In this document: one piece after another, positions 1-64,000 of the stretch
Layout of the letters: each line of letters begins with the position of its first letter
Position numbering within the stretch: the first letter of the stretch is position 1
Virus record (IMG/VR): IMGVR_UViG_3300017766_002493
Span: 32,001 to 96,000 of that record
DNA length: 64,000 nt
Source: a virus
Strand: one strand, 5' to 3'
The notes under the pieces: model-generated
Database searches by the model: none
Told to the model about the DNA's origin: nothing
The model's input: the letters and a program-made list of their open reading frames with translations, nothing else
Made by a program: the position numbers and the translations under genes

Positions 1-13
1 TGCTAATATAAAC

Positions 14-52
14 AAAAAAGGAGAGAAGAGTCTACACTCTACTCTCCTTTTT
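14..52 (-). terminator. Intrinsic terminator after the 523-aa structural gene (possibly bidirectional)
   Basis: AAAAAAGGAGAG...CTCTCCTTTTTT inverted repeat flanked by A and T runs. Confidence 0.75.
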
Positions 53-73
53 ATTGTTTAATAAGTTAATTAA

Positions 74-1645
74 TTAATCAGGATTTGTAGGGATGATATC
101 GCAAGGATTACAAGAATATACTACAAAAGGTTCACAGTTGCCAGCATTTTCAGCTACTTTAGTAAGGAAATCTTCTAAATCGCTAATTCTAACACTAGTG
201 ATGATTTCTACTAAGTACTGATCATTATCAAACACACCAGTTGGGTTGTTGAAACGAGGTACATTGTGTAAGATATAGTAACGAGTATATAAAGCGTTAC
301 GATCTACAGCATCTAAGATATCATTACCTTGAGTAATCTCCCTGATACGAATATCACTGTGCACATAGTTTTGTAAGTAAGATTGTGCTAAGATTACATC
401 ACGTAATACTTGCTCACCAAATCCATTACCCATTAAAGCAGGACACTCAGTTACTACACAGATTCCTTCAAAAGTACAAGGATCTCCAGTGTAATCAACC
501 ATTGATGCTAAGATTTTAACTGGTTCTTTTTCGAAGAAATCAGTGATTTGGAAAGAACATGTTAAGAACTTAGTTTCAACATATGCTCCAAATAATCTTA
601 AACCACCACATTTATCTTCTCCGTATCCTGGTGATACGTAGTTAGTCCACCATTGTGATGCAGATACAGATGCTCCTAATGGATCTTCAGTAGTTCCTGG
701 AGCATACCAAGCATTACCATCCTGATCATAAACAACCGGGAAGATGAATGGATTGATATATTGATTTTCTTTTAATCTCTCAGCCCACTTAATAAACACT
801 AAAGTAGAATCTACCGGAGTTGGAGTAGGACCTTCGCAACATCCTGTGTAAGCATCAAGTGTTTGGTAAGCGTTGTGATTTAAGTAACGCAAAGCAGGAG
901 AACCTTTAACATCAATTCTTAAGTAGTAAGTCTCACCGCATAAGAACTGATAGCAGCAACCTGCAGCTTGACCTGCAACAGTAATTTCTACTGTAGCTGG
1001 AATAACTGGTGCTGCGCCACCATTACCTTGTAAATCAGCTGTTAAAGTATCACCATTAGCGTAACCTGTTCCTTCATCTACTAATGTAAATGAAACAACT
1101 TCACCATCAGATACTATAAAGTTACCAGTAGCACCTGAACCTGATCCGCCAGTTAAAGCTACATCATTATAGGAACCATCTAATAAATTTGCACCATCAT
1201 TATCTAAAACTGCTGTAATAGCTTGATCATCAGTATAAGGAGTGTTTCCAACAGAAACAACTGCTTGTTGAGGAGTACATGCTTCTACACCATAAACTTG
1301 GCTAACATACTTAGGATTGATTACCTTAGATTTGTTAGACTCTTGGTATCCACCATGGAAAGGACCAATCTTGTCTCTTCTTAAAAGAGAAGATCCTGCA
1401 ATCATAAATGGACAATCTGCAGCATTATCTGTAACATAAGTTTTAGGATTAATAATTCCAATGTAACCTTGATAAGATCCACCTGGTGTAGAGTATCCCA
1501 TTGTAGCAATATAGCTAGAAGGAACATTTTTAGTAATAATAAAACCGTAATCCGTTTCTGGATTTTGAGCATTTGGAGCTACCGGTGTTAATGTTGGCCC
1601 GTTGGCCAAGAAGCGTTTTGTAAACGCGTGATTAAAATAAGCCAT
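74..1645 (-). CDS. Virion structural protein (crAss-like capsid-associated) with internal beta-rich insert
   Basis: 523-aa ORF downstream of the capsid cluster; internal GSGATGNF..V..GEV....GTGY segment typical of virion beta domains. Confidence 0.6.
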   Translation of the reverse strand: MAYFNHAFTKRFLANGPTLTPVAPNAQNPETDYGFIITKNVPSSYIATMGYSTPGGSYQGYIGIINPKTYVTDNAADCPFMIAGSSLLRRDKIGPFHGGYQESNKSKVINPKYVSQVYGVEACTPQQAVVSVGNTPYTDDQAITAVLDNDGANLLDGSYNDVALTGGSGSGATGNFIVSDGEVVSFTLVDEGTGYANGDTLTADLQGNGGAAPVIPATVEITVAGQAAGCCYQFLCGETYYLRIDVKGSPALRYLNHNAYQTLDAYTGCCEGPTPTPVDSTLVFIKWAERLKENQYINPFIFPVVYDQDGNAWYAPGTTEDPLGASVSASQWWTNYVSPGYGEDKCGGLRLFGAYVETKFLTCSFQITDFFEKEPVKILASMVDYTGDPCTFEGICVVTECPALMGNGFGEQVLRDVILAQSYLQNYVHSDIRIREITQGNDILDAVDRNALYTRYYILHNVPRFNNPTGVFDNDQYLVEIITSVRISDLEDFLTKVAENAGNCEPFVVYSCNPCDIIPTNPD

Positions 1646-1714
1646 TGTTTTTTGTTTTTGGGTTTATAAATAAATAATGTCTAAAAATAATATTATAAAT
1701 AAAAAAATGCAAAT

Positions 1715-2155
1715 TTATTTTAAGAAAAGTAACTTATACTTACCAGAATTTATAGTGCTCTTAATAGTGTCTAGGTCATTTACTATTTCACTATAAGGCA
1801 TCTTAGCTTGTAAGTTAGATACCATCTGAGTTATCTCTCTAAGATAAGCGACAGCATCAGCTACTGATCCTAATTGTCTTGGAGCTACATCTTTATATTC
1901 TAATAATTTTTCTGAGGCTCCTTGAAATGCTTCTGCTAAATCATCAGCATGTCCCGGTAAAGCATCATATAATTCATTCAAAGCTTTGTGTGCAGCATAT
2001 GATCCTGCACCAGTTACTTTAAGGTGTAACTTATGAATAGATGTTGCAGCATTCATAAGCTCAGATACGCAAGCACTTACCATAGTATCTAATCCACCAC
2101 TAGCAGGGGCACTGTATTCTGCATTTGTTCTTTGTAATAATCTTGGCTTTTCCAT
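1715..2155 (-). CDS. Ferritin/Dps-like four-helix protein
   Basis: HKLHL..TG..SYAAHKALNELYD.L..HADDLAE matches the Dps/ferritin-like metal-ligand pattern. Confidence 0.75.
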   Translation of the reverse strand: MEKPRLLQRTNAEYSAPASGGLDTMVSACVSELMNAATSIHKLHLKVTGAGSYAAHKALNELYDALPGHADDLAEAFQGASEKLLEYKDVAPRQLGSVADAVAYLREITQMVSNLQAKMPYSEIVNDLDTIKSTINSGKYKLLFLK

Positions 2156-2163
2156 TATATAAA

Positions 2164-2868
2164 TTAGTTATTTCCTTCTACTGATTGTTGAGCTCTAGTA
2201 TATTGATTCATTGATTCAATATCACCAGCTAAAATTTTAACAGCCTCATCTACAAATAACTCTACTAAGTCATCTTTAAACTCGCATTCTACTTCTTGAG
2301 TAGATGCTAATTGTGTATAAGGATCTACACAGTTTAGTATTTGTATTCTTACAGGTTGTCTATAATATGTTAAGACAACATCTTGAACTTCAAACTTGTT
2401 GTCAGTGTATATTCTAAATTTATTATCAATTAATGTTACAAAAGTTTCTGCCCATTCAAAGCTTGGTTGTTTGTTCTTATCCCTGAGTAGTTCATCCACA
2501 TTAGCTTCTTCTGCCAAGTAGATAACCATCCGGCGAGGATCTTCACAACAATTATTTTTAGATTTAGCAGATACTCTTTTCCATTCTAAATAATTTGTTG
2601 GTAAAACTGATGATTCATAATACAATTGTTTGTTACTCATGGTTATAGTTTGTGTAACCATAAGCTTTTGCAAGTCATCAATTCTTCTTTTGGATTGTTC
2701 ATCACCTTCTTGCTTCTGGTTAATACCATGCAAGTTACGGCGACACCACTCAACCATACCCTTATTAAAAGCTTCAACAACTTGCCAACATTCTATATTA
2801 TCATAGTCATTACTAGCAAGCTTATTAAGCCTTTGTTTTATTTTAAGATATATGGTTTGATTGTTCAT
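2164..2868 (-). CDS. Putative head-tail connector/ring protein
   Basis: 234-aa ORF in the capsid module, with LTYYRQP and C-terminal helix like crAss ring proteins (recall-based). Confidence 0.5.
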   Translation of the reverse strand: MNNQTIYLKIKQRLNKLASNDYDNIECWQVVEAFNKGMVEWCRRNLHGINQKQEGDEQSKRRIDDLQKLMVTQTITMSNKQLYYESSVLPTNYLEWKRVSAKSKNNCCEDPRRMVIYLAEEANVDELLRDKNKQPSFEWAETFVTLIDNKFRIYTDNKFEVQDVVLTYYRQPVRIQILNCVDPYTQLASTQEVECEFKDDLVELFVDEAVKILAGDIESMNQYTRAQQSVEGNN

Positions 2869-3032
2869 TATCCTTTAACTTTTTTCAAATTTGGGTTTGC
2901 TTTCTTAGCCGCTGGTGAAGCTTTTCTAGTAGAAGAGGCTAAGATAGCTCCTGCTGCTTTCATACTAACACCTGATTTTTTTGCAATACTTTTTTGAGCT
3001 GCTTTAAAGCCCATTCCTTTTTTTGCTGCCAT
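2868..3032 (-). CDS. Small Lys/Ala-rich basic protein (54 aa, not in ORF track)
   Basis: Manual translation MAAKKGMGFKAAQKSIAKKSGVSMKAAGAILASSTRKASPAAKKANPNLKKVKG; abuts both neighbours. Confidence 0.7.
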   Translation of the reverse strand: MAAKKGMGFKAAQKSIAKKSGVSMKAAGAILASSTRKASPAAKKANPNLKKVKG

Positions 3033-3035
3033 GTT

Positions 3036-3284
3036 TTAACATTTCCACTTTCTAAGTGATTTATTAATTCTACTATCTGGATCTCTGGCTGTTTTAGCAC
3101 TAGTTAATTTCTTCTTCATCCCTTCCATTCTAGCACAAAAAGATTTTTTTCTAGGTCCTCCTTCTGGTTGTGGAGCTTTTAAGTTTCCACCAGTTTCTCT
3201 ATTATAAGAAGCTCTACCTTTAGCATTAAGTCCACCACTTGGTGACTTACCTGCTTTTTTTTGCCATGCTGGAGACTTTGCCAT
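3036..3284 (-). CDS. Small basic phage protein (DUF6321-like)
   Basis: MAKSPAWQ..GGLNAKGRASY..RKKSFCARM..SRINKSLRKWKC, a widespread aquatic-phage family. Confidence 0.75.
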   Translation of the reverse strand: MAKSPAWQKKAGKSPSGGLNAKGRASYNRETGGNLKAPQPEGGPRKKSFCARMEGMKKKLTSAKTARDPDSRINKSLRKWKC

Positions 3285-3285
3285 A

Positions 3286-3435
3286 TTATTTTTTCTTAGC
3301 TGTTTTAGCAGAATTAATAAAATCTTTTTTACTAGGAGCTCCCTTGCTACCTGGCTTACGCATTTTCTCGCCGGAGCCCGCAGCTATGCGAGCTCTCTTA
3401 GCGTGAATATTATCATACAGACCTTTCTTAGCCAT
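3286..3435 (-). CDS. Small basic protein (49 aa, not in ORF track)
   Basis: Manual translation MAKKGLYDNIHAKRARIAAGSGEKMRKPGSKGAPSKKDFINSAKTAKKK. Confidence 0.75.
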   Translation of the reverse strand: MAKKGLYDNIHAKRARIAAGSGEKMRKPGSKGAPSKKDFINSAKTAKKK

Positions 3436-3438
3436 TGC

Positions 3439-3567
3439 TTAGCAAGCTTTACCGCCCATCTTCTTTTTAGGCACAGCACCTTTTGGAGGTGTGCTTGTAC
3501 CACCAACTTTCCCTGTTGGCTTTTTTACAACTGTAGCTGTAGCATTTTTTTTAACTGCTTTTTTCAT
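3439..3567 (-). CDS. Small basic protein (42 aa, not in ORF track)
   Basis: Manual translation MKKAVKKNATATVVKKPTGKVGGTSTPPKGAVPKKKMGGKAC; tight packing with neighbours. Confidence 0.65.
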   Translation of the reverse strand: MKKAVKKNATATVVKKPTGKVGGTSTPPKGAVPKKKMGGKAC

Positions 3568-3569
3568 GG

Positions 3570-3767
3570 TTATAAAGATTTAGGATTAGTATTAGCCGGA
3601 GCATTTTTTCCACCTTTGTATTGGGTTGGATTAGTCACTACAGTAGGGTAAGAATTTTTACCACCGGTGTAGCGAGTAGGATTCTTAACTACTTCTGGAT
3701 AAGAATTCATCCCACCTTTGTATTGTGTAGGATTTTTTACTACTTCTGGGTATTCGTTTTTTGCCAT
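3570..3767 (-). CDS. 65-aa protein built from three 17-aa repeats
   Basis: YPEVVKNPTQYKGGMNS / YPEVVKNPTRYTGGKNS / YPTVVTNPTQYKGGKNA. Confidence 0.75.
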   Translation of the reverse strand: MAKNEYPEVVKNPTQYKGGMNSYPEVVKNPTRYTGGKNSYPTVVTNPTQYKGGKNAPANTNPKSL

Positions 3768-3769
3768 AA

Positions 3770-4039
3770 TTATTTATTTTTTGCTTTTGTCATTCTTACT
3801 GCGCGACCTGGTGTTAGATAATCCTTTGCTGCTGCTATATCTTTTTCCATTGATTTAAATTTTTTAGGATTAATATTTTTTATCGCTTCTGCCTTTGCTA
3901 ATAGATTTGTATAATAATGTGTACTGTCTTGTCCTGTTTGAACAGGTCCGATATTTCCACCATCATTAAAATATTTAATAACACCCATGTTACGCGCATC
4001 TAGGTTTTTAGAATCAGCTTTTTTATTTAAGTTTTTCAT
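3770..4039 (-). CDS. Hypothetical basic protein
   Basis: 89-aa ORF in the operon. Confidence 0.6.
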   Translation of the reverse strand: MKNLNKKADSKNLDARNMGVIKYFNDGGNIGPVQTGQDSTHYYTNLLAKAEAIKNINPKKFKSMEKDIAAAKDYLTPGRAVRMTKAKNK

Positions 4040-4058
4040 TGCTTATTTTTTATGGTTT

Positions 4059-5084
4059 TTATTTTTTCCAATAAGTTTCTATTCTTGTTAATAGTTCTCC
4101 AAGGATCTTATCATTTAAAGGATTCTTTAGATACTCTATACACTCTGATGAGTTACGACCCATCATAGATTGTGAAGCCATATGATAAATCATGCCATCA
4201 GATTTTGTGGCTATTAATTTATAGAAGTTAGCATCTTTAACCAAAGCTCTTAACTTAAGACTTTCAACATCTTGTTCACAAGCTTCTAAGAAAGTTTCAG
4301 CTGCTCTTCTTAAATTAGTCTCAACACCTTCACCTGTTATATATTTATCCATGTTGTCATAGATAACATCTAGAGGTGTAGATTTTTTATATTGAGCACT
4401 GTTGCCATCAACAACTTTTGCAACATACATAAGCTTACTTGGATTCTTTTTAAATATAGCTTCGAGTTCAGATAAAGCTTTATTTCTAAGTTTCTTAACT
4501 TCTGTTTTAGTAGCAATTGTTGTAACAGCTTTATCTAAATAAAACTTAGGTGATACAGCTCTGCTTCTAGCATCTTCATAGCTTTTAGCTACGATAGAAA
4601 ATCCACCAGCTTCAATAGCATATAATTTAATTAAATCATATGAGTTAGCTTCAGGATCTAGAGGCACAGGCTGATTACCACATCTTACAGTAATCTTGCT
4701 CCAAAAACTTTCATTACTTGGAGATAACAATTTTACTTTGTTCCAAAAATCTGGATCTTTAGGATCTAAGATATTTGTTGCTAATTCTGCTTCTAGTTTA
4801 GCTACAACTTTATTAATCTCACTAATTCTAGCTTCTCTTTTCTCAGGATCTTGAATTAACTTTACATCTGGAGCAAAAGGATTAAGACCAGTAATGTATC
4901 TTATAATTCCATTGTTTTCTACACAAGCTAATTGCTCTTCATGAAATACGCCATCAAAAAGCGCTATTCCATAGTTTTGCAATCCTAGGTTATCTACATT
5001 AGGATCAAAGAACGGTTTAATTGTAATCTTACCTTTTTCAGATACGGTAGGTATTTCTACCATTGTCATGTTTGTTTTACTCAT
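4059..5084 (-). CDS. Conserved crAss-like protein downstream of the major capsid gene
   Basis: 341-aa ORF immediately after the MCP, as in crAss-like gene order. Confidence 0.55.
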   Translation of the reverse strand: MSKTNMTMVEIPTVSEKGKITIKPFFDPNVDNLGLQNYGIALFDGVFHEEQLACVENNGIIRYITGLNPFAPDVKLIQDPEKREARISEINKVVAKLEAELATNILDPKDPDFWNKVKLLSPSNESFWSKITVRCGNQPVPLDPEANSYDLIKLYAIEAGGFSIVAKSYEDARSRAVSPKFYLDKAVTTIATKTEVKKLRNKALSELEAIFKKNPSKLMYVAKVVDGNSAQYKKSTPLDVIYDNMDKYITGEGVETNLRRAAETFLEACEQDVESLKLRALVKDANFYKLIATKSDGMIYHMASQSMMGRNSSECIEYLKNPLNDKILGELLTRIETYWKK

Positions 5085-5215
5085 TTTGTTGGTTTTTGTT
5101 GGTTTAGGGTGACTTGTACCTAGATCAGGTTATGAACCTACTTGCCTAAAGCAACATCTAGGTGATGGCACTTTGGAGGGGAGAATGGGATTGGTCTCCC
5201 CCCGAGTGCTAATGG

Positions 5216-6841
5216 TTAGAATGATCCACCTGTGATTGGGTTTCTCATTACAATTTTCAATACCTTGGTAGGATCTTTTACCCAGATAGCAGGCATGGTC
5301 TGTGTCATATAAACACGGTATCCATTAAACTGACCAACTGAAGCAAAACCTTGTGTACGGCCCATGTAATCCATAGTACCGTTTTGATACCACCATTTCA
5401 ATTGGTTATCCCAAGATAACTTCAACATGAAGATGTTGTCATTTCCTGTATCAGTGATATCGAAAATGATGAAGCTATAAGATGATAAAGGATTACCATC
5501 AATGATTGGGTTCTCAATATCATTGGTATGTAAGTTATCAAAAGCAGGGTTCAATACAAACTTCACATTTGCTAAGAATGGAATCACATAAGATGTGAAA
5601 GCAAATCCGAAGTTCAAATCCATACCTTGACCAGAGATAGCTCCGATACCATTGTTAGATGCAGCTTGGATTACTAAACCAGAGTTAACAGCTTCACGCT
5701 TGATAGCTTCGTTTACTAATCTCATACCACCCATACCTGTTTGAACAATTAATTGTCTCTTAGGATCTGGACCTTGGAATTCCACACGACCAGCGTAGAA
5801 GTTATATAACTCAGCGCGGAACAATTCAAGTGAGAAACCTGATTTGTTGTATACGCGTTTGAAAGAGTTATCCAATTGTTTCCATAAACCTACTGATAAA
5901 CGGATATCATCTGGACCATCTTGCTTAACGCGACCACCATGACCCCACATTAAGTAAGTCTCAATATCTTGAGCTACCTTAGTTAAGTGAGCTGCTTCCA
6001 TAGTTGTCATAAAGGTACGAGTTAAAGTACCATTACCCATAGCACGCTTAACATAATCTTTACCCATTTTAGCAACCATATCTTCAATCTTAGAGATTGA
6101 TGGATCCATTGTTTTATCAAAGTTTCTCCAGATCTCAGTTACAGGTACTGTGCCATCAGCATTCATACCACCACGAGTCATTAAATCAGCACGAGAAGAT
6201 ACTGAATAGTGAACATGTGCTTCAGCTCCACCTACGAAGTTATAGAACTCGCGGAAACCAGCACGTGTTGCGATATCAGAGAATCTTTCGCCATACTCAC
6301 CACGAGCAGAACCTTTACGGAAGATTTTGGTTCCATTGGTTAAGTATTTGTTGTCTAAGAACTTATAGTTATCATTGTTAACTAATTGAACGGTGTAGAC
6401 AAATCCATCGCTCATTGGAAGGATATCATCAGCAGTGATATACAACTCGCAACCGTTAAACTTATCATAAGTGATGATATCACCATGACCAAATTCTCTA
6501 CGGCTGATTTTGATTTTGAAGGTTGTACCATCAATACCTTTGTTGTAGTTTTCTGGCTCAATATCTTCAATAATGAAAGGAAGATCTTGTGACACAGGAG
6601 TTTGCCATTTGTATTCACCACGCGCATTATCAACCATGATAATGTTTTTACCACCAAAAGATGATAATTGGTAAAGAGGCATTTCTACTTTTTGTGCCAT
6701 TGCCCAAATGTCTACTGGACCCATATCCATAGGTTCAGCATTTTTTAGCATACTCACTAAGTGATAAGAATCAACATGTGAACTCGCTTGATAGTTGGTA
6801 TCTCTTAGGAAAATACCATTGTTTAAAACTGGAGTGCTCAT
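5216..6841 (-). CDS. Major capsid protein
   Basis: 541 aa; terminase-portal-scaffold-MCP order; C-ending codon bias suggesting high expression; crAss-like motifs (ETYLMWG, GLWKQL, C-terminal IWVKDPTK). Confidence 0.85.
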   Translation of the reverse strand: MSTPVLNNGIFLRDTNYQASSHVDSYHLVSMLKNAEPMDMGPVDIWAMAQKVEMPLYQLSSFGGKNIIMVDNARGEYKWQTPVSQDLPFIIEDIEPENYNKGIDGTTFKIKISRREFGHGDIITYDKFNGCELYITADDILPMSDGFVYTVQLVNNDNYKFLDNKYLTNGTKIFRKGSARGEYGERFSDIATRAGFREFYNFVGGAEAHVHYSVSSRADLMTRGGMNADGTVPVTEIWRNFDKTMDPSISKIEDMVAKMGKDYVKRAMGNGTLTRTFMTTMEAAHLTKVAQDIETYLMWGHGGRVKQDGPDDIRLSVGLWKQLDNSFKRVYNKSGFSLELFRAELYNFYAGRVEFQGPDPKRQLIVQTGMGGMRLVNEAIKREAVNSGLVIQAASNNGIGAISGQGMDLNFGFAFTSYVIPFLANVKFVLNPAFDNLHTNDIENPIIDGNPLSSYSFIIFDITDTGNDNIFMLKLSWDNQLKWWYQNGTMDYMGRTQGFASVGQFNGYRVYMTQTMPAIWVKDPTKVLKIVMRNPITGGSF

Positions 6842-6871
6842 TTTTTGTTTTTTGTTTTAGGTTGTTATTAA

Positions 6872-8155
6872 TTATCGTTTAAAAAAGTTTTGACTTGGTC
6901 TTTGAAGCTTTTGTTGAGAAGACTGTTTCTTGTTATCCTGATCAAAATCATCAGATGTTGTAGAAGATATCTTATTTTTTTCTTCTGTTTTTAACATTCT
7001 AACTGTTTTCTCTGTTGCTTCTTTTTTGCCTATTTCTCTTACTTTGTTTCTATATGATTCAGGATCAGCTAGTAACCAAAGAGCTTCAGCGATTAAATCG
7101 TGTCTAGGTTCTACCCATTGATACTTCTCTAAAAGGTGTCCTAACATATTAGTAGGCTTACCTGATATAGAAGGATAATTAGGCTGTACTAGTCCAGCGT
7201 ATAATAAACTCTGTGTTTTTTTATCTAACTTGATACCGTTAATTTCTGCAGGTTCAAGGACTTTATACACATTATTCATATACATTTGTGCTTGAGCGGC
7301 TTGTTGTTTACGCATCTGCTCTTGTTGTGCTAACTGTCTAGCTACAACTTGTTCTTGCATAGCATCCAACTTTGGTTTAAATTTCTTAGCTTTAGCACCT
7401 AACTCATCACGGTCTTTCCAACTGGTAATTTCCTCTTCAATTTCTTCAGCGGTACCAAATTGGGTTGCGTGCAAGTAAGATCTAACAATTTGCTCCTGAT
7501 CATTATCTTCAGAAGGATCTAATTGTCTAACCTCTTCTACTTGGGCCAGGGTTCTAAATAAGCCTTTTAAATCCGCACCACCATCAGCTACATATTTTGC
7601 TGCAACTTGTAATTCTACTGGCAAACTATCAAAGAACTCAAGAGGAATCTCTTCTCTTGCTTTTCTTTCTCTTTCTTCAAAGTTTGCTTCAAATAACTCT
7701 TCAAAATCTTGAACAGTATATTTTTCTAAAGGTTTATCATCATCAAATGGAATAAGCTTCTTCTGGTCGATAAGCTTTTTAGCAAGCTCTAACATACCAT
7801 TCTTATCCATCTTAGGACGACCACCTTTATCAGAACCATCGGGTGATAATAATGCATCTATGTTTTTATCATCGTCATCATCACTTGCCGGTGCACCACT
7901 TGTAGTAGTTGTTGAAGCACTTGCTTGTGTAGATGCTGGTGAAGAACTACTAGAGTCATCATCGTCATCATCATCCTTATCAAGGAACGTCATATCTACT
8001 GGTTTTGAAGTAAACAAGTTAGGTTTTTTAACTTCTTTGCTTCCACCCTGATCTGGGACCATCACACTTTCTCCTGTGGGAGATCCTAAAATCGAGTCTA
8101 AATCTGCTACATCTACTGTACTAACAGTAGTTGTACCGTTGTTGTTATCTGCCAT
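6872..8155 (-). CDS. Putative capsid scaffold protein
   Basis: Acidic low-complexity N-terminus plus coiled coil; lies between portal and MCP. Confidence 0.6.
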   Translation of the reverse strand: MADNNNGTTTVSTVDVADLDSILGSPTGESVMVPDQGGSKEVKKPNLFTSKPVDMTFLDKDDDDDDDSSSSSPASTQASASTTTTSGAPASDDDDDKNIDALLSPDGSDKGGRPKMDKNGMLELAKKLIDQKKLIPFDDDKPLEKYTVQDFEELFEANFEERERKAREEIPLEFFDSLPVELQVAAKYVADGGADLKGLFRTLAQVEEVRQLDPSEDNDQEQIVRSYLHATQFGTAEEIEEEITSWKDRDELGAKAKKFKPKLDAMQEQVVARQLAQQEQMRKQQAAQAQMYMNNVYKVLEPAEINGIKLDKKTQSLLYAGLVQPNYPSISGKPTNMLGHLLEKYQWVEPRHDLIAEALWLLADPESYRNKVREIGKKEATEKTVRMLKTEEKNKISSTTSDDFDQDNKKQSSQQKLQRPSQNFFKR

Positions 8156-8192
8156 ATTTGTTGGTTTTTGTTACTGACAATTATAATAATCT

Positions 8193-8200
8193 CAAATATA
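8193..8200 (-). promoter_or_regulatory. Bacteroidota-type -7 promoter element upstream of scaffold/MCP
   Basis: TATATTTG on the minus strand matches the TAnnTTTG consensus. Confidence 0.6.
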
Positions 8201-8269
8201 CGATACTTAAACTTAATATAGTTAAAATGATATAGCGCAAAAGAAAAAATTTCGCATTATATCACTAAG

Positions 8270-11044
8270 TTACTTTTTCTTCTCCTTATTTTTTTGTTTT
8301 GCTTTCTCGTCATACTTGTTTTTATTCTCTCTAGCTATCTGTAAATCAACATCTTTAAGGTTTCTTTGATTCTGTAACTTTTCTCTTTCTAGATTTACTT
8401 TTTCTCTAAACTGGGATTGTTTATTAACCTCTTTAGTTTTATCAAAATTCATGATTTGATTAAACTCATTAGACTGTTGAATTTTATCTAGAGTATCTTG
8501 GAAATCACTCTGCATATTCTGATTAATATCTTGCATAGCACCATAGCCTGCAGATTTAATCTCAGCAACCAAGATATCTTTTCTTCTATTCTTTTCTTCT
8601 TCAAGAGCTTTAGCATCAAGCTCCATTTGTTTTTCTTTGGTACGCTGTTCAACTTCCATCTGCTTCATCTGTTGCTCATGCTGCATTTGTTCTTGACGAG
8701 CTGCGTTAGCTTTATCTTCTATTCCTTTCAATGTAGAAGAAAGCTCAGATAAAGAGTTACTTTGTATAACTTCACCAAGATCATAGATACTTGCGCCGGC
8801 TGTATTATTACTCATAGCCAATTGACGCATTTGTTCTAGTAATGCTCTATGATTGGATCTAGTTGTAGCGTAAACATTTATATCTCTTAGCAATAAAGTA
8901 GTACCATTTATCTCAAAGTTTACTTTTTCTTCTTTGCTAGTCATGTATTGTAATCTTAAAGAAGGTTTTTTAGAATGGTAAAACTGTGCTAAATCAGTTC
9001 TCATCTGGTGTACTCTAGGCATTAGATAATCAGAGTGTTGTATAAAATACATCTCTGTTTGAGCATAAGATCCAGCCACAGCTTGTTCTATACCTTTAGC
9101 TGTTTCAGTTTGTCCTATTTGCTGACCCATTCTCTGAGGAGTAATACCTATAACTTCAAAAGCTTGTTGCTTAAAATAGTTAGCCATCTGAATCCTAGAC
9201 ATCATCCTTTGAGTTTGCTCTAGATTCATCACTTGGAAGTGTTGGAAATTTAAAGCATTTTCTGTATTAGTGATGCTCGTATCTAGAGGTAGCATTTGGA
9301 AATTCTTCATTGCTACATAGGCTTTTGCTAAATTATTTTTACCCCAATCTTCACCCAAGGAATGTCTAGGTAAAGCATTCTGATCCAACATGATCACGGT
9401 GCCCAATTCATCTACCAGGATATCTGCTATCTGATTGTTAACAATGTTGTATCCAATCTGATAAGGTTTCATCAAATCTACTAAAGCTGTAGATCTAGTA
9501 TTTCTATCTCCAAATACAGATCCTTCTACCGGCAATTTGCATCCATACAAAGTATTATCACCTTTGAATTGGAATCTAAGTGGACCAATAACATTTTTAT
9601 CAATGCCTAGGTAAATAGGATTTACACCACCTGGATTATTCATACCCCAGAATGTAGGATGATTAGGGCCAATTTTTACTCCGCCCCAAGTTTGATTAAT
9701 CCAAATCCAATCTATATGCTCTCCAAATACTAAGGTGTCTTTGTTTTTATTTTTAACAAGCATGTTGTTATAAACAGGCTTATCTGTTACTTTATAAGTT
9801 TCATCTACTACATCAGTAATAACTTCACCTGCTTCTGTAACTCTAGTTAGATGACCTACTTTACGCTGAGACTTCCAATAACAAGTAGTTACACGAAGCA
9901 TGTAAGCCATACCCATATCAAAGTAATCTTCCGATTCACCCATGATCCAGTTAACAATATCTCCACCATTGTAGACAAAATTATCCCACATAGATACAAA
10001 TTGTCTATAAGCTAATGATGGCATATTAACATTCCACTCATGGCTTTTTGTAGCATCGTAATAAGCACCATCATTTTGGTATCCTTGAATAGGATAACCA
10101 GCTGATCTAACCGGGTAGATAGCCTCTATAGATTCTAACTGCTCTTGGTTCATGATATAGCCGTACTTGTCTATAACATCTGCCACAGTCATCATCTCAA
10201 TTTTACCAACCCAATTACCTTGGGAGATATATCTTACATCAGGTGATTTATGGTAGAAAGTTAATACAGGATTCCACAATTCTACATCATAATCATCTTC
10301 CATCATCCTAAAGTGCCAGAATTCTCTATCAGTAATTAAGCTATCTCTGAATCCTCTTTCTTCTAGCTCATCCATTCTAAATCTTTCTTCATCAATAGCT
10401 AACTGATGAGAAGCCCATTCTTCTGCAACATTTCTGTAGCTTTTGCTAAAAAAGTCTTGAATCTCTGGTAATGTTTTTAGATTTTCGGGAGCCAATTGTT
10501 GTTGCATCTGCTGTTGCATCTCAGGATCATTAGGATCTGCACCAGATTCTAACATCTTAGTTATCAACATATTTTGAGCATCTTCCAATAATACAGCTTC
10601 AATAGCTGCGCGTTTCTGCTCCATCAATTCGTTGTAAGAATACTCATCAACAGCTGTAAAAGATATCTTGCTATTTCTTTTAGCAAACTCAGCTGTCATG
10701 GTATTAATAACATTAGGAATAATTGGATAAAACTTTAACTCTAAAGCTGTTGAATCATCTTTAGTTAAAGTCTCAACCAGATCGCGCATCTCGTTATCTT
10801 CTTGAACAATATAATCAGTTTTATCAATGATCCCTTTAGCAAGCTTATAATTTTTCATAAGCCTTCTAGCATTTCTTCTGATTTGCTTAAGACCTTGCCA
10901 CTCAAGCCAGTCCATGTTCCAAGACACCCATTCTTTGTCTTTTTCACTTCTTGGAATAAATTGAACAGGTTGAGTAATACTACCCATCCTGTTATACTCA
11001 GCTTTAGCTCCTGATTTGAGCTGCATTGCATTTAATACTTTCAT
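8270..11044 (-). CDS. Portal protein
   Basis: 924 aa next to terminase; FYPIIPNVIN, LVDLMKPYQ..YN, GITPQRMG motifs and C-terminal coiled coil typical of crAss-like portals. Confidence 0.85.
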   Translation of the reverse strand: MKVLNAMQLKSGAKAEYNRMGSITQPVQFIPRSEKDKEWVSWNMDWLEWQGLKQIRRNARRLMKNYKLAKGIIDKTDYIVQEDNEMRDLVETLTKDDSTALELKFYPIIPNVINTMTAEFAKRNSKISFTAVDEYSYNELMEQKRAAIEAVLLEDAQNMLITKMLESGADPNDPEMQQQMQQQLAPENLKTLPEIQDFFSKSYRNVAEEWASHQLAIDEERFRMDELEERGFRDSLITDREFWHFRMMEDDYDVELWNPVLTFYHKSPDVRYISQGNWVGKIEMMTVADVIDKYGYIMNQEQLESIEAIYPVRSAGYPIQGYQNDGAYYDATKSHEWNVNMPSLAYRQFVSMWDNFVYNGGDIVNWIMGESEDYFDMGMAYMLRVTTCYWKSQRKVGHLTRVTEAGEVITDVVDETYKVTDKPVYNNMLVKNKNKDTLVFGEHIDWIWINQTWGGVKIGPNHPTFWGMNNPGGVNPIYLGIDKNVIGPLRFQFKGDNTLYGCKLPVEGSVFGDRNTRSTALVDLMKPYQIGYNIVNNQIADILVDELGTVIMLDQNALPRHSLGEDWGKNNLAKAYVAMKNFQMLPLDTSITNTENALNFQHFQVMNLEQTQRMMSRIQMANYFKQQAFEVIGITPQRMGQQIGQTETAKGIEQAVAGSYAQTEMYFIQHSDYLMPRVHQMRTDLAQFYHSKKPSLRLQYMTSKEEKVNFEINGTTLLLRDINVYATTRSNHRALLEQMRQLAMSNNTAGASIYDLGEVIQSNSLSELSSTLKGIEDKANAARQEQMQHEQQMKQMEVEQRTKEKQMELDAKALEEEKNRRKDILVAEIKSAGYGAMQDINQNMQSDFQDTLDKIQQSNEFNQIMNFDKTKEVNKQSQFREKVNLEREKLQNQRNLKDVDLQIARENKNKYDEKAKQKNKEKKK

Positions 11045-11045
11045 C

Positions 11046-13250
11046 TTATCTTATATTTTTAAACATATTTCTTGGAGGCTTACCACCGGAAATAGAATTC
11101 CCCTTCCCCATATGGCGAAAAGGACTGCTCACTAATTTATATAAATTATTCTCTTTTTGCAAAGATTTTGTTTGTATATGTTCAACTCTTTTCTTTAGAC
11201 CCCTATTAGATTGCTGAATCTTTGCAAAAGCAATCAAAGCAGCTAAAGAAACTAATCTATCGACATTGACACCATCATCATAAGCTTCCATCTCTTTCAT
11301 GGCCATAACATCAGGTATCCTTGATATACCATAGGTTCTTTTTACCACTGTTCCATCTTCCTTGGTTTCAACATCAATCTCTTCTTTTAAAAATTCAATA
11401 AGATAACTAAGTAAGTGTGTTTTAAATAAAATACCAGTATTCTTCCAGCCATATTCTTGATAAACATTTCTATTAGCTCCAAGGTCTTTTAGAAACATTA
11501 TTTGATCTTTAGGTACTAGGTATTTTTGTTTATGCTTACTAATCATATATTGAATGAACAAAGATATATTGTTTTCTATGATTGTCCATGCATTATACCA
11601 TTCAATTATTAACTCTAATCTTTCATGGGTTCTATTTATATCGTCAAATCTACCACACCAGGCCGCAACAATTTTATCATGTTCTATAAAAGTTTCTACT
11701 AATTCTCCTTTAATTCTCTTTACTTCTACAGCTCTTTTGTAAACATAGATGGAACAAAGAGATTCTGATGTAGTTGTTTTACCTTCTGATACTGGGTCAA
11801 TTGATGCGTAGTATGTGCCCCATTCAGCATTTTTATCGGGTTTTTCCCAGACAACTATTGCACCTGTTTTATCTTCTGTGTCTTTAGTTATTGGAAACTC
11901 AGATATAGGTATTTTATTTGTAAGCTTATGTTCTATCTTGTTATCTACTAGATTCCTGTGTAACTCTACAAGCTCATATGGAAAATCTTTATCAAGTATT
12001 TTTCTTTTATGAGTGCCTACTAATTCCATTGGAAATATAGAAACTTTTCTATAAGCAAATGCTTCGCTTATATTAATTGGGTGCTGAGATATACGAAGCT
12101 GATATTTTTCTGGAGATAAATCTTTTTTCCAAGTTTTTCTCATAATAGCAATAGCTTCTAAAGCTTCTTCTACTTTAGAATTACCATACTCATCAATGTA
12201 AGGAGGCATAGACCACTGCTCTGGAATAAATAATCCGGTGATTGCTACAGTGCCCTGATCATCTAGTAGATTTGTTTCTACTCCATATATATCATTAGAT
12301 AAAGGTCTAAGTATCATTTCTTTTAAAGGAACACACTGATCTAAATCACCCACAGATCCTGCTGCAATAAATAAACCTGTAGTCATATGACCAGATTGTA
12401 GAGCAGGTCTAAGGAACTCATAAGTCTGATCCATCTTAGGAGCAATACCTGCTTCTTCGTGGAAGAATATGGTACAAGGTCCACCGACACCCGCCGTTGG
12501 ATCTTTCTCAAAAGTTAACATGGACATTACACCTTTTAAACCTTTTAAGAACTTTCTACCTTGAGTGCTCATCTCTTCTATCTGCTGTTGCCAGTTACCT
12601 ATTTTACCAGGATTCATTGGTCGGTACCAAGCCGTATGCTGATTTAAAAAAGATCTATATTCTTCTAGAAATTTCCAAGAACCTTTCTCATTAATATAAT
12701 CTTTTAAGCTGGCGCCCATTTTAAGAATAGGTGTTTCTTCAAACCAAAGAGTATTAATAAGTTTAGCACAGTGAAAATAAGAAGAAGCTATCTGTCTTTT
12801 CTTTAGAATAGCAGCATGCTTATAATTTAACTCAGCTAGTAACTCATATAGAGCCATATGATACTGAGCATCCCTGATAGAAGCAAAGTCAAACTTTTTT
12901 TGCTCTTTATCATTGATTCTTAAAAAGTTAAGGAACATGTAATAGTCTCTAGGTATATACCAAACTTTACCATTGTTTTTATAAATAGCTCCTTTTCTAC
13001 ACTTTGTTTTTTGATCGTCCCAATAGTTTATAAAGTCTCTGCTTTTAAAAGGTGATCCACAATAAAATCCATTTTTATTAAAATTCCTAGCTTGCTGATT
13101 AAACAATAAAGATGTTTCATCAAACTCGTATTTACCAGGTTCTTTAAAACAAGTATGGACAAATTCTCTAAAGTCATCTCTTGTTTCAAAAGATGTTGTT
13201 GTCCAGGTACCGTTTTCCCAAGTAGGAACTTCTATAAAAGGATTACTCAT
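11046..13250 (-). CDS. terL: Terminase large subunit
   Basis: Walker A-like ILKKRQIASS, Walker B IFFHEEAG, nuclease SIDP, IIENN and C-terminal NVDRL. Confidence 0.9.
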   Translation of the reverse strand: MSNPFIEVPTWENGTWTTTSFETRDDFREFVHTCFKEPGKYEFDETSLLFNQQARNFNKNGFYCGSPFKSRDFINYWDDQKTKCRKGAIYKNNGKVWYIPRDYYMFLNFLRINDKEQKKFDFASIRDAQYHMALYELLAELNYKHAAILKKRQIASSYFHCAKLINTLWFEETPILKMGASLKDYINEKGSWKFLEEYRSFLNQHTAWYRPMNPGKIGNWQQQIEEMSTQGRKFLKGLKGVMSMLTFEKDPTAGVGGPCTIFFHEEAGIAPKMDQTYEFLRPALQSGHMTTGLFIAAGSVGDLDQCVPLKEMILRPLSNDIYGVETNLLDDQGTVAITGLFIPEQWSMPPYIDEYGNSKVEEALEAIAIMRKTWKKDLSPEKYQLRISQHPINISEAFAYRKVSIFPMELVGTHKRKILDKDFPYELVELHRNLVDNKIEHKLTNKIPISEFPITKDTEDKTGAIVVWEKPDKNAEWGTYYASIDPVSEGKTTTSESLCSIYVYKRAVEVKRIKGELVETFIEHDKIVAAWCGRFDDINRTHERLELIIEWYNAWTIIENNISLFIQYMISKHKQKYLVPKDQIMFLKDLGANRNVYQEYGWKNTGILFKTHLLSYLIEFLKEEIDVETKEDGTVVKRTYGISRIPDVMAMKEMEAYDDGVNVDRLVSLAALIAFAKIQQSNRGLKKRVEHIQTKSLQKENNLYKLVSSPFRHMGKGNSISGGKPPRNMFKNIR

Positions 13251-13464
13251 GTATCATTTTTTTAATAAGAGCTTTATCACCATTAGTCTTCAAAATTATA
13301 TCCACTAAAGTACTATGCTTTTTGGAAGTAATTTTGTTTACTAATTTACCATTAAAATAATCTATTGAATCTTCTCTTTTAAAAGCAGTCCAAAGATTTT
13401 GAATATGGTTATAATGGAATAACCAGTCATAGAGGTTGTTTTTATTTTTCATATTATTGATCAT
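13243..13464 (-). CDS. Hypothetical protein
   Basis: 73-aa ORF overlapping both neighbours. Confidence 0.55.
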   Translation of the reverse strand: MINNMKNKNNLYDWLFHYNHIQNLWTAFKREDSIDYFNGKLVNKITSKKHSTLVDIILKTNGDKALIKKMIHE

Positions 13465-13966
13465 AAGCTAAATCTGCGCCACCGCGGTTTCTACCTTTTT
13501 GTTCTTCTTGCAAGTCCTTAAAGATACCTTTAAAAGAGTTGCGTATAGCCTCAAAGTTTTTAGCAGCTGCTAACACTGCAGGCAAGTTTCCATCTCTACC
13601 ATGGGTAAGCGGTGTATTCTCCATGTAGTCTGCTAGTCTATCCATCATCTTGGCCATCCCACTATAAGCTCTAAGTGTAGGAGTTTCATATAACTTAATA
13701 CACTTTTCTAGAGCCTGTACAATTTCATCTTCGTCTGTAGAAAAATCAGCATCTATTTCTTTTAATATCATATCCTCTTTTTCATCTTCCGGCATATTAA
13801 AAAAAGGATTTAAATCTTCATTTCTACAGCTCATATAAAACAAATACTTATAAACTGTGAGATAGTCATCAGGATGTTTATCCATAATAACTTTTAAAAA
13901 GTTAAGAGAATAACAATGCTCTGTTGGTATAAGTTTATCTCCTTGTATATCGAATAGTTTTATCAT
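13454..13966 (-). CDS. Conserved protein upstream of TerL (possible small terminase)
   Basis: 170-aa helical ORF; function inferred from position only. Confidence 0.45.
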   Translation of the reverse strand: MIKLFDIQGDKLIPTEHCYSLNFLKVIMDKHPDDYLTVYKYLFYMSCRNEDLNPFFNMPEDEKEDMILKEIDADFSTDEDEIVQALEKCIKLYETPTLRAYSGMAKMMDRLADYMENTPLTHGRDGNLPAVLAAAKNFEAIRNSFKGIFKDLQEEQKGRNRGGADLAYDQ

Positions 13967-14071
13967 GTTTTTGTTTTTTAAGTTTTTCTACCGTTGGGCA
14001 AGAAACACTTTTAGGTTTTTTATCTTCTATTTTATTTTTCCAAAATTGTTGTTGCTGATATTCATCATTGC

Positions 14072-14320
14072 TCATTTTATACCTCTTACTTCTCGGTTAT
14101 GTAATATTTTAAATTCTTCATAAGGAATATTTAAACAATAGGCTACACTATATGGTAAAACTACAATTGTATAAGGTTCAAGTTCACCATCTTCTGTATA
14201 GGATTCTCTATAAGCAATAACGCTGAATAAATCTATTGTGCAATTTGCAATTATTAATTGTTCTATTCCTAAATCTTCTTTTAGCTTAATGTTTTCTAAC
14301 ACTACTTCAAAATCTGTCAT
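14072..14320 (-). CDS. Hypothetical protein
   Basis: 82-aa ORF in the operon. Confidence 0.55.
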   Translation of the reverse strand: MTDFEVVLENIKLKEDLGIEQLIIANCTIDLFSVIAYRESYTEDGELEPYTIVVLPYSVAYCLNIPYEEFKILHNREVRGIK

Positions 14321-14323
14321 AAT

Positions 14324-15157
14324 CTATTTTTTAATTAAGTTATTTCTATTATCATGTAACCAATTGATCATATCAATTACTTCTTTCTTCAAATAAGGTA
14401 AATCATATGGAACAATGTTTTTTACTATTGGTTCTCCTTTATCATTTCTTTTTGCTACAGGATAACCATATTCATCAATTGATTCTGATTCAAAGATAAT
14501 ATGATGAATTTGAATTTTACCAGAATTATATCGCGGATTGTGTTTTAATATTATATACATATACACACTCAACTGTAAAGCATAGTGATTGTAATTACAA
14601 TTGTCTAGATGGTTGCAACAGTGCAACATCTTTTCTTTTTTACCTTCCCAATTTTTAAAACTTTCTGTTTTTATTTCTTTGTTGGTTTTGTAATCGTATA
14701 TATCTACAAGATTTTTAATTACTTCTACTCTATCAGATTGGCCACAAATACCAGCAGATTTTAAATAAGCAAAATGCTCAGGATAAATTCCTTCTACTAG
14801 TTTTTGCTCTGGAGCTATCTTAAGATCTCCTTCATAGATAGGTCTTATTATTGAAAGATCTCGTCCTGCTCTATTAATAGTATTGTGTCCCAGAGTATCT
14901 TCTTCTCTTTGGTTATGATACCAGGTTCCTAAATCAGTAGCTCTTTTACCTTCTTTTTCCCATATAGTTTCTATAACCTCTGGGGATAAACCGTACCACT
15001 TAGATTTTCTATTTCCTGATGCTTTTAATGCTGCAGCTTTTGAATCAAACTGAGGTTTAAATTGAGAGATAAATGTTGTAACACTTATCCAATCTATATT
15101 TTCATTAGGATCAAGACTCTGATACTTGTGATTTTGTGCTTGAAAAGTTACTGACAT
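14324..15157 (-). CDS. PD-(D/E)XK (Cas4-like) nuclease
   Basis: SVTT, GTWYH, GQSDR, IYDYKTNK and YALQLSVY motifs. Confidence 0.85.
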   Translation of the reverse strand: MSVTFQAQNHKYQSLDPNENIDWISVTTFISQFKPQFDSKAAALKASGNRKSKWYGLSPEVIETIWEKEGKRATDLGTWYHNQREEDTLGHNTINRAGRDLSIIRPIYEGDLKIAPEQKLVEGIYPEHFAYLKSAGICGQSDRVEVIKNLVDIYDYKTNKEIKTESFKNWEGKKEKMLHCCNHLDNCNYNHYALQLSVYMYIILKHNPRYNSGKIQIHHIIFESESIDEYGYPVAKRNDKGEPIVKNIVPYDLPYLKKEVIDMINWLHDNRNNLIKK

Positions 15158-15189
15158 TTTGAGTTGGTGTTTGAGTTGGTTTTAAATTA

Positions 15190-15519
15190 CTAGTCTTTAT
15201 CAGGATCATAGTTTATTTTAGCATAGTAGATGTCTTCTTCTGCATAGGTCATAAGAGCTTTCCATTTAGGACCTTTTGGATGTGGACACTCTGAAGCTAG
15301 TGATCTTGCTTTTAGAGATAACTTACAACCACATTCTCCACAACAAGGTTGGCTTCCTGGTAAAACACATTTGGATCCTTCCCTGTCTACTAATTCACAA
15401 TCATCACAAATAGCTAATCTATCAAAAGCTATTCTTTCTATTTTAGGATGTTTTATCCAAGTATTTCTAATACCCTCTATAATTTGTTTTCTATTCTTCC
15501 AAATTTTTATGAGATTCAT
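15190..15519 (-). CDS. Cys-rich Zn-binding protein
   Basis: ICDDC..CGECGC.L..K.R....ECP..KW pattern. Confidence 0.7.
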   Translation of the reverse strand: MNLIKIWKNRKQIIEGIRNTWIKHPKIERIAFDRLAICDDCELVDREGSKCVLPGSQPCCGECGCKLSLKARSLASECPHPKGPKWKALMTYAEEDIYYAKINYDPDKD

Positions 15520-15922
15520 TACTTTGTTTTTTAGATTTAACTTCTTTCTTTTTCACCTTATCTTCTTTTATAACTTCTACAAGTTTTAAAAGATTTTCTA
15601 ATCTCTTTTCTATTTCAACTTTCCACTGATGTTTGAGAAAAGTCATATTCTCAGGATCATTATTTTCTAAGAATGTTTTATGCATATTCAAGGTTTCTTC
15701 TACCAGGGATTCTTTAATCCTAAAAGATCCAAACTTTGCAACTACAACTCTAGGAGATTTAGTTTCTGTCAGCGCTTTTCTTACTTCCTTCCAATAAATA
15801 TCAACTATATCTTGCACTGTATTTTCAGATACCTCAAATTCTTTAGCAACTTCAGGTATAAAACTATTACTTTTTCTAGGCAGCAATGTATACAAATTTA
15901 AAATCCAAACAAATATTACCAT
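15491..15922 (-). CDS. HU/IHF-like DNA-binding protein (true start probably later)
   Basis: EVAKEFEVS...V..IV...W.EVRKAL....RV....FGSF resembles the HU/IHF fold. Confidence 0.65.
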   Translation of the reverse strand: MVIFVWILNLYTLLPRKSNSFIPEVAKEFEVSENTVQDIVDIYWKEVRKALTETKSPRVVVAKFGSFRIKESLVEETLNMHKTFLENNDPENMTFLKHQWKVEIEKRLENLLKLVEVIKEDKVKKKEVKSKKQSNESHKNLEE

Positions 15923-16238
15923 CGGCCTGTATCTTAAGCTCAGGATTCAATGATATTTTCTTTTTGTTTTTACCTTCTTTTACAATAAAACTGGTTTTCT
16001 CCATTTTTGTTAAACAGTTTCTAACAGATTGAGTTGTTTTAAAAATCTTTTTGTTAGAAGCTTGTACGCAAAAATCTGCTAAGTCAAATTCACCTGTAAC
16101 TCCTAGTAGAGTAAGGCAATCCAACTCAGCCTCACTCATTACTATTTTATTAAGATAGCAATGAGTAAGCAGCTGAAATTTAACAATATCCCAGAGATTA
16201 AGCTTTTGACGCTTGTCAACTAGATTAACTTTTGGCAT
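15876..16238 (-). CDS. Winged-helix DNA-binding protein
   Basis: QSVRNCLTKMEKTSFIVKEG recognition helix and wing pattern. Confidence 0.55.
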   Translation of the reverse strand: MPKVNLVDKRQKLNLWDIVKFQLLTHCYLNKIVMSEAELDCLTLLGVTGEFDLADFCVQASNKKIFKTTQSVRNCLTKMEKTSFIVKEGKNKKKISLNPELKIQADGNICLDFKFVYIAA

Positions 16239-16253
16239 TGATAAAATTTTTAA

Positions 16254-16538
16254 TTACTGAGTTTTTAATTTTCTTGACTTAGGAGCCTGCTCAACAGGTT
16301 GCTCTTCTTCCTCTGGTTCTACCTCTGCTGGAGGAGGATTAGTCAAATTTGCACCTCTAACAATAGCTACCAGTCTTCTTAATCTAGCTTCTTCAATATC
16401 GGCTAGTAAGTTATCATAATGTTTTCTTTTTTCTAAAAGAGGTATTTCCTCTTCATAAAACTGAAGCATAATTTCCCTTTGTTTTTGGATTTCTTCAGGG
16501 GTTGCTTGTCTGTCTTGCGCGTTGGTTTCTTCTGACAT
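16254..16538 (-). CDS. Hypothetical coiled-coil protein
   Basis: 94-aa ORF with TATATTTG upstream (16567-16574, minus strand). Confidence 0.6.
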   Translation of the reverse strand: MSEETNAQDRQATPEEIQKQREIMLQFYEEEIPLLEKRKHYDNLLADIEEARLRRLVAIVRGANLTNPPPAEVEPEEEEQPVEQAPKSRKLKTQ

Positions 16539-16659
16539 GGCTATAATATTTTAAATTAAACTTAGACAAATATAATAAGATAAGTTTAAACTTCCAAGAG
16601 TTAAATAAAAAAAATCCCTAGATTTCTCTAGGGAGCAATTTAAAATATGTAGTAAGTAA

Positions 16660-16893
16660 TTATTCTTCTTTCTTATCTTCTGTAAAGAAGTTTGTAATAA
16701 ACTTACCAGCTACACCTAATACAAAAGCTACTACAATTATAGCTTTTACTTCTTTAGGGGTAAAGATTTCTTTCATCTTATCATACTCTAATAGAGCACC
16801 TGCTGTTATAAAAGTCCCGGTAGCTAAGATAGCATCACCAATCTTTCTCCACTTTTTAGGAGTTGGAGCCCAATATTTATCTTTTAGTTTCAT
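16660..16893 (-). CDS. Holin-like two-TM protein
   Basis: PTPKKWRKIGDAIL followed by two hydrophobic helices and a charged tail. Confidence 0.6.
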   Translation of the reverse strand: MKLKDKYWAPTPKKWRKIGDAILATGTFITAGALLEYDKMKEIFTPKEVKAIIVVAFVLGVAGKFITNFFTEDKKEE

Positions 16894-16894
16894 A

Positions 16895-17200
16895 TTAGTG
16901 TTTTACTGCTGCTTGTAATTGAATTTGAACTAGTTGCTCAACACTTGCTGAGAGTTTTGTTACTGTTTGTGCTAGTGTTCTTAGTTCTAACTGAGTAGTT
17001 TGCTCTAGTCTTTTTACATCACTGTTAAGCTGTAGTTCTACTAGCTCTATTCTACCTTTGTTTTTACCAACCTCTTCTATTGCTTTTTTAGTATCACCGT
17101 GGATTATCTTTAAAAAGTATCCTAATATTAAGAGTAGGATTCCAATTAATCCTCCTGCTATACCCATAATAGTTTCTGCTAATTCCAATGTCATATGCAT
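16895..17200 (-). CDS. Membrane-anchored coiled-coil protein (holin-like)
   Basis: N-terminal TM helix then heptad repeats; TATATTTG upstream at 17226-17233. Confidence 0.55.
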   Translation of the reverse strand: MHMTLELAETIMGIAGGLIGILLLILGYFLKIIHGDTKKAIEEVGKNKGRIELVELQLNSDVKRLEQTTQLELRTLAQTVTKLSASVEQLVQIQLQAAVKH

Positions 17201-17273
17201 AATAAATAAATATATAATAATATAACAAATATAATTTATATTTCAAAGGAATGCAAACAAAAAAAGGTAGAGA

Positions 17274-17444
17274 TTAATCTACCTTTTCTAATGTTTTTTC
17301 ACTTGTCTTTTCTAGTTCTTTAGCTATTACTATTAAAGCTGTTTGAACTGCTTGGTGATCTTTAAGATTACCTACAAAAGCTGCTGCAACATTTTGAATA
17401 ATTTTGAGAGCTTCTTCTTTAGACATTTGAACTTGTTCACTCAT
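17274..17444 (-). CDS. Small helical protein (56 aa, not in ORF track)
   Basis: Manual translation MSEQVQMSKEEALKIIQNVAAAFVGNLKDHQAVQTAL...; AAACCAAC leader. Confidence 0.6.
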   Translation of the reverse strand: MSEQVQMSKEEALKIIQNVAAAFVGNLKDHQAVQTALIVIAKELEKTSEKTLEKVD

Positions 17445-17476
17445 GGTTGTTGGTTTTTAATGAGCAAATATAATAA

Positions 17477-28225: not shown

Positions 28226-28972
28226 TTATATACTAAATTGTCTTACTGCGCGCACATAGATTGTGCTGTCCTTACTGCCGCTGCTGATATCCCCATTGGT
28301 AAAGCCGAAGCCCCACGCGCTGTCGTTGCCGCTCTCCGTACTACTCCAATAGTCACTAAATTCTAATTGAAAACCACCAGCAATTTCTAATCCTCTAGAT
28401 ACTTCTAACATATTACACCATAGTTTATTAAGTTCTTGTGCAGCAGGAAGATACCAATCATTTTTTCCACCATTGGTTGATGCTTCACATAAAAAAGCAG
28501 CACCAGATATAGCACCTGGTTGAGAAGTTATAATACTTTGATTTGAAGAACCATTCCATAAACTAGTAGCATTATTTGCAGTGTTATCAATATTACTCCA
28601 AACAGCTGGTCCTAAATTTTGCGTATCTACTACTAAATAATTTTGAGTATTACCTGTTAAATATCTATGGAATATAACTCCACCTTGTGCTGCAACATGT
28701 TGACCTATCTCATATTGAAATTGAGAAGAAGGTACAGCAACTAAAGGATCATCTATTGTACCAGTACCAGTAATAGTAACACCATCAGTAGTTACTTCTA
28801 TTAAGTCTTTTGCTTTGATAGCATAGATAGGGTACTTTGTAGATTTGAAACTATCAGTAGTATACTTATTAGTATACTTACCAATTATTAGATAATCTTC
28901 TTCTGGATCTACATTTGCAAGATCAAGGATTCTTCCTTGTGCTTTGAGTGCATCAAAATTTACTACATCCAT
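28226..28972 (-). CDS. Receptor-binding protein with C-terminal C-type-lectin-fold (DUF1566/Lcl-like) domain; DGR target-like
   Basis: DWYLPA..EL, YWSSTE, AW and YVRAVR motifs. Confidence 0.85.
   Translation of the reverse strand: MDVVNFDALKAQGRILDLANVDPEEDYLIIGKYTNKYTTDSFKSTKYPIYAIKAKDLIEVTTDGVTITGTGTIDDPLVAVPSSQFQYEIGQHVAAQGGVIFHRYLTGNTQNYLVVDTQNLGPAVWSNIDNTANNATSLWNGSSNQSIITSQPGAISGAAFLCEASTNGGKNDWYLPAAQELNKLWCNMLEVSRGLEIAGGFQLEFSDYWSSTESGNDSAWGFGFTNGDISSGSKDSTIYVRAVRQFSI
28241..28351 (-). other. DGR-type variable region
   Basis: GC-rich run of NNC/NNT codons between YWSSTE and YVRAVR, all derivable from AAC/AAT by changes at A. Confidence 0.75.
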
Positions 28973-29179
28973 GATTTATAAAAATAAGTGTTTATTACAA
29001 TATACAAAATAGTTCCTAAATATACAATAATAAAATCACAAAGACAAGAGCATATCCAACAATTCTTGCTGAGGAAACATATCCACGTTTAAGTACCATA
29101 GTATATATAATAAGATAAATATAAATAACACGGGTATAAAAGTAATAAATTATAATACCTATCCCATAGCGGTTTAGAA

Positions 29180-29360
29180 AAAAAATTTTTCCTGGAAATT
29201 TTTGTGAACTAGAGAGTGTGATGGGGCGTCTATATTCGGCCCCCGCCACACTTCACCGGGGGGCCCTACCCCCGTCTTCGTGGTGGCTTGGTTCCGATTT
29301 GCGGGAATAAAATAAAAAGAATTCTTATGATGGAGAAGTGTGATGGGTCAGTGTGTCTTG
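29180..29360. other. GC-rich strand-switch region (possible genome terminus, packaging site or origin)
   Basis: Genes are minus-strand to the left and plus-strand to the right; G/C homopolymer runs; AGTGTGATGGG occurs twice. Confidence 0.45.
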
Positions 29361-29530
29361 GTGTGACTTCGTCACGTGTTGTCTATGTGTTGCTTGTGTT
29401 CTACAAGTAGAACAAGCAACGAAGTATGTTTATATATAATATAGTATGTATGTGTATGTTGGAAAACAAGATAACCCCTTTTTTTATCTGTTGTTATATT
29501 CGCGATATAATAACTAATTGTAGGTCTAAT

Positions 29531-29681
29531 TGAACCTTCGGTGCGTGAAGATACCAAATGCTTCACCCTTGCCATATGCTTGGCTCACGGTTGTTAGGAA
29601 CAAGACAACCTCACAATTCGGGTCGCAACTGTTGAAAAGACCTGAGCCGAGACCCTACACCTTGTGTGTAGGGCAGGTTAA
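29531..29681. ncRNA. Structured ncRNA candidate (~150 nt)
   Basis: Nested stems AACCT/AGGTT, GTGAAG/CTTCAC, GGCTCA/TGAGCC, GGTTGT/ACAACC, CCCTACAC/GTGTAGGG. Confidence 0.55.
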
Positions 29682-29744
29682 TACAGTTTTTTATCAATTG
29701 ATTAACCCCTTTTTTTCTTTACTAACCAATTAATAATTATAACT

Positions 29745-29924
29745 ATGAAAAGAAAAGGTTTGGGCTTCTTGCAAATGCCTGTGATTGAGCACATTGATAA
29801 TGTTCAACCAAAGCAAACAGCACCTGTTAAACGAGTTAAGGAAAAACTTGTATACACAGGTAAGTTGAATCTTCGTGTTAATAGTAACGGGACCATTGAG
29901 TGTCTTGATCAATTACCTGATTAA
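29745..29924 (+). CDS. Early hypothetical protein (59 aa, not in ORF track)
   Basis: Manual translation MKRKGLGFLQMPVIEHIDNVQPKQ...; motif upstream and terminator downstream. Confidence 0.6.
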   Translation: MKRKGLGFLQMPVIEHIDNVQPKQTAPVKRVKEKLVYTGKLNLRVNSNGTIECLDQLPD

Positions 29925-29937
29925 CAGATAATAAATT

Positions 29938-29963
29938 AGGGAACTCTTCGGGGTTCCCTTTTT
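29938..29963 (+). terminator. Intrinsic terminator
   Basis: AGGGAACTC-TTCG-GGGTTCCCT followed by a T run. Confidence 0.85.
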
Positions 29964-30099
29964 AATTTTTTATCATGAAGATTATCAGAAGATACACAGC
30001 ATTTGATGGAACACAAATGGTTGTGTATGAAGATAATACAGGTTATCAGAACACTGTTCCACTTTATATCTATAATAAACTAATTAAAAACAAATCAAA

Positions 30100-30315
30100 A
30101 TGAAAACAACAAAAGCAATCGCAGTTTGGTTTATTGCCTATATGGTAATATACCTTATCCTATCAGCAGTAGGATGTCTATTCTTTAAAGGTGATGGTCA
30201 ACACTTCGCCTATTCGGAGATAGCAGGAGACAGAGCATGGTTCATGGTATATTCTTTATTCATTGGCTGGTGGGCAGCTAGTGTAATATCTATGGATTAC
30301 TATGAGACAAAGTGA
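30100..30315 (+). CDS. Small two-TM membrane protein
   Basis: 71 aa, two hydrophobic helices, A-rich leader. Confidence 0.65.
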   Translation: MKTTKAIAVWFIAYMVIYLILSAVGCLFFKGDGQHFAYSEIAGDRAWFMVYSLFIGWWAASVISMDYYETK

Positions 30316-30422
30316 AATACCAATTAATATAACACACTGCAAGTCAGTGTGTTATATTTGGTTTTTACTATCATCAACCACAAACCCCTTTTTTTATTAA
30401 TAATCAATTAAATTAAACAACC

Positions 30423-30845
30423 ATGAAAACAATCAATGAAATTGCTTTGGCAACAAAATTCCCACAAGAAACAATCCCTTCACTTATAGAGATTGTAAAT
30501 GCAACAGTAAATCCTACTGTAGCAATGGAAACATTATTAGGTATTTACACGGAACCTACCATTAGTCAAGTTAAAACAGATACAGATAAACTTTTATTCT
30601 TTATTAGTTATAACAAATGGGATGACCGTGTTTCATATTACTATAATGATTATGATTCTAAGCATATTTATGTTAGCAAGGATACTGATTCAAACCTTAT
30701 CAATGAAGATAATTATAAGGACTTTGAGGTTAAGTATAGTTCTAACAATTGCTACGGATTCCGTGTAAAACTATCTACTATGAAAAGATATGAAGGATAT
30801 GAATCTCTTGAATCTTGGAATAGAAGACCTGATGCAGAAGTGTAA
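30423..30845 (+). CDS. Early hypothetical protein
   Basis: 140-aa ORF after an AACCCC motif, followed by a terminator at about 30856-30881. Confidence 0.7.
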   Translation: MKTINEIALATKFPQETIPSLIEIVNATVNPTVAMETLLGIYTEPTISQVKTDTDKLLFFISYNKWDDRVSYYYNDYDSKHIYVSKDTDSNLINEDNYKDFEVKYSSNNCYGFRVKLSTMKRYEGYESLESWNRRPDAEV

Positions 30846-30943
30846 ATGCTTAATTAAGGGGAAGAGAAATCTTCCCTTTTTAACTTATTTAAAACAATTA
30901 ATAACCCCTTTTTTTTACTATAACCAATTAAAAACAAATAACT

Positions 30944-31315
30944 ATGGAAACAATTTTGTGCAACACAACAGCGAAAAATTTAAAAGCAATTGCTTTTGGC
31001 AGCCACGGTAGCATCGGTAATCAAAGAACCTTAAAATGCCGCTATCCTTACAGCGTAGCATTAGACATCTTAAACGGGCTATCTAATGATGACTTGAAAA
31101 AGATTTCTATTGCTGAGGGCAAAACTACTACACAGGGAACAAGAATGATTTATTTAGCAATCATTGAAACCTTTGATAATAGTATTTGGCGATTCTTTGA
31201 AAATGCTAGAAGAAATGCATATGCTAATGAGCTTCGCAAACAAGCAGATAATATGATTACTCATGGAACTAAGAAGAATCATATAGATCTTATTATCTAC
31301 AATTCTAATTATTAA
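30944..31315 (+). CDS. Early hypothetical protein
   Basis: 123-aa ORF after an AACCCC motif, followed by a terminator at about 31318-31341. Confidence 0.7.
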   Translation: METILCNTTAKNLKAIAFGSHGSIGNQRTLKCRYPYSVALDILNGLSNDDLKKISIAEGKTTTQGTRMIYLAIIETFDNSIWRFFENARRNAYANELRKQADNMITHGTKKNHIDLIIYNSNY

Positions 31316-31353
31316 CTAAGGGGGCAGCAATGCTCCCTTTTAAAATCTTAACA

Positions 31354-31554
31354 ATGACAACAACACTAACACCGGAGAAAGAAATCAAGGTTGCTTATAT
31401 CAAGGATATAGACGACCTGGTAAAAAGATTATATGATAGGCACTTGATAACCAAAGAGTTTGATGAATTCTATGATTCAAGTTGTATGGATTTACATACT
31501 ACAAGAGACCTATTATATAGAGAATTGTTTAACAAAATTAATATTACACTATGA
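31354..31554 (+). CDS. Hypothetical protein (start likely MTTTLTPEK)
   Basis: The upstream ATG given in the ORF track lies inside a terminator hairpin. Confidence 0.5.
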   Translation: MTTTLTPEKEIKVAYIKDIDDLVKRLYDRHLITKEFDEFYDSSCMDLHTTRDLLYRELFNKINITL

Positions 31555-31703
31555 AAACAATCAAAGCGAGAAAAGAAATCTTATTTGTAATAGCATACTT
31601 TGCTTTAATGACAGCAGTGGCTTTACTATCATCCTCTTGTACAACTGCAACACACACAGCGAGTTTTAGAGTAGATGCTTGTCCTACTTGGGCGAAGAGA
31701 TAA
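31551..31703 (+). CDS. Small lipoprotein (50 aa, not in ORF track)
   Basis: Signal peptide with lipobox LSSSC; mature part TTATHTASFRVDACPTWAKR. Confidence 0.6.
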   Translation: MKTIKARKEILFVIAYFALMTAVALLSSSCTTATHTASFRVDACPTWAKR

Positions 31704-31812
31704 TCGTGTTGAAAACAAGGTGCTAATCACACCTTGTTTTCTTTTTATTATTTTTTCAATTATTTAATAACCCCTTTTTTTAACAATATTAACCAATTAA
31801 TTTTTATTTATT

Positions 31813-32211
31813 ATGAAAGCAACATTCAGAAACGAGACAAAAACAAAAGCAGGACAAATCCAGTACATCTATAATGTGCTTGATGCAACACCCGAAGAAA
31901 TCGCGTTGTTAAAAGAGATTAAAGGAGAATATTATCGTGATGATAAAGTAACAGGTCAACCACTGATCTATACTTTCTTCTATCAAGGTAAAAATACTAC
32001 CTTCTTAATCAGCAAGAACAACAAGATTTATGCAGATAATAGCGATATTATTCGTCTATCAAATCTTGCAGCCAATATCGGTGGTCTTGTTGGCGACAAA
32101 CTAGCAGAGCAAATTGCTAGTAAATTGTTGGGGGAAGAAACTAGCCGTGTTACCAATCACAGTAACAAGAGCGAACCCGAAGATAGCGGGGAAAACCTCA
32201 AAGGGTTGTAA
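31813..32211 (+). CDS. Early protein, paralog of 33075-33479
   Basis: Shared G..YR.DKVTG, LGE.IA.Q.A and C-terminal SG.E.LK.L. Confidence 0.75.
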   Translation: MKATFRNETKTKAGQIQYIYNVLDATPEEIALLKEIKGEYYRDDKVTGQPLIYTFFYQGKNTTFLISKNNKIYADNSDIIRLSNLAANIGGLVGDKLAEQIASKLLGEETSRVTNHSNKSEPEDSGENLKGL

Positions 32212-32425
32212 TAACCCACAAGTAAAAAGACGAAGCCCTAACGGGCTTCTTCTTTTTTTTGCTAAACCCACAACGCAGAGCAAACCTTAAATACAATCTC
32301 TTATAACACCTGTCTATGCTACCCGTCCAACAAGACACAAGATACCAGTTACTTTTTACTATCATCTGCTTGTGTATGTTCACCCACTCGCTCTGAATCC
32401 TGGTAGAAAATTACTATATTTGCAT

Positions 32426-32728
32426 ATGAACAAGTCAAAAAGAAACTCACTCGCCGGCAAAAGCACAGGTAAGTCAGCCTCTGCTAAATACTTTGCATCT
32501 CACCCAGAAGCTAGAGCAAAGAAGAATGCATATAATAAAGCTTACCACTCTACAGAAGAGAGAAAGAACTACAGAGAAGAGCTTAATAAAATCAACCGTA
32601 GAAATAACAATAGTGGTTACGGGGATAATAAGGACTTATCACATACCCGCTCAGGTAAACTAGTACAAGAAAATCGCTCCAAAAACAGAGCACGTAACGG
32701 TAAAAGCGGTAAATCTTCTAAGAAATAA
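32426..32728 (+). CDS. Small basic HNH-like protein
   Basis: GD.KDLSH...G.L..EN.S.NR.RN; TATATTTG 3 nt upstream of the ATG. Confidence 0.6.
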   Translation: MNKSKRNSLAGKSTGKSASAKYFASHPEARAKKNAYNKAYHSTEERKNYREELNKINRRNNNSGYGDNKDLSHTRSGKLVQENRSKNRARNGKSGKSSKK

Positions 32729-33074
32729 CCCACTCTATTTGTTAACAACTGTTAATTTTGTTTAACCTTGTCTCGTAAAAAGCCGGGTTTTGACAATACA
32801 AAGTTAAACAAAACATCCACTCTATCCTAGCTAACACCGATAAGTAGCTAAAGCACTTGAAGTTATTTAATCTCTTATAACCCCTTTTTTTTAGTTGTCG
32901 TAGAAATAGTAATAGGTGTCAAGCAGATAACGCAACAATGTGAAACTCAGCAACTTGCTGTAAATGAAGGCGTGCTAATCTCATATAACCCCTATTTTTA
33001 GAGATACGATAATTAGATACGCGGGATATCTAGTAGTAATTAAACAATCAAAAAACAACTAAAAACAAGTAATT

Positions 33075-33479
33075 ATGGAAGCGACTTATTTAAGACAACA
33101 CGCAAGCAAAACAACAGGAACACAAGTATTTGTATACTCATTAAAAGGTACAGATGCTGATTTACAACGAGTTAGAGACATCCAAGGTGACAATCACCGT
33201 ACTGATAAAGTAACAGGTGTAGATTTGTGGTTTACAACACGCTACTCTGGTGATAACGTAAAGGTAATCATCACAGATAACGACAAGATTGTACCAGATT
33301 TAGGTGATATCAAGAAGATGGAAAGCTTATCGAAGCAATTTGAAGGCAAGTTAGGTGAGGAAATCGCTAAACAAGCAGCAGCTATGTTGTTAGGTAACTT
33401 ATTTAGCAAAAATACAGCACAATCTAGCCCTACACCAGCGGCTAATGTGTCAGGTAGCGAGGACTTAAAGGACTTGTAA
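33075..33479 (+). CDS. Early protein, paralog of 31813-32211
   Basis: Shared motifs; 16-nt identity TGATAAAGTAACAGGT. Confidence 0.75.
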   Translation: MEATYLRQHASKTTGTQVFVYSLKGTDADLQRVRDIQGDNHRTDKVTGVDLWFTTRYSGDNVKVIITDNDKIVPDLGDIKKMESLSKQFEGKLGEEIAKQAAAMLLGNLFSKNTAQSSPTPAANVSGSEDLKDL

Positions 33480-33880
33480 CCTGCTGATATGCAAAGAGTT
33501 AGAGGTTGTGTGACACACACGCAACCTCCTACCTCTTTCATACCACTGAAACAACTCTCAAATTTGCAAAAAGATTTTCTCTCGCATTATATCACTAATC
33601 TTAACTAATTACTTACTCTAAATCTATTATTCTATGTCTACAGACAAAGTAAATAACAATAATACTTCTCTTAGTAATGAAGAGATATTAGCTCTTATAC
33701 ATCAAGAGTATCTTAGTATTATATCAGAGAGTGGTGTACCTCTATGGGTATTAGATTACTATAAAGGGGTAGAAGAACCACGGCTACTTAAAAATGACAA
33801 CAATGACTAGGTATTTTATATACCAGCACACAATATTGCATAGTTTATATTTTAATTGGTTAGTAAAACAATAATCTATG

Positions 33881-34311
33881 TGCACTCTGGATACAAGGTT
33901 ACACTACAAAACGTGTAACCTATATCTAGAATAATGAATTGTGGTCTTGTGAAACCCATCTAATCAATGGGACTGAGCTAGGGTATATGCAAAGGGTATA
34001 AGCTTTGTTTGCCTTATATAGACCTATGTTTGACTCACTCAGAAAAAGTGAGCACCGGAACCGAGAGATTGATCATCTCTATGCGGTTGATAGAAGAGGA
34101 GATATTCTCCAAGTAAGAATCCGGCAATCAGGGTAGCATCTAGCCCTGTAAAATAATGCACCATAACTCCATTCCCAAGGTGGAGCAGTTGTAATAGTTT
34201 AATTGCTGGTAAACAAACAAGCCAGAATCAGGTGAAATAAACTAATCCTGACAATTAAGTAAGGGTGAGAGCTTATTATTCTACTCAAGAATACTATTAC
34301 AACTGAGTGCA
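33881..34311. ncRNA. Large structured ncRNA candidate (~430 nt)
   Basis: No ORF in the track; closing stem TGCACTC/GAGTGCA; perfect 13-bp helix 34186-34198/34293-34305; about ten internal hairpins. Confidence 0.7.
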
Positions 34312-34357
34312 GAGGGTATAAATAAACAAATTATTAACAATTTAAATACCAACTCAA

Positions 34358-34636
34358 ATGACTAAAGAACAAGCACTTGAAAAAACTGTATCAAGATTTA
34401 CCAATCTAATGGATGGTAAAGTATTATCTAATGTAGGGGTTCGCACAATAATAGACTATTATGAACAACTACAAAAGAATAGTGTACTCAAAGTTTCTAC
34501 TATGGGTAACATAGAAAGAAGATTTTTAGATGCAGAGATTGCTTTTAACCAACAAGAATTAGAAGATGAAATGGGATATAATGACCATCCACTCCCTCAA
34601 GATACATGGGACGGCGGCTTTGTCCAAGAACCATAA
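34358..34636 (+). CDS. Hypothetical protein
   Basis: 92-aa ORF with an A-rich leader. Confidence 0.6.
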   Translation: MTKEQALEKTVSRFTNLMDGKVLSNVGVRTIIDYYEQLQKNSVLKVSTMGNIERRFLDAEIAFNQQELEDEMGYNDHPLPQDTWDGGFVQEP

Positions 34637-34646
34637 CAATAAACAA

Positions 34647-34810
34647 GGATTACGCACAGCAAACCAATACAATTTAAATGTAAACTGTAAAAATGTAATC
34701 TGTAATCGGTGTAAAGAATACTTCAGCACAAAAAATTAAAACTACAAAACAAAAACCCGGGAAAGTTTTTGCTCCTAAGTAATTAGGTGGGATTTTAATT
34801 TAGTATTCTG
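34647..34810 (+). ncRNA. Two CAGCA-stem RNA units upstream of the DUF2828 gene
   Basis: GGATTAC-GCA-CAGCA...GTAATCTG and AGAATAC-TT-CAGCA...GTATTCTG. Confidence 0.55.
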
Positions 34811-34891
34811 TTATGCACCACAATCCTGCCTCTTGAAAGGGGGCAGGAACTTTCCCTTAAACAAATAATTAAAATCCAAAAACTTAACAAC

Positions 34892-36277
34892 ATGAACAAT
34901 CTTATCAACGCAACAAGACAATACAACACAACGACTAACAACGGTGCAATCACACACTCTACAAGTCTAAACTATTGTTTAGATATGTTCTTCTTGGCAG
35001 GTGCTAGTAGGAATCTATCTCAAGATCAGATAGTTAGGATCTTTGAGAGAGCTTATGCACAAGACAAGAATCTTGCTTACAAGATATTGTTTTGGTCAAG
35101 AGACTGCAGAGGTGGTGCCGGTGAAAAGAGATTCTTTCAGATTGTAATGAAGCATGTTGCTAAAACATATGCTGAAGATTATGATCAGATAGCCATACAC
35201 ACTCCAGAGTATGGGTATTGGAAAGATATCTTCCAGGTAGAGAAGCCAAATAAGAATAATCTTAATTGGTTGATGTATCAATTGGAAGAATCACCCAATA
35301 AGAATCTGTTAGCCAAGTGGTTTCCACGCAAAGGTCCATGGTTCAGTGCTATGCACAAGTATCTAAAGCTGACTCCTAAAGAGTTCAGAAAGAAACTTGT
35401 GGCTATGACCAAGGTGGTGGAAACTCAAATGTGTGCAAGACAATGGGACTCAATCAATTATGAGCAGATCCCATCCACAGCTATGAATCTGTATAGAAAA
35501 ACATTCTTCAAGCACGATGCTGAAAGATATGCTGAGTATATACAAAGTGTTCACAGCGGTGAAGCTAAGATTAATGCCTCTACATTGTTTCCTCATCAGC
35601 TCTTACAAGGGTTGATGCAAGGTCATGATGTGAGCTCGGTTGAAGCCCAGTGGAATAACCTTCCTGATTACATGGCTGATAGCACAGAGAATATTCTCCC
35701 TGTGTGTGATGTCAGCGGTAGCATGTCGGGTCTTCCGATGGATGTATCTATCTCTCTAGGATTGTATATCTCAGAGAGAAACAAAGGTATATTCAAGGAT
35801 GCTTTCTTAACTTTCTCGGAGACACCTACGATGCAGTATCTAAAAGGTACTCTTAATCAAAGGAGAATCCAGTTAAGCCAAGCAGAGTGGGGGTATTCAA
35901 CTAATCTTAAGGCCACATTTGACCTTATCCTAGACAGTGCAGTTAGAAACAATCTACCAGAGTCTGAGATGCCAACTAAACTTCTTATCATATCTGATAT
36001 GGAGTTTGATGAGGCAGACAGCAACAGAACAAACCTAGATATGATAAGAGACAAGTATTCTAAAGCAGGATACAATATGCCTCAGATCATATTCTGGAAT
36101 GTTAATGGTAGACCAGGTAATGTTCCTGCTAACAACACTGATAAAGGTGTAGGTATGGTGTCAGGGTTTAGTCCTTCTGTACTGAAGTCCATATTAAAAG
36201 GACAGGTGTATACACCTGAACAATTAATGTTGGATACAGTTGATATTGCGCGGTATGCTCGTATTAAAGTTGACTAG
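34892..36277 (+). CDS. DUF2828 family protein (TROVE/Ro60-like helical region plus vWA)
   Basis: T.NGA, RD.RGG.GEK, YGYWKD, AKW.PR, MIDAS DVSGSM, IISDMEFD, IIFWN and VSGFSP motifs. Confidence 0.85.
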   Translation: MNNLINATRQYNTTTNNGAITHSTSLNYCLDMFFLAGASRNLSQDQIVRIFERAYAQDKNLAYKILFWSRDCRGGAGEKRFFQIVMKHVAKTYAEDYDQIAIHTPEYGYWKDIFQVEKPNKNNLNWLMYQLEESPNKNLLAKWFPRKGPWFSAMHKYLKLTPKEFRKKLVAMTKVVETQMCARQWDSINYEQIPSTAMNLYRKTFFKHDAERYAEYIQSVHSGEAKINASTLFPHQLLQGLMQGHDVSSVEAQWNNLPDYMADSTENILPVCDVSGSMSGLPMDVSISLGLYISERNKGIFKDAFLTFSETPTMQYLKGTLNQRRIQLSQAEWGYSTNLKATFDLILDSAVRNNLPESEMPTKLLIISDMEFDEADSNRTNLDMIRDKYSKAGYNMPQIIFWNVNGRPGNVPANNTDKGVGMVSGFSPSVLKSILKGQVYTPEQLMLDTVDIARYARIKVD

Positions 36278-36288
36278 TAGTCAACACT

Positions 36289-36314
36289 AGAACTCTCTTC
36301 GGAGAGTTCTTTTT
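36289..36314 (+). terminator. Intrinsic terminator
   Basis: AGAACTCTC-TTCG-GAGAGTTCT followed by a T run. Confidence 0.85.
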
Positions 36315-36414
36315 AACCTCATAGAGAAAACCGGTGATATAATGTCGCCGGCTCTTCCAAGGGCAACGGCGCCTTGATTGGTGCCGACCCTTTTACAATC
36401 CTAAAACAAATAAC

Positions 36415-36753
36415 ATGAATCAAATAAGAAACAAAATCAAAAATCTATTCAAAAGAAAACCAAAGAAAAAAGTTTTGAATAACAAAATCAATTGTCAAGT
36501 AGTTGAGATTAATGAAGAGGCAGACTGCATAGCTGATGCACTTGGTATATCTGATGAAAGAAATGTTTACCTAATAAAATTTGTATTAGACGAATTCTCT
36601 AAGCACACTGATATGGGCAAACTTCTAGTAAAGTGTAGCCAAGAATGTGTACATCCTAATGAGCTGGCTCTTGTATCCTACTTGGCAGCGATAAGACAAA
36701 TAGAATCTACTAATCCATTTTTAAGAATACAATTTCTAAAACCAGAACTATGA
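36415..36753 (+). CDS. Hypothetical protein
   Basis: 112-aa ORF. Confidence 0.6.
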   Translation: MNQIRNKIKNLFKRKPKKKVLNNKINCQVVEINEEADCIADALGISDERNVYLIKFVLDEFSKHTDMGKLLVKCSQECVHPNELALVSYLAAIRQIESTNPFLRIQFLKPEL

Positions 36754-36968
36754 AGAAAATAATATTAATAGTATCAATCCTCGGAACAATCACAAGTTGC
36801 AATTTAAAAAAATTAACCTCAATCTACCATGTAGATAGTTGCCCAGACTGGACAAATTGTATTGTCAATCCAGCCAACAAAGAATACGTAGAAGAAGTAG
36901 CTTTCAACTTAAACATTAGACCTGAACAAGTTACTCAAGAACAATTCAACTCTAGATATTTAAACTAG
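36750..36968 (+). CDS. Small lipoprotein
   Basis: MKK signal peptide with lipobox ITSC. Confidence 0.65.
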   Translation: MKKIILIVSILGTITSCNLKKLTSIYHVDSCPDWTNCIVNPANKEYVEEVAFNLNIRPEQVTQEQFNSRYLN

Positions 36969-36969
36969 T

Positions 36970-37023
36970 GGGTGAAAAACCTGGTAGGATTTTCACGATT
37001 CATGTTCTCCTACCAGGACACCT
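36970..37023 (+). other. Structured RNA element, copy 1 (copy 2 at 46201-46259)
   Basis: GGGTG-AAAAA-CCTGGTAGGA-loop-TCCTACCAGG-A-CACCT. Confidence 0.6.
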
Positions 37024-37041
37024 ATTCAAAAAATTAAAACA

Positions 37042-37488
37042 ATGAGTAATAAAAGTGTGACTGTGAGCTTAAAGGCAAGTGATATTAAACAACTGTTAAT
37101 CAAATCATTAAACACTAGTAACAAAGACATGTTATTGGATACAATCATTGATTATCTATCTGATACAGAGAAAGGTCTCGAAGCTATTTATAAAGTATCA
37201 CTAGGTATTACAGATGTATTTGCTTATAAGATTTTAGACAAGGTTTGGGTGCACAAGTATGCTTTATCTACCTATATGGTTAATGAAGCTACTATGAAAG
37301 AGAAAGGTTTATGGAAAGATGATCATATCCTATGTGAGATAACAGATATAAACCCTAAGAAAACAGAACCTTATCAGTTAAAGTTTACATACTACGACAA
37401 ACCAGATTCAGAACCAAAGATCTATGAACATAATAGAGCAGGTGAAGATAGAATACTAGAAAAGTATGAGGATGATATCCTATTCTAG
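37042..37488 (+). CDS. Hypothetical protein
   Basis: 148-aa ORF. Confidence 0.65.
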   Translation: MSNKSVTVSLKASDIKQLLIKSLNTSNKDMLLDTIIDYLSDTEKGLEAIYKVSLGITDVFAYKILDKVWVHKYALSTYMVNEATMKEKGLWKDDHILCEITDINPKKTEPYQLKFTYYDKPDSEPKIYEHNRAGEDRILEKYEDDILF

Positions 37489-37601
37489 ATATTAGATTAC
37501 CAATCCCGCAGGTAATTTGATTCTTCTATGCTATAATAAACTAGTAGCAATAGATTGTATCTCAATTAGTTTAACAACAATCAATTTAAAAATCAAAAAT
37601 T

Positions 37602-38069
37602 ATGAACTCAAAAGTAAAAGTAACTGCAGATGCAGCCGGCAATGTAATTGTAACTTCAAAGAACAACCCAGAATTTGGATATATCCGTGTAGAACAGGAT
37701 AGAATGGTAATAGATGAGAGAGGATTCGCAAGACGCAAAACAGTTAGCGCCTTGATCCCAGGCACAGTAAGTGATTTAAAATCTTTTGGTTGGACCAAAG
37801 GTGCCGAGGTTAGTGGTAAGATAGTTATTAAGGAGCAAACAACTCCATTTAATAGCAAAGATCCAGAACGCGATTATAAAATTGCAGGTAAAACAGGTAT
37901 AGTTTGTTGCCTATATGGTGAACCAATCTATCGCAAATTGTTTTATAGTTTAGATGCTAATGCTTCTGATGTAGTAATCGCTCATGATAATGGCGAAGCT
38001 ATCAAAGCTGCTTATGCAGAGCTATCCGAACAGGAAGCTAAGCAAGAAGAGTCTAATCTTACTCTGTAA
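37602..38069 (+). CDS. Conserved hypothetical protein (possibly OB-fold)
   Basis: 155-aa beta-rich ORF with acidic tail; terminator at about 38084-38121. Confidence 0.55.
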   Translation: MNSKVKVTADAAGNVIVTSKNNPEFGYIRVEQDRMVIDERGFARRKTVSALIPGTVSDLKSFGWTKGAEVSGKIVIKEQTTPFNSKDPERDYKIAGKTGIVCCLYGEPIYRKLFYSLDANASDVVIAHDNGEAIKAAYAELSEQEAKQEESNLTL

Positions 38070-38178
38070 AATAGATATGAAAGATAAGTGTGGGGGTTAA
38101 AATCCTCACACTTATTTTTTTTGTAAGCCGTTACAGCGATGATCCAATGAATAAGTTAAATTCTAAACAACAACAGTA

Positions 38179-38673
38179 ATGAATAATCAAACAACAAACA
38201 AAGTAGAAACATTAAAACAAAGTGTACTAGAGTATCAGGTAAATCCGCCGGGCTACAAAGGAGTAAGATATCAAATCAAAGAGAACGACTTTCTCAATAG
38301 TCATCAGAACTTTTTATTTCACAGAGCTATGTATGGGTTGAGCATCTATACCCAAGAAGAAATAAATAGTATGAATTGGGAGAAGAGAAAGAGAATTATC
38401 AAGGTTCACAAGAGAACACAAGCAGTATTAAATCAATGGAAACAAGAGATACTTATTAACATGAGCAACGCATTGTTTAGTAAGTATTTTGGTAGGTCCC
38501 CTTTCACACAAACATTATTATCCTTGTATAGTAATACTGAAAAAGATTTTAAGTGCACACTAGATTTTAAATCTTTCAAAATAACTAAGAGTATGATTGT
38601 GAAAAAGTTATTTGAAAAAGGCATCTTTCCTACAAATTTTTATCAACTTAACCAAGAAGTAACATGCAAGTAG
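38179..38673 (+). CDS. Hypothetical protein
   Basis: 164-aa ORF. Confidence 0.65.
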   Translation: MNNQTTNKVETLKQSVLEYQVNPPGYKGVRYQIKENDFLNSHQNFLFHRAMYGLSIYTQEEINSMNWEKRKRIIKVHKRTQAVLNQWKQEILINMSNALFSKYFGRSPFTQTLLSLYSNTEKDFKCTLDFKSFKITKSMIVKKLFEKGIFPTNFYQLNQEVTCK

Positions 38674-38897
38674 AATTTATTTTAAATGGAGGTGTATCAT
38701 GTATACTATGTCCAGAATCAGAAGCTGAAGAGGCTCTGTTAAAACAATTGATGAAACAAGAGAATGATCTTATTGAGGCAAGATCTAGCATAATGATTAT
38801 GAACAAAACATTTAGGAATGCTTTGGTCATAACCAGAAAGGGCCATGCTAAATCAGCATTAGATAATAATGATCAAGCTCAAGAAGAAACTGTGTGA
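38664..38897 (+). CDS. Hypothetical protein
   Basis: 77-aa ORF overlapping both neighbours. Confidence 0.55.
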   Translation: MQVEFILNGGVSCILCPESEAEEALLKQLMKQENDLIEARSSIMIMNKTFRNALVITRKGHAKSALDNNDQAQEETV

Positions 38898-39291
38898 TGG
38901 GTGTAGGTTAGAGAAACCTATATGGAAGAATGATGGGGGAAAAAGATTTTGCAAGCAGTGCTGGAGTGCTCATTCAGCTACTACTAGAACCAAACCAACG
39001 GCTCAGCAAAAAAAGATTCCCCCTAAATCTTCCAAGAGAATAACACAAGATAATTTATACGGAAAAAAGAGAAAACTTTTTTTGACTGCCCACTCTATTT
39101 GTAAGGCCTCAATACGCGGAGTGTGTAACGGTGCAGCCTGTGATATCCACCACATGAAAGGTAGAATAGGAGATCTATTTCTAGATGAGACCTATTGGTT
39201 GCCAGTGTGCAGGGCTTGTCACTATTGGATAGAGATGAGACCTGAAGCAGCAAAAGAATTAGGATTTAGTATTAACAGATTAACAAAATAA
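38869..39291 (+). CDS. Zn-finger plus HNH-type nuclease
   Basis: CDGC..CKQC, then C..C..DIHHMKGR...VCRACH. Confidence 0.7.
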   Translation: MIKLKKKLCDGCRLEKPIWKNDGGKRFCKQCWSAHSATTRTKPTAQQKKIPPKSSKRITQDNLYGKKRKLFLTAHSICKASIRGVCNGAACDIHHMKGRIGDLFLDETYWLPVCRACHYWIEMRPEAAKELGFSINRLTK

Positions 39292-39293
39292 TT

Positions 39294-39593
39294 ATGGGAT
39301 ATATAACAATAACAACAGATGTAGATATAAGTTTGGATGATATACAAGATTCGGATATTCTAGATATAATAGAAGATAGACTTGATACTTATAAGAGAAG
39401 AAAAAATGATTTAGCTCATTCAAGTCTTATATGGGATATTAAGGAACTAATTGAAGATCAAACAGCTTCATCAGAATCTGATAATAGAAATATTGATGAT
39501 GAATCTCTATTAGGAGAACTCAAACTTGAAGTATGTAAAAAGCTTATGAGCAAGTATAGTCTAGAACAATTAGAAACATTTTTAAATAAGTAA
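39294..39593 (+). CDS. Hypothetical protein
   Basis: 99-aa ORF. Confidence 0.6.
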   Translation: MGYITITTDVDISLDDIQDSDILDIIEDRLDTYKRRKNDLAHSSLIWDIKELIEDQTASSESDNRNIDDESLLGELKLEVCKKLMSKYSLEQLETFLNK

Positions 39594-39597
39594 TATG

Positions 39598-40141
39598 GGA
39601 CAGTATGGAAAATATTTTGTATATTTGACCTATGAAAAGACCAAAATTATATACAATATGGTGTGCCATAAAGTCCAGATGTTTTAATAAAAATCTTAAA
39701 ACTTACAAATACTATGGAGGAAGAAACATAACAATATATGAGTTATGGAAAAATAATTTTTCTTTATTTAAAGATTATGTTTCTTCTTTAGAAAATTATG
39801 ATGCTTCAAATGTTTGCAGAAACGGAATAACTCTAGATAGAATAGATTGTGACAAAAATTATGAACCAGGTAATCTACGCTGGGTAAATATGGAGTTACA
39901 ATCTAGAAATAGAAGAAAAAAAAACAACTCTAAAAGCAAATATATAGGTGTATCTGAAGATAAAAGTGGTATAAGATTAAAAAAATGGTCTGCTAGAATT
40001 ACTATTAATAAAAAGACTATAAGAATAGGAAGGTATCATACCCAGGAAGAAGCTAAACAAGCAAGAGATCAATATATTATTGATCATAATCTAGAAAATT
40101 TTATGTTAAACAATTAAAACTTAGAAATCATCGGACAGTAT
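39598..40141 (+). mobile_element. HNH-AP2 cassette flanked by a GGACAGTAT direct repeat
   Basis: ATGGGACAGTAT at 39595-39606 and ATCGGACAGTAT at 40130-40141; internal TATATTTG at 39620-39627. Confidence 0.75.
39632..40117 (+). CDS. HNH homing endonuclease with C-terminal AP2 domain
   Basis: W..IKSRC...YGGR.I, TLDRID...YEPGN.RW....Q.RN; AP2 SKYIGVS..KWSARI....IG.Y.T.EEA..ARD. Confidence 0.9.
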   Translation: MKRPKLYTIWCAIKSRCFNKNLKTYKYYGGRNITIYELWKNNFSLFKDYVSSLENYDASNVCRNGITLDRIDCDKNYEPGNLRWVNMELQSRNRRKKNNSKSKYIGVSEDKSGIRLKKWSARITINKKTIRIGRYHTQEEAKQARDQYIIDHNLENFMLNN

Positions 40142-40651
40142 TATAAGGCAGTAAACTTAGACAATATGGAGCATGTGTCTTCATATGATTATGAAAATGG
40201 TGCTAAATTAATGGAGCACAGTTACATAGGTAACAACTTTGTAGAAGCTGTAGAGTTTCTACTGATAAATGATGGTGAAGATAAAGGTAGATGGGCAAAC
40301 TCTAGAATAGTATGGGCAGGTGACTATGCTGATCCTGAAGAAGATGGGGAAACTATCTATGATAAAGTGGAAGGCAATGGTCTCAAGTTCTTGATAGAGG
40401 GTGTACCGGAGAATTATCCCTACCTGGTTAACTATGACAAGAAAGAGTATGTAGATAAAAGAAAATGCCCACAAGATAAAGATGGCTGGACAATACACCC
40501 ACTCCCATTACTAACCTGTGAGGGTAACGGTAGAGGTGGTGGAGATTACCGTAATGATAATGATTATGTAGGAACATGGTCAAGATGTGTAGTCAATCTA
40601 ATGAAAGAGATACCCGAGGGATTTACAGAAATAACTCCTAACTTTGTATGA
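40130..40651 (+). CDS. Conserved phage protein (M/I)GQYYKAVNLD..., start altered by the HNH insertion
   Basis: Frame is open from ATC at 40130; KLMEHSY, WAGDYAD, IHPLPLLT.EGNGRGGGDY motifs. Confidence 0.75.
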   Translation: MGQYYKAVNLDNMEHVSSYDYENGAKLMEHSYIGNNFVEAVEFLLINDGEDKGRWANSRIVWAGDYADPEEDGETIYDKVEGNGLKFLIEGVPENYPYLVNYDKKEYVDKRKCPQDKDGWTIHPLPLLTCEGNGRGGGDYRNDNDYVGTWSRCVVNLMKEIPEGFTEITPNFV

Positions 40652-40718
40652 TAATCGGAGCTAGTGAGCTAGGTTGGTGTTTTTACTATCATCTCCATGC
40701 TCCACAACACTTTATGCA

Positions 40719-40925
40719 ATGACAACAATACACGAGCTACAGCAAATACTATGGGTTACAACTCCTCACGGTGATGGCATAGTGCTATTTATAATGGACT
40801 ATGGTATGCAAAACAACACAGTATGGGTTGTGGCTCTTGAAAAAGACGGTGCTATCAAGCACTATGACAGCAATCAAATAAAACTTTGTTATAACAACAC
40901 AATTAATATTAATACCAATGGGTAG
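40719..40925 (+). CDS. Hypothetical protein
   Basis: MTTIHELQQILWVTTPHGDG...DYG small phage protein. Confidence 0.6.
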   Translation: MTTIHELQQILWVTTPHGDGIVLFIMDYGMQNNTVWVVALEKDGAIKHYDSNQIKLCYNNTININTNG

Positions 40926-41232
40926 AATGAAAGATTTATCTCTAAAATTTATTGGATATGAAGTGACAGGTATTGCTCACTTAAGTTTATGGGGTGGTGG
41001 AGAAGGTACCATCAGAATGAGTTCTTGTTTTATACACAAGGATGAGTTATCTTCTAATAGAATGAAAACTTGTGTAAATGACAACGGCTTTGGTTGTGAA
41101 AAAATCACATCTGCTAAGCTAGACATCTACAAGGTATACGGTGAGCCACCATACTACAAACAATTTGATAGAACAATAGAGTTAAATGAACAACAATGCT
41201 TCGATGGAATGCGAGGTATATTCACAGAATGA
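40918..41232 (+). CDS. Hypothetical protein
   Basis: 104-aa ORF. Confidence 0.6.
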   Translation: MGRMKDLSLKFIGYEVTGIAHLSLWGGGEGTIRMSSCFIHKDELSSNRMKTCVNDNGFGCEKITSAKLDIYKVYGEPPYYKQFDRTIELNEQQCFDGMRGIFTE

Positions 41233-42317
41233 ATAAAACAAGAGACATAATACAAAAAGAAGCTTTAGATGCACTATTACACAAAAGAAAGGCGGGTATA
41301 GCGGTGTCTATGGGGGTAGGGAAAACGCTTATAGGTCTAAAGCATATGGCTGCGCAGCATACAGAGTATAGCAGGTTTCTAGTTGTAGCATCTAAACAAA
41401 CAATACTCAAAGAGTGGGTATCAGAAGCAAGTAAACATGGATTAGATTATCTAATTCCTCATATCAGTCTTACTACATATAGATCTTTAGGAAAACAAAA
41501 TCTTAATTATAATGTAGTATATCTAGATGAGTGTCATTCGCTATTATATTCCCACAAAGAGTGGTTAGATAAATATACCAACACTATTGTTGGTTTAACC
41601 GGTTCTCCACCAAAGTACTCTGAATCAGAAAAGGGTCAAATGGTGGAGGATTATTGTCCAATTGTATACAGTTACAAGACTGATGACGCAATTGATGATA
41701 AAATCTTAAATGATTATAGAATAATTGTTCATAAGATTCCACTAAGCAAAGTAAAAAACATAAGAGTAGAACTAGCTAAGTCTACATTTTATAACTCAGA
41801 AGAAAGTGATTATAATTATTGGTCTACCAGGGTAGAAAATGCCAAGAATAGAAAAGAAAAACAGATCATGAGTATAATGAGGATGAAAGCTATGATGGAG
41901 TATAAAAGCAAAGAACAATTAGCAATAAATCTTTTGAGAGAAATTGATGACAAGTGTATCCTATTTGCCAATACACAAGAACAAGCTGATAGATTATGTG
42001 CTTATAGCTACCACAGCAATAATCCTGTATCCGATGAAAATCTATTCCTATTTAAGCTAGGTGAGATTAATAAGTTATCTGCTGTATTACAGCTAAACGA
42101 GGGTGTAAATATACCTAATCTAAAACAAGGTATCATTATGCATGCTTATGGTAACGAGAGAAAATCGGCACAAAGGATTGGTAGATTACTAAGGCTTAAT
42201 CCAGATGATGTGGCTACGGTACATATACTATGTTATCAAAACACAGTTGATGAAAAATGGGTATCTTCAGCTCTTGAAACATTTGATGAATCAAAAATAA
42301 CTTACAAAGAATCATAA
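41229..42317 (+). CDS. Superfamily 2 helicase
   Basis: Q motif, GVGKT, DECH, GLTGS, LNEGVNIP and QRIGRLLR; start likely MNKTR. Confidence 0.9.
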   Translation: MNKTRDIIQKEALDALLHKRKAGIAVSMGVGKTLIGLKHMAAQHTEYSRFLVVASKQTILKEWVSEASKHGLDYLIPHISLTTYRSLGKQNLNYNVVYLDECHSLLYSHKEWLDKYTNTIVGLTGSPPKYSESEKGQMVEDYCPIVYSYKTDDAIDDKILNDYRIIVHKIPLSKVKNIRVELAKSTFYNSEESDYNYWSTRVENAKNRKEKQIMSIMRMKAMMEYKSKEQLAINLLREIDDKCILFANTQEQADRLCAYSYHSNNPVSDENLFLFKLGEINKLSAVLQLNEGVNIPNLKQGIIMHAYGNERKSAQRIGRLLRLNPDDVATVHILCYQNTVDEKWVSSALETFDESKITYKES

Positions 42318-42318
42318 C

Positions 42319-42615
42319 ATGGAAACAGAAGAGTTAATAGACTTGCAAATAGAGAAAGAAATAGAAGAAGCTTTGAGCACGATGAAACAAGATCAATACA
42401 AAATATATTTAATAAATGATGATCACAATAGTTTTGATCATGTTATTGAAGTATTGATGCTTGTTTGTAAACACGAGCCAATTCAAGCTGAACAATGCGC
42501 ACTCTTAACACATCACAAAGGAAGTTGTGAAGTAAAAGTTGGTCCACTTGAAAAGCTTATTCCTATCTACGATGGTTTAACAAGTAATGGTTTAACAGCT
42601 AAAATTAACAAGTAA
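42319..42615 (+). CDS. clpS: ClpS-like N-degron adaptor
   Basis: IYLINDDHNSFDHVIEVL...AEQCALLTHHKGSCEVK. Confidence 0.85.
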   Translation: METEELIDLQIEKEIEEALSTMKQDQYKIYLINDDHNSFDHVIEVLMLVCKHEPIQAEQCALLTHHKGSCEVKVGPLEKLIPIYDGLTSNGLTAKINK

Positions 42616-42791
42616 AATGAGTTACAAATTAGCTAAAATACAATCTGAATCAAAGGGTAAATGTTTACCTGGTCATAGTCATGTTTATGAAATAATTAAA
42701 GGCAGTGGTGCAAATAGTTATACTCCTAAATGGAAGTGTAAAATTTGTGGTAACATTGTAAAATCTAACTAATTATTTTTAAATTTGCTAT

Positions 42792-43088
42792 ATGCCAGTA
42801 ACATCATTAGAAATAGTAGACAAAACCATTAAAAAAATCCAATTCATAACTACTAGCATAGATGATCTACTAGAAGTAGAAATATATCTATGCGGAGAAA
42901 ATTGGAATCCTATTATGAAAATAGGAAGATCTATTGACGATAGATCTGAAGAAGATTTCCACAAGCAACTGAGAAAAGATGCATCAGAGAAAGGACAATT
43001 AGTTAAAAAATATTGTACCGATCCTGAGTGGAATCCTGATTTTAACCCTGATTTATATGAAAACATACTTCCGAGTGATTTGCCTTGA
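42792..43088 (+). CDS. Hypothetical protein
   Basis: 98-aa ORF. Confidence 0.5.
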   Translation: MPVTSLEIVDKTIKKIQFITTSIDDLLEVEIYLCGENWNPIMKIGRSIDDRSEEDFHKQLRKDASEKGQLVKKYCTDPEWNPDFNPDLYENILPSDLP

Positions 43089-43362
43089 TGCAAGTAACAA
43101 GCCCAATGATATACCTAATAGTAAGTGGGTAAAAAAAGATGAGATATACACAGTAATCCGAGTAGTAAAACTGCCTCTTCAAAACATGGCCATTGGTTAT
43201 GAACTAGAAGAAATAGATCTCAAAGACTGTTTTCCTTATCAATTTTTTAGCTCTAATAGATTTGGTATACTCTTGAAAGATGATCAGTGGGCTGAAGAAG
43301 TTTTATCTGAGATATTAGAATGCGCAAAAGAAGAAGCACAATTAGTATCTGATTTAGCATGA
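43057..43362 (+). CDS. Hypothetical protein
   Basis: 101-aa ORF. Confidence 0.6.
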   Translation: MKTYFRVICLDASNKPNDIPNSKWVKKDEIYTVIRVVKLPLQNMAIGYELEEIDLKDCFPYQFFSSNRFGILLKDDQWAEEVLSEILECAKEEAQLVSDLA

Positions 43363-43379
43363 TTTTAAAAGTAATCTCT

Positions 43380-43572
43380 CCGGGGCGGATCATTACAATG
43401 CACACTCTTGTCGGAGTGTGAGCTCAAGTTGAAGGATATCCATGTTATTATTTACCAACCCGGTGAACCTTGTGGTTTGATTAATAGTAATTAATATAGA
43501 AAGTCGTGATCCCTTAAATTCATAGCGGCGATGGATATCAAAGACTGACAACTGGGAAAGACCAGTATTTTT
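43380..43572. ncRNA. Structured intergenic RNA candidate
   Basis: CACACTC/GAGTGTG hairpin; 9-bp GATATCCAT/ATGGATATC; ACTGG-GAAAGA-CCAGT then a T run. Confidence 0.5.
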
Positions 43573-43775
43573 TTAATCACAATAATTTTACCAATGACAA
43601 CATTTAAAGATTTAGTTAAAAATAATATTGAAAATTTAGAATCAAGAATTATAACTTTAGGAAAGGTTTATGCAAATGAAAAAGATCCTATAAAAAGATC
43701 TCAGCTAAGTAATGAAATACAAGATCTTGTTAATACTATGAACAAGCAAACCAAAGTGTTTCTAAATAGATAGCC

Positions 43776-44000
43776 TTGATAAAAGTTATCAATCATAAGG
43801 GTATAGAGTTATGTGTAGGGGATAAAATAAAAATCATATCTGATAAGATAAACAATAGAACTCTAGTTACAGTAGAACTTAATGAGATAATAACTATATC
43901 AGCTTTTTCAGATAATGGTAAGATCCTCTACCACCACAACTCACTAGCCCTACCAGTAAACTCTGATGTTTATTTAAAATTAGAAAACAATTATGAATAA
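43776..44000 (+). CDS. Hypothetical protein
   Basis: 74-aa ORF. Confidence 0.5.
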   Translation: MIKVINHKGIELCVGDKIKIISDKINNRTLVTVELNEIITISAFSDNGKILYHHNSLALPVNSDVYLKLENNYE

Positions 44001-44550
44001 ATTACTTGTAATATTATTTATAGGAATATCATTGTCTTTCAATGATGGAAATAAGATTCAAAAGATAATCAACCATGCTAAGTGGCAATCAACACAAGAT
44101 GTTACTTATGATGGTAGATATATGAGAATAAGTTATCCCGGAGGCGATGTTCCTCCTAACATTGGTGTTTGTACCGATGTGATAATAAGAGCTTATCGCT
44201 CTGTAAATATAGATCTACAAAAATTAATACACGAAGATATAGTAAACAATCCTGGTGTATATAATGTAAAGAAAGTAGATAGCAATATTGATCACAGACG
44301 AGTTCCTAATATGAAAAGGTTCTTAAAGAGGAAAGGTGCTCAAAAATCTGTTACATATAATGAATCAGATTATCTACCAGGTGATATAGTATTTTGGAAT
44401 GTAGCTGCAGGGCATGTAGGTCTTGTAACAGATGTAAAAATACCAAATACAAATAGATACCTAGTAGTGCATAACATAGGCGCTGGTCCTCAGATAGAAG
44501 ATTTTTTATTTAGAGCTCAAATAGTTGATCACTATAGATGGTTCAATTAA
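43993..44550 (+). CDS. DUF1287 (YijF-like) exported protein
   Basis: Signal peptide; YPGGDVP..GVCTDV.IRAYR, IDHRRVPN, PGDIVFW and HNIG motifs. Confidence 0.85.
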   Translation: MNKLLVILFIGISLSFNDGNKIQKIINHAKWQSTQDVTYDGRYMRISYPGGDVPPNIGVCTDVIIRAYRSVNIDLQKLIHEDIVNNPGVYNVKKVDSNIDHRRVPNMKRFLKRKGAQKSVTYNESDYLPGDIVFWNVAAGHVGLVTDVKIPNTNRYLVVHNIGAGPQIEDFLFRAQIVDHYRWFN

Positions 44551-44562
44551 AAATTTAAAACT

Positions 44563-45462
44563 ATGAAGAAAATAAAAACCTTCTACACACCTAAGCAAGT
44601 GTGCCATGATATGGATGACTCTTTCTCTAAGAGTCCTTTAAAACCATATCTGTTGATGAAGAAAATTAATGAAGAAGGATACGCTGATTGCTTTGATATT
44701 GAAGATAAGTTTAAACCAATAAAGAAAAAAGATTTTTTATTAGCTCACACTGAAGAATATGTAAATAATGTTTTCAACAAAGAAGGTAATTATAGTAGCA
44801 ACTCATTACCCTGGAGTAAAAATCTTGTAGATAGTTTGCACTATACTACTGGTTCCCTACTAGCAGCAAAAGAGTGGGCTATTAATAATCCAGAAGACAT
44901 ATGCTTTGCTCCTATATCAGGTATGCATCATGCTAAACCAACAAGTGGTTCAGGTTTCTGTACTTTTTCTGGTCAAGTAATATCAGCTAGGAAGATCTAT
45001 AAAAAGTATAAACTATCAGGTGCTTATCTAGATCTAGATGGTCACTATGGAAATAGTATAGACGATAGTTATAGCTTTGATCACAATATAGTAAAAGCTA
45101 TACCAAAAGATTGTAATATAAATCCTAGAGGAGTCAATGCAAAATACATAGAAGATTTCCAAAACAAGTTAAACAATCTACAAAAAAAGATTCTTAACAA
45201 TGAAGTTCACTATGTTGTATTTGCACACGGAGCAGATAGCCATGAAGATGATGACTTAGGAGGTAGTCTTGATACTAAGCATTGGTTAATGGCCGCAGAG
45301 GTATTTGCTAATTGGGTAAATGATACATCATCAAAATTAGGAAAACCTTTACCGGTAGTCTTATGTCTATTTGGAGGATACAGAAATAATAACTATGACT
45401 TTGTACTTGATTTACATTTAAAATCTTTATTGAAGTGTAGAGAAATAATTAGAAACAATTAA
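44563..45462 (+). CDS. Zn-dependent histone-deacetylase-family hydrolase
   Basis: AHT.EY, GMHHA, GFC, DLDGHYGN, GADSHEDD and GGY motifs. Confidence 0.9.
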   Translation: MKKIKTFYTPKQVCHDMDDSFSKSPLKPYLLMKKINEEGYADCFDIEDKFKPIKKKDFLLAHTEEYVNNVFNKEGNYSSNSLPWSKNLVDSLHYTTGSLLAAKEWAINNPEDICFAPISGMHHAKPTSGSGFCTFSGQVISARKIYKKYKLSGAYLDLDGHYGNSIDDSYSFDHNIVKAIPKDCNINPRGVNAKYIEDFQNKLNNLQKKILNNEVHYVVFAHGADSHEDDDLGGSLDTKHWLMAAEVFANWVNDTSSKLGKPLPVVLCLFGGYRNNNYDFVLDLHLKSLLKCREIIRNN

Positions 45463-45464
45463 CT

Positions 45465-45836
45465 ATGAGCACTTTTACAATTGACTTTGCAGAACTATGC
45501 TTTTTAGCAGAAGCTTGTATGCCGCCTAGAAAAATAGTAGAGACTATGTTTTGGCAAAAGCTTACAAGGAAGTATTACAATGTAATGACTCCTGAAGAAA
45601 GAGATAAATTATTTGAATATATGTGGAGAAATGATGTATATAGAGAAGTACTTGAAACAGAACAAGATATTAAAGTATTTCACGCAAGATTCAATCCTCA
45701 TAATCAATACCAAGTAGATACAAATTGTGATGGTGAGCACAACTCTCATCACACTTTTTTACTGGATGGTAAATACTATACCAATATTGGTGCTAGTATC
45801 AATGAAAATTATATAATTAAAATAACAAAACTATGA
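45465..45836 (+). CDS. Hypothetical protein
   Basis: 123-aa ORF. Confidence 0.6.
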   Translation: MSTFTIDFAELCFLAEACMPPRKIVETMFWQKLTRKYYNVMTPEERDKLFEYMWRNDVYREVLETEQDIKVFHARFNPHNQYQVDTNCDGEHNSHHTFLLDGKYYTNIGASINENYIIKITKL

Positions 45837-46195
45837 CAACAATTTTTTATTTAATGACTCTTATATTCTTAGGTTATGAATTATGGTCAATTACTCATGC
45901 TAAGGTATTTGGTGAACTAGTTTATGGTCTAAGACAATATAGAGAAGATAAAGCAATAACACCAGAGCTTATGAATGGTTGTGTAATAGCTTTTATCAGT
46001 GGTCTTTATATGTTGTGGGCAGTTGCCGGATTATTTTCGAGTAATGGTAAACTATTTTTATTATTAATATTAATAGGTGGTTTTAGTAATGGTTTGAGGA
46101 CAATGTTTCCAAGACAATCAACTATTATCATTGCTATAGATGCCTTTATATGTTTAGTAATACTATGTGTAATTTTTATTAATCACTTTATTTAA
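45833..46195 (+). CDS. Multi-TM membrane protein
   Basis: About four hydrophobic segments. Confidence 0.6.
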   Translation: MTTIFYLMTLIFLGYELWSITHAKVFGELVYGLRQYREDKAITPELMNGCVIAFISGLYMLWAVAGLFSSNGKLFLLLILIGGFSNGLRTMFPRQSTIIIAIDAFICLVILCVIFINHFI

Positions 46196-46200
46196 AAATA

Positions 46201-46259
46201 CTGGGTGAAAAAAGGCTAGTAGGTTATTCATTGTCGTGATCCTACTAGTCTACACCCAG
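46201..46259 (+). other. Structured RNA element, copy 2
   Basis: CTGGGTG-AAAAA-AGGCTAGTAGG-loop-CCTACTAGTCT-A-CACCCAG. Confidence 0.6.
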
Positions 46260-46271
46260 GCAATAATAAGC

Positions 46272-48943
46272 ATGAAACATAAAAAGTATTCTATGTTCCA
46301 ATCTATTCAAGAATTGGAGGCTAAGATATTTGAGTTGGCGGAGCTCTATTCTACTACGGATAACCCAGTCTTTAAAAACATTATAAATAATGAAATAGAA
46401 GCCGCTCAAATAGCAATGAGAATTAAAACAAAAGAAGTTATAAAACAATATCACATTAAAAGAGATGGAACAATCAATTAAATCGCTATTAAAAATAGTA
46501 ATCGTATCTCTATTGATTATGGGATATATAAGTTGCATAGTAAACTTTATATCCTGTGATTTTAGAGAACCATTTAAAGCAGAGACTTTCTATGGTATAG
46601 GTATATTCACCGGACTAGGTATAATATTAGGATGGTTTAACTTTGGAAAATAAAACAATATGAATGAATTTATATGTAGTGTATGTGGTACTAAGTACCG
46701 CTCACCAGAATTAACACCACCTCCAGGAATAAAGTGGAGTGATGGTCATGTATGTACACCTAAACCTGTAGACAATGGAAAATGAGTTTAACCAAGAGGA
46801 GTGGAACTCTAAGATAAGAGAAGCTTCAGCAAAATGGTTTAAAGATAATCCAGATTACAATCCTGGTTTTAACTATTATGATTCAGGAGAAATAACAATA
46901 CCTGGAGATAGTCAATACTACAGAGTACCAATGGATATGTGGTATGATTACCATGATGCTAAGTATAACACTAAAATGAACAGAACATGAATAAAGAATT
47001 TGTAACATATGAACAAGCTCTAGCTCTTAAAGAGCTGGGGTTTGATGAATCTTGTATGGTTTATTATAATAAAAGTAAAAAACTTCATTTTGATAAGTAT
47101 ACTACAAGCACTTGGTCTTCAACTTGTGTTGCACCACTCAAACAACAAGCCTTCAGGTTTTTTAGAGAGAAGCATGGTATGCTAGGTTGTATTGAATTTG
47201 TAGAACCTGAATATGGTGGTGATTATGGGTATAAACTATACTATAAACCAGGTCATCTATATATTGATCACTGGAATAAAGGTTTTAAAACCTATGAAGA
47301 AGCAAAACATGCTTGTTTAGATAAACTAATTGAAATAACTAAAAACAAATAATATGGAAAATAACACACCAACAGCAGAAGAAATAATAAGTATTGTAGA
47401 AGCCACTGTAGCAGCATATAGTAACAGTCCTGTTTGGTATAAGACAGACATTAAAAAATATATGATTGAATTTGCTAAACTTCATGTAAAAGCAGCACTT
47501 AAAGCTGCTGCAAAAAGTGCAAAGTTTAGTCTTGAAAGTGGTAAAGGAGAAGTACACTTTGATGTTTATCCATTAACTAATATTAAGTAACATGCACATA
47601 TTTAATTTTGCACTATACACATTAATACTAAGTCATAATCCATGTGATATATTCAAGTATTATCAAGTATCAGAGATGCACGGTCTTAACCTTGCAGATT
47701 GTGAAAAGCACACCAACAATACAGAACAAGCTTACATAGCTGGTTGGTGTAATCTATCTCCTAAAGATAATAAACCATTTGTGTTTATCAACCTAAGTAG
47801 ATGTACAGATGATGTAGTAACCACAGCAACTGTGTTCCATGAGATGATGCACCTAGCAGGTATTGAGTATGAAGGTTGCTGGGATTCTGATGAAGAGAAC
47901 ATGATAACCTTTGCAGAGAATGAGACCTATAAAGTAGTAGAACTAATTAAACAGAAAAAGTAGTATGAAACTAATAACAGATAATGCTTTTGACAAAGCT
48001 TGGAAGAACTCATGTCCTACTTGTGAACCACAACAAGTTAATAGAATACTCTGGTTTAGAGAACAGTGTCATACTTGTGAGCAGCAAGATTTAAAATATG
48101 AGAAACAAGAGTTAAAAAATGCACTAGCTCTATTAAGATACATGAAAGGAGTAGAAGATGCATTACACGGTAGAAAAAATAACTAAAAACAATTGACTAT
48201 GAAAACACCTGAAGAATTGGAAAAGTTAGCAGATGAGAAATACTTAGAGAAAGTAGAAGATATAAATAATTCTACTATAAGAGGATTTATAGTATCTGCT
48301 GTCAAAGGTGGGTTTGTTGAGGGATATCAACAATGCCAAGAAGATATGGCTGATAAAGAAGCTCAAGACAAAATTAAAGAACATATTTTAAACCATGCAA
48401 ATAACCAATCTCCAGAAGATAGGCTTGAAACTGAATTAGCGGCTAAGAAATACACAGAGGAAGATTTAGAAAATGCTTTTAATAGTGGTAGAGGGTATGG
48501 TGTACCTGATAATATAAAAGATTTTAACTCATTCATCAAATCACTAAACAAAAAAGACTAATATGAAAACAAAATTATTAATAGCAACAGGTAATGGATG
48601 GCACACTGAAGATGGATTTGAAATAGATCTACCTTTTATGCCACATATAGGTATGCAAATAAAACTTAATGAAAAAAATATGGAAGAGTGGCAAAATATG
48701 CTATATAGATCTAAATCATTTAGTGAGTATGCTGAAGATTATGGATTTGGTAGTAATGTAGAAGATGTATGGAAATTAACAGCAGGACAATGTAGAAAAA
48801 TATTTACTAATGGTCGCAATACAAAAAGAATACCTTATTTTAGTATAGAGGATGTTTTTCTTGTTGATGCTTTATATTTTAAACAAGGAGAAAAGAATAA
48901 AGATTCTGATGTATTATATGTAGTAATGTCTAATAGTCTTTAA
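46272..48943 (+). other. Array of about ten short, tightly packed hypothetical ORFs
   Basis: ORFs ending at 46481, 46653, 46990, 47352, 47590, 47963, 48186, 48561 and 48943, plus a small CxxC ORF near 46660. Confidence 0.6.
47592..47963 (+). CDS. Putative zincin-like metallopeptidase
   Basis: TVFHEMMHL (HExxH) with a downstream Glu. Confidence 0.55.
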   Translation: MHIFNFALYTLILSHNPCDIFKYYQVSEMHGLNLADCEKHTNNTEQAYIAGWCNLSPKDNKPFVFINLSRCTDDVVTTATVFHEMMHLAGIEYEGCWDSDEENMITFAENETYKVVELIKQKK

Positions 48944-48980
48944 TAAACATGGAAGATAAAGTAACTAGAAACTAAAAATT

Positions 48981-49121
48981 ATGATAATACTAAAATACAT
49001 AATACTGAGCCTATTAGGTTTAACACTTGCAGTTTTGGTTATAGCAGGTTTATATATAGTATGGTTTAAGATGCTACCAGATATTTATAAAAACATTAAA
49101 GAAACATGGTTGAAAAAGTAA
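48981..49121 (+). CDS. Single-TM micro-protein (46 aa) between duplicated gene starts
   Basis: Manual translation MIILKYIILSLLGLTLAVLVIAGLYIVWFKMLPDIYKNIKETWLKK. Confidence 0.6.
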   Translation: MIILKYIILSLLGLTLAVLVIAGLYIVWFKMLPDIYKNIKETWLKK

Positions 49122-49231
49122 CTAGAAAGTCTATGCTCATCAGACCTAGTGGCAAAGCTGAGTATATAAGACAGTGGACTGAACTACATGATGAGATAAT
49201 ACCATGGAATAAGATTAGGTATATATTTTAA
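49106..49231 (+). pseudogene. Probable internally deleted remnant of a radical-SAM (spore-photoproduct-lyase-like) gene
   Basis: MVEKVTRKSMLIRPSG joined in frame to KAEYIRQWTELHDEIIPWNKIRYIF; recalled as the two termini of that phage family, not verified. Confidence 0.45.
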
Positions 49232-49241
49232 AACTAAAACA

Positions 49242-49490
49242 ATGAAAATCAATTTAAAAAATCACTCAAAAGATTTGTTGCAGCTTTTAAAGCTGAAGAA
49301 GGATTTGATTAGTAATCCTGAGTTAAAAAAATATAGTAAACTAATAGGAAAAGTTATACATCTATATGAAGAAATAGAAGTTGATACAGAATTATCTGGC
49401 GAGTGTATACTAGAACTAGATAAACCTAGACAAGAAGCTATAGAAGAAAGAAATCACATGTTAAGTTTTATAAAAGAAGAAGATGACTAA
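49242..49490 (+). CDS. Hypothetical protein
   Basis: 82-aa ORF. Confidence 0.55.
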   Translation: MKINLKNHSKDLLQLLKLKKDLISNPELKKYSKLIGKVIHLYEEIEVDTELSGECILELDKPRQEAIEERNHMLSFIKEEDD

Positions 49491-49728
49491 AGAAATAAGA
49501 AACAATGCTATTGCTGTTTACATGAGTGATACAAGAAAGAATCTTAAGTATGATAAATCTTGGGACTGGTTAATACCAGTGTGGTCAAAGATAAGAATGG
49601 AGATGTCTATAGCAACTGTTGTTAATGCTGTAAGTTGTATTGATATAAATGATATAGATAAGTTCTTTGAGATTGTATCAAACACAGCTATAATCTGGTG
49701 TAATCAGAACAAAATAAAACTACAATGA
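49483..49728 (+). CDS. Hypothetical protein
   Basis: LKY..SWDWLIPV motif common in small phage ORFs. Confidence 0.6.
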   Translation: MTKEIRNNAIAVYMSDTRKNLKYDKSWDWLIPVWSKIRMEMSIATVVNAVSCIDINDIDKFFEIVSNTAIIWCNQNKIKLQ

Positions 49729-50132
49729 GTAATAAACACAACATATTCCATGGTCAATTTATACCAACTGAAAGTGGCAGCCTTGTGCCTGCTACAAAAG
49801 CTACGGCAATTAGGTTTGATGAGTTTAAAAAATCTTTGGACTATAATCAAAAGGTAGAGGTATTTATGGAAGCTGATGTAGATAATGCTACGGTTCCTCA
49901 AATAGCTAAGATCCATGTATGCATTAGAGAACTATCTATGTATACAGGTGAAAGCTTTGAGGATACAAAGCTTCATATAAAGAAACATGCTGGTTTGTGT
50001 GTAGAAAAGAGTTTAGATGGTAGCAATTTTCTAATCTGTAAATCTTTTGCAGATTGTAGTAAAGATGAATTAGCGTTAGCAATAGAAGCTATTATACAAA
50101 TAGGTGATGAGTGTGGAATCAACTTTCGATAA
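49725..50132 (+). CDS. NinB-like hypothetical protein
   Basis: Q.AKIH..IREL...TG...E..K...K and KSFA..SK.E pattern. Confidence 0.45.
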   Translation: MSNKHNIFHGQFIPTESGSLVPATKATAIRFDEFKKSLDYNQKVEVFMEADVDNATVPQIAKIHVCIRELSMYTGESFEDTKLHIKKHAGLCVEKSLDGSNFLICKSFADCSKDELALAIEAIIQIGDECGINFR

Positions 50133-50457
50133 CATTAGCTTTTTCTTTTAATGTTCTAAGAGCTTCTTCATTTAAATCTTTTGGATCAATCTCAAACTCT
50201 TTATCAACATAAAGATTTTGCTTCTTAGCTTGAGATTCTATCTCAAAGATAAGAGCATGAACAGTTTGCATATTGTATTCAAACTCATTAGCAGCGGGCT
50301 CAGAAGTTTGCATCTTTCTATATGCTTCTTCTACTTCCTCTTTGCTTTTGTTAACGATAAGACTAAAAGCTAAACTTTGAACACGAGCTACAAATTTACC
50401 AGGTATCTCAAGTTTTACAATCTTATCATTCTCTAGTATGGGCATCTTTATTTTCAT
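50119..50457 (-). CDS. Hypothetical protein on the counter-strand with its own promoter
   Basis: Start likely MKIKMP; TATATTTG at 50461-50468 lies 3 nt upstream. Confidence 0.65.
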   Translation of the reverse strand: MKIKMPILENDKIVKLEIPGKFVARVQSLAFSLIVNKSKEEVEEAYRKMQTSEPAANEFEYNMQTVHALIFEIESQAKKQNLYVDKEFEIDPKDLNEEALRTLKEKANVIES

Positions 50458-50499
50458 GCTCAAATATAAAAAATTTATTATAAACATAAAAAGTTTAAT

Positions 50500-51216
50500 A
50501 TGAAAACTTTAAACAATGTAAATTTAAAAGAAGTACAAATGAAGCTTTATGAGAGGCTTAAGCCATCAGGATGGGGACAGCAGCTCAAAGGTTTCTTACT
50601 AAGTGATGATTTTTATTCTTTACTTAATAAGTTATTAGACCAAGCAAATGATCAGAAAAGATTTACTCCTACTATGAAGCAAGTCTTTAGAGCTTTTGAA
50701 GAGTGTCCATATGATAAACTAAAAGTTATTATAGTAACCCAAGATCCATATCCCTACGCCGGGGTAGCAGATGGTATAGCATTTTCTTGTAGCAATACGG
50801 GTAAGATAGCTGCATCTTTAAAATATATCTTCAAGGATATAGAAACCAATGTGTACTTAGATGGCTATGAGTGGAATCCAGATCTAGCTAGATGGTCTAA
50901 TCAAGGTGTACTTATGTTAAATACTGCGCTTACTACTACAATAAATAAAGTAGGAGAGCACTATGATATATGGACTCCATTTATACAGTACTTGTTTGAT
51001 ATAATTACTACAAAGAATCCTGGATTAGTATATGCTTTTATGGGTAAGAAAGCTCAGGAGTGGATAAAACAGATACCTGAAAATAATATTTTGTTAAGTT
51101 GTAGTCACCCTGCTTCAGCAGCTCACTCAGAAAAAGAGTTCTGGGATAGTGGTGATATCTTTAACAGGATTAATGACGCAACACACAAACAATTTAATAC
51201 TCAGATTGTTTGGTAG
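50500..51216 (+). CDS. ung: Uracil-DNA glycosylase, family 1
   Basis: VFRAF, KVII..QDPY, G.AFS, L.RW..QGVL.LNT.LT and SHPAS motifs. Confidence 0.9.
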   Translation: MKTLNNVNLKEVQMKLYERLKPSGWGQQLKGFLLSDDFYSLLNKLLDQANDQKRFTPTMKQVFRAFEECPYDKLKVIIVTQDPYPYAGVADGIAFSCSNTGKIAASLKYIFKDIETNVYLDGYEWNPDLARWSNQGVLMLNTALTTTINKVGEHYDIWTPFIQYLFDIITTKNPGLVYAFMGKKAQEWIKQIPENNILLSCSHPASAAHSEKEFWDSGDIFNRINDATHKQFNTQIVW

Positions 51217-51672
51217 TTATCTCATAATGGATAAAAACAAAAGACCTCCTAGTAGTATAGTTGTTGATCCCCAACCTATTGTTAGGAATGTTCTTTGTGT
51301 TGTTAAAGATTTTACATCATTGGTTAATGATTCAATAGTAGATTCCTTTTCTTTTATAATATGGTCTTTTAAAAAGTGTTGATTATTTAAGTGATAAATC
51401 TCGTCTTGTTTCTCTTTTATTAACTCTTCTCTATTCTTGATTTTAAAGTATGCAACATTTAAAAGAGTATCACAAGCTTCACAATCTGTTAAGATTGCTG
51501 CAAGCTTTTGAAGTTCAGCAAGATTATAACACTTACTTGTATCGGATTTCTCTTTTGATTGCTGCGCGGATAATTGAGTCAAGCTCATCAGGAGTAGCAG
51601 CAGTAAGAATAAATTTGATTTTTTCACGAGTTTTATGTTTAATTTGAGGTTCAAGTCTACATACACTGTCAT
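51217..51672 (-). CDS. Spanin-like membrane coiled-coil protein (start uncertain)
   Basis: Hydrophobic segment, coiled coil and C-terminal TM; overlaps the upstream gene. Confidence 0.45.
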   Translation of the reverse strand: MTVYVDLNLKLNIKLVKKSNLFLLLLLLMSLTQLSAQQSKEKSDTSKCYNLAELQKLAAILTDCEACDTLLNVAYFKIKNREELIKEKQDEIYHLNNQHFLKDHIIKEKESTIESLTNDVKSLTTQRTFLTIGWGSTTILLGGLLFLSIMR

Positions 51673-51856
51673 ATGCTAACTCTAATTGTTCTTGTCTTAT
51701 ATGGCTAGAGTCAATTCTTTTTTGTAAATATGCAATTGAATCTCTTAAAGCTTTTTCTCTGCCGGTATCAACAGGATTAGTTTTAATTTTAAAAGACAAA
51801 TAGATTATAACACCTATTAAAGAAGCAATGATAACAATGTTAATATACTTTTTCAT
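51533..51856 (-). CDS. Spanin-like protein (N-terminal TM plus coiled coil)
   Basis: MKKYINIVIIASLIGVIIYL then heptad repeats; overlapping gene pair. Confidence 0.5.
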   Translation of the reverse strand: MKKYINIVIIASLIGVIIYLSFKIKTNPVDTGREKALRDSIAYLQKRIDSSHIRQEQLELAYDSVCRLEPQIKHKTREKIKFILTAATPDELDSIIRAAIKREIRYK

Positions 51857-51898
51857 TTAGCTAATGTACAAAATTAATAATAAACAAATCAAAAACAA

Positions 51899-52390
51899 AT
51901 GGATCTTTTAGACGAAAAAGAAAAAGAGATAATGGATAAAGAAATAGAAGATTTTCAAAATCAATTCTATAAGACACATGGTATACATCTACTGGTTTCT
52001 TATAGAGTAAAGAGTATGAAATCTTTAAGTGTAACACTCTCGGAATTAGATACTATGATAAAGGATGACGCTAAAGAATATTATCCTGAGCTAGTTGCTG
52101 TTCATCCAAATTTCACAAGAGAGAAAACCAGAAATGGTATGCTAGTTACTTATAGACAAATGCTTCATTACCTTGCTCGAGAATCTGGATATACTTTAAC
52201 ATTCATCGCAAAGTATTGTGGGTTTCATCATGCAAGTGTTATCCATGGTTGTAAAACTGTAGAAGATTATCTGATTATCAAAGATAAAAAAGTAGTTGAA
52301 ATATTTAATAGAATAAAAAATGAAATCAAAAACAGATATGGCTATGATGGATATGTTCAATATGATAATAGAAAAAGAGCTGAATCCTAA
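51899..52390 (+). CDS. DnaA C-terminal-like HTH protein
   Basis: RQMLHYLAR...TL..IA...G.HHASVIHG.K.V resembles DnaA domain IV. Confidence 0.7.
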   Translation: MDLLDEKEKEIMDKEIEDFQNQFYKTHGIHLLVSYRVKSMKSLSVTLSELDTMIKDDAKEYYPELVAVHPNFTREKTRNGMLVTYRQMLHYLARESGYTLTFIAKYCGFHHASVIHGCKTVEDYLIIKDKKVVEIFNRIKNEIKNRYGYDGYVQYDNRKRAES

Positions 52391-52931
52391 TCAGTTCTTT
52401 GTTCTATATTGTATTCAACATTCTATATCACCTAACAATGTAAACCTTCATCAAGAACTAAGACACCTACAAAACACTGAGTTTCTTGATCAAGAAAATA
52501 AGTTGTCACCTAAAGCTATAAGTACTATAGCCAAGGTAGAAAGCTTCTTCAAAATACATAAGAAGAAAACTAATAATCAGCTACTAGGAAATGAGTATCT
52601 TAAAAAGATACAAGAATACAATGAAGTATTTCCTAAGAAGAAAGCTGGTAGTGGTAAGTATATGAGAAGTAGTCCTAAGAATCTAGAAGCAAACTTTAGA
52701 TGGTTCTTTGAAAACTTTTCATATAGTTGGGAAACAATATTAAAAGCTACTGAACTATATGTTCAAAAGCAAAGCGATGAGAATTATAAATATACTAGAA
52801 CCTCTATGTATTTTATAAGGAAACAAGACTCTAGTAAGGTGGCTAGTTCAGATCTAGCTGATTACTGTGAGATAATAGAGTCTGGTGAAACACTTGAGAA
52901 CAAAATAATATTTAAAGAAAAAGTAGTATGA
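52320..52931 (+). CDS. Putative replication-initiation protein
   Basis: N-terminal HTH-like part; YNEVFP.K...ILKAT..YV C-terminal domain; upstream of the helicase. Confidence 0.5.
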   Translation: MKSKTDMAMMDMFNMIIEKELNPNQFFVLYCIQHSISPNNVNLHQELRHLQNTEFLDQENKLSPKAISTIAKVESFFKIHKKKTNNQLLGNEYLKKIQEYNEVFPKKKAGSGKYMRSSPKNLEANFRWFFENFSYSWETILKATELYVQKQSDENYKYTRTSMYFIRKQDSSKVASSDLADYCEIIESGETLENKIIFKEKVV

Positions 52932-53530
52932 CGGAATATAAAACAGTAAACTTAGGAGAAAAGCTATTAGAAATTGTACAGGATGATTATCCTGAGAGTC
53001 CAAGAGAATGGGATAATCTAGGCACCATGGCTATCTTTCATAGAAGATATGAATTTGGTGATAAAAATATTCCTTTCTCATCAGATGATTTTAATAGTTG
53101 GTCTGAGATGGAGCAGCATATCTGGAACAAAGAAAAGGCTGGAGTATGTTTACCTATCTATATGTATGATCACAGTGGTATTACAATTAATACTACCGGG
53201 TTTAGTTGTCCTTGGGACTCAGGTCAAGTAGGATTTATTTATGTAACTAAGAAGAAATTAAAAGAAGAATATGGTAAAGTAAATGAAGAAACAATTTCAA
53301 GAGCAACAAAAGTTTTAGAAGGTGAAGTTGAAATAATGGATTTTTATATATCTGGAAATGTATATGGATTTAATCTATATAAAACATCTACATGTGATAA
53401 AGGTCACGAGCACAGAGAGTTAATAGATTCTTGCCACGGTTTCTATGGTGATGACTTTGAAGCAAATGGTTTGTTAGATCATTGTGATATAACAAATGAT
53501 GAAAAAATGTTAGCATTAAGAGAGTTATAA
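52928..53530 (+). CDS. Conserved phage hypothetical protein
   Basis: SPREWDNLGTM, LPIYMYDHSG, WDSGQVGFIY and DSC.GFYG motifs. Confidence 0.7.
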   Translation: MTEYKTVNLGEKLLEIVQDDYPESPREWDNLGTMAIFHRRYEFGDKNIPFSSDDFNSWSEMEQHIWNKEKAGVCLPIYMYDHSGITINTTGFSCPWDSGQVGFIYVTKKKLKEEYGKVNEETISRATKVLEGEVEIMDFYISGNVYGFNLYKTSTCDKGHEHRELIDSCHGFYGDDFEANGLLDHCDITNDEKMLALREL

Positions 53531-53627
53531 TAAAAAATTTTTTTATCTTTGCAAAACAACTCAATCCCCCTATTCAAATAATTTTAAAAATTAAACTTGA
53601 TTAAAAAGTAAAGGGAATACTCACCTT

Positions 53628-54638
53628 ATGTCTACAGAAAAAAAGAAGTCTTGGAAACAAGTTAAGGAATCTTATCAAGAGGCTCTTAACTACATGCAAG
53701 GTAGAAGAGATGGTACTATTAGTAGTATCCTTACACCTTGGAAAAAATTTAATGATGCCATTGAAGATGGTATACCTTGGAACTCAACCACAGTTATTGC
53801 TGCTAGGCCAGGTACAGGTAAGACACTAATCAAAGATCAAATTGTAAGAAGCGCTTTTGAATTAAATCCCAATGTTAATTTTAGAGTATTAGAATTTCAA
53901 TTTGAAATGGTAGGAAGAGTTACAGCTATGAGAAGCTTCTCATCCTATTTAGATAGGTCCTACAAATATTTGTGTAGTGCTGATGGAAAAATATCTCAAT
54001 CAGATATTAGTCTATGCTATGACTATGCAAAGAAAATGATTAGCTACCCTATTGATTTAGTAGACGAACCTTGTACTGTTAATGAGTTTCGCCAAATCAT
54101 CGCTGACTACATGGAATCATACTCTATTCAAAAGAAGAATGATGATGGAAGTTTCAGCAGACAATACACCAAAACAATTATCACTCTAGATCACTCACTG
54201 TTACTACGAAAAGCAAGCTTTGAAAAAGACAAACATGATACTCTATTCGCACTCGGAGAAGCAATCACAGCATTAAAAAGAAAGTATCCAATAGCTTTTG
54301 TCATACTAAGCCAACTCAATAGATCCATAGATTCACCAGAGAGAAATGAAAATGGTAAGTATGGTAACTATATTTTGGATTCCGATATCTATGGGGCTGA
54401 TGCCTTACTACAACATGCAGATACTGTAGTAGGTGTTAATAGACCAGGTAAACAAAATATCAGTGAATATGGTCCAGAGAGATATCTAATAACAGACTTG
54501 GATGTATTAGTGTTTCACTTTCTCAAGGCTAGGAATGGTGATACTCGTATGAGTTTTATGAAGGCTGAGTTTAGTAAGATGAGAGTCTCAGAAATGGATA
54601 CACCACCTTGTATGGAAAGAAAAATAAACACAAAGTAA
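53628..54638 (+). CDS. dnaB: DnaB-like replicative helicase
   Basis: AARPGTGKT, FEM, ITLDH, LSQLNR and KARNG motifs; TATCTTTG upstream at 53544-53551. Confidence 0.9.
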   Translation: MSTEKKKSWKQVKESYQEALNYMQGRRDGTISSILTPWKKFNDAIEDGIPWNSTTVIAARPGTGKTLIKDQIVRSAFELNPNVNFRVLEFQFEMVGRVTAMRSFSSYLDRSYKYLCSADGKISQSDISLCYDYAKKMISYPIDLVDEPCTVNEFRQIIADYMESYSIQKKNDDGSFSRQYTKTIITLDHSLLLRKASFEKDKHDTLFALGEAITALKRKYPIAFVILSQLNRSIDSPERNENGKYGNYILDSDIYGADALLQHADTVVGVNRPGKQNISEYGPERYLITDLDVLVFHFLKARNGDTRMSFMKAEFSKMRVSEMDTPPCMERKINTK

Positions 54639-54639
54639 A

Positions 54640-55179
54640 ATGAGCGGATTAAACACAATCGTAACACCCGAAGACAAGCGGGAAAGGTTGAAGTCTTTAA
54701 GAGATTTTCACCAACAAACTTTTGCGGAAATGGGAATACCAGATGCCTATTTTATTCCTAAGTTGGCTTATAAACCACCGGGGAAATTAGAAAAGCATAT
54801 TGGTTTATTTACCAGTGAGATATCTAAAGGTATGGATATTTACACGGAGCAAGCTTCTGCGGATCTTATACCAGAGGATCCAGATAGAACTCTTTATAAA
54901 TGGAGATATAATCCTAACTATAAAGAGGAGTATGAAACACTAGAGAATAATGGTACTACTAGGTATATGATACCTGTATCAGAATTAATCCTAGTTAAAT
55001 CTTATACGCCAGAAGTATTGGAAGAAACAAAGTATAAACCTACTTTCTCTCCACCAAAAGATGTTTCAAACGGAATAGATTTACCCTTTTCTGATTTAAC
55101 TATTAGAGATTTAGCAGCTATTTTGTTAAAGAAGCCTATCAGTAACAAGCTATGGTTGAATGATTTAATAACAAAATAA
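54640..55179 (+). CDS. Hypothetical protein
   Basis: 179-aa ORF. Confidence 0.65.
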   Translation: MSGLNTIVTPEDKRERLKSLRDFHQQTFAEMGIPDAYFIPKLAYKPPGKLEKHIGLFTSEISKGMDIYTEQASADLIPEDPDRTLYKWRYNPNYKEEYETLENNGTTRYMIPVSELILVKSYTPEVLEETKYKPTFSPPKDVSNGIDLPFSDLTIRDLAAILLKKPISNKLWLNDLITK

Positions 55180-55934
55180 TGGTAAACGAAGAAAAAAAGA
55201 TCATGTTGCCTACTAAAAAGATAGAGGCACATACACAGAGTCCAGAAAATTTAATTATCTTTTCCAAGCCTAAAGTTGGTAAGACTAGTCTGTTTGCTCA
55301 ATTAGATAATTGCTTAATACTAGATCTTGAAGGAGGTACTAAGTATGTAAGTGCAATGAAGATTGAAGCTAAAAGTGTAGAAGATATCAAAGAGATCGGA
55401 GAAGAAATAAAGAAAGCAGGTAAACCTTATCAGTATATTGCTGTAGATACAATCACAGCTTTAGAAGAGATGTGTATTCCATATGCTGAGATTATTTATT
55501 CTCGTACTTCTATGGGTAAGAACTGGTTTGCACAAAGCAAAGCTCAGTATGGTAGCATACTTAACTTACCTAACGGCGCAGGCTATCCTTATCTAAGAGA
55601 AGCTTTCACCAAGATTATAGAGTATATCAAGACATGGGCACCGAGAGTAATTCTTTGTGGTCATATTAAAGATATTCTTCTAGAAAAGAATGGTGCAGAG
55701 TTTACTTCTATGGACTTAGACTTAACAGGTAAACTAAAGAGGATAACAACTTCTCAATCAGATGCTATTGGCTACCTATATAGAAAGGGAACACAAAATA
55801 TCTTAAGCTTTAAGACAAGTGATGAGGTATCTTGTGGTGCTAGACCAGAGCATTTGAGAAACAAAGAGATAGTTGTATCTGAAATGGTAGACGGAGAATT
55901 AAAAACTTATTGGGATAAAGTGTATATTGACTAA
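55179..55934 (+). CDS. AAA_24/Sak4-like ATPase
   Basis: SKPKVGKTS, ILDLEGG, IAVDTIT and ILCGH motifs. Confidence 0.85.
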   Translation: MVNEEKKIMLPTKKIEAHTQSPENLIIFSKPKVGKTSLFAQLDNCLILDLEGGTKYVSAMKIEAKSVEDIKEIGEEIKKAGKPYQYIAVDTITALEEMCIPYAEIIYSRTSMGKNWFAQSKAQYGSILNLPNGAGYPYLREAFTKIIEYIKTWAPRVILCGHIKDILLEKNGAEFTSMDLDLTGKLKRITTSQSDAIGYLYRKGTQNILSFKTSDEVSCGARPEHLRNKEIVVSEMVDGELKTYWDKVYID

Positions 55935-55951
55935 CTAAACAAATAAATAAT

Positions 55952-56635
55952 ATGTTAAACACAAAAGACATCAAAACAGGAACAGGTGGGACACCTAAAG
56001 TATTACAACCAGGTAATCACAAAGTAACAATCAGAGCTATTGGATATGAAGATTTTAAATTTAAGCCAGGGGCTCTTCATATTGTTCTAAATCTAGAAGG
56101 TGAAGAACAAGACGGAGACTTCGAAGGCTTCTTCATAGACAAGAACAATGAATCTTTGGGTAGATACAAAGGTCAAGTTGGTAAAGTTAAAGCTAATGAG
56201 TATGCATATGCTGATGGCGTAACTAAAACAGGTATAGAAATTGGCAGAGATTCTGAGATATTAAAGTTTCTTAAGAATCTTTGTGTAGAAGTAGGCTGTG
56301 ACAACTGGCTAATTGAACAGAATGGTAAGCATTCTACAATCCAATCTTTGATTGAGCAATTTAATAATGATGCTCCATTCAAAGACAAGTGGTTGAATAC
56401 TTGTATTGCTGGTAAGGAATATCTTAACAAAGAAGGTTATACTAGTTATGATCTATTCTTTCCTAAGTATTCTAAGACTGGTATACCATTTGAATCTGCT
56501 GTTAAGAATAGTGGCAAGGTAGCTAAGTTTAATGAAAGAGATCATATCAAAAAGAAACCTGTAGAAAATGTTGCAGGGTTTGATGGAGACGGGGCAAGCT
56601 CTGGATCAAGTGTGAATAATGATTTCAAACTTTAG
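55952..56635 (+). CDS. Putative ssDNA-binding protein
   Basis: Follows the Sak4-like gene; flexible tail ending DFKL; terminator at about 56652-56688. Confidence 0.55.
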   Translation: MLNTKDIKTGTGGTPKVLQPGNHKVTIRAIGYEDFKFKPGALHIVLNLEGEEQDGDFEGFFIDKNNESLGRYKGQVGKVKANEYAYADGVTKTGIEIGRDSEILKFLKNLCVEVGCDNWLIEQNGKHSTIQSLIEQFNNDAPFKDKWLNTCIAGKEYLNKEGYTSYDLFFPKYSKTGIPFESAVKNSGKVAKFNERDHIKKKPVENVAGFDGDGASSGSSVNNDFKL

Positions 56636-56692
56636 AATTATTTAATCTGTAAAATAAGGGAAGGCTATATGTCTTCCCTTTTATTTTTAACT

Positions 56693-57694
56693 ATGTTAAT
56701 AACTACATCAATAATATCAAAATTAAATGAGGTACCAAGAGAATGGGTATTTGAGTATTATCTAAAACTGGAAGAGAAGTTAACTGGTCAAGATTTAAAA
56801 ATCAAATCTGTATTTAATCCTTTAGAAAAGAATCCTTCAATGTGTATATTCTATTCTCAAGTAGGTGGAGTATATAAGTTTAAAGATTTTTCTACTGATA
56901 AATCAGGTGACAGTGTATCTCTTGTACAAATGTTATTTAATCTATCTTCAAAGGGAGAAGCGGCGCATAAGATTATTCAAGATTATAATCAATGGTTGCT
57001 AGTAAGTAAAGATGATTATAATCTCAGAGAGTTTAAGATAAGAGCTAAATACAAGGTATCTCAATTCCTTACCAGGGGATGGAATAGTTTAGATAAAAAC
57101 TATTGGTCTAAATATGGTATCGGTTCTAGAATCCTAGATAAGTATAGAGTAGTAGCCTTAGATCATTATCTAATGAGTAAAGAAGAAGATAATGAAACTA
57201 AGGAGCTAATGATTAAAGGTCAATATATCTATGGTTATTTTAGAAATGATGGAACACTGTATAAAATTTACCAGCCAAAGGTAAGCGACAACAAGTTTAT
57301 TAAAGTTAAAGAGTATATACAGGGCACAGATCAACTGAGTTTCAATACAGATTATCTTGTAATATGTAGTTCTTTAAAGGATATGATGACTCTTATGTCT
57401 ATGGGTATATCCAATGTAGAATGTATAGCACCAGATAGTGAAAACACTTTGATATCTGAGCATGTTATCCATTCCTACAAGGCTAGGTATAAGGGTATCT
57501 GTACACTCTTTGACAATGATGAACCGGGAATCAATGCTATGGCAAAATATAAATCTAAATATGGTTTGAATAGTGCACACTTACAACTAGAAAAAGATTT
57601 ATCTGATGCAGTAGCAGCACACAAAATGGAAAAAGTAAGAGAAAAATTAATACCGTTACTACAAAATAATCTAAAGTATGAGTTGGTTATATAA
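56693..57694 (+). CDS. DNA primase (TOPRIM)
   Basis: SVFNP.EKNPS..FKDFS N-terminal domain; SSLKD, FDND.PG and KDLSD motifs. Confidence 0.8.
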   Translation: MLITTSIISKLNEVPREWVFEYYLKLEEKLTGQDLKIKSVFNPLEKNPSMCIFYSQVGGVYKFKDFSTDKSGDSVSLVQMLFNLSSKGEAAHKIIQDYNQWLLVSKDDYNLREFKIRAKYKVSQFLTRGWNSLDKNYWSKYGIGSRILDKYRVVALDHYLMSKEEDNETKELMIKGQYIYGYFRNDGTLYKIYQPKVSDNKFIKVKEYIQGTDQLSFNTDYLVICSSLKDMMTLMSMGISNVECIAPDSENTLISEHVIHSYKARYKGICTLFDNDEPGINAMAKYKSKYGLNSAHLQLEKDLSDAVAAHKMEKVREKLIPLLQNNLKYELVI

Positions 57695-58100
57695 AGGTAC
57701 TGTGTTCAAAGATGAACATATACCAGATGGAGCTGAAGGATTTGTTTATATTATGACAGCAATCATAGGTAATCAATCTATATCTTATATAGGTAAGAAG
57801 AACTTTTATTCTACTAGGAAAAAGAAGCTTAGTAAAAAGAAACTATCTATAGATAAGAGAAAGAAAAACTATGAGAAAGTAAGCAAACTAGGTTATCATG
57901 ACTACTATAGTAGTAATGAGGTTCTTAAACAAGCTTATAGAAGTGGTGCTGTAATTAAGCGAGAGATACTTAGAATATGTTACAGTAAAAGTGAACTAAC
58001 ATATCAAGAAGTAAAGCATCAATTTTTATATGAGGTCTTGGAAAAAAAAGAATTTTTAAATGGTAATATTCTCGGAAGATTTTATAAAGGAAAAATATAA
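57678..58100 (+). CDS. GIY-YIG-like nuclease
   Basis: GFVYIM...YIGKKNF, YYSSN and KREIL motifs. Confidence 0.65.
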   Translation: MSWLYKGTVFKDEHIPDGAEGFVYIMTAIIGNQSISYIGKKNFYSTRKKKLSKKKLSIDKRKKNYEKVSKLGYHDYYSSNEVLKQAYRSGAVIKREILRICYSKSELTYQEVKHQFLYEVLEKKEFLNGNILGRFYKGKI

Positions 58101-58456
58101 TGACAACAAAAGAAGAATTTGCAAAAGCTTTGTTTGATTTAAGGTCAAACAATATCAAAACTATTAGAATAGACTACTCCGGCGGAGGAGATAGTGGAGC
58201 TATTGATGATATAACATTTATTGATACAGATGACGATATAAGATCTATTTTACAAGATGATACTATTTCAGTAGTAGAAAATATATCATATAGAATGTTA
58301 GATGATATAGAAGACTGGTGGAATAATGATGGCGGCGATGGAACATTAATAATTAATGTTAATGATTTATCATATAATATAGAAAATAATATACGCTATA
58401 CAGAACATCAGACTTATAATCATGATGGAGATGTATCTGAATATATAGAACAATAA
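58100..58456 (+). CDS. DUF6878-like protein
   Basis: YSGGGDSG..D and WWNNDGG.G motifs. Confidence 0.6.
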   Translation: MTTKEEFAKALFDLRSNNIKTIRIDYSGGGDSGAIDDITFIDTDDDIRSILQDDTISVVENISYRMLDDIEDWWNNDGGDGTLIINVNDLSYNIENNIRYTEHQTYNHDGDVSEYIEQ

Positions 58457-58797
58457 TGGCGCATCCATATGAGCATGCTAAATCCTCAGTAAAAAAATGG
58501 GGAGGCACAGAAGAAGATTATATTGATATACATAACTGGTTTGATGAAACTAAAGCATGGGTCGGCCACAGTAAACATAGAATGTTTCGCCACCACTCAG
58601 AGGGTATTTTTGAATCTGAAAAAATCTTTGGAACATATATAGTAAACTCTGCGGGCAAACGAGTTTATGTTAGATATATAGGAGAACAACATGTTAGAGA
58701 AGATTGTAATGGATATATACCAACCGCTAAAGAGTGGATTGATAATATCAATAGTCCAAAAGAGTGGATGCTAAAAACAATTAAAATAGAAGACTAA
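58456..58797 (+). CDS. DUF6915-like protein
   Basis: MAHPYEHAKSS..KWGG..EDY..IH.WFD..K...HR..RHH..G, GEQHV.ED. Confidence 0.7.
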   Translation: MAHPYEHAKSSVKKWGGTEEDYIDIHNWFDETKAWVGHSKHRMFRHHSEGIFESEKIFGTYIVNSAGKRVYVRYIGEQHVREDCNGYIPTAKEWIDNINSPKEWMLKTIKIED

Positions 58798-59237
58798 TGA
58801 GAAAGAAAAAACAAACACTGGATTATGAAGAAGTATTAAAAATGTTAAACTCTAGCGATAAAGAGAGTTGTCTTTTCGGTATGGCTATTATTGATAGTGT
58901 AGACTTTAATCAAAACATAGTGTGTATTATGTTATTGTATAAGAACTCTACCTGTGAAAGAAAAGATTGGGAATCAGAGTTACCCCATATTGTGAAAAAG
59001 ATAGTTAAGTTAAACGGAGATGAGAAGGTAACATATAATTCTATATTCAAAATGTTTAAGAGAATTAGTGTGCCTATGGATCAGATAGAGTTGTATATGA
59101 AAACTCTAAACTCTTTTATCTTAAGTGTATTTAAAGAGTCAGGATACGACTATATAGAAAGTATAACGGTTAAATTTAAAGAAGATGAATCACACGGAAA
59201 GCTTAGCGAAAGCAGCCAAGGAGTTGATGTTGGATGA
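58797..59237 (+). CDS. Hypothetical protein
   Basis: 146-aa ORF. Confidence 0.6.
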   Translation: MRKKKQTLDYEEVLKMLNSSDKESCLFGMAIIDSVDFNQNIVCIMLLYKNSTCERKDWESELPHIVKKIVKLNGDEKVTYNSIFKMFKRISVPMDQIELYMKTLNSFILSVFKESGYDYIESITVKFKEDESHGKLSESSQGVDVG

Positions 59238-60396
59238 ACCATTTTATGGTTTGTTTCTCATCATGCTAAACAGAAAAATGAGTGAAGATGTGCCAACAGC
59301 AGGTGTTCACATTAGTGGGATTAGTTATAATCTACTAGTGAATCCTCAGTTTTGGGATAAGCTTACACTTAATCAAAAGAAAGGTTTATTGAAACATGAG
59401 CTATTGCATATTGGTTTCTTTCACCTTACTGATTATGAGCACTTAACTAATCACGAGATTAGAAATATTGCTATGGATTTAGAGATTAATCAGTATATCA
59501 AAAGAGATTGGCTACCAGAAGGAGGTATGTTTCTTGACACATTTCCTGAGTTAAACTTAAAACCTAAGATGGGTACTCTTCATTATTATGAGGAGCTTAT
59601 GAAGGGAGCTAAGAAAGGTAACTGTTCTAATCTTAATAGCTTGCTTAAAGCAATGGGTGACGGTCAGGTAACTGTAAAGGTATCTGTAAATGGTGATGAC
59701 GTAGACGCTAATTGTCCAGATCATGATTGGGAAAACCAAGAAGGAGAAGGCGGACTTAATGAAGCAGAAAGAAAGCTTCTTAACAAGCACACCGAAACTA
59801 TATTAAAAGAAATAAAAGATCAAGTAACAAAGTCTAGAGGAACTGTGCCTGGAGAATTTCACTCTATCCTAGAAAAGATAGATCAATTTGAAGAGCCTAA
59901 GTTTGATTGGCGCGGATATCTAAGAAGATTTGCCGGCGGATCCTTAAAGACTTATACTAAGAAGACAAGGAGAAAATATAACAAAAGATATGAAGATAAT
60001 CCTGGTCTTAAAATTAAACATAAGAAACATGTATTGGTAGCTATAGATACTTCGGGATCTGTAAGCGATAATGAACTAAAAGAGTTTATGCAAGAGATAC
60101 ATCATATCCACAAAACAGGATCTGATGTAACTGTAATACAAGCCGATACAGCAATTAGACACAAAGGATTATATGATCCTAAGAATGAGTATAAACTACA
60201 CGGTAGAGGAGGAACAGATTTTGATCCTGTTGTAGATTATTATTATGAAAATCAAAGTAAATATTCTTGTCTAGTATATTTCACAGATGGTAAAGCGCCG
60301 TCTCCTGATAAGAAACCTGGCAAGATGTTATGGGTTTTATCTGAACAATCTAGTATGAATACCGATTTACCCGGAGCAGTAATTCAATTAAATTAA
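59185..60396 (+). CDS. DUF2201-type metallopeptidase plus vWA domain
   Basis: KHELLH, NIAMDLEINQ, DTSGS and GRGGTDF..FTDG motifs. Confidence 0.85.
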   Translation: MNHTESLAKAAKELMLDEPFYGLFLIMLNRKMSEDVPTAGVHISGISYNLLVNPQFWDKLTLNQKKGLLKHELLHIGFFHLTDYEHLTNHEIRNIAMDLEINQYIKRDWLPEGGMFLDTFPELNLKPKMGTLHYYEELMKGAKKGNCSNLNSLLKAMGDGQVTVKVSVNGDDVDANCPDHDWENQEGEGGLNEAERKLLNKHTETILKEIKDQVTKSRGTVPGEFHSILEKIDQFEEPKFDWRGYLRRFAGGSLKTYTKKTRRKYNKRYEDNPGLKIKHKKHVLVAIDTSGSVSDNELKEFMQEIHHIHKTGSDVTVIQADTAIRHKGLYDPKNEYKLHGRGGTDFDPVVDYYYENQSKYSCLVYFTDGKAPSPDKKPGKMLWVLSEQSSMNTDLPGAVIQLN

Positions 60397-60407
60397 ACAA
60401 AAAAAGT

Positions 60408-61895
60408 ATGAGCAAAAATAATCAAGTAAGTTTGAATATCGATGAGTTAAAGAACTTTGTAACTCACATTGTAGATAATAATAGATTCCTTCAAGAAAGA
60501 GGAAAGAAACCAGTAGCCATCGAGGTTATTGGTGATTCAGGTATTGGTAAGACAACTTCTATTTTGCAATTAGCAAGTGAGTTGAATCTAAATTGTGTGA
60601 AATTAAATTTAGCTCAAATCGAGGAGCTTGGTGATTTAGTAGGTTTTCCTGTTAGACAATTTCAATTGTGCAAAGAAGGATCCGCTAATGTAGAACTTAA
60701 ACCTGCTGTAGTAAGCAAACATGTTCCTGTTGTAAACAAGGTTAAGAAGAAACAGATAACTACTGTTACTGAATATGAAACAAGAATGGTTGAAGAATTT
60801 GAAATTAAGATTACTAAGAAACAAGTTCTAGAAGGTGGCAAGTTTATTACTAAGGAAATTGAAACTAAGATTCCTAAGATGGTAGAAAAACAAATACCTG
60901 TTGAGAAAGAAGTAGAAGAGGAAATCGAAGTAGATGAAATTGTAGAGGTTCCTGTTGCTGAAGTTCAAAGTACTACATCTGATTATGAATGCTTATGGAT
61001 TGATGAGCAAGCTGTAGAAGAATATGTAAGACAAGGTTACAAGTTTACCGGTGAAAAGAGAATGTCTTATTGTCCACCAGAGTGGATTGCTGATAAGCAA
61101 GGTGGTGGTATCTTAATCCTTGATGACTGGAATCGTGCTGATATCAGATTTATCCAAGCTGTGATGGAGTTGGTAGATAGACAAGAGTATATCTCATGGA
61201 AGTTACCTAAAGATTGGCATATCATATTGACTGCTAATCCAGATAACGGAGACTACTTGGTTAACTCTATTGACACAGCTCAGAGAACTCGATTCATTAG
61301 TGTTAATCTAAAATTTGATATCGAAGTATGGGGTAAGTGGGCAGAGACAGAACAGTTGGATACTCGTTGTATTAACTTTATGTTGATGCATCCTGAATTA
61401 GTTACTCAGAAAACTAATGCTAGGAGTATTGTAACTTTCTATAACTCTATTAGTAGTATCAAAGATTTTGATAAGAATCTTCCTATGATCCAAATGATTG
61501 GTGAAGGTAGTGTTGGACCTGAGTTTACTACTATGTTTACTACATTTATTCACAACAAGTTGGATAAGATGTTAGATCCTAAGCAGATCTTGACTCATGA
61601 TAATGAATCATATATTATTGGAGAATTAAGAAACACTGTAGGTAGAGATGATAACTATAGACCTGATATTGCTAGCACTCTTGCTACCAGGATTATTAAT
61701 TACAGTATCTTCTATGCAGAAAAGAATACTATTAATCAAAAGATAATCGACAGGATTATTAAGATTGTAACCGATGAAGAAGCTTTTACCAATGACTTAA
61801 GATATCATTTGGTGAAGAAAATCTTGAATGGTAATAAGCAAAAGTTCCAAAAGCTTTTAGCTAACCAACAAGTTATTGAAATGTCAATGAAATAA
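60408..61895 (+). CDS. MoxR-like AAA+ ATPase with a long V/E/K-rich insertion
   Basis: GDSGIGKT, GDLVGFP, ILILDDWNRA, LTANP and AQRTRF motifs. Confidence 0.85.
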   Translation: MSKNNQVSLNIDELKNFVTHIVDNNRFLQERGKKPVAIEVIGDSGIGKTTSILQLASELNLNCVKLNLAQIEELGDLVGFPVRQFQLCKEGSANVELKPAVVSKHVPVVNKVKKKQITTVTEYETRMVEEFEIKITKKQVLEGGKFITKEIETKIPKMVEKQIPVEKEVEEEIEVDEIVEVPVAEVQSTTSDYECLWIDEQAVEEYVRQGYKFTGEKRMSYCPPEWIADKQGGGILILDDWNRADIRFIQAVMELVDRQEYISWKLPKDWHIILTANPDNGDYLVNSIDTAQRTRFISVNLKFDIEVWGKWAETEQLDTRCINFMLMHPELVTQKTNARSIVTFYNSISSIKDFDKNLPMIQMIGEGSVGPEFTTMFTTFIHNKLDKMLDPKQILTHDNESYIIGELRNTVGRDDNYRPDIASTLATRIINYSIFYAEKNTINQKIIDRIIKIVTDEEAFTNDLRYHLVKKILNGNKQKFQKLLANQQVIEMSMK

Positions 61896-61897
61896 TT

Positions 61898-62392
61898 ATG
61901 ACCAATCCTAACTCTTCGACAACACTTCTCAATGGAGCAAGTGTTGTCTTAGATGAGGAGAGTGCTGCTAGCTTGATGAATATGTATTCTAGTTCAGATG
62001 CAGAGAATCATGTTGTAGCTCAAAACCTCATCTTAAAAGTAGACCTCAATGTTCCTATTAATTATTATTATTTGTATAGAATTGCTCGCAGAGGATATGC
62101 TGTAGCAGATAGAATGATTAATAGAAGAACAAAAGCAGGTAGAGAATTTGAAACAAAATTTAATACTAGAGTAGTAAGCAGTATGCCACTAGCTAGATTT
62201 CTATTAAAACTTAAAAATAATAATCTTTTATCAAAGGATGTAGTAGAAAAATTTAACAATGAAGTTGTTAAAGAAATAGAGAAACATTTAAAGAGTACAG
62301 TGTATTCTAAATTGTTTGATTTTAAACTTTCTTACAAGGAAGAAATAGGAAACATATTAGATGCTAATGATTTTGTAAAACTAAATTTTTAA
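61898..62392 (+). CDS. Hypothetical protein
   Basis: 164-aa ORF. Confidence 0.6.
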   Translation: MTNPNSSTTLLNGASVVLDEESAASLMNMYSSSDAENHVVAQNLILKVDLNVPINYYYLYRIARRGYAVADRMINRRTKAGREFETKFNTRVVSSMPLARFLLKLKNNNLLSKDVVEKFNNEVVKEIEKHLKSTVYSKLFDFKLSYKEEIGNILDANDFVKLNF

Positions 62393-62394
62393 AA

Positions 62395-63531
62395 ATGTTA
62401 CAAGAAATATTTAAAAATAAAATAGAGATCCATAATATGGATAATGATAATTCTGTTATAGAATTTGAAATAAAAAAGTGTTTGCCATTAGACGCTGTAA
62501 ATAAACAGGAGCTAATAAAATTAATACAGCCTGTTAAGTATACCATATCTAAAGGGGACAAAATATATTTTCTACAAGGATGCGATGTTCCTAGATTTAA
62601 ACTATCAACTCTAAAAGATGATATAGAATTTAGTATTAGCAAAACTGTTGACAATGCTAATGTAGTAGTATATTCTGAAAAGTTTGTAGATAAAATGTTT
62701 AAATTAGATTATGTTAGCAACTATGTTACCAAATATGAAATAACAACGTATGTAAGAGACAAGTTTAAGAATAATGAATCTGAGAGTGTTCAAAAATTTC
62801 TAAGTGTTTTAAATGATGAAAATACTATGGACATTGTAAGATTTTGGAACTGGAGCAAGTTTAGAGAAGTAAAACCTAATGCTTATCATAATAGTCAAAG
62901 AGTGTGGGAAGCTGATATTGAAGATCTTAAAACAATAGATACTATAAAAGCCAATAAGATTATTGTGCATCAAGATGATTTATTATCTAGAATAAACATT
63001 GTTAATATGACAGAAGAGATGTTCTTAGAAGCATGTAAAATGTTTAGATCAAAGGATCATAATAACCATGTATTAGCTATGGAATTAATGGCTAATTGTG
63101 ATTATGATAAATCAGCATTGTATCTATTAGAATTATTTAGATTATTTGGTAGAGATGCAATTTATAATAGAAGAGAAAGAAGCCATGTTAATTTTAAATC
63201 TTTATGTAATTATTTTGGTGTTAAGGCTGGTAATTATTATGATTTAGATGATATAATAAATATTCTTACTGCTAAGAGAGTATTGACTCCTGATAAATTA
63301 GATACTCTAATCAAATTAGCTAAAGAAGATTTTGCAGAAACTGTTGATAATAACTCTAAATATTTTAAAGTATTAGATATTGTTCCTAACAATAATTTGT
63401 TAAACAACATAGCTAATATAGAAAGAATCATGGAAGGTCATAACATAGATGATAAAGAGTTTTATTATTCTGACGACAGAAATATAAATAAGAAAGATGA
63501 CGATGATATTGATAACGATGATGATTTTTAA
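62395..63531 (+). CDS. Hypothetical protein
   Basis: 378-aa ORF with an acidic tail. Confidence 0.65.
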   Translation: MLQEIFKNKIEIHNMDNDNSVIEFEIKKCLPLDAVNKQELIKLIQPVKYTISKGDKIYFLQGCDVPRFKLSTLKDDIEFSISKTVDNANVVVYSEKFVDKMFKLDYVSNYVTKYEITTYVRDKFKNNESESVQKFLSVLNDENTMDIVRFWNWSKFREVKPNAYHNSQRVWEADIEDLKTIDTIKANKIIVHQDDLLSRINIVNMTEEMFLEACKMFRSKDHNNHVLAMELMANCDYDKSALYLLELFRLFGRDAIYNRRERSHVNFKSLCNYFGVKAGNYYDLDDIINILTAKRVLTPDKLDTLIKLAKEDFAETVDNNSKYFKVLDIVPNNNLLNNIANIERIMEGHNIDDKEFYYSDDRNINKKDDDDIDNDDDF

Positions 63532-63533
63532 AC

Positions 63534-64000
63534 ATGATTAAAGACACAGAAACAATATTGCTAGAAGATAAATTCTATGCTGAAAAGTATCATATTAGTT
63601 ACTCAGCTATGAGTAAACTTTTGTATTCCCCATATTTGTTTTATAAACATTATGTGTTGGGACAAAGAGAGGATGAACAAACTGTTGCTACCCTGGCCGG
63701 TAAAGTTGTTCACTGTTTATTGCTGGACGGTGATAACTTTAGTAAACAGTTTATCTTACTCCCTGGTAATTTGCCTAGTGATAATCCCAAGAAAATTATC
63801 GAGGCGGTATATGAACACCATACAAATCAACCTGCAACTACTTCCGAATCTGAGGAAGTAGTTACCCTAACACATTATAAGGATTATATTCTATCTGCCC
63901 TGGTAGAAGCAAACCTTTATCAAACTCTCAAAACAGATCAGCAACGCTTAGACAAAATCATAACACCAAGTCACGAAGAATACTTTGGTTTTCTTGTCAA
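63534..64000 (+). CDS. RecE/ExoVIII-like PD-(D/E)XK exonuclease, truncated by the window end
   Basis: Manual translation MIKDTETILLEDKFY...ISYSAMSKLLYSP.LFY...GKVVHCLLL. Confidence 0.7.
   Translation, partial: MIKDTETILLEDKFYAEKYHISYSAMSKLLYSPYLFYKHYVLGQREDEQTVATLAGKVVHCLLLDGDNFSKQFILLPGNLPSDNPKKIIEAVYEHHTNQPATTSESEEVVTLTHYKDYILSALVEANLYQTLKTDQQRLDKIITPSHEEYFGFLV

What the first reader, a model, noticed from the sequence alone, without database searches (positions are those of the whole stretch)
33881..34311. Large ornate ncRNA candidate (~430 nt) in the early region
Seen: an ORF-free, GC-elevated stretch whose ends pair (TGCACTC 33881-33887 with GAGTGCA 34305-34311). A perfect 13-bp helix CAGTTGTAATAGT/ACTATTACAACTG encloses four small hairpins. 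Further stems include GGTTACAC/GTGTAACC, CTCACT/AGTGAG, CCGGA/TCCGG enclosing AACCG/CGGTT, AGAGAT/ATCTCT and GGAGA/TCTCC, then CAGGG/CCCTG and CTCCA/TGGAG. I could not match it to tmRNA, RNase P or group I/II intron hallmarks. Inference: a large structured phage RNA, either new or related to classes such as ROOL/GOLLD.
Basis: partly seen in the sequence, partly recalled or inferred. Interest (0 to 1): 0.8.

Follow-up and report, generated by a model that had tools for sequence, protein, structure and literature searches.

The report
Twister-type ribozyme behind a folded leader
The 430-base "ornate RNA" of this freshwater phage is really two things, a hairpin-rich non-coding leader followed by an uncatalogued variant of the self-cutting twister ribozyme that probably cuts the early transcript just before the next gene.

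Summary
The stems, the ORF-free gap and the strong fold are real (z -5.0). It is not one large RNA.

**3' third (34155-34316).** Helix order, loop letters and spacing match the twister ribozyme as numbered in two papers. Covariation supports P2, P4, P5 and the T1 pseudoknot. Rfam's twister models never match it. In other phages a conserved upstream RNA is followed either by this motif or by a true Rfam Hatchet ribozyme.

**5' part (33881-34154).** It is unique to this phage and one 96-98% relative. That relative shows one compensatory pair change, an extra twister and a swapped P5 insert.

**Predicted cut.** U34154|A34155, 203 nt before ORF92. A Ro60/TROVE-like gene lies 0.6 kb downstream.

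Cleavage is untested. The scan noted similar uncatalogued phage twisters on other DNA.

Verdict: a new variant of a known kind, of moderate interest.

The parts
33881..33887 (+). It is a possible competitor of ribozyme helix P2.
   Evidence: Sequence. The same 7-mer lies within 400 nt upstream of 5 of 77 family members, against 0.98 expected. Three of those five are a different conserved element. The window is not among the 12 strongest upstream duplexes.
33886..33930 (+). Hairpin H1: outer stem 33886-93 with 33923-30, inner stem 33896-904 with 33913-21 (GGUUACAC/GUGUAACC).
   Evidence: MFE folds. In relative L286 this hairpin is followed directly by an extra twister-like ribozyme. RNA-library contigs cover 33812-33933 and 33823-33982.
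33936..34031 (+). Branched domain of the leader, with hairpins CCCAU/AUGGG and GGGUAUA.../...UAUAGACC.
   Evidence: MFE fold. It is 96% identical in L286. No other relative was found. An RNA-library contig covers 33971-34125.
34034..34052 (+). Hairpin CUCACU/AGUGAG.
   Evidence: MFE folds.
34055..34124 (+). Domain closed by CCGG/CCGG (34055-58 with 34121-24). It encloses the AACCG/CGGUU, AGAGAU/AUCUCU and GGAGA/UCUCC stems.
   Evidence: MFE fold. Of the 4 substitutions between window and L286 in 33941-34154, two are the partners C34056>U and G34123>A, which keeps the pair.
34129..34148 (+). Hairpin CAGGGU/GCCCUG ending 6 nt before the predicted cut. It would be the 3'-terminal hairpin of the upstream product, or a P0-like stem.
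   Evidence: A hairpin in this position is typical of the family: mean dG of the 45 nt upstream is -8.45, against -6.10 for the stretch 100 nt further up and -4.81 for shuffles (n=79, Wilcoxon p 6e-4 and 7e-11).
34154..34155 (+). Predicted scissile step U34154|A34155.
   Evidence: By position, from the U6-A7 step of the rice twister (PMC6154101, passages read). In the family alignment, 81 of 88 letters are U at -1 and 87 of 88 are A at +1. Not tested biochemically.
34155..34316 (+). Twister-type ribozyme core.
- P2: 34157-61 with 34307-11.
- Candidate T2: C34161, C34162 with G34180, G34179.
- P4: 34167-71 with 34181-85.
- Loop L4: 34172-80.
- P5: 34186-98 with 34293-305.
- G34312 and A34313 sit at the catalytic G and A positions.
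- T1: C34174-76 with G34316-14.
   Evidence: Model R1 scores 78.3 bits, E about 1e-20. It is the only copy in the 120-kb genome. Covariation in the 91-sequence alignment supports it. All pairs are Watson-Crick in the window.
34199..34292 (+).
   Evidence: It has no relative among the P5 inserts of the family: 60 inserts had no relative and 22 fell into 10 small groups. In the 96-98% relative L286 it is replaced by an unrelated insert of about 45 nt resembling that of L051.
34330..34357 (+). 28-nt leader directly before the ATG of ORF92. Homology with relative L002 starts at 34330, and the same leader precedes ORF117 there.
34358..34636 (+). ORF92, the first gene on the predicted 3' cleavage product. 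It starts 42 nt after the ribozyme core ends.
   Evidence: No Pfam or PHROG family.
34892..36277 (+). Context: a 461-aa Ro60/TROVE-like protein with a vWA domain (DUF2828 + DUF7788).
   Evidence: Pfam E 1.9e-35 and 6.1e-49; phrog_850 'RNA-binding protein' E 1.5e-142. AlphaFold2 model pLDDT 78.3. The top 12 Foldseek PDB hits are all Ro60/TROVE structures, E 3.6e-7 to 3.2e-5.

Best explanation
The stretch is a composite on the + strand.

**34155-34316: a twister-class self-cleaving ribozyme.** It is in P1 orientation, with P1 weak or absent, no P3, and a 13-bp P5 carrying a 94-nt dispensable insert. It belongs to a large phage-borne subfamily that Rfam's models do not catch.

**33881-34154: a hairpin-rich non-coding leader.** It is specific to this phage lineage.

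**Proposed mechanism (inferred, not shown).**
1. As the early transcript is made, the ribozyme folds and cuts between U34154 and A34155.
2. The upstream piece (the ORF58 message plus the folded leader) ends in the hairpin 34129-48 with a 2',3'-cyclic phosphate.
3. The downstream piece starts with a 5'-OH and the compact ribozyme fold. It carries ORF92 and, further on, the structured RNAs and the Ro60-like gene.
4. The ribozyme thus works as intercistronic punctuation that gives neighbouring RNAs independent ends and stabilities.

The conserved ribozyme halves also appear to serve as break-points where modules are exchanged between related phages.
For: **Family.**
- 92 distinct copies also carry the 3' half, which was not in the pattern.
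- Model R1 finds 91 matches in 100 sources, 83 of them full-length at 62.7 bits or more.

**Structure (89 distinct rows).**

| Helix | Cells paired | Pairs with changes on both sides |
|---|---|---|
| P2 | 99.8% | 4 of 5 |
| P4 | 98.9% | 5 of 5 |
| P5 | 97.3% | 8 of 9 |
| T1 pseudoknot | 99.6% | 2 of 3 |

- 0 of 500 shuffles reach the observed values, and slid controls pair in only 27-56% of cells.
- G-U pairs in P5 fit the + strand only.

**Twister match by position.** The papers give U6-A7 as the scissile step, G13/C14 and G30/C31 in T2, C25/C26 in T1, G45 as general base, and A46 and G48 as essential (PMC6154101; PMC5113685). In the window the same letters fall at the same spacings:
- U34154/A34155.
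- C34162.
- C34174/C34175, then G34179 five positions on.
- G34312, A34313, G34315.

The G13-C31 pair is replaced by C34161-G34180. The 3' letters were not in the fetch pattern and are nearly invariant: G in 84 of 86, A in 86 of 86.

**Context.**
- 89 of 91 copies are not inside a same-strand ORF of 60 aa or more.
- 27 of 81 have a gene start within 61 nt downstream.
- A conserved upstream RNA ('element X') is recognisable in 15 of the 37 pattern hits. It is followed by this motif in 7 loci and by a Hatchet ribozyme in 8. All 8 Hatchets are confirmed by Rfam at 80-83 bits against a cut-off of 51.
- Hammerhead cores lie upstream in relatives L007 (Rfam sub-threshold, 31.7 bits) and L004 (by eye).

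**Leader.**
- No coding frame and fold z -3.9.
- One compensatory pair among the 4 substitutions against L286.
- RNA-library contigs from 3 runs cover 33812-34125. This is weak support, because DNA carry-over is not excluded.

**Modularity.** L286 has an extra twister after H1 and another P5 insert.
Against: - No Rfam twister model matches any family member:
  - twister-P1 and Twister-P5 on the own genome at E<=10;
  - cmscan at gathering score on 20, then 15, then 12 loci;
  - E<=10 on two minimal copies of 58 and 50 nt;
  - twister-P1 on 5 further records.
- P1 is paired in only 60% of cells and cannot form in the window.
- T2 is invariant, so it is untested. Its first pair is inverted relative to the rice ribozyme, where single changes of G13 abolish activity (PMC5113685).
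- Two rows change C34161 and G34307 together, which would extend P2 rather than form T2.
- 83 of the 91 aligned copies were fetched with a pattern that fixed 17 letters of the 5' half. Conservation there is therefore by construction, and the alignment was fitted to the model.
- No cleavage, transcript end or strand has been observed. The RNA data are contigs only, and some contigs of other family members run across the predicted cut.
- The leader has only one close relative, so its structure rests on one compensatory event and on thermodynamics.
Confidence: 0.72

Rival explanations
1. One large ornate non-coding RNA of about 430 nt, closed by 33881-87 with 34305-11. It would act as a single folded unit, as the first reader proposed (ROOL/GOLLD-like or a new class).
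For: The MFE of the whole stretch uses the long-range end pairing and is far below shuffles (z -5.04). No ORF is present. The 7-mer is enriched upstream of family members, 5 of 77 against 0.98 expected.
Against: - The 3' third occurs on its own in at least 90 loci.
- The 5' part has no relative there.
- L286 splits the 'RNA' with a second ribozyme and swaps the P5 insert while keeping the rest at 96-98%.
- The end pairing competes with the covarying P2 helix.
- Most of the 7-mer enrichment comes from a different element.
- The window is not among the 12 strongest upstream duplexes.
- No ROOL or GOLLD match.
Confidence: 0.06
2. The conserved 3' motif folds as described but does not cleave. Instead it is a protein-binding or translational leader element, or a target of a host nuclease, placed before early genes.
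For: Rfam twister models never match. The motif often sits 20-61 nt before a start codon. P1 is weak, and the first T2 pair differs from the studied ribozyme.
Against: - Every position that the papers name as catalytic or pseudoknot-forming is present at the right spacing.
- T1 covaries.
- The motif and a confirmed Hatchet ribozyme replace each other directly after the same upstream RNA.
- P1 is reported as dispensable, and L2 tolerates extra helices (PMC5113685).
Confidence: 0.14
3. A DNA-level feature: a cluster of inverted repeats serving recombination, replication or termination, with no RNA function.
For: Both strands fold equally well. Break-points between relatives coincide with the conserved halves (34195/34297, 34330). 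One terminator-like site lies on the - strand at 34110-34098.
Against: - G-U pairs in P5 and P4 would be mismatches on the other strand.
- The T1 pseudoknot covaries, which has no meaning in duplex DNA.
- The orientation is always that of the flanking genes.
- RNA-library contigs cover the leader.
Confidence: 0.05

Closest known systems
Twister self-cleaving ribozyme, type P1 with optional P5 (Roth et al. 2014, not held here; Rfam RF03160; reviews PMC6154101 and PMC6765202; mutational map PMC5113685)
   Same: - The order is the same: U|A-A, a 4-5 bp P2, two T2 letters, an A-rich linker, and a P4 hairpin whose loop carries three C, two A and two pseudoknot letters. An optional P5 follows, then the P2 3' strand and G-A-G-G-G.
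- A T1 pseudoknot joins the P4 loop to the 3' strand.
- The motif is intergenic, phage-associated and found beside hammerhead and hatchet ribozymes.
   Different: - It is not detected by any Rfam twister model.
- P1 is weak or missing, and there is no P3.
- P5 is almost always present. By contrast, P5 is reported in 1% of annotated twisters (PMC6154101). Here it carries hypervariable inserts of 0 to about 290 nt.
- The first T2 pair is C-G instead of G-C.
- The sequence of the P5 base is itself conserved.
Hatchet ribozyme (Rfam RF02678)
   Same: In related phages it occupies the same slot, directly after the same conserved upstream RNA. Like this motif, it cuts at its own 5' edge.
   Different: The fold and sequence are unrelated, and there is none in this window.
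RNase III processing sites between early genes of phage T7, and promoter-early stem-loop cassettes of T4-type phages (recalled, not read here)
   Same: Intercistronic punctuation of an early polycistronic transcript that leaves a hairpin at the 3' end of the upstream RNA. Repeated conserved elements at which gene cassettes are exchanged.
   Different: Here the cut would be made by the RNA itself. It would leave a 2',3'-cyclic phosphate and a 5'-OH rather than the ends that RNase III leaves.
Y RNAs next to Ro60 genes in bacteria and phages (PMC4201824, passages read)
   Same: Structured non-coding RNA encoded upstream of a Ro60/TROVE-like gene on the same strand.
   Different: - About 270-430 nt, against 80-130 nt.
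- No GNCGAAN0-1G motif in 33811-34891.
- No tRNA-like domain.
- A 92-aa ORF lies between it and the gene.
- The better Y-RNA candidate is the pseudoknotted RNA at 34704-34860.
ROOL and GOLLD large phage-associated RNAs
   Same: Large, branched, phage-borne and non-coding.
   Different: No Rfam match at gathering score or at E<=10. The stretch is modular rather than one conserved fold.

Membership tests
Twister ribozyme | A scissile N-A step followed by A, lying 5' of helix P2 (U6-A7 in the rice ribozyme). | tested here: met
   U34154|A34155-A34156, then P2. In the family alignment -1 is U in 81 of 88 letters and +1 is A in 87 of 88. The two A were fixed by the fetch pattern; the U was not.
Twister ribozyme | Helices P2 and P4 flanking the conserved loops. 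| tested here: met
   P2 is paired in 99.8% of cells, with 4 of 5 pairs showing a change on both sides (in 1-2 rows each). P4 is paired in 98.9%, with 5 of 5 pairs showing such changes (14-36 rows each).
Twister ribozyme | Pseudoknot T1 between the P4 terminal loop and the 3' strand of L1. | tested here: met
   C34174-76 with G34316-14. The helix is paired in 99.6% of cells, and 2 of 3 pairs change on both sides: U-A in 2 rows and A-U in 2 rows.
Twister ribozyme | Pseudoknot T2 between L2 and the P4 loop (G13-C31 and C14-G30 in rice). | tested here: inconclusive
   C34161-G34180 and C34162-G34179 can pair. The columns are C-G in 82 and 85 of 89 rows and never covary. The first pair is inverted relative to rice. 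Two rows change C34161 together with G34307 instead.
Twister ribozyme | A catalytic guanine directly after the P2 3' strand, followed by an essential A and the T1 guanines (G45, A46, G48). | tested here: met
   G34312, A34313, G34314-16. G in 84 of 86 letters and A in 86 of 86, and these were not in the fetch pattern. Identities come from PMC6154101 and PMC5113685.
Twister ribozyme | Helix P1 closing the motif. | tested here: not met
   Only 60% of cells pair in the best register, and no complement exists in the window. PMC5113685 reports P1 as not essential for catalysis.
Twister ribozyme | A match to the curated covariance models (RF03160, RF02684, others in cmscan). | tested here: not met
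   No match at E<=10 or at gathering score. This includes minimal 58-nt and 50-nt copies.
Twister ribozyme | Site-specific self-cleavage giving a 2',3'-cyclic phosphate and a 5'-OH. | not testable with these tools
   Only assembled contigs of RNA libraries were available.
Twister-sister ribozyme | A similar P4 loop but no double-pseudoknot fold (PMC6154101, section 2.2 read). | tested here: not met
   T1 pairing covaries. No RF02681 match in cmscan.
ROOL / GOLLD | A match to the Rfam models of these large RNAs. | tested here: not met
   None at gathering score in the window or at E<=10 in 33500-34700.
Y RNA (YrlA-like) | 80-130 nt, a GNCGAAN0-1G Ro-binding motif near the 5' end, a tRNA-like T/D domain, and a position adjacent to the Ro60 gene (PMC4201824). 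| tested here: not met
   No such motif in 33811-34891. No tRNA-like hit. The size is 270-430 nt, and it is separated from the gene by ORF92.

The most novel reading that the evidence does not exclude
The ribozymes are there to manufacture defined RNA ends for a phage RNA-protein system. Twister here, and hammerhead or hatchet in relatives, would release structured RNAs: the 33881-34154 leader and the pseudoknotted RNA at 34704-34860. These would carry 2',3'-cyclic-phosphate and/or 5'-OH ends. They would then be the ligands of the phage's Ro60-like protein, or substrates for host RtcB-type sealing or circularisation, as suggested by L007, where a hammerhead and the twister bracket a 385-nt RNA. 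The upstream UGCACUC would act as a switch that withholds cleavage. That would give phage twisters a concrete function and define a viral counterpart of the Ro60-Y RNA-RtcB axis.
Probability: 0.12. Interest if true: 0.8.

Novelty: new variant of a known kind. Interest (0 to 1): 0.45.

Why it matters
The biological role of bacterial and phage twister, hatchet and hammerhead ribozymes is still called unknown in the reviews read here (PMC6765202).

This locus and its relatives give testable clues:

- A large twister subfamily is invisible to the standard models, so ribozyme counts in phage metagenomes are underestimates.
- The motif and a true Hatchet replace each other at the 3' edge of the same conserved RNA. 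This points to formation of RNA 3' ends as the selected function.
- The ribozyme halves mark the break-points at which inserts and genes differ between near-identical phages.
- The whole array sits in front of a phage Ro60-like gene. That links self-cleaving RNAs to an RNA-quality-control protein whose bacterial relatives work with Y RNAs.

For this particular stretch, the practical result is a corrected annotation. It is a ribozyme plus a leader, not a new giant RNA.

Tried and rejected
**Searches that found nothing useful**

- Rfam at gathering score on the window and at E<=10 on 33500-34700 gave only chance-level hits.
- blastn of 33600-34650 against 50,697 phage records found no match.
- nhmmer of the 5' part (33811-34154) against 1.1 Mb of fetched loci found nothing below E 2.6.
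- The P5 insert has no relative among the family's inserts.
- PDB sequence searches with the Ro60-like protein alone found 0 hits. With a 6-sequence profile the best E was 0.021, to an unnamed protein. Only the fold search was informative.
Only 1 (L252) is a true copy; the rest are chance matches to the pattern.

**Ideas tested and dropped**

- Coding remnant: stops occur in all six frames, and ORF117 of the relative has no remnant in the window.
- My early reading that relative L002 'lacks' the element was wrong. Its contig simply starts downstream of it. L286, from the same sample series, carries the element followed by ORF117.
- tRNA association: only 6 of 91 copies have a tRNA within 1.5 kb.
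- A specific link of the ribozyme to the Ro60-like gene: only 3 of 78 ribozyme loci hold that gene, and the downstream ORFs are 57 singletons plus 7 small groups.
- A general 'anti-ribozyme' pairing upstream: the mean duplex energy is -11.0, against -9.9 downstream and -10.2 for shuffles (p 0.01 and 0.05). The effect is driven by element X loci, and the window is not among the top 12.
- A hammerhead, or a Y-RNA motif, in 33811-34891: none.

**Read laying**

- All four runs are contigs, so no ends, strand or level can be read.
- Stretches without cover mean nothing.
- Contigs of other family members cross the predicted cut.

**Literature**

- Searches for 'DUF2828', twister + bacteriophage + metagenome, RAGATH, phage genomes + twister and crAss + ribozyme + hatchet listed no paper describing this subfamily. 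The crAss hits I opened were 'Neurospora crassa'.
- Roth et al. 2014 is not held. I did not try to open Weinberg et al. 2015.
- Supplements are closed.
- I therefore cannot exclude that those authors' alignments already contain such copies.
Full report
**Setting.** The window is bases 32001-96000 of a 120,123-bp virus record with direct terminal repeats.
- Portal, large terminase and major head genes lie on the minus strand. Helicase and other replication genes lie on the plus strand.
- The finding sits 4-5 kb into the plus-strand block. It lies in a 547-nt gap between a 58-aa ORF (33634-33810) and a 92-aa ORF (34358-34636).

**Observation.**
- The gap has no usable frame: the largest ORFs are TTG-started and 43 aa or less, and there are frequent stops in all six frames.
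- G+C rises only to 0.40-0.42, against 0.30-0.33 around it.
- 33881-34311 folds at -129.8 kcal/mol, against -98.2 +/- 6.3 for shuffles (z -5.04). The other strand folds as well (z -5.68).
- The 13-bp helix is exact.
- cmscan finds no Rfam family at gathering score in the 64 kb. At E<=10 in 33500-34700 it finds only four chance-level hits.
- blastn against 50,697 phage records finds nothing.

**First clue: the neighbourhood.**
- The 461-aa protein at 34892-36277 matches DUF2828 and DUF7788 and PHROG 850, 'RNA-binding protein'.
- An AlphaFold2 model built on six homologues has pLDDT 78.3. Its top 12 Foldseek hits in the PDB are all Ro60/TROVE structures, at E 3.6e-7 to 3.2e-5 over roughly full length.
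- Ten IMG/VR loci encode relatives of this protein. All those with upstream sequence have a long non-coding gap before the gene.
- Only L007 shares sequence with my stretch, and only with its 3' third (nhmmer E 2.8e-6).
- The window-L007 alignment shows identical single-stranded letters and compensatory changes in two helices.

**The 3' third is a family.**
- There were 126 pattern hits in all, counting the window and L007. Of these, 31 lack the 3' half within 450 nt; those I looked at lie in unrelated sequence. The hits that do carry the conserved 3' half, which was not part of the pattern, reduce to 92 distinct sequences.
- I built covariance model R1 from the 24 shortest copies.
- The window scores 78.3 bits (E about 1e-20). 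It is the only match in the phage's own genome.
- In 100 sources R1 finds 91 matches: 83 full-length at 62.7 bits or more, 2 cut by locus ends and 6 weak.
- On that alignment (89 distinct rows), P2, P4 and P5 are paired in 99.8, 98.9 and 97.3% of cells. They have 4 of 5, 5 of 5 and 8 of 9 pairs showing changes on both sides.
- A pseudoknot between the three C of the hairpin loop and the three G at the 3' end is paired in 99.6% of cells, and two of its three pairs change on both sides.
- No shuffle of 500 reaches the observed values, and slid controls pair in 27-56% of cells.
- G-U pairs in P5 fit only the plus strand.
- Caveats: 83 copies were fetched with a pattern that fixes 17 letters, and the alignment was fitted to the model.

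**What the family is.** A note from another first-stage reading of the same genome called 34150-34320 a twister ribozyme. That label changed my reading, and I tested it.
- The review PMC6154101 gives the rice twister's scissile step as U6-A7 and G45 as general base. It describes contacts of the scissile-site adenine with C25/C26, T1 and T2 formed by loop L4 with L1 and L2, and optional P0, P3 and P5 in 21, 78 and 1% of examples (passages).
- The whole text of PMC5113685 adds several points. G13, G30, A46 and G48 are the only positions where every substitution abolishes activity. C14U, C25U, C26U and C31U are tolerated as wobbles. T1 and T2 pairs can be exchanged for other pairs. P1 is dispensable, and L2 tolerates extra helices.
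- Laying these numbered letters on the window gives the same letters at the same spacings:
  - U34154|A34155;
  - two unpaired A, a 4-bp P2, then the T2 letters (C34161, C34162);
  - in the loop, C34174 and C34175, with G34179 five positions later;
  - after the P2 3' strand, G34312, A34313 and G34315.
- The one difference is that the pair equivalent to G13-C31 is C34161-G34180.
- The 3' letters, which my pattern did not fix, are G in 84 of 86 rows and A in 86 of 86.
- The twister-sister class is described as unable to form the pseudoknots (section read), so T1 covariation argues for twister proper.

**Against simple membership.**
- No Rfam twister model matches any copy. This covers twister-P1 and Twister-P5 on the own genome at E<=10, cmscan at gathering score on 20, 15 and 12 loci, E<=10 on a 58-nt copy (L028) and a 50-nt copy (L252), and twister-P1 on five records.
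- P1 pairs in only 60% of cells and cannot form in the window.
- T2 never varies.
- I therefore file it as a variant of the twister class whose activity is untested.

**Independent support from context.**
- Three of those five belong to a conserved RNA of about 115 nt, 'element X'.
- A pattern scan gave 37 stretches, of which 15 show element X. Its closing stem and inner stems are kept through compensatory changes.
- Element X is followed within 90 nt by the twister-type motif in 6 loci and at 183 nt in a seventh.
- In 8 loci it is followed by the 5' part of a Hatchet ribozyme. All 8 are confirmed by Rfam at 79.8-82.7 bits against a cut-off of 51, starting where element X ends.
- L024 also has a Hatchet 0.9 kb upstream.
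- Hammerhead cores lie at the start of the non-coding gap in L007 (Rfam 31.7 and 26.4 bits, below threshold) and in L004 (by eye).
- Two unrelated motifs in one slot is the argument that first identified twister as a ribozyme (PMC6765202, passages).

**Where the motif sits.**
- 89 of 91 copies are outside same-strand ORFs of 60 aa or more.
- The next such ORF starts within 61 nt in 27 of 81 copies, and 42 nt after the core in the window.
- The nearest upstream ORF ends a median 285 nt away.
- The 45 nt before the cut form a hairpin more often than controls: mean -8.45 against -6.10 and -4.81 kcal/mol, and 38 against 18 of 79 at -8 or lower. In the window this hairpin is 34129-48.
- The genes that follow are unrelated small ORFs, 57 singletons of 79.
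- The Ro60-like gene is present in only 3 of 78 ribozyme loci (window, L007, L072), so the ribozyme is a general device of these early regions.
- P5 inserts range from 0 to about 290 nt. Among those long enough to compare, 60 had no relative and 22 fell into 10 small groups. The window's insert is unique.

**The 5' part.**
- 33881-34154 folds with z -3.87 into hairpin H1, a branched domain, a short hairpin, a domain closed by 34055-58 with 34121-24, and the terminal hairpin.
- It has no relative in 1.1 Mb of ribozyme loci.
- Through ORF58 I found one close relative, L286. It is 98.5% identical up to 33941 and 96.3% over 33927-34195.
- Between H1 and the rest, L286 carries an extra twister-type element of about 300 nt (35 bits, with a large insert).
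- Its copy of the window's ribozyme scores 88.7 bits, but its P5 insert is replaced precisely between the conserved P5 strands by one resembling L051's. The next gene is ORF117, the gene that heads contig L002.
- In the 214 nt shared after H1 there are four substitutions. Two are C34056>U and G34123>A, partners in the predicted stem, and the other two are unpaired.
- That is one event, but unlikely by chance. My rough estimate is below 1%.
- Contigs from three RNA libraries of lake water cover 33812-33933, 33823-33982 and 33971-34125 at 99-100% identity. These are contigs, and DNA carry-over is not excluded.

**Reading.** The transcript is most likely cut at U34154|A34155.
- The upstream RNA keeps the folded leader and a terminal hairpin with a cyclic phosphate.
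- The downstream RNA begins with the ribozyme and carries ORF92.
- The conserved halves also mark where relatives differ (34195/34297; 34330, where homology with L002 begins). This fits exchange of modules by recombination at repeated elements.
- The long-range pairing 33881-87 with 34305-11 could hold back P2. However, a general test gave only a weak effect, and the window was not prominent.

**Novelty.** Twisters, their phage association and their unknown role are established (PMC6765202).
- What is new here is a subfamily missed by the curated models, its hypervariable P5, its exchange with Hatchet behind a conserved RNA, and its place in an RNA-rich leader of a phage Ro60-like gene.
- My literature searches listed no description of it.
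- The original papers and all supplements were out of reach.
- The scan's own notes report similar uncatalogued phage twisters on other genomes (I did not check those).

Noticed in passing
window 34704-34860 (also L072 709-895, L004 3820-3965, L007 3655-3810, L009 1983-2115): A conserved pseudoknotted RNA lies directly before the Ro60-like gene in 5 of 5 aligned loci.
- Helix a: GAAUAC/GUAUUC in the window, GGAUAC/GUAUCC in others.
- Helix b: GGGAAAGU/ACUUUCCC in the window, with compensatory variants elsewhere.
- Helices a and b interleave.
- There are also two covarying hairpins, an invariant UCAGCA and an AAGUA loop.

It is the best candidate for the protein's RNA partner or a cis-regulatory leader. 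RNA-library contigs of two studies cover 34654-34830.
   Followed up: partly
L263 14375-14489, L024 7385-7499, L028 3208-3320(-), L014 6600-6732 and 11 more loci: 'Element X' is a structured RNA of about 115 nt with no Rfam match. It has a covarying closing stem. A hairpin loop within it is complementary over 11 nt to the twister-type 3' core, and over 8 nt to a conserved stretch of Hatchet. It is always followed by one of these two ribozymes.
   Followed up: partly
L007 3353-3427; L004 about 3471-3510: Hammerhead cores (CUGAUGAG...CGAAAC) open the non-coding gap before the Ro60-like gene. In L007 the hammerhead and the twister-type motif would bracket a 385-nt RNA with a 5'-OH and a cyclic phosphate, the substrate type of RtcB ligases. 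In L007 the Rfam score is below threshold. L004 was seen by eye only.
   Followed up: partly
L011 3700-3815: Upstream of the Ro60-like gene lies a tRNA-like sequence (acceptor, D and T arms) interrupted by an insert of about 55 nt that contains a UUCAGCA motif. This is reminiscent of tRNA-like bacterial Y RNAs. A normal tRNA lies at 3465-3536.
   Followed up: no
L286 2808-3110; metatranscriptome contigs (loose ends before 34173): A sub-type of the twister-like motif has a long insert (about 190 nt in L286) between the P4 5' strand and the loop's C-run. The insert ends in AAUCAGC. The same junction appears in contigs of three RNA libraries at depths up to 30.
   Followed up: no
window 34330-34357 and L002 1-29 / 434-461: The same 28-nt A/T-rich leader precedes different early genes (ORF92, ORF117). 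It marks the point where close relatives gain or lose a gene, so it is a likely recombination or translation-initiation cassette boundary.
   Followed up: partly
window 34647-34700: A smaller stem unit (GGAUUAC ... GUAAUCU) with the same CAGCA and terminal CUG-UAAU layout as the RNA at 34704-34860. L072 470-535 has a similar unit. Other first-stage notes flagged it too.
   Followed up: no
L093 7798-8271: A phage contig carrying a tmRNA gene (Rfam 70.9 bits) next to a tRNA, in a locus that also holds two twister-type motifs.
   Followed up: no
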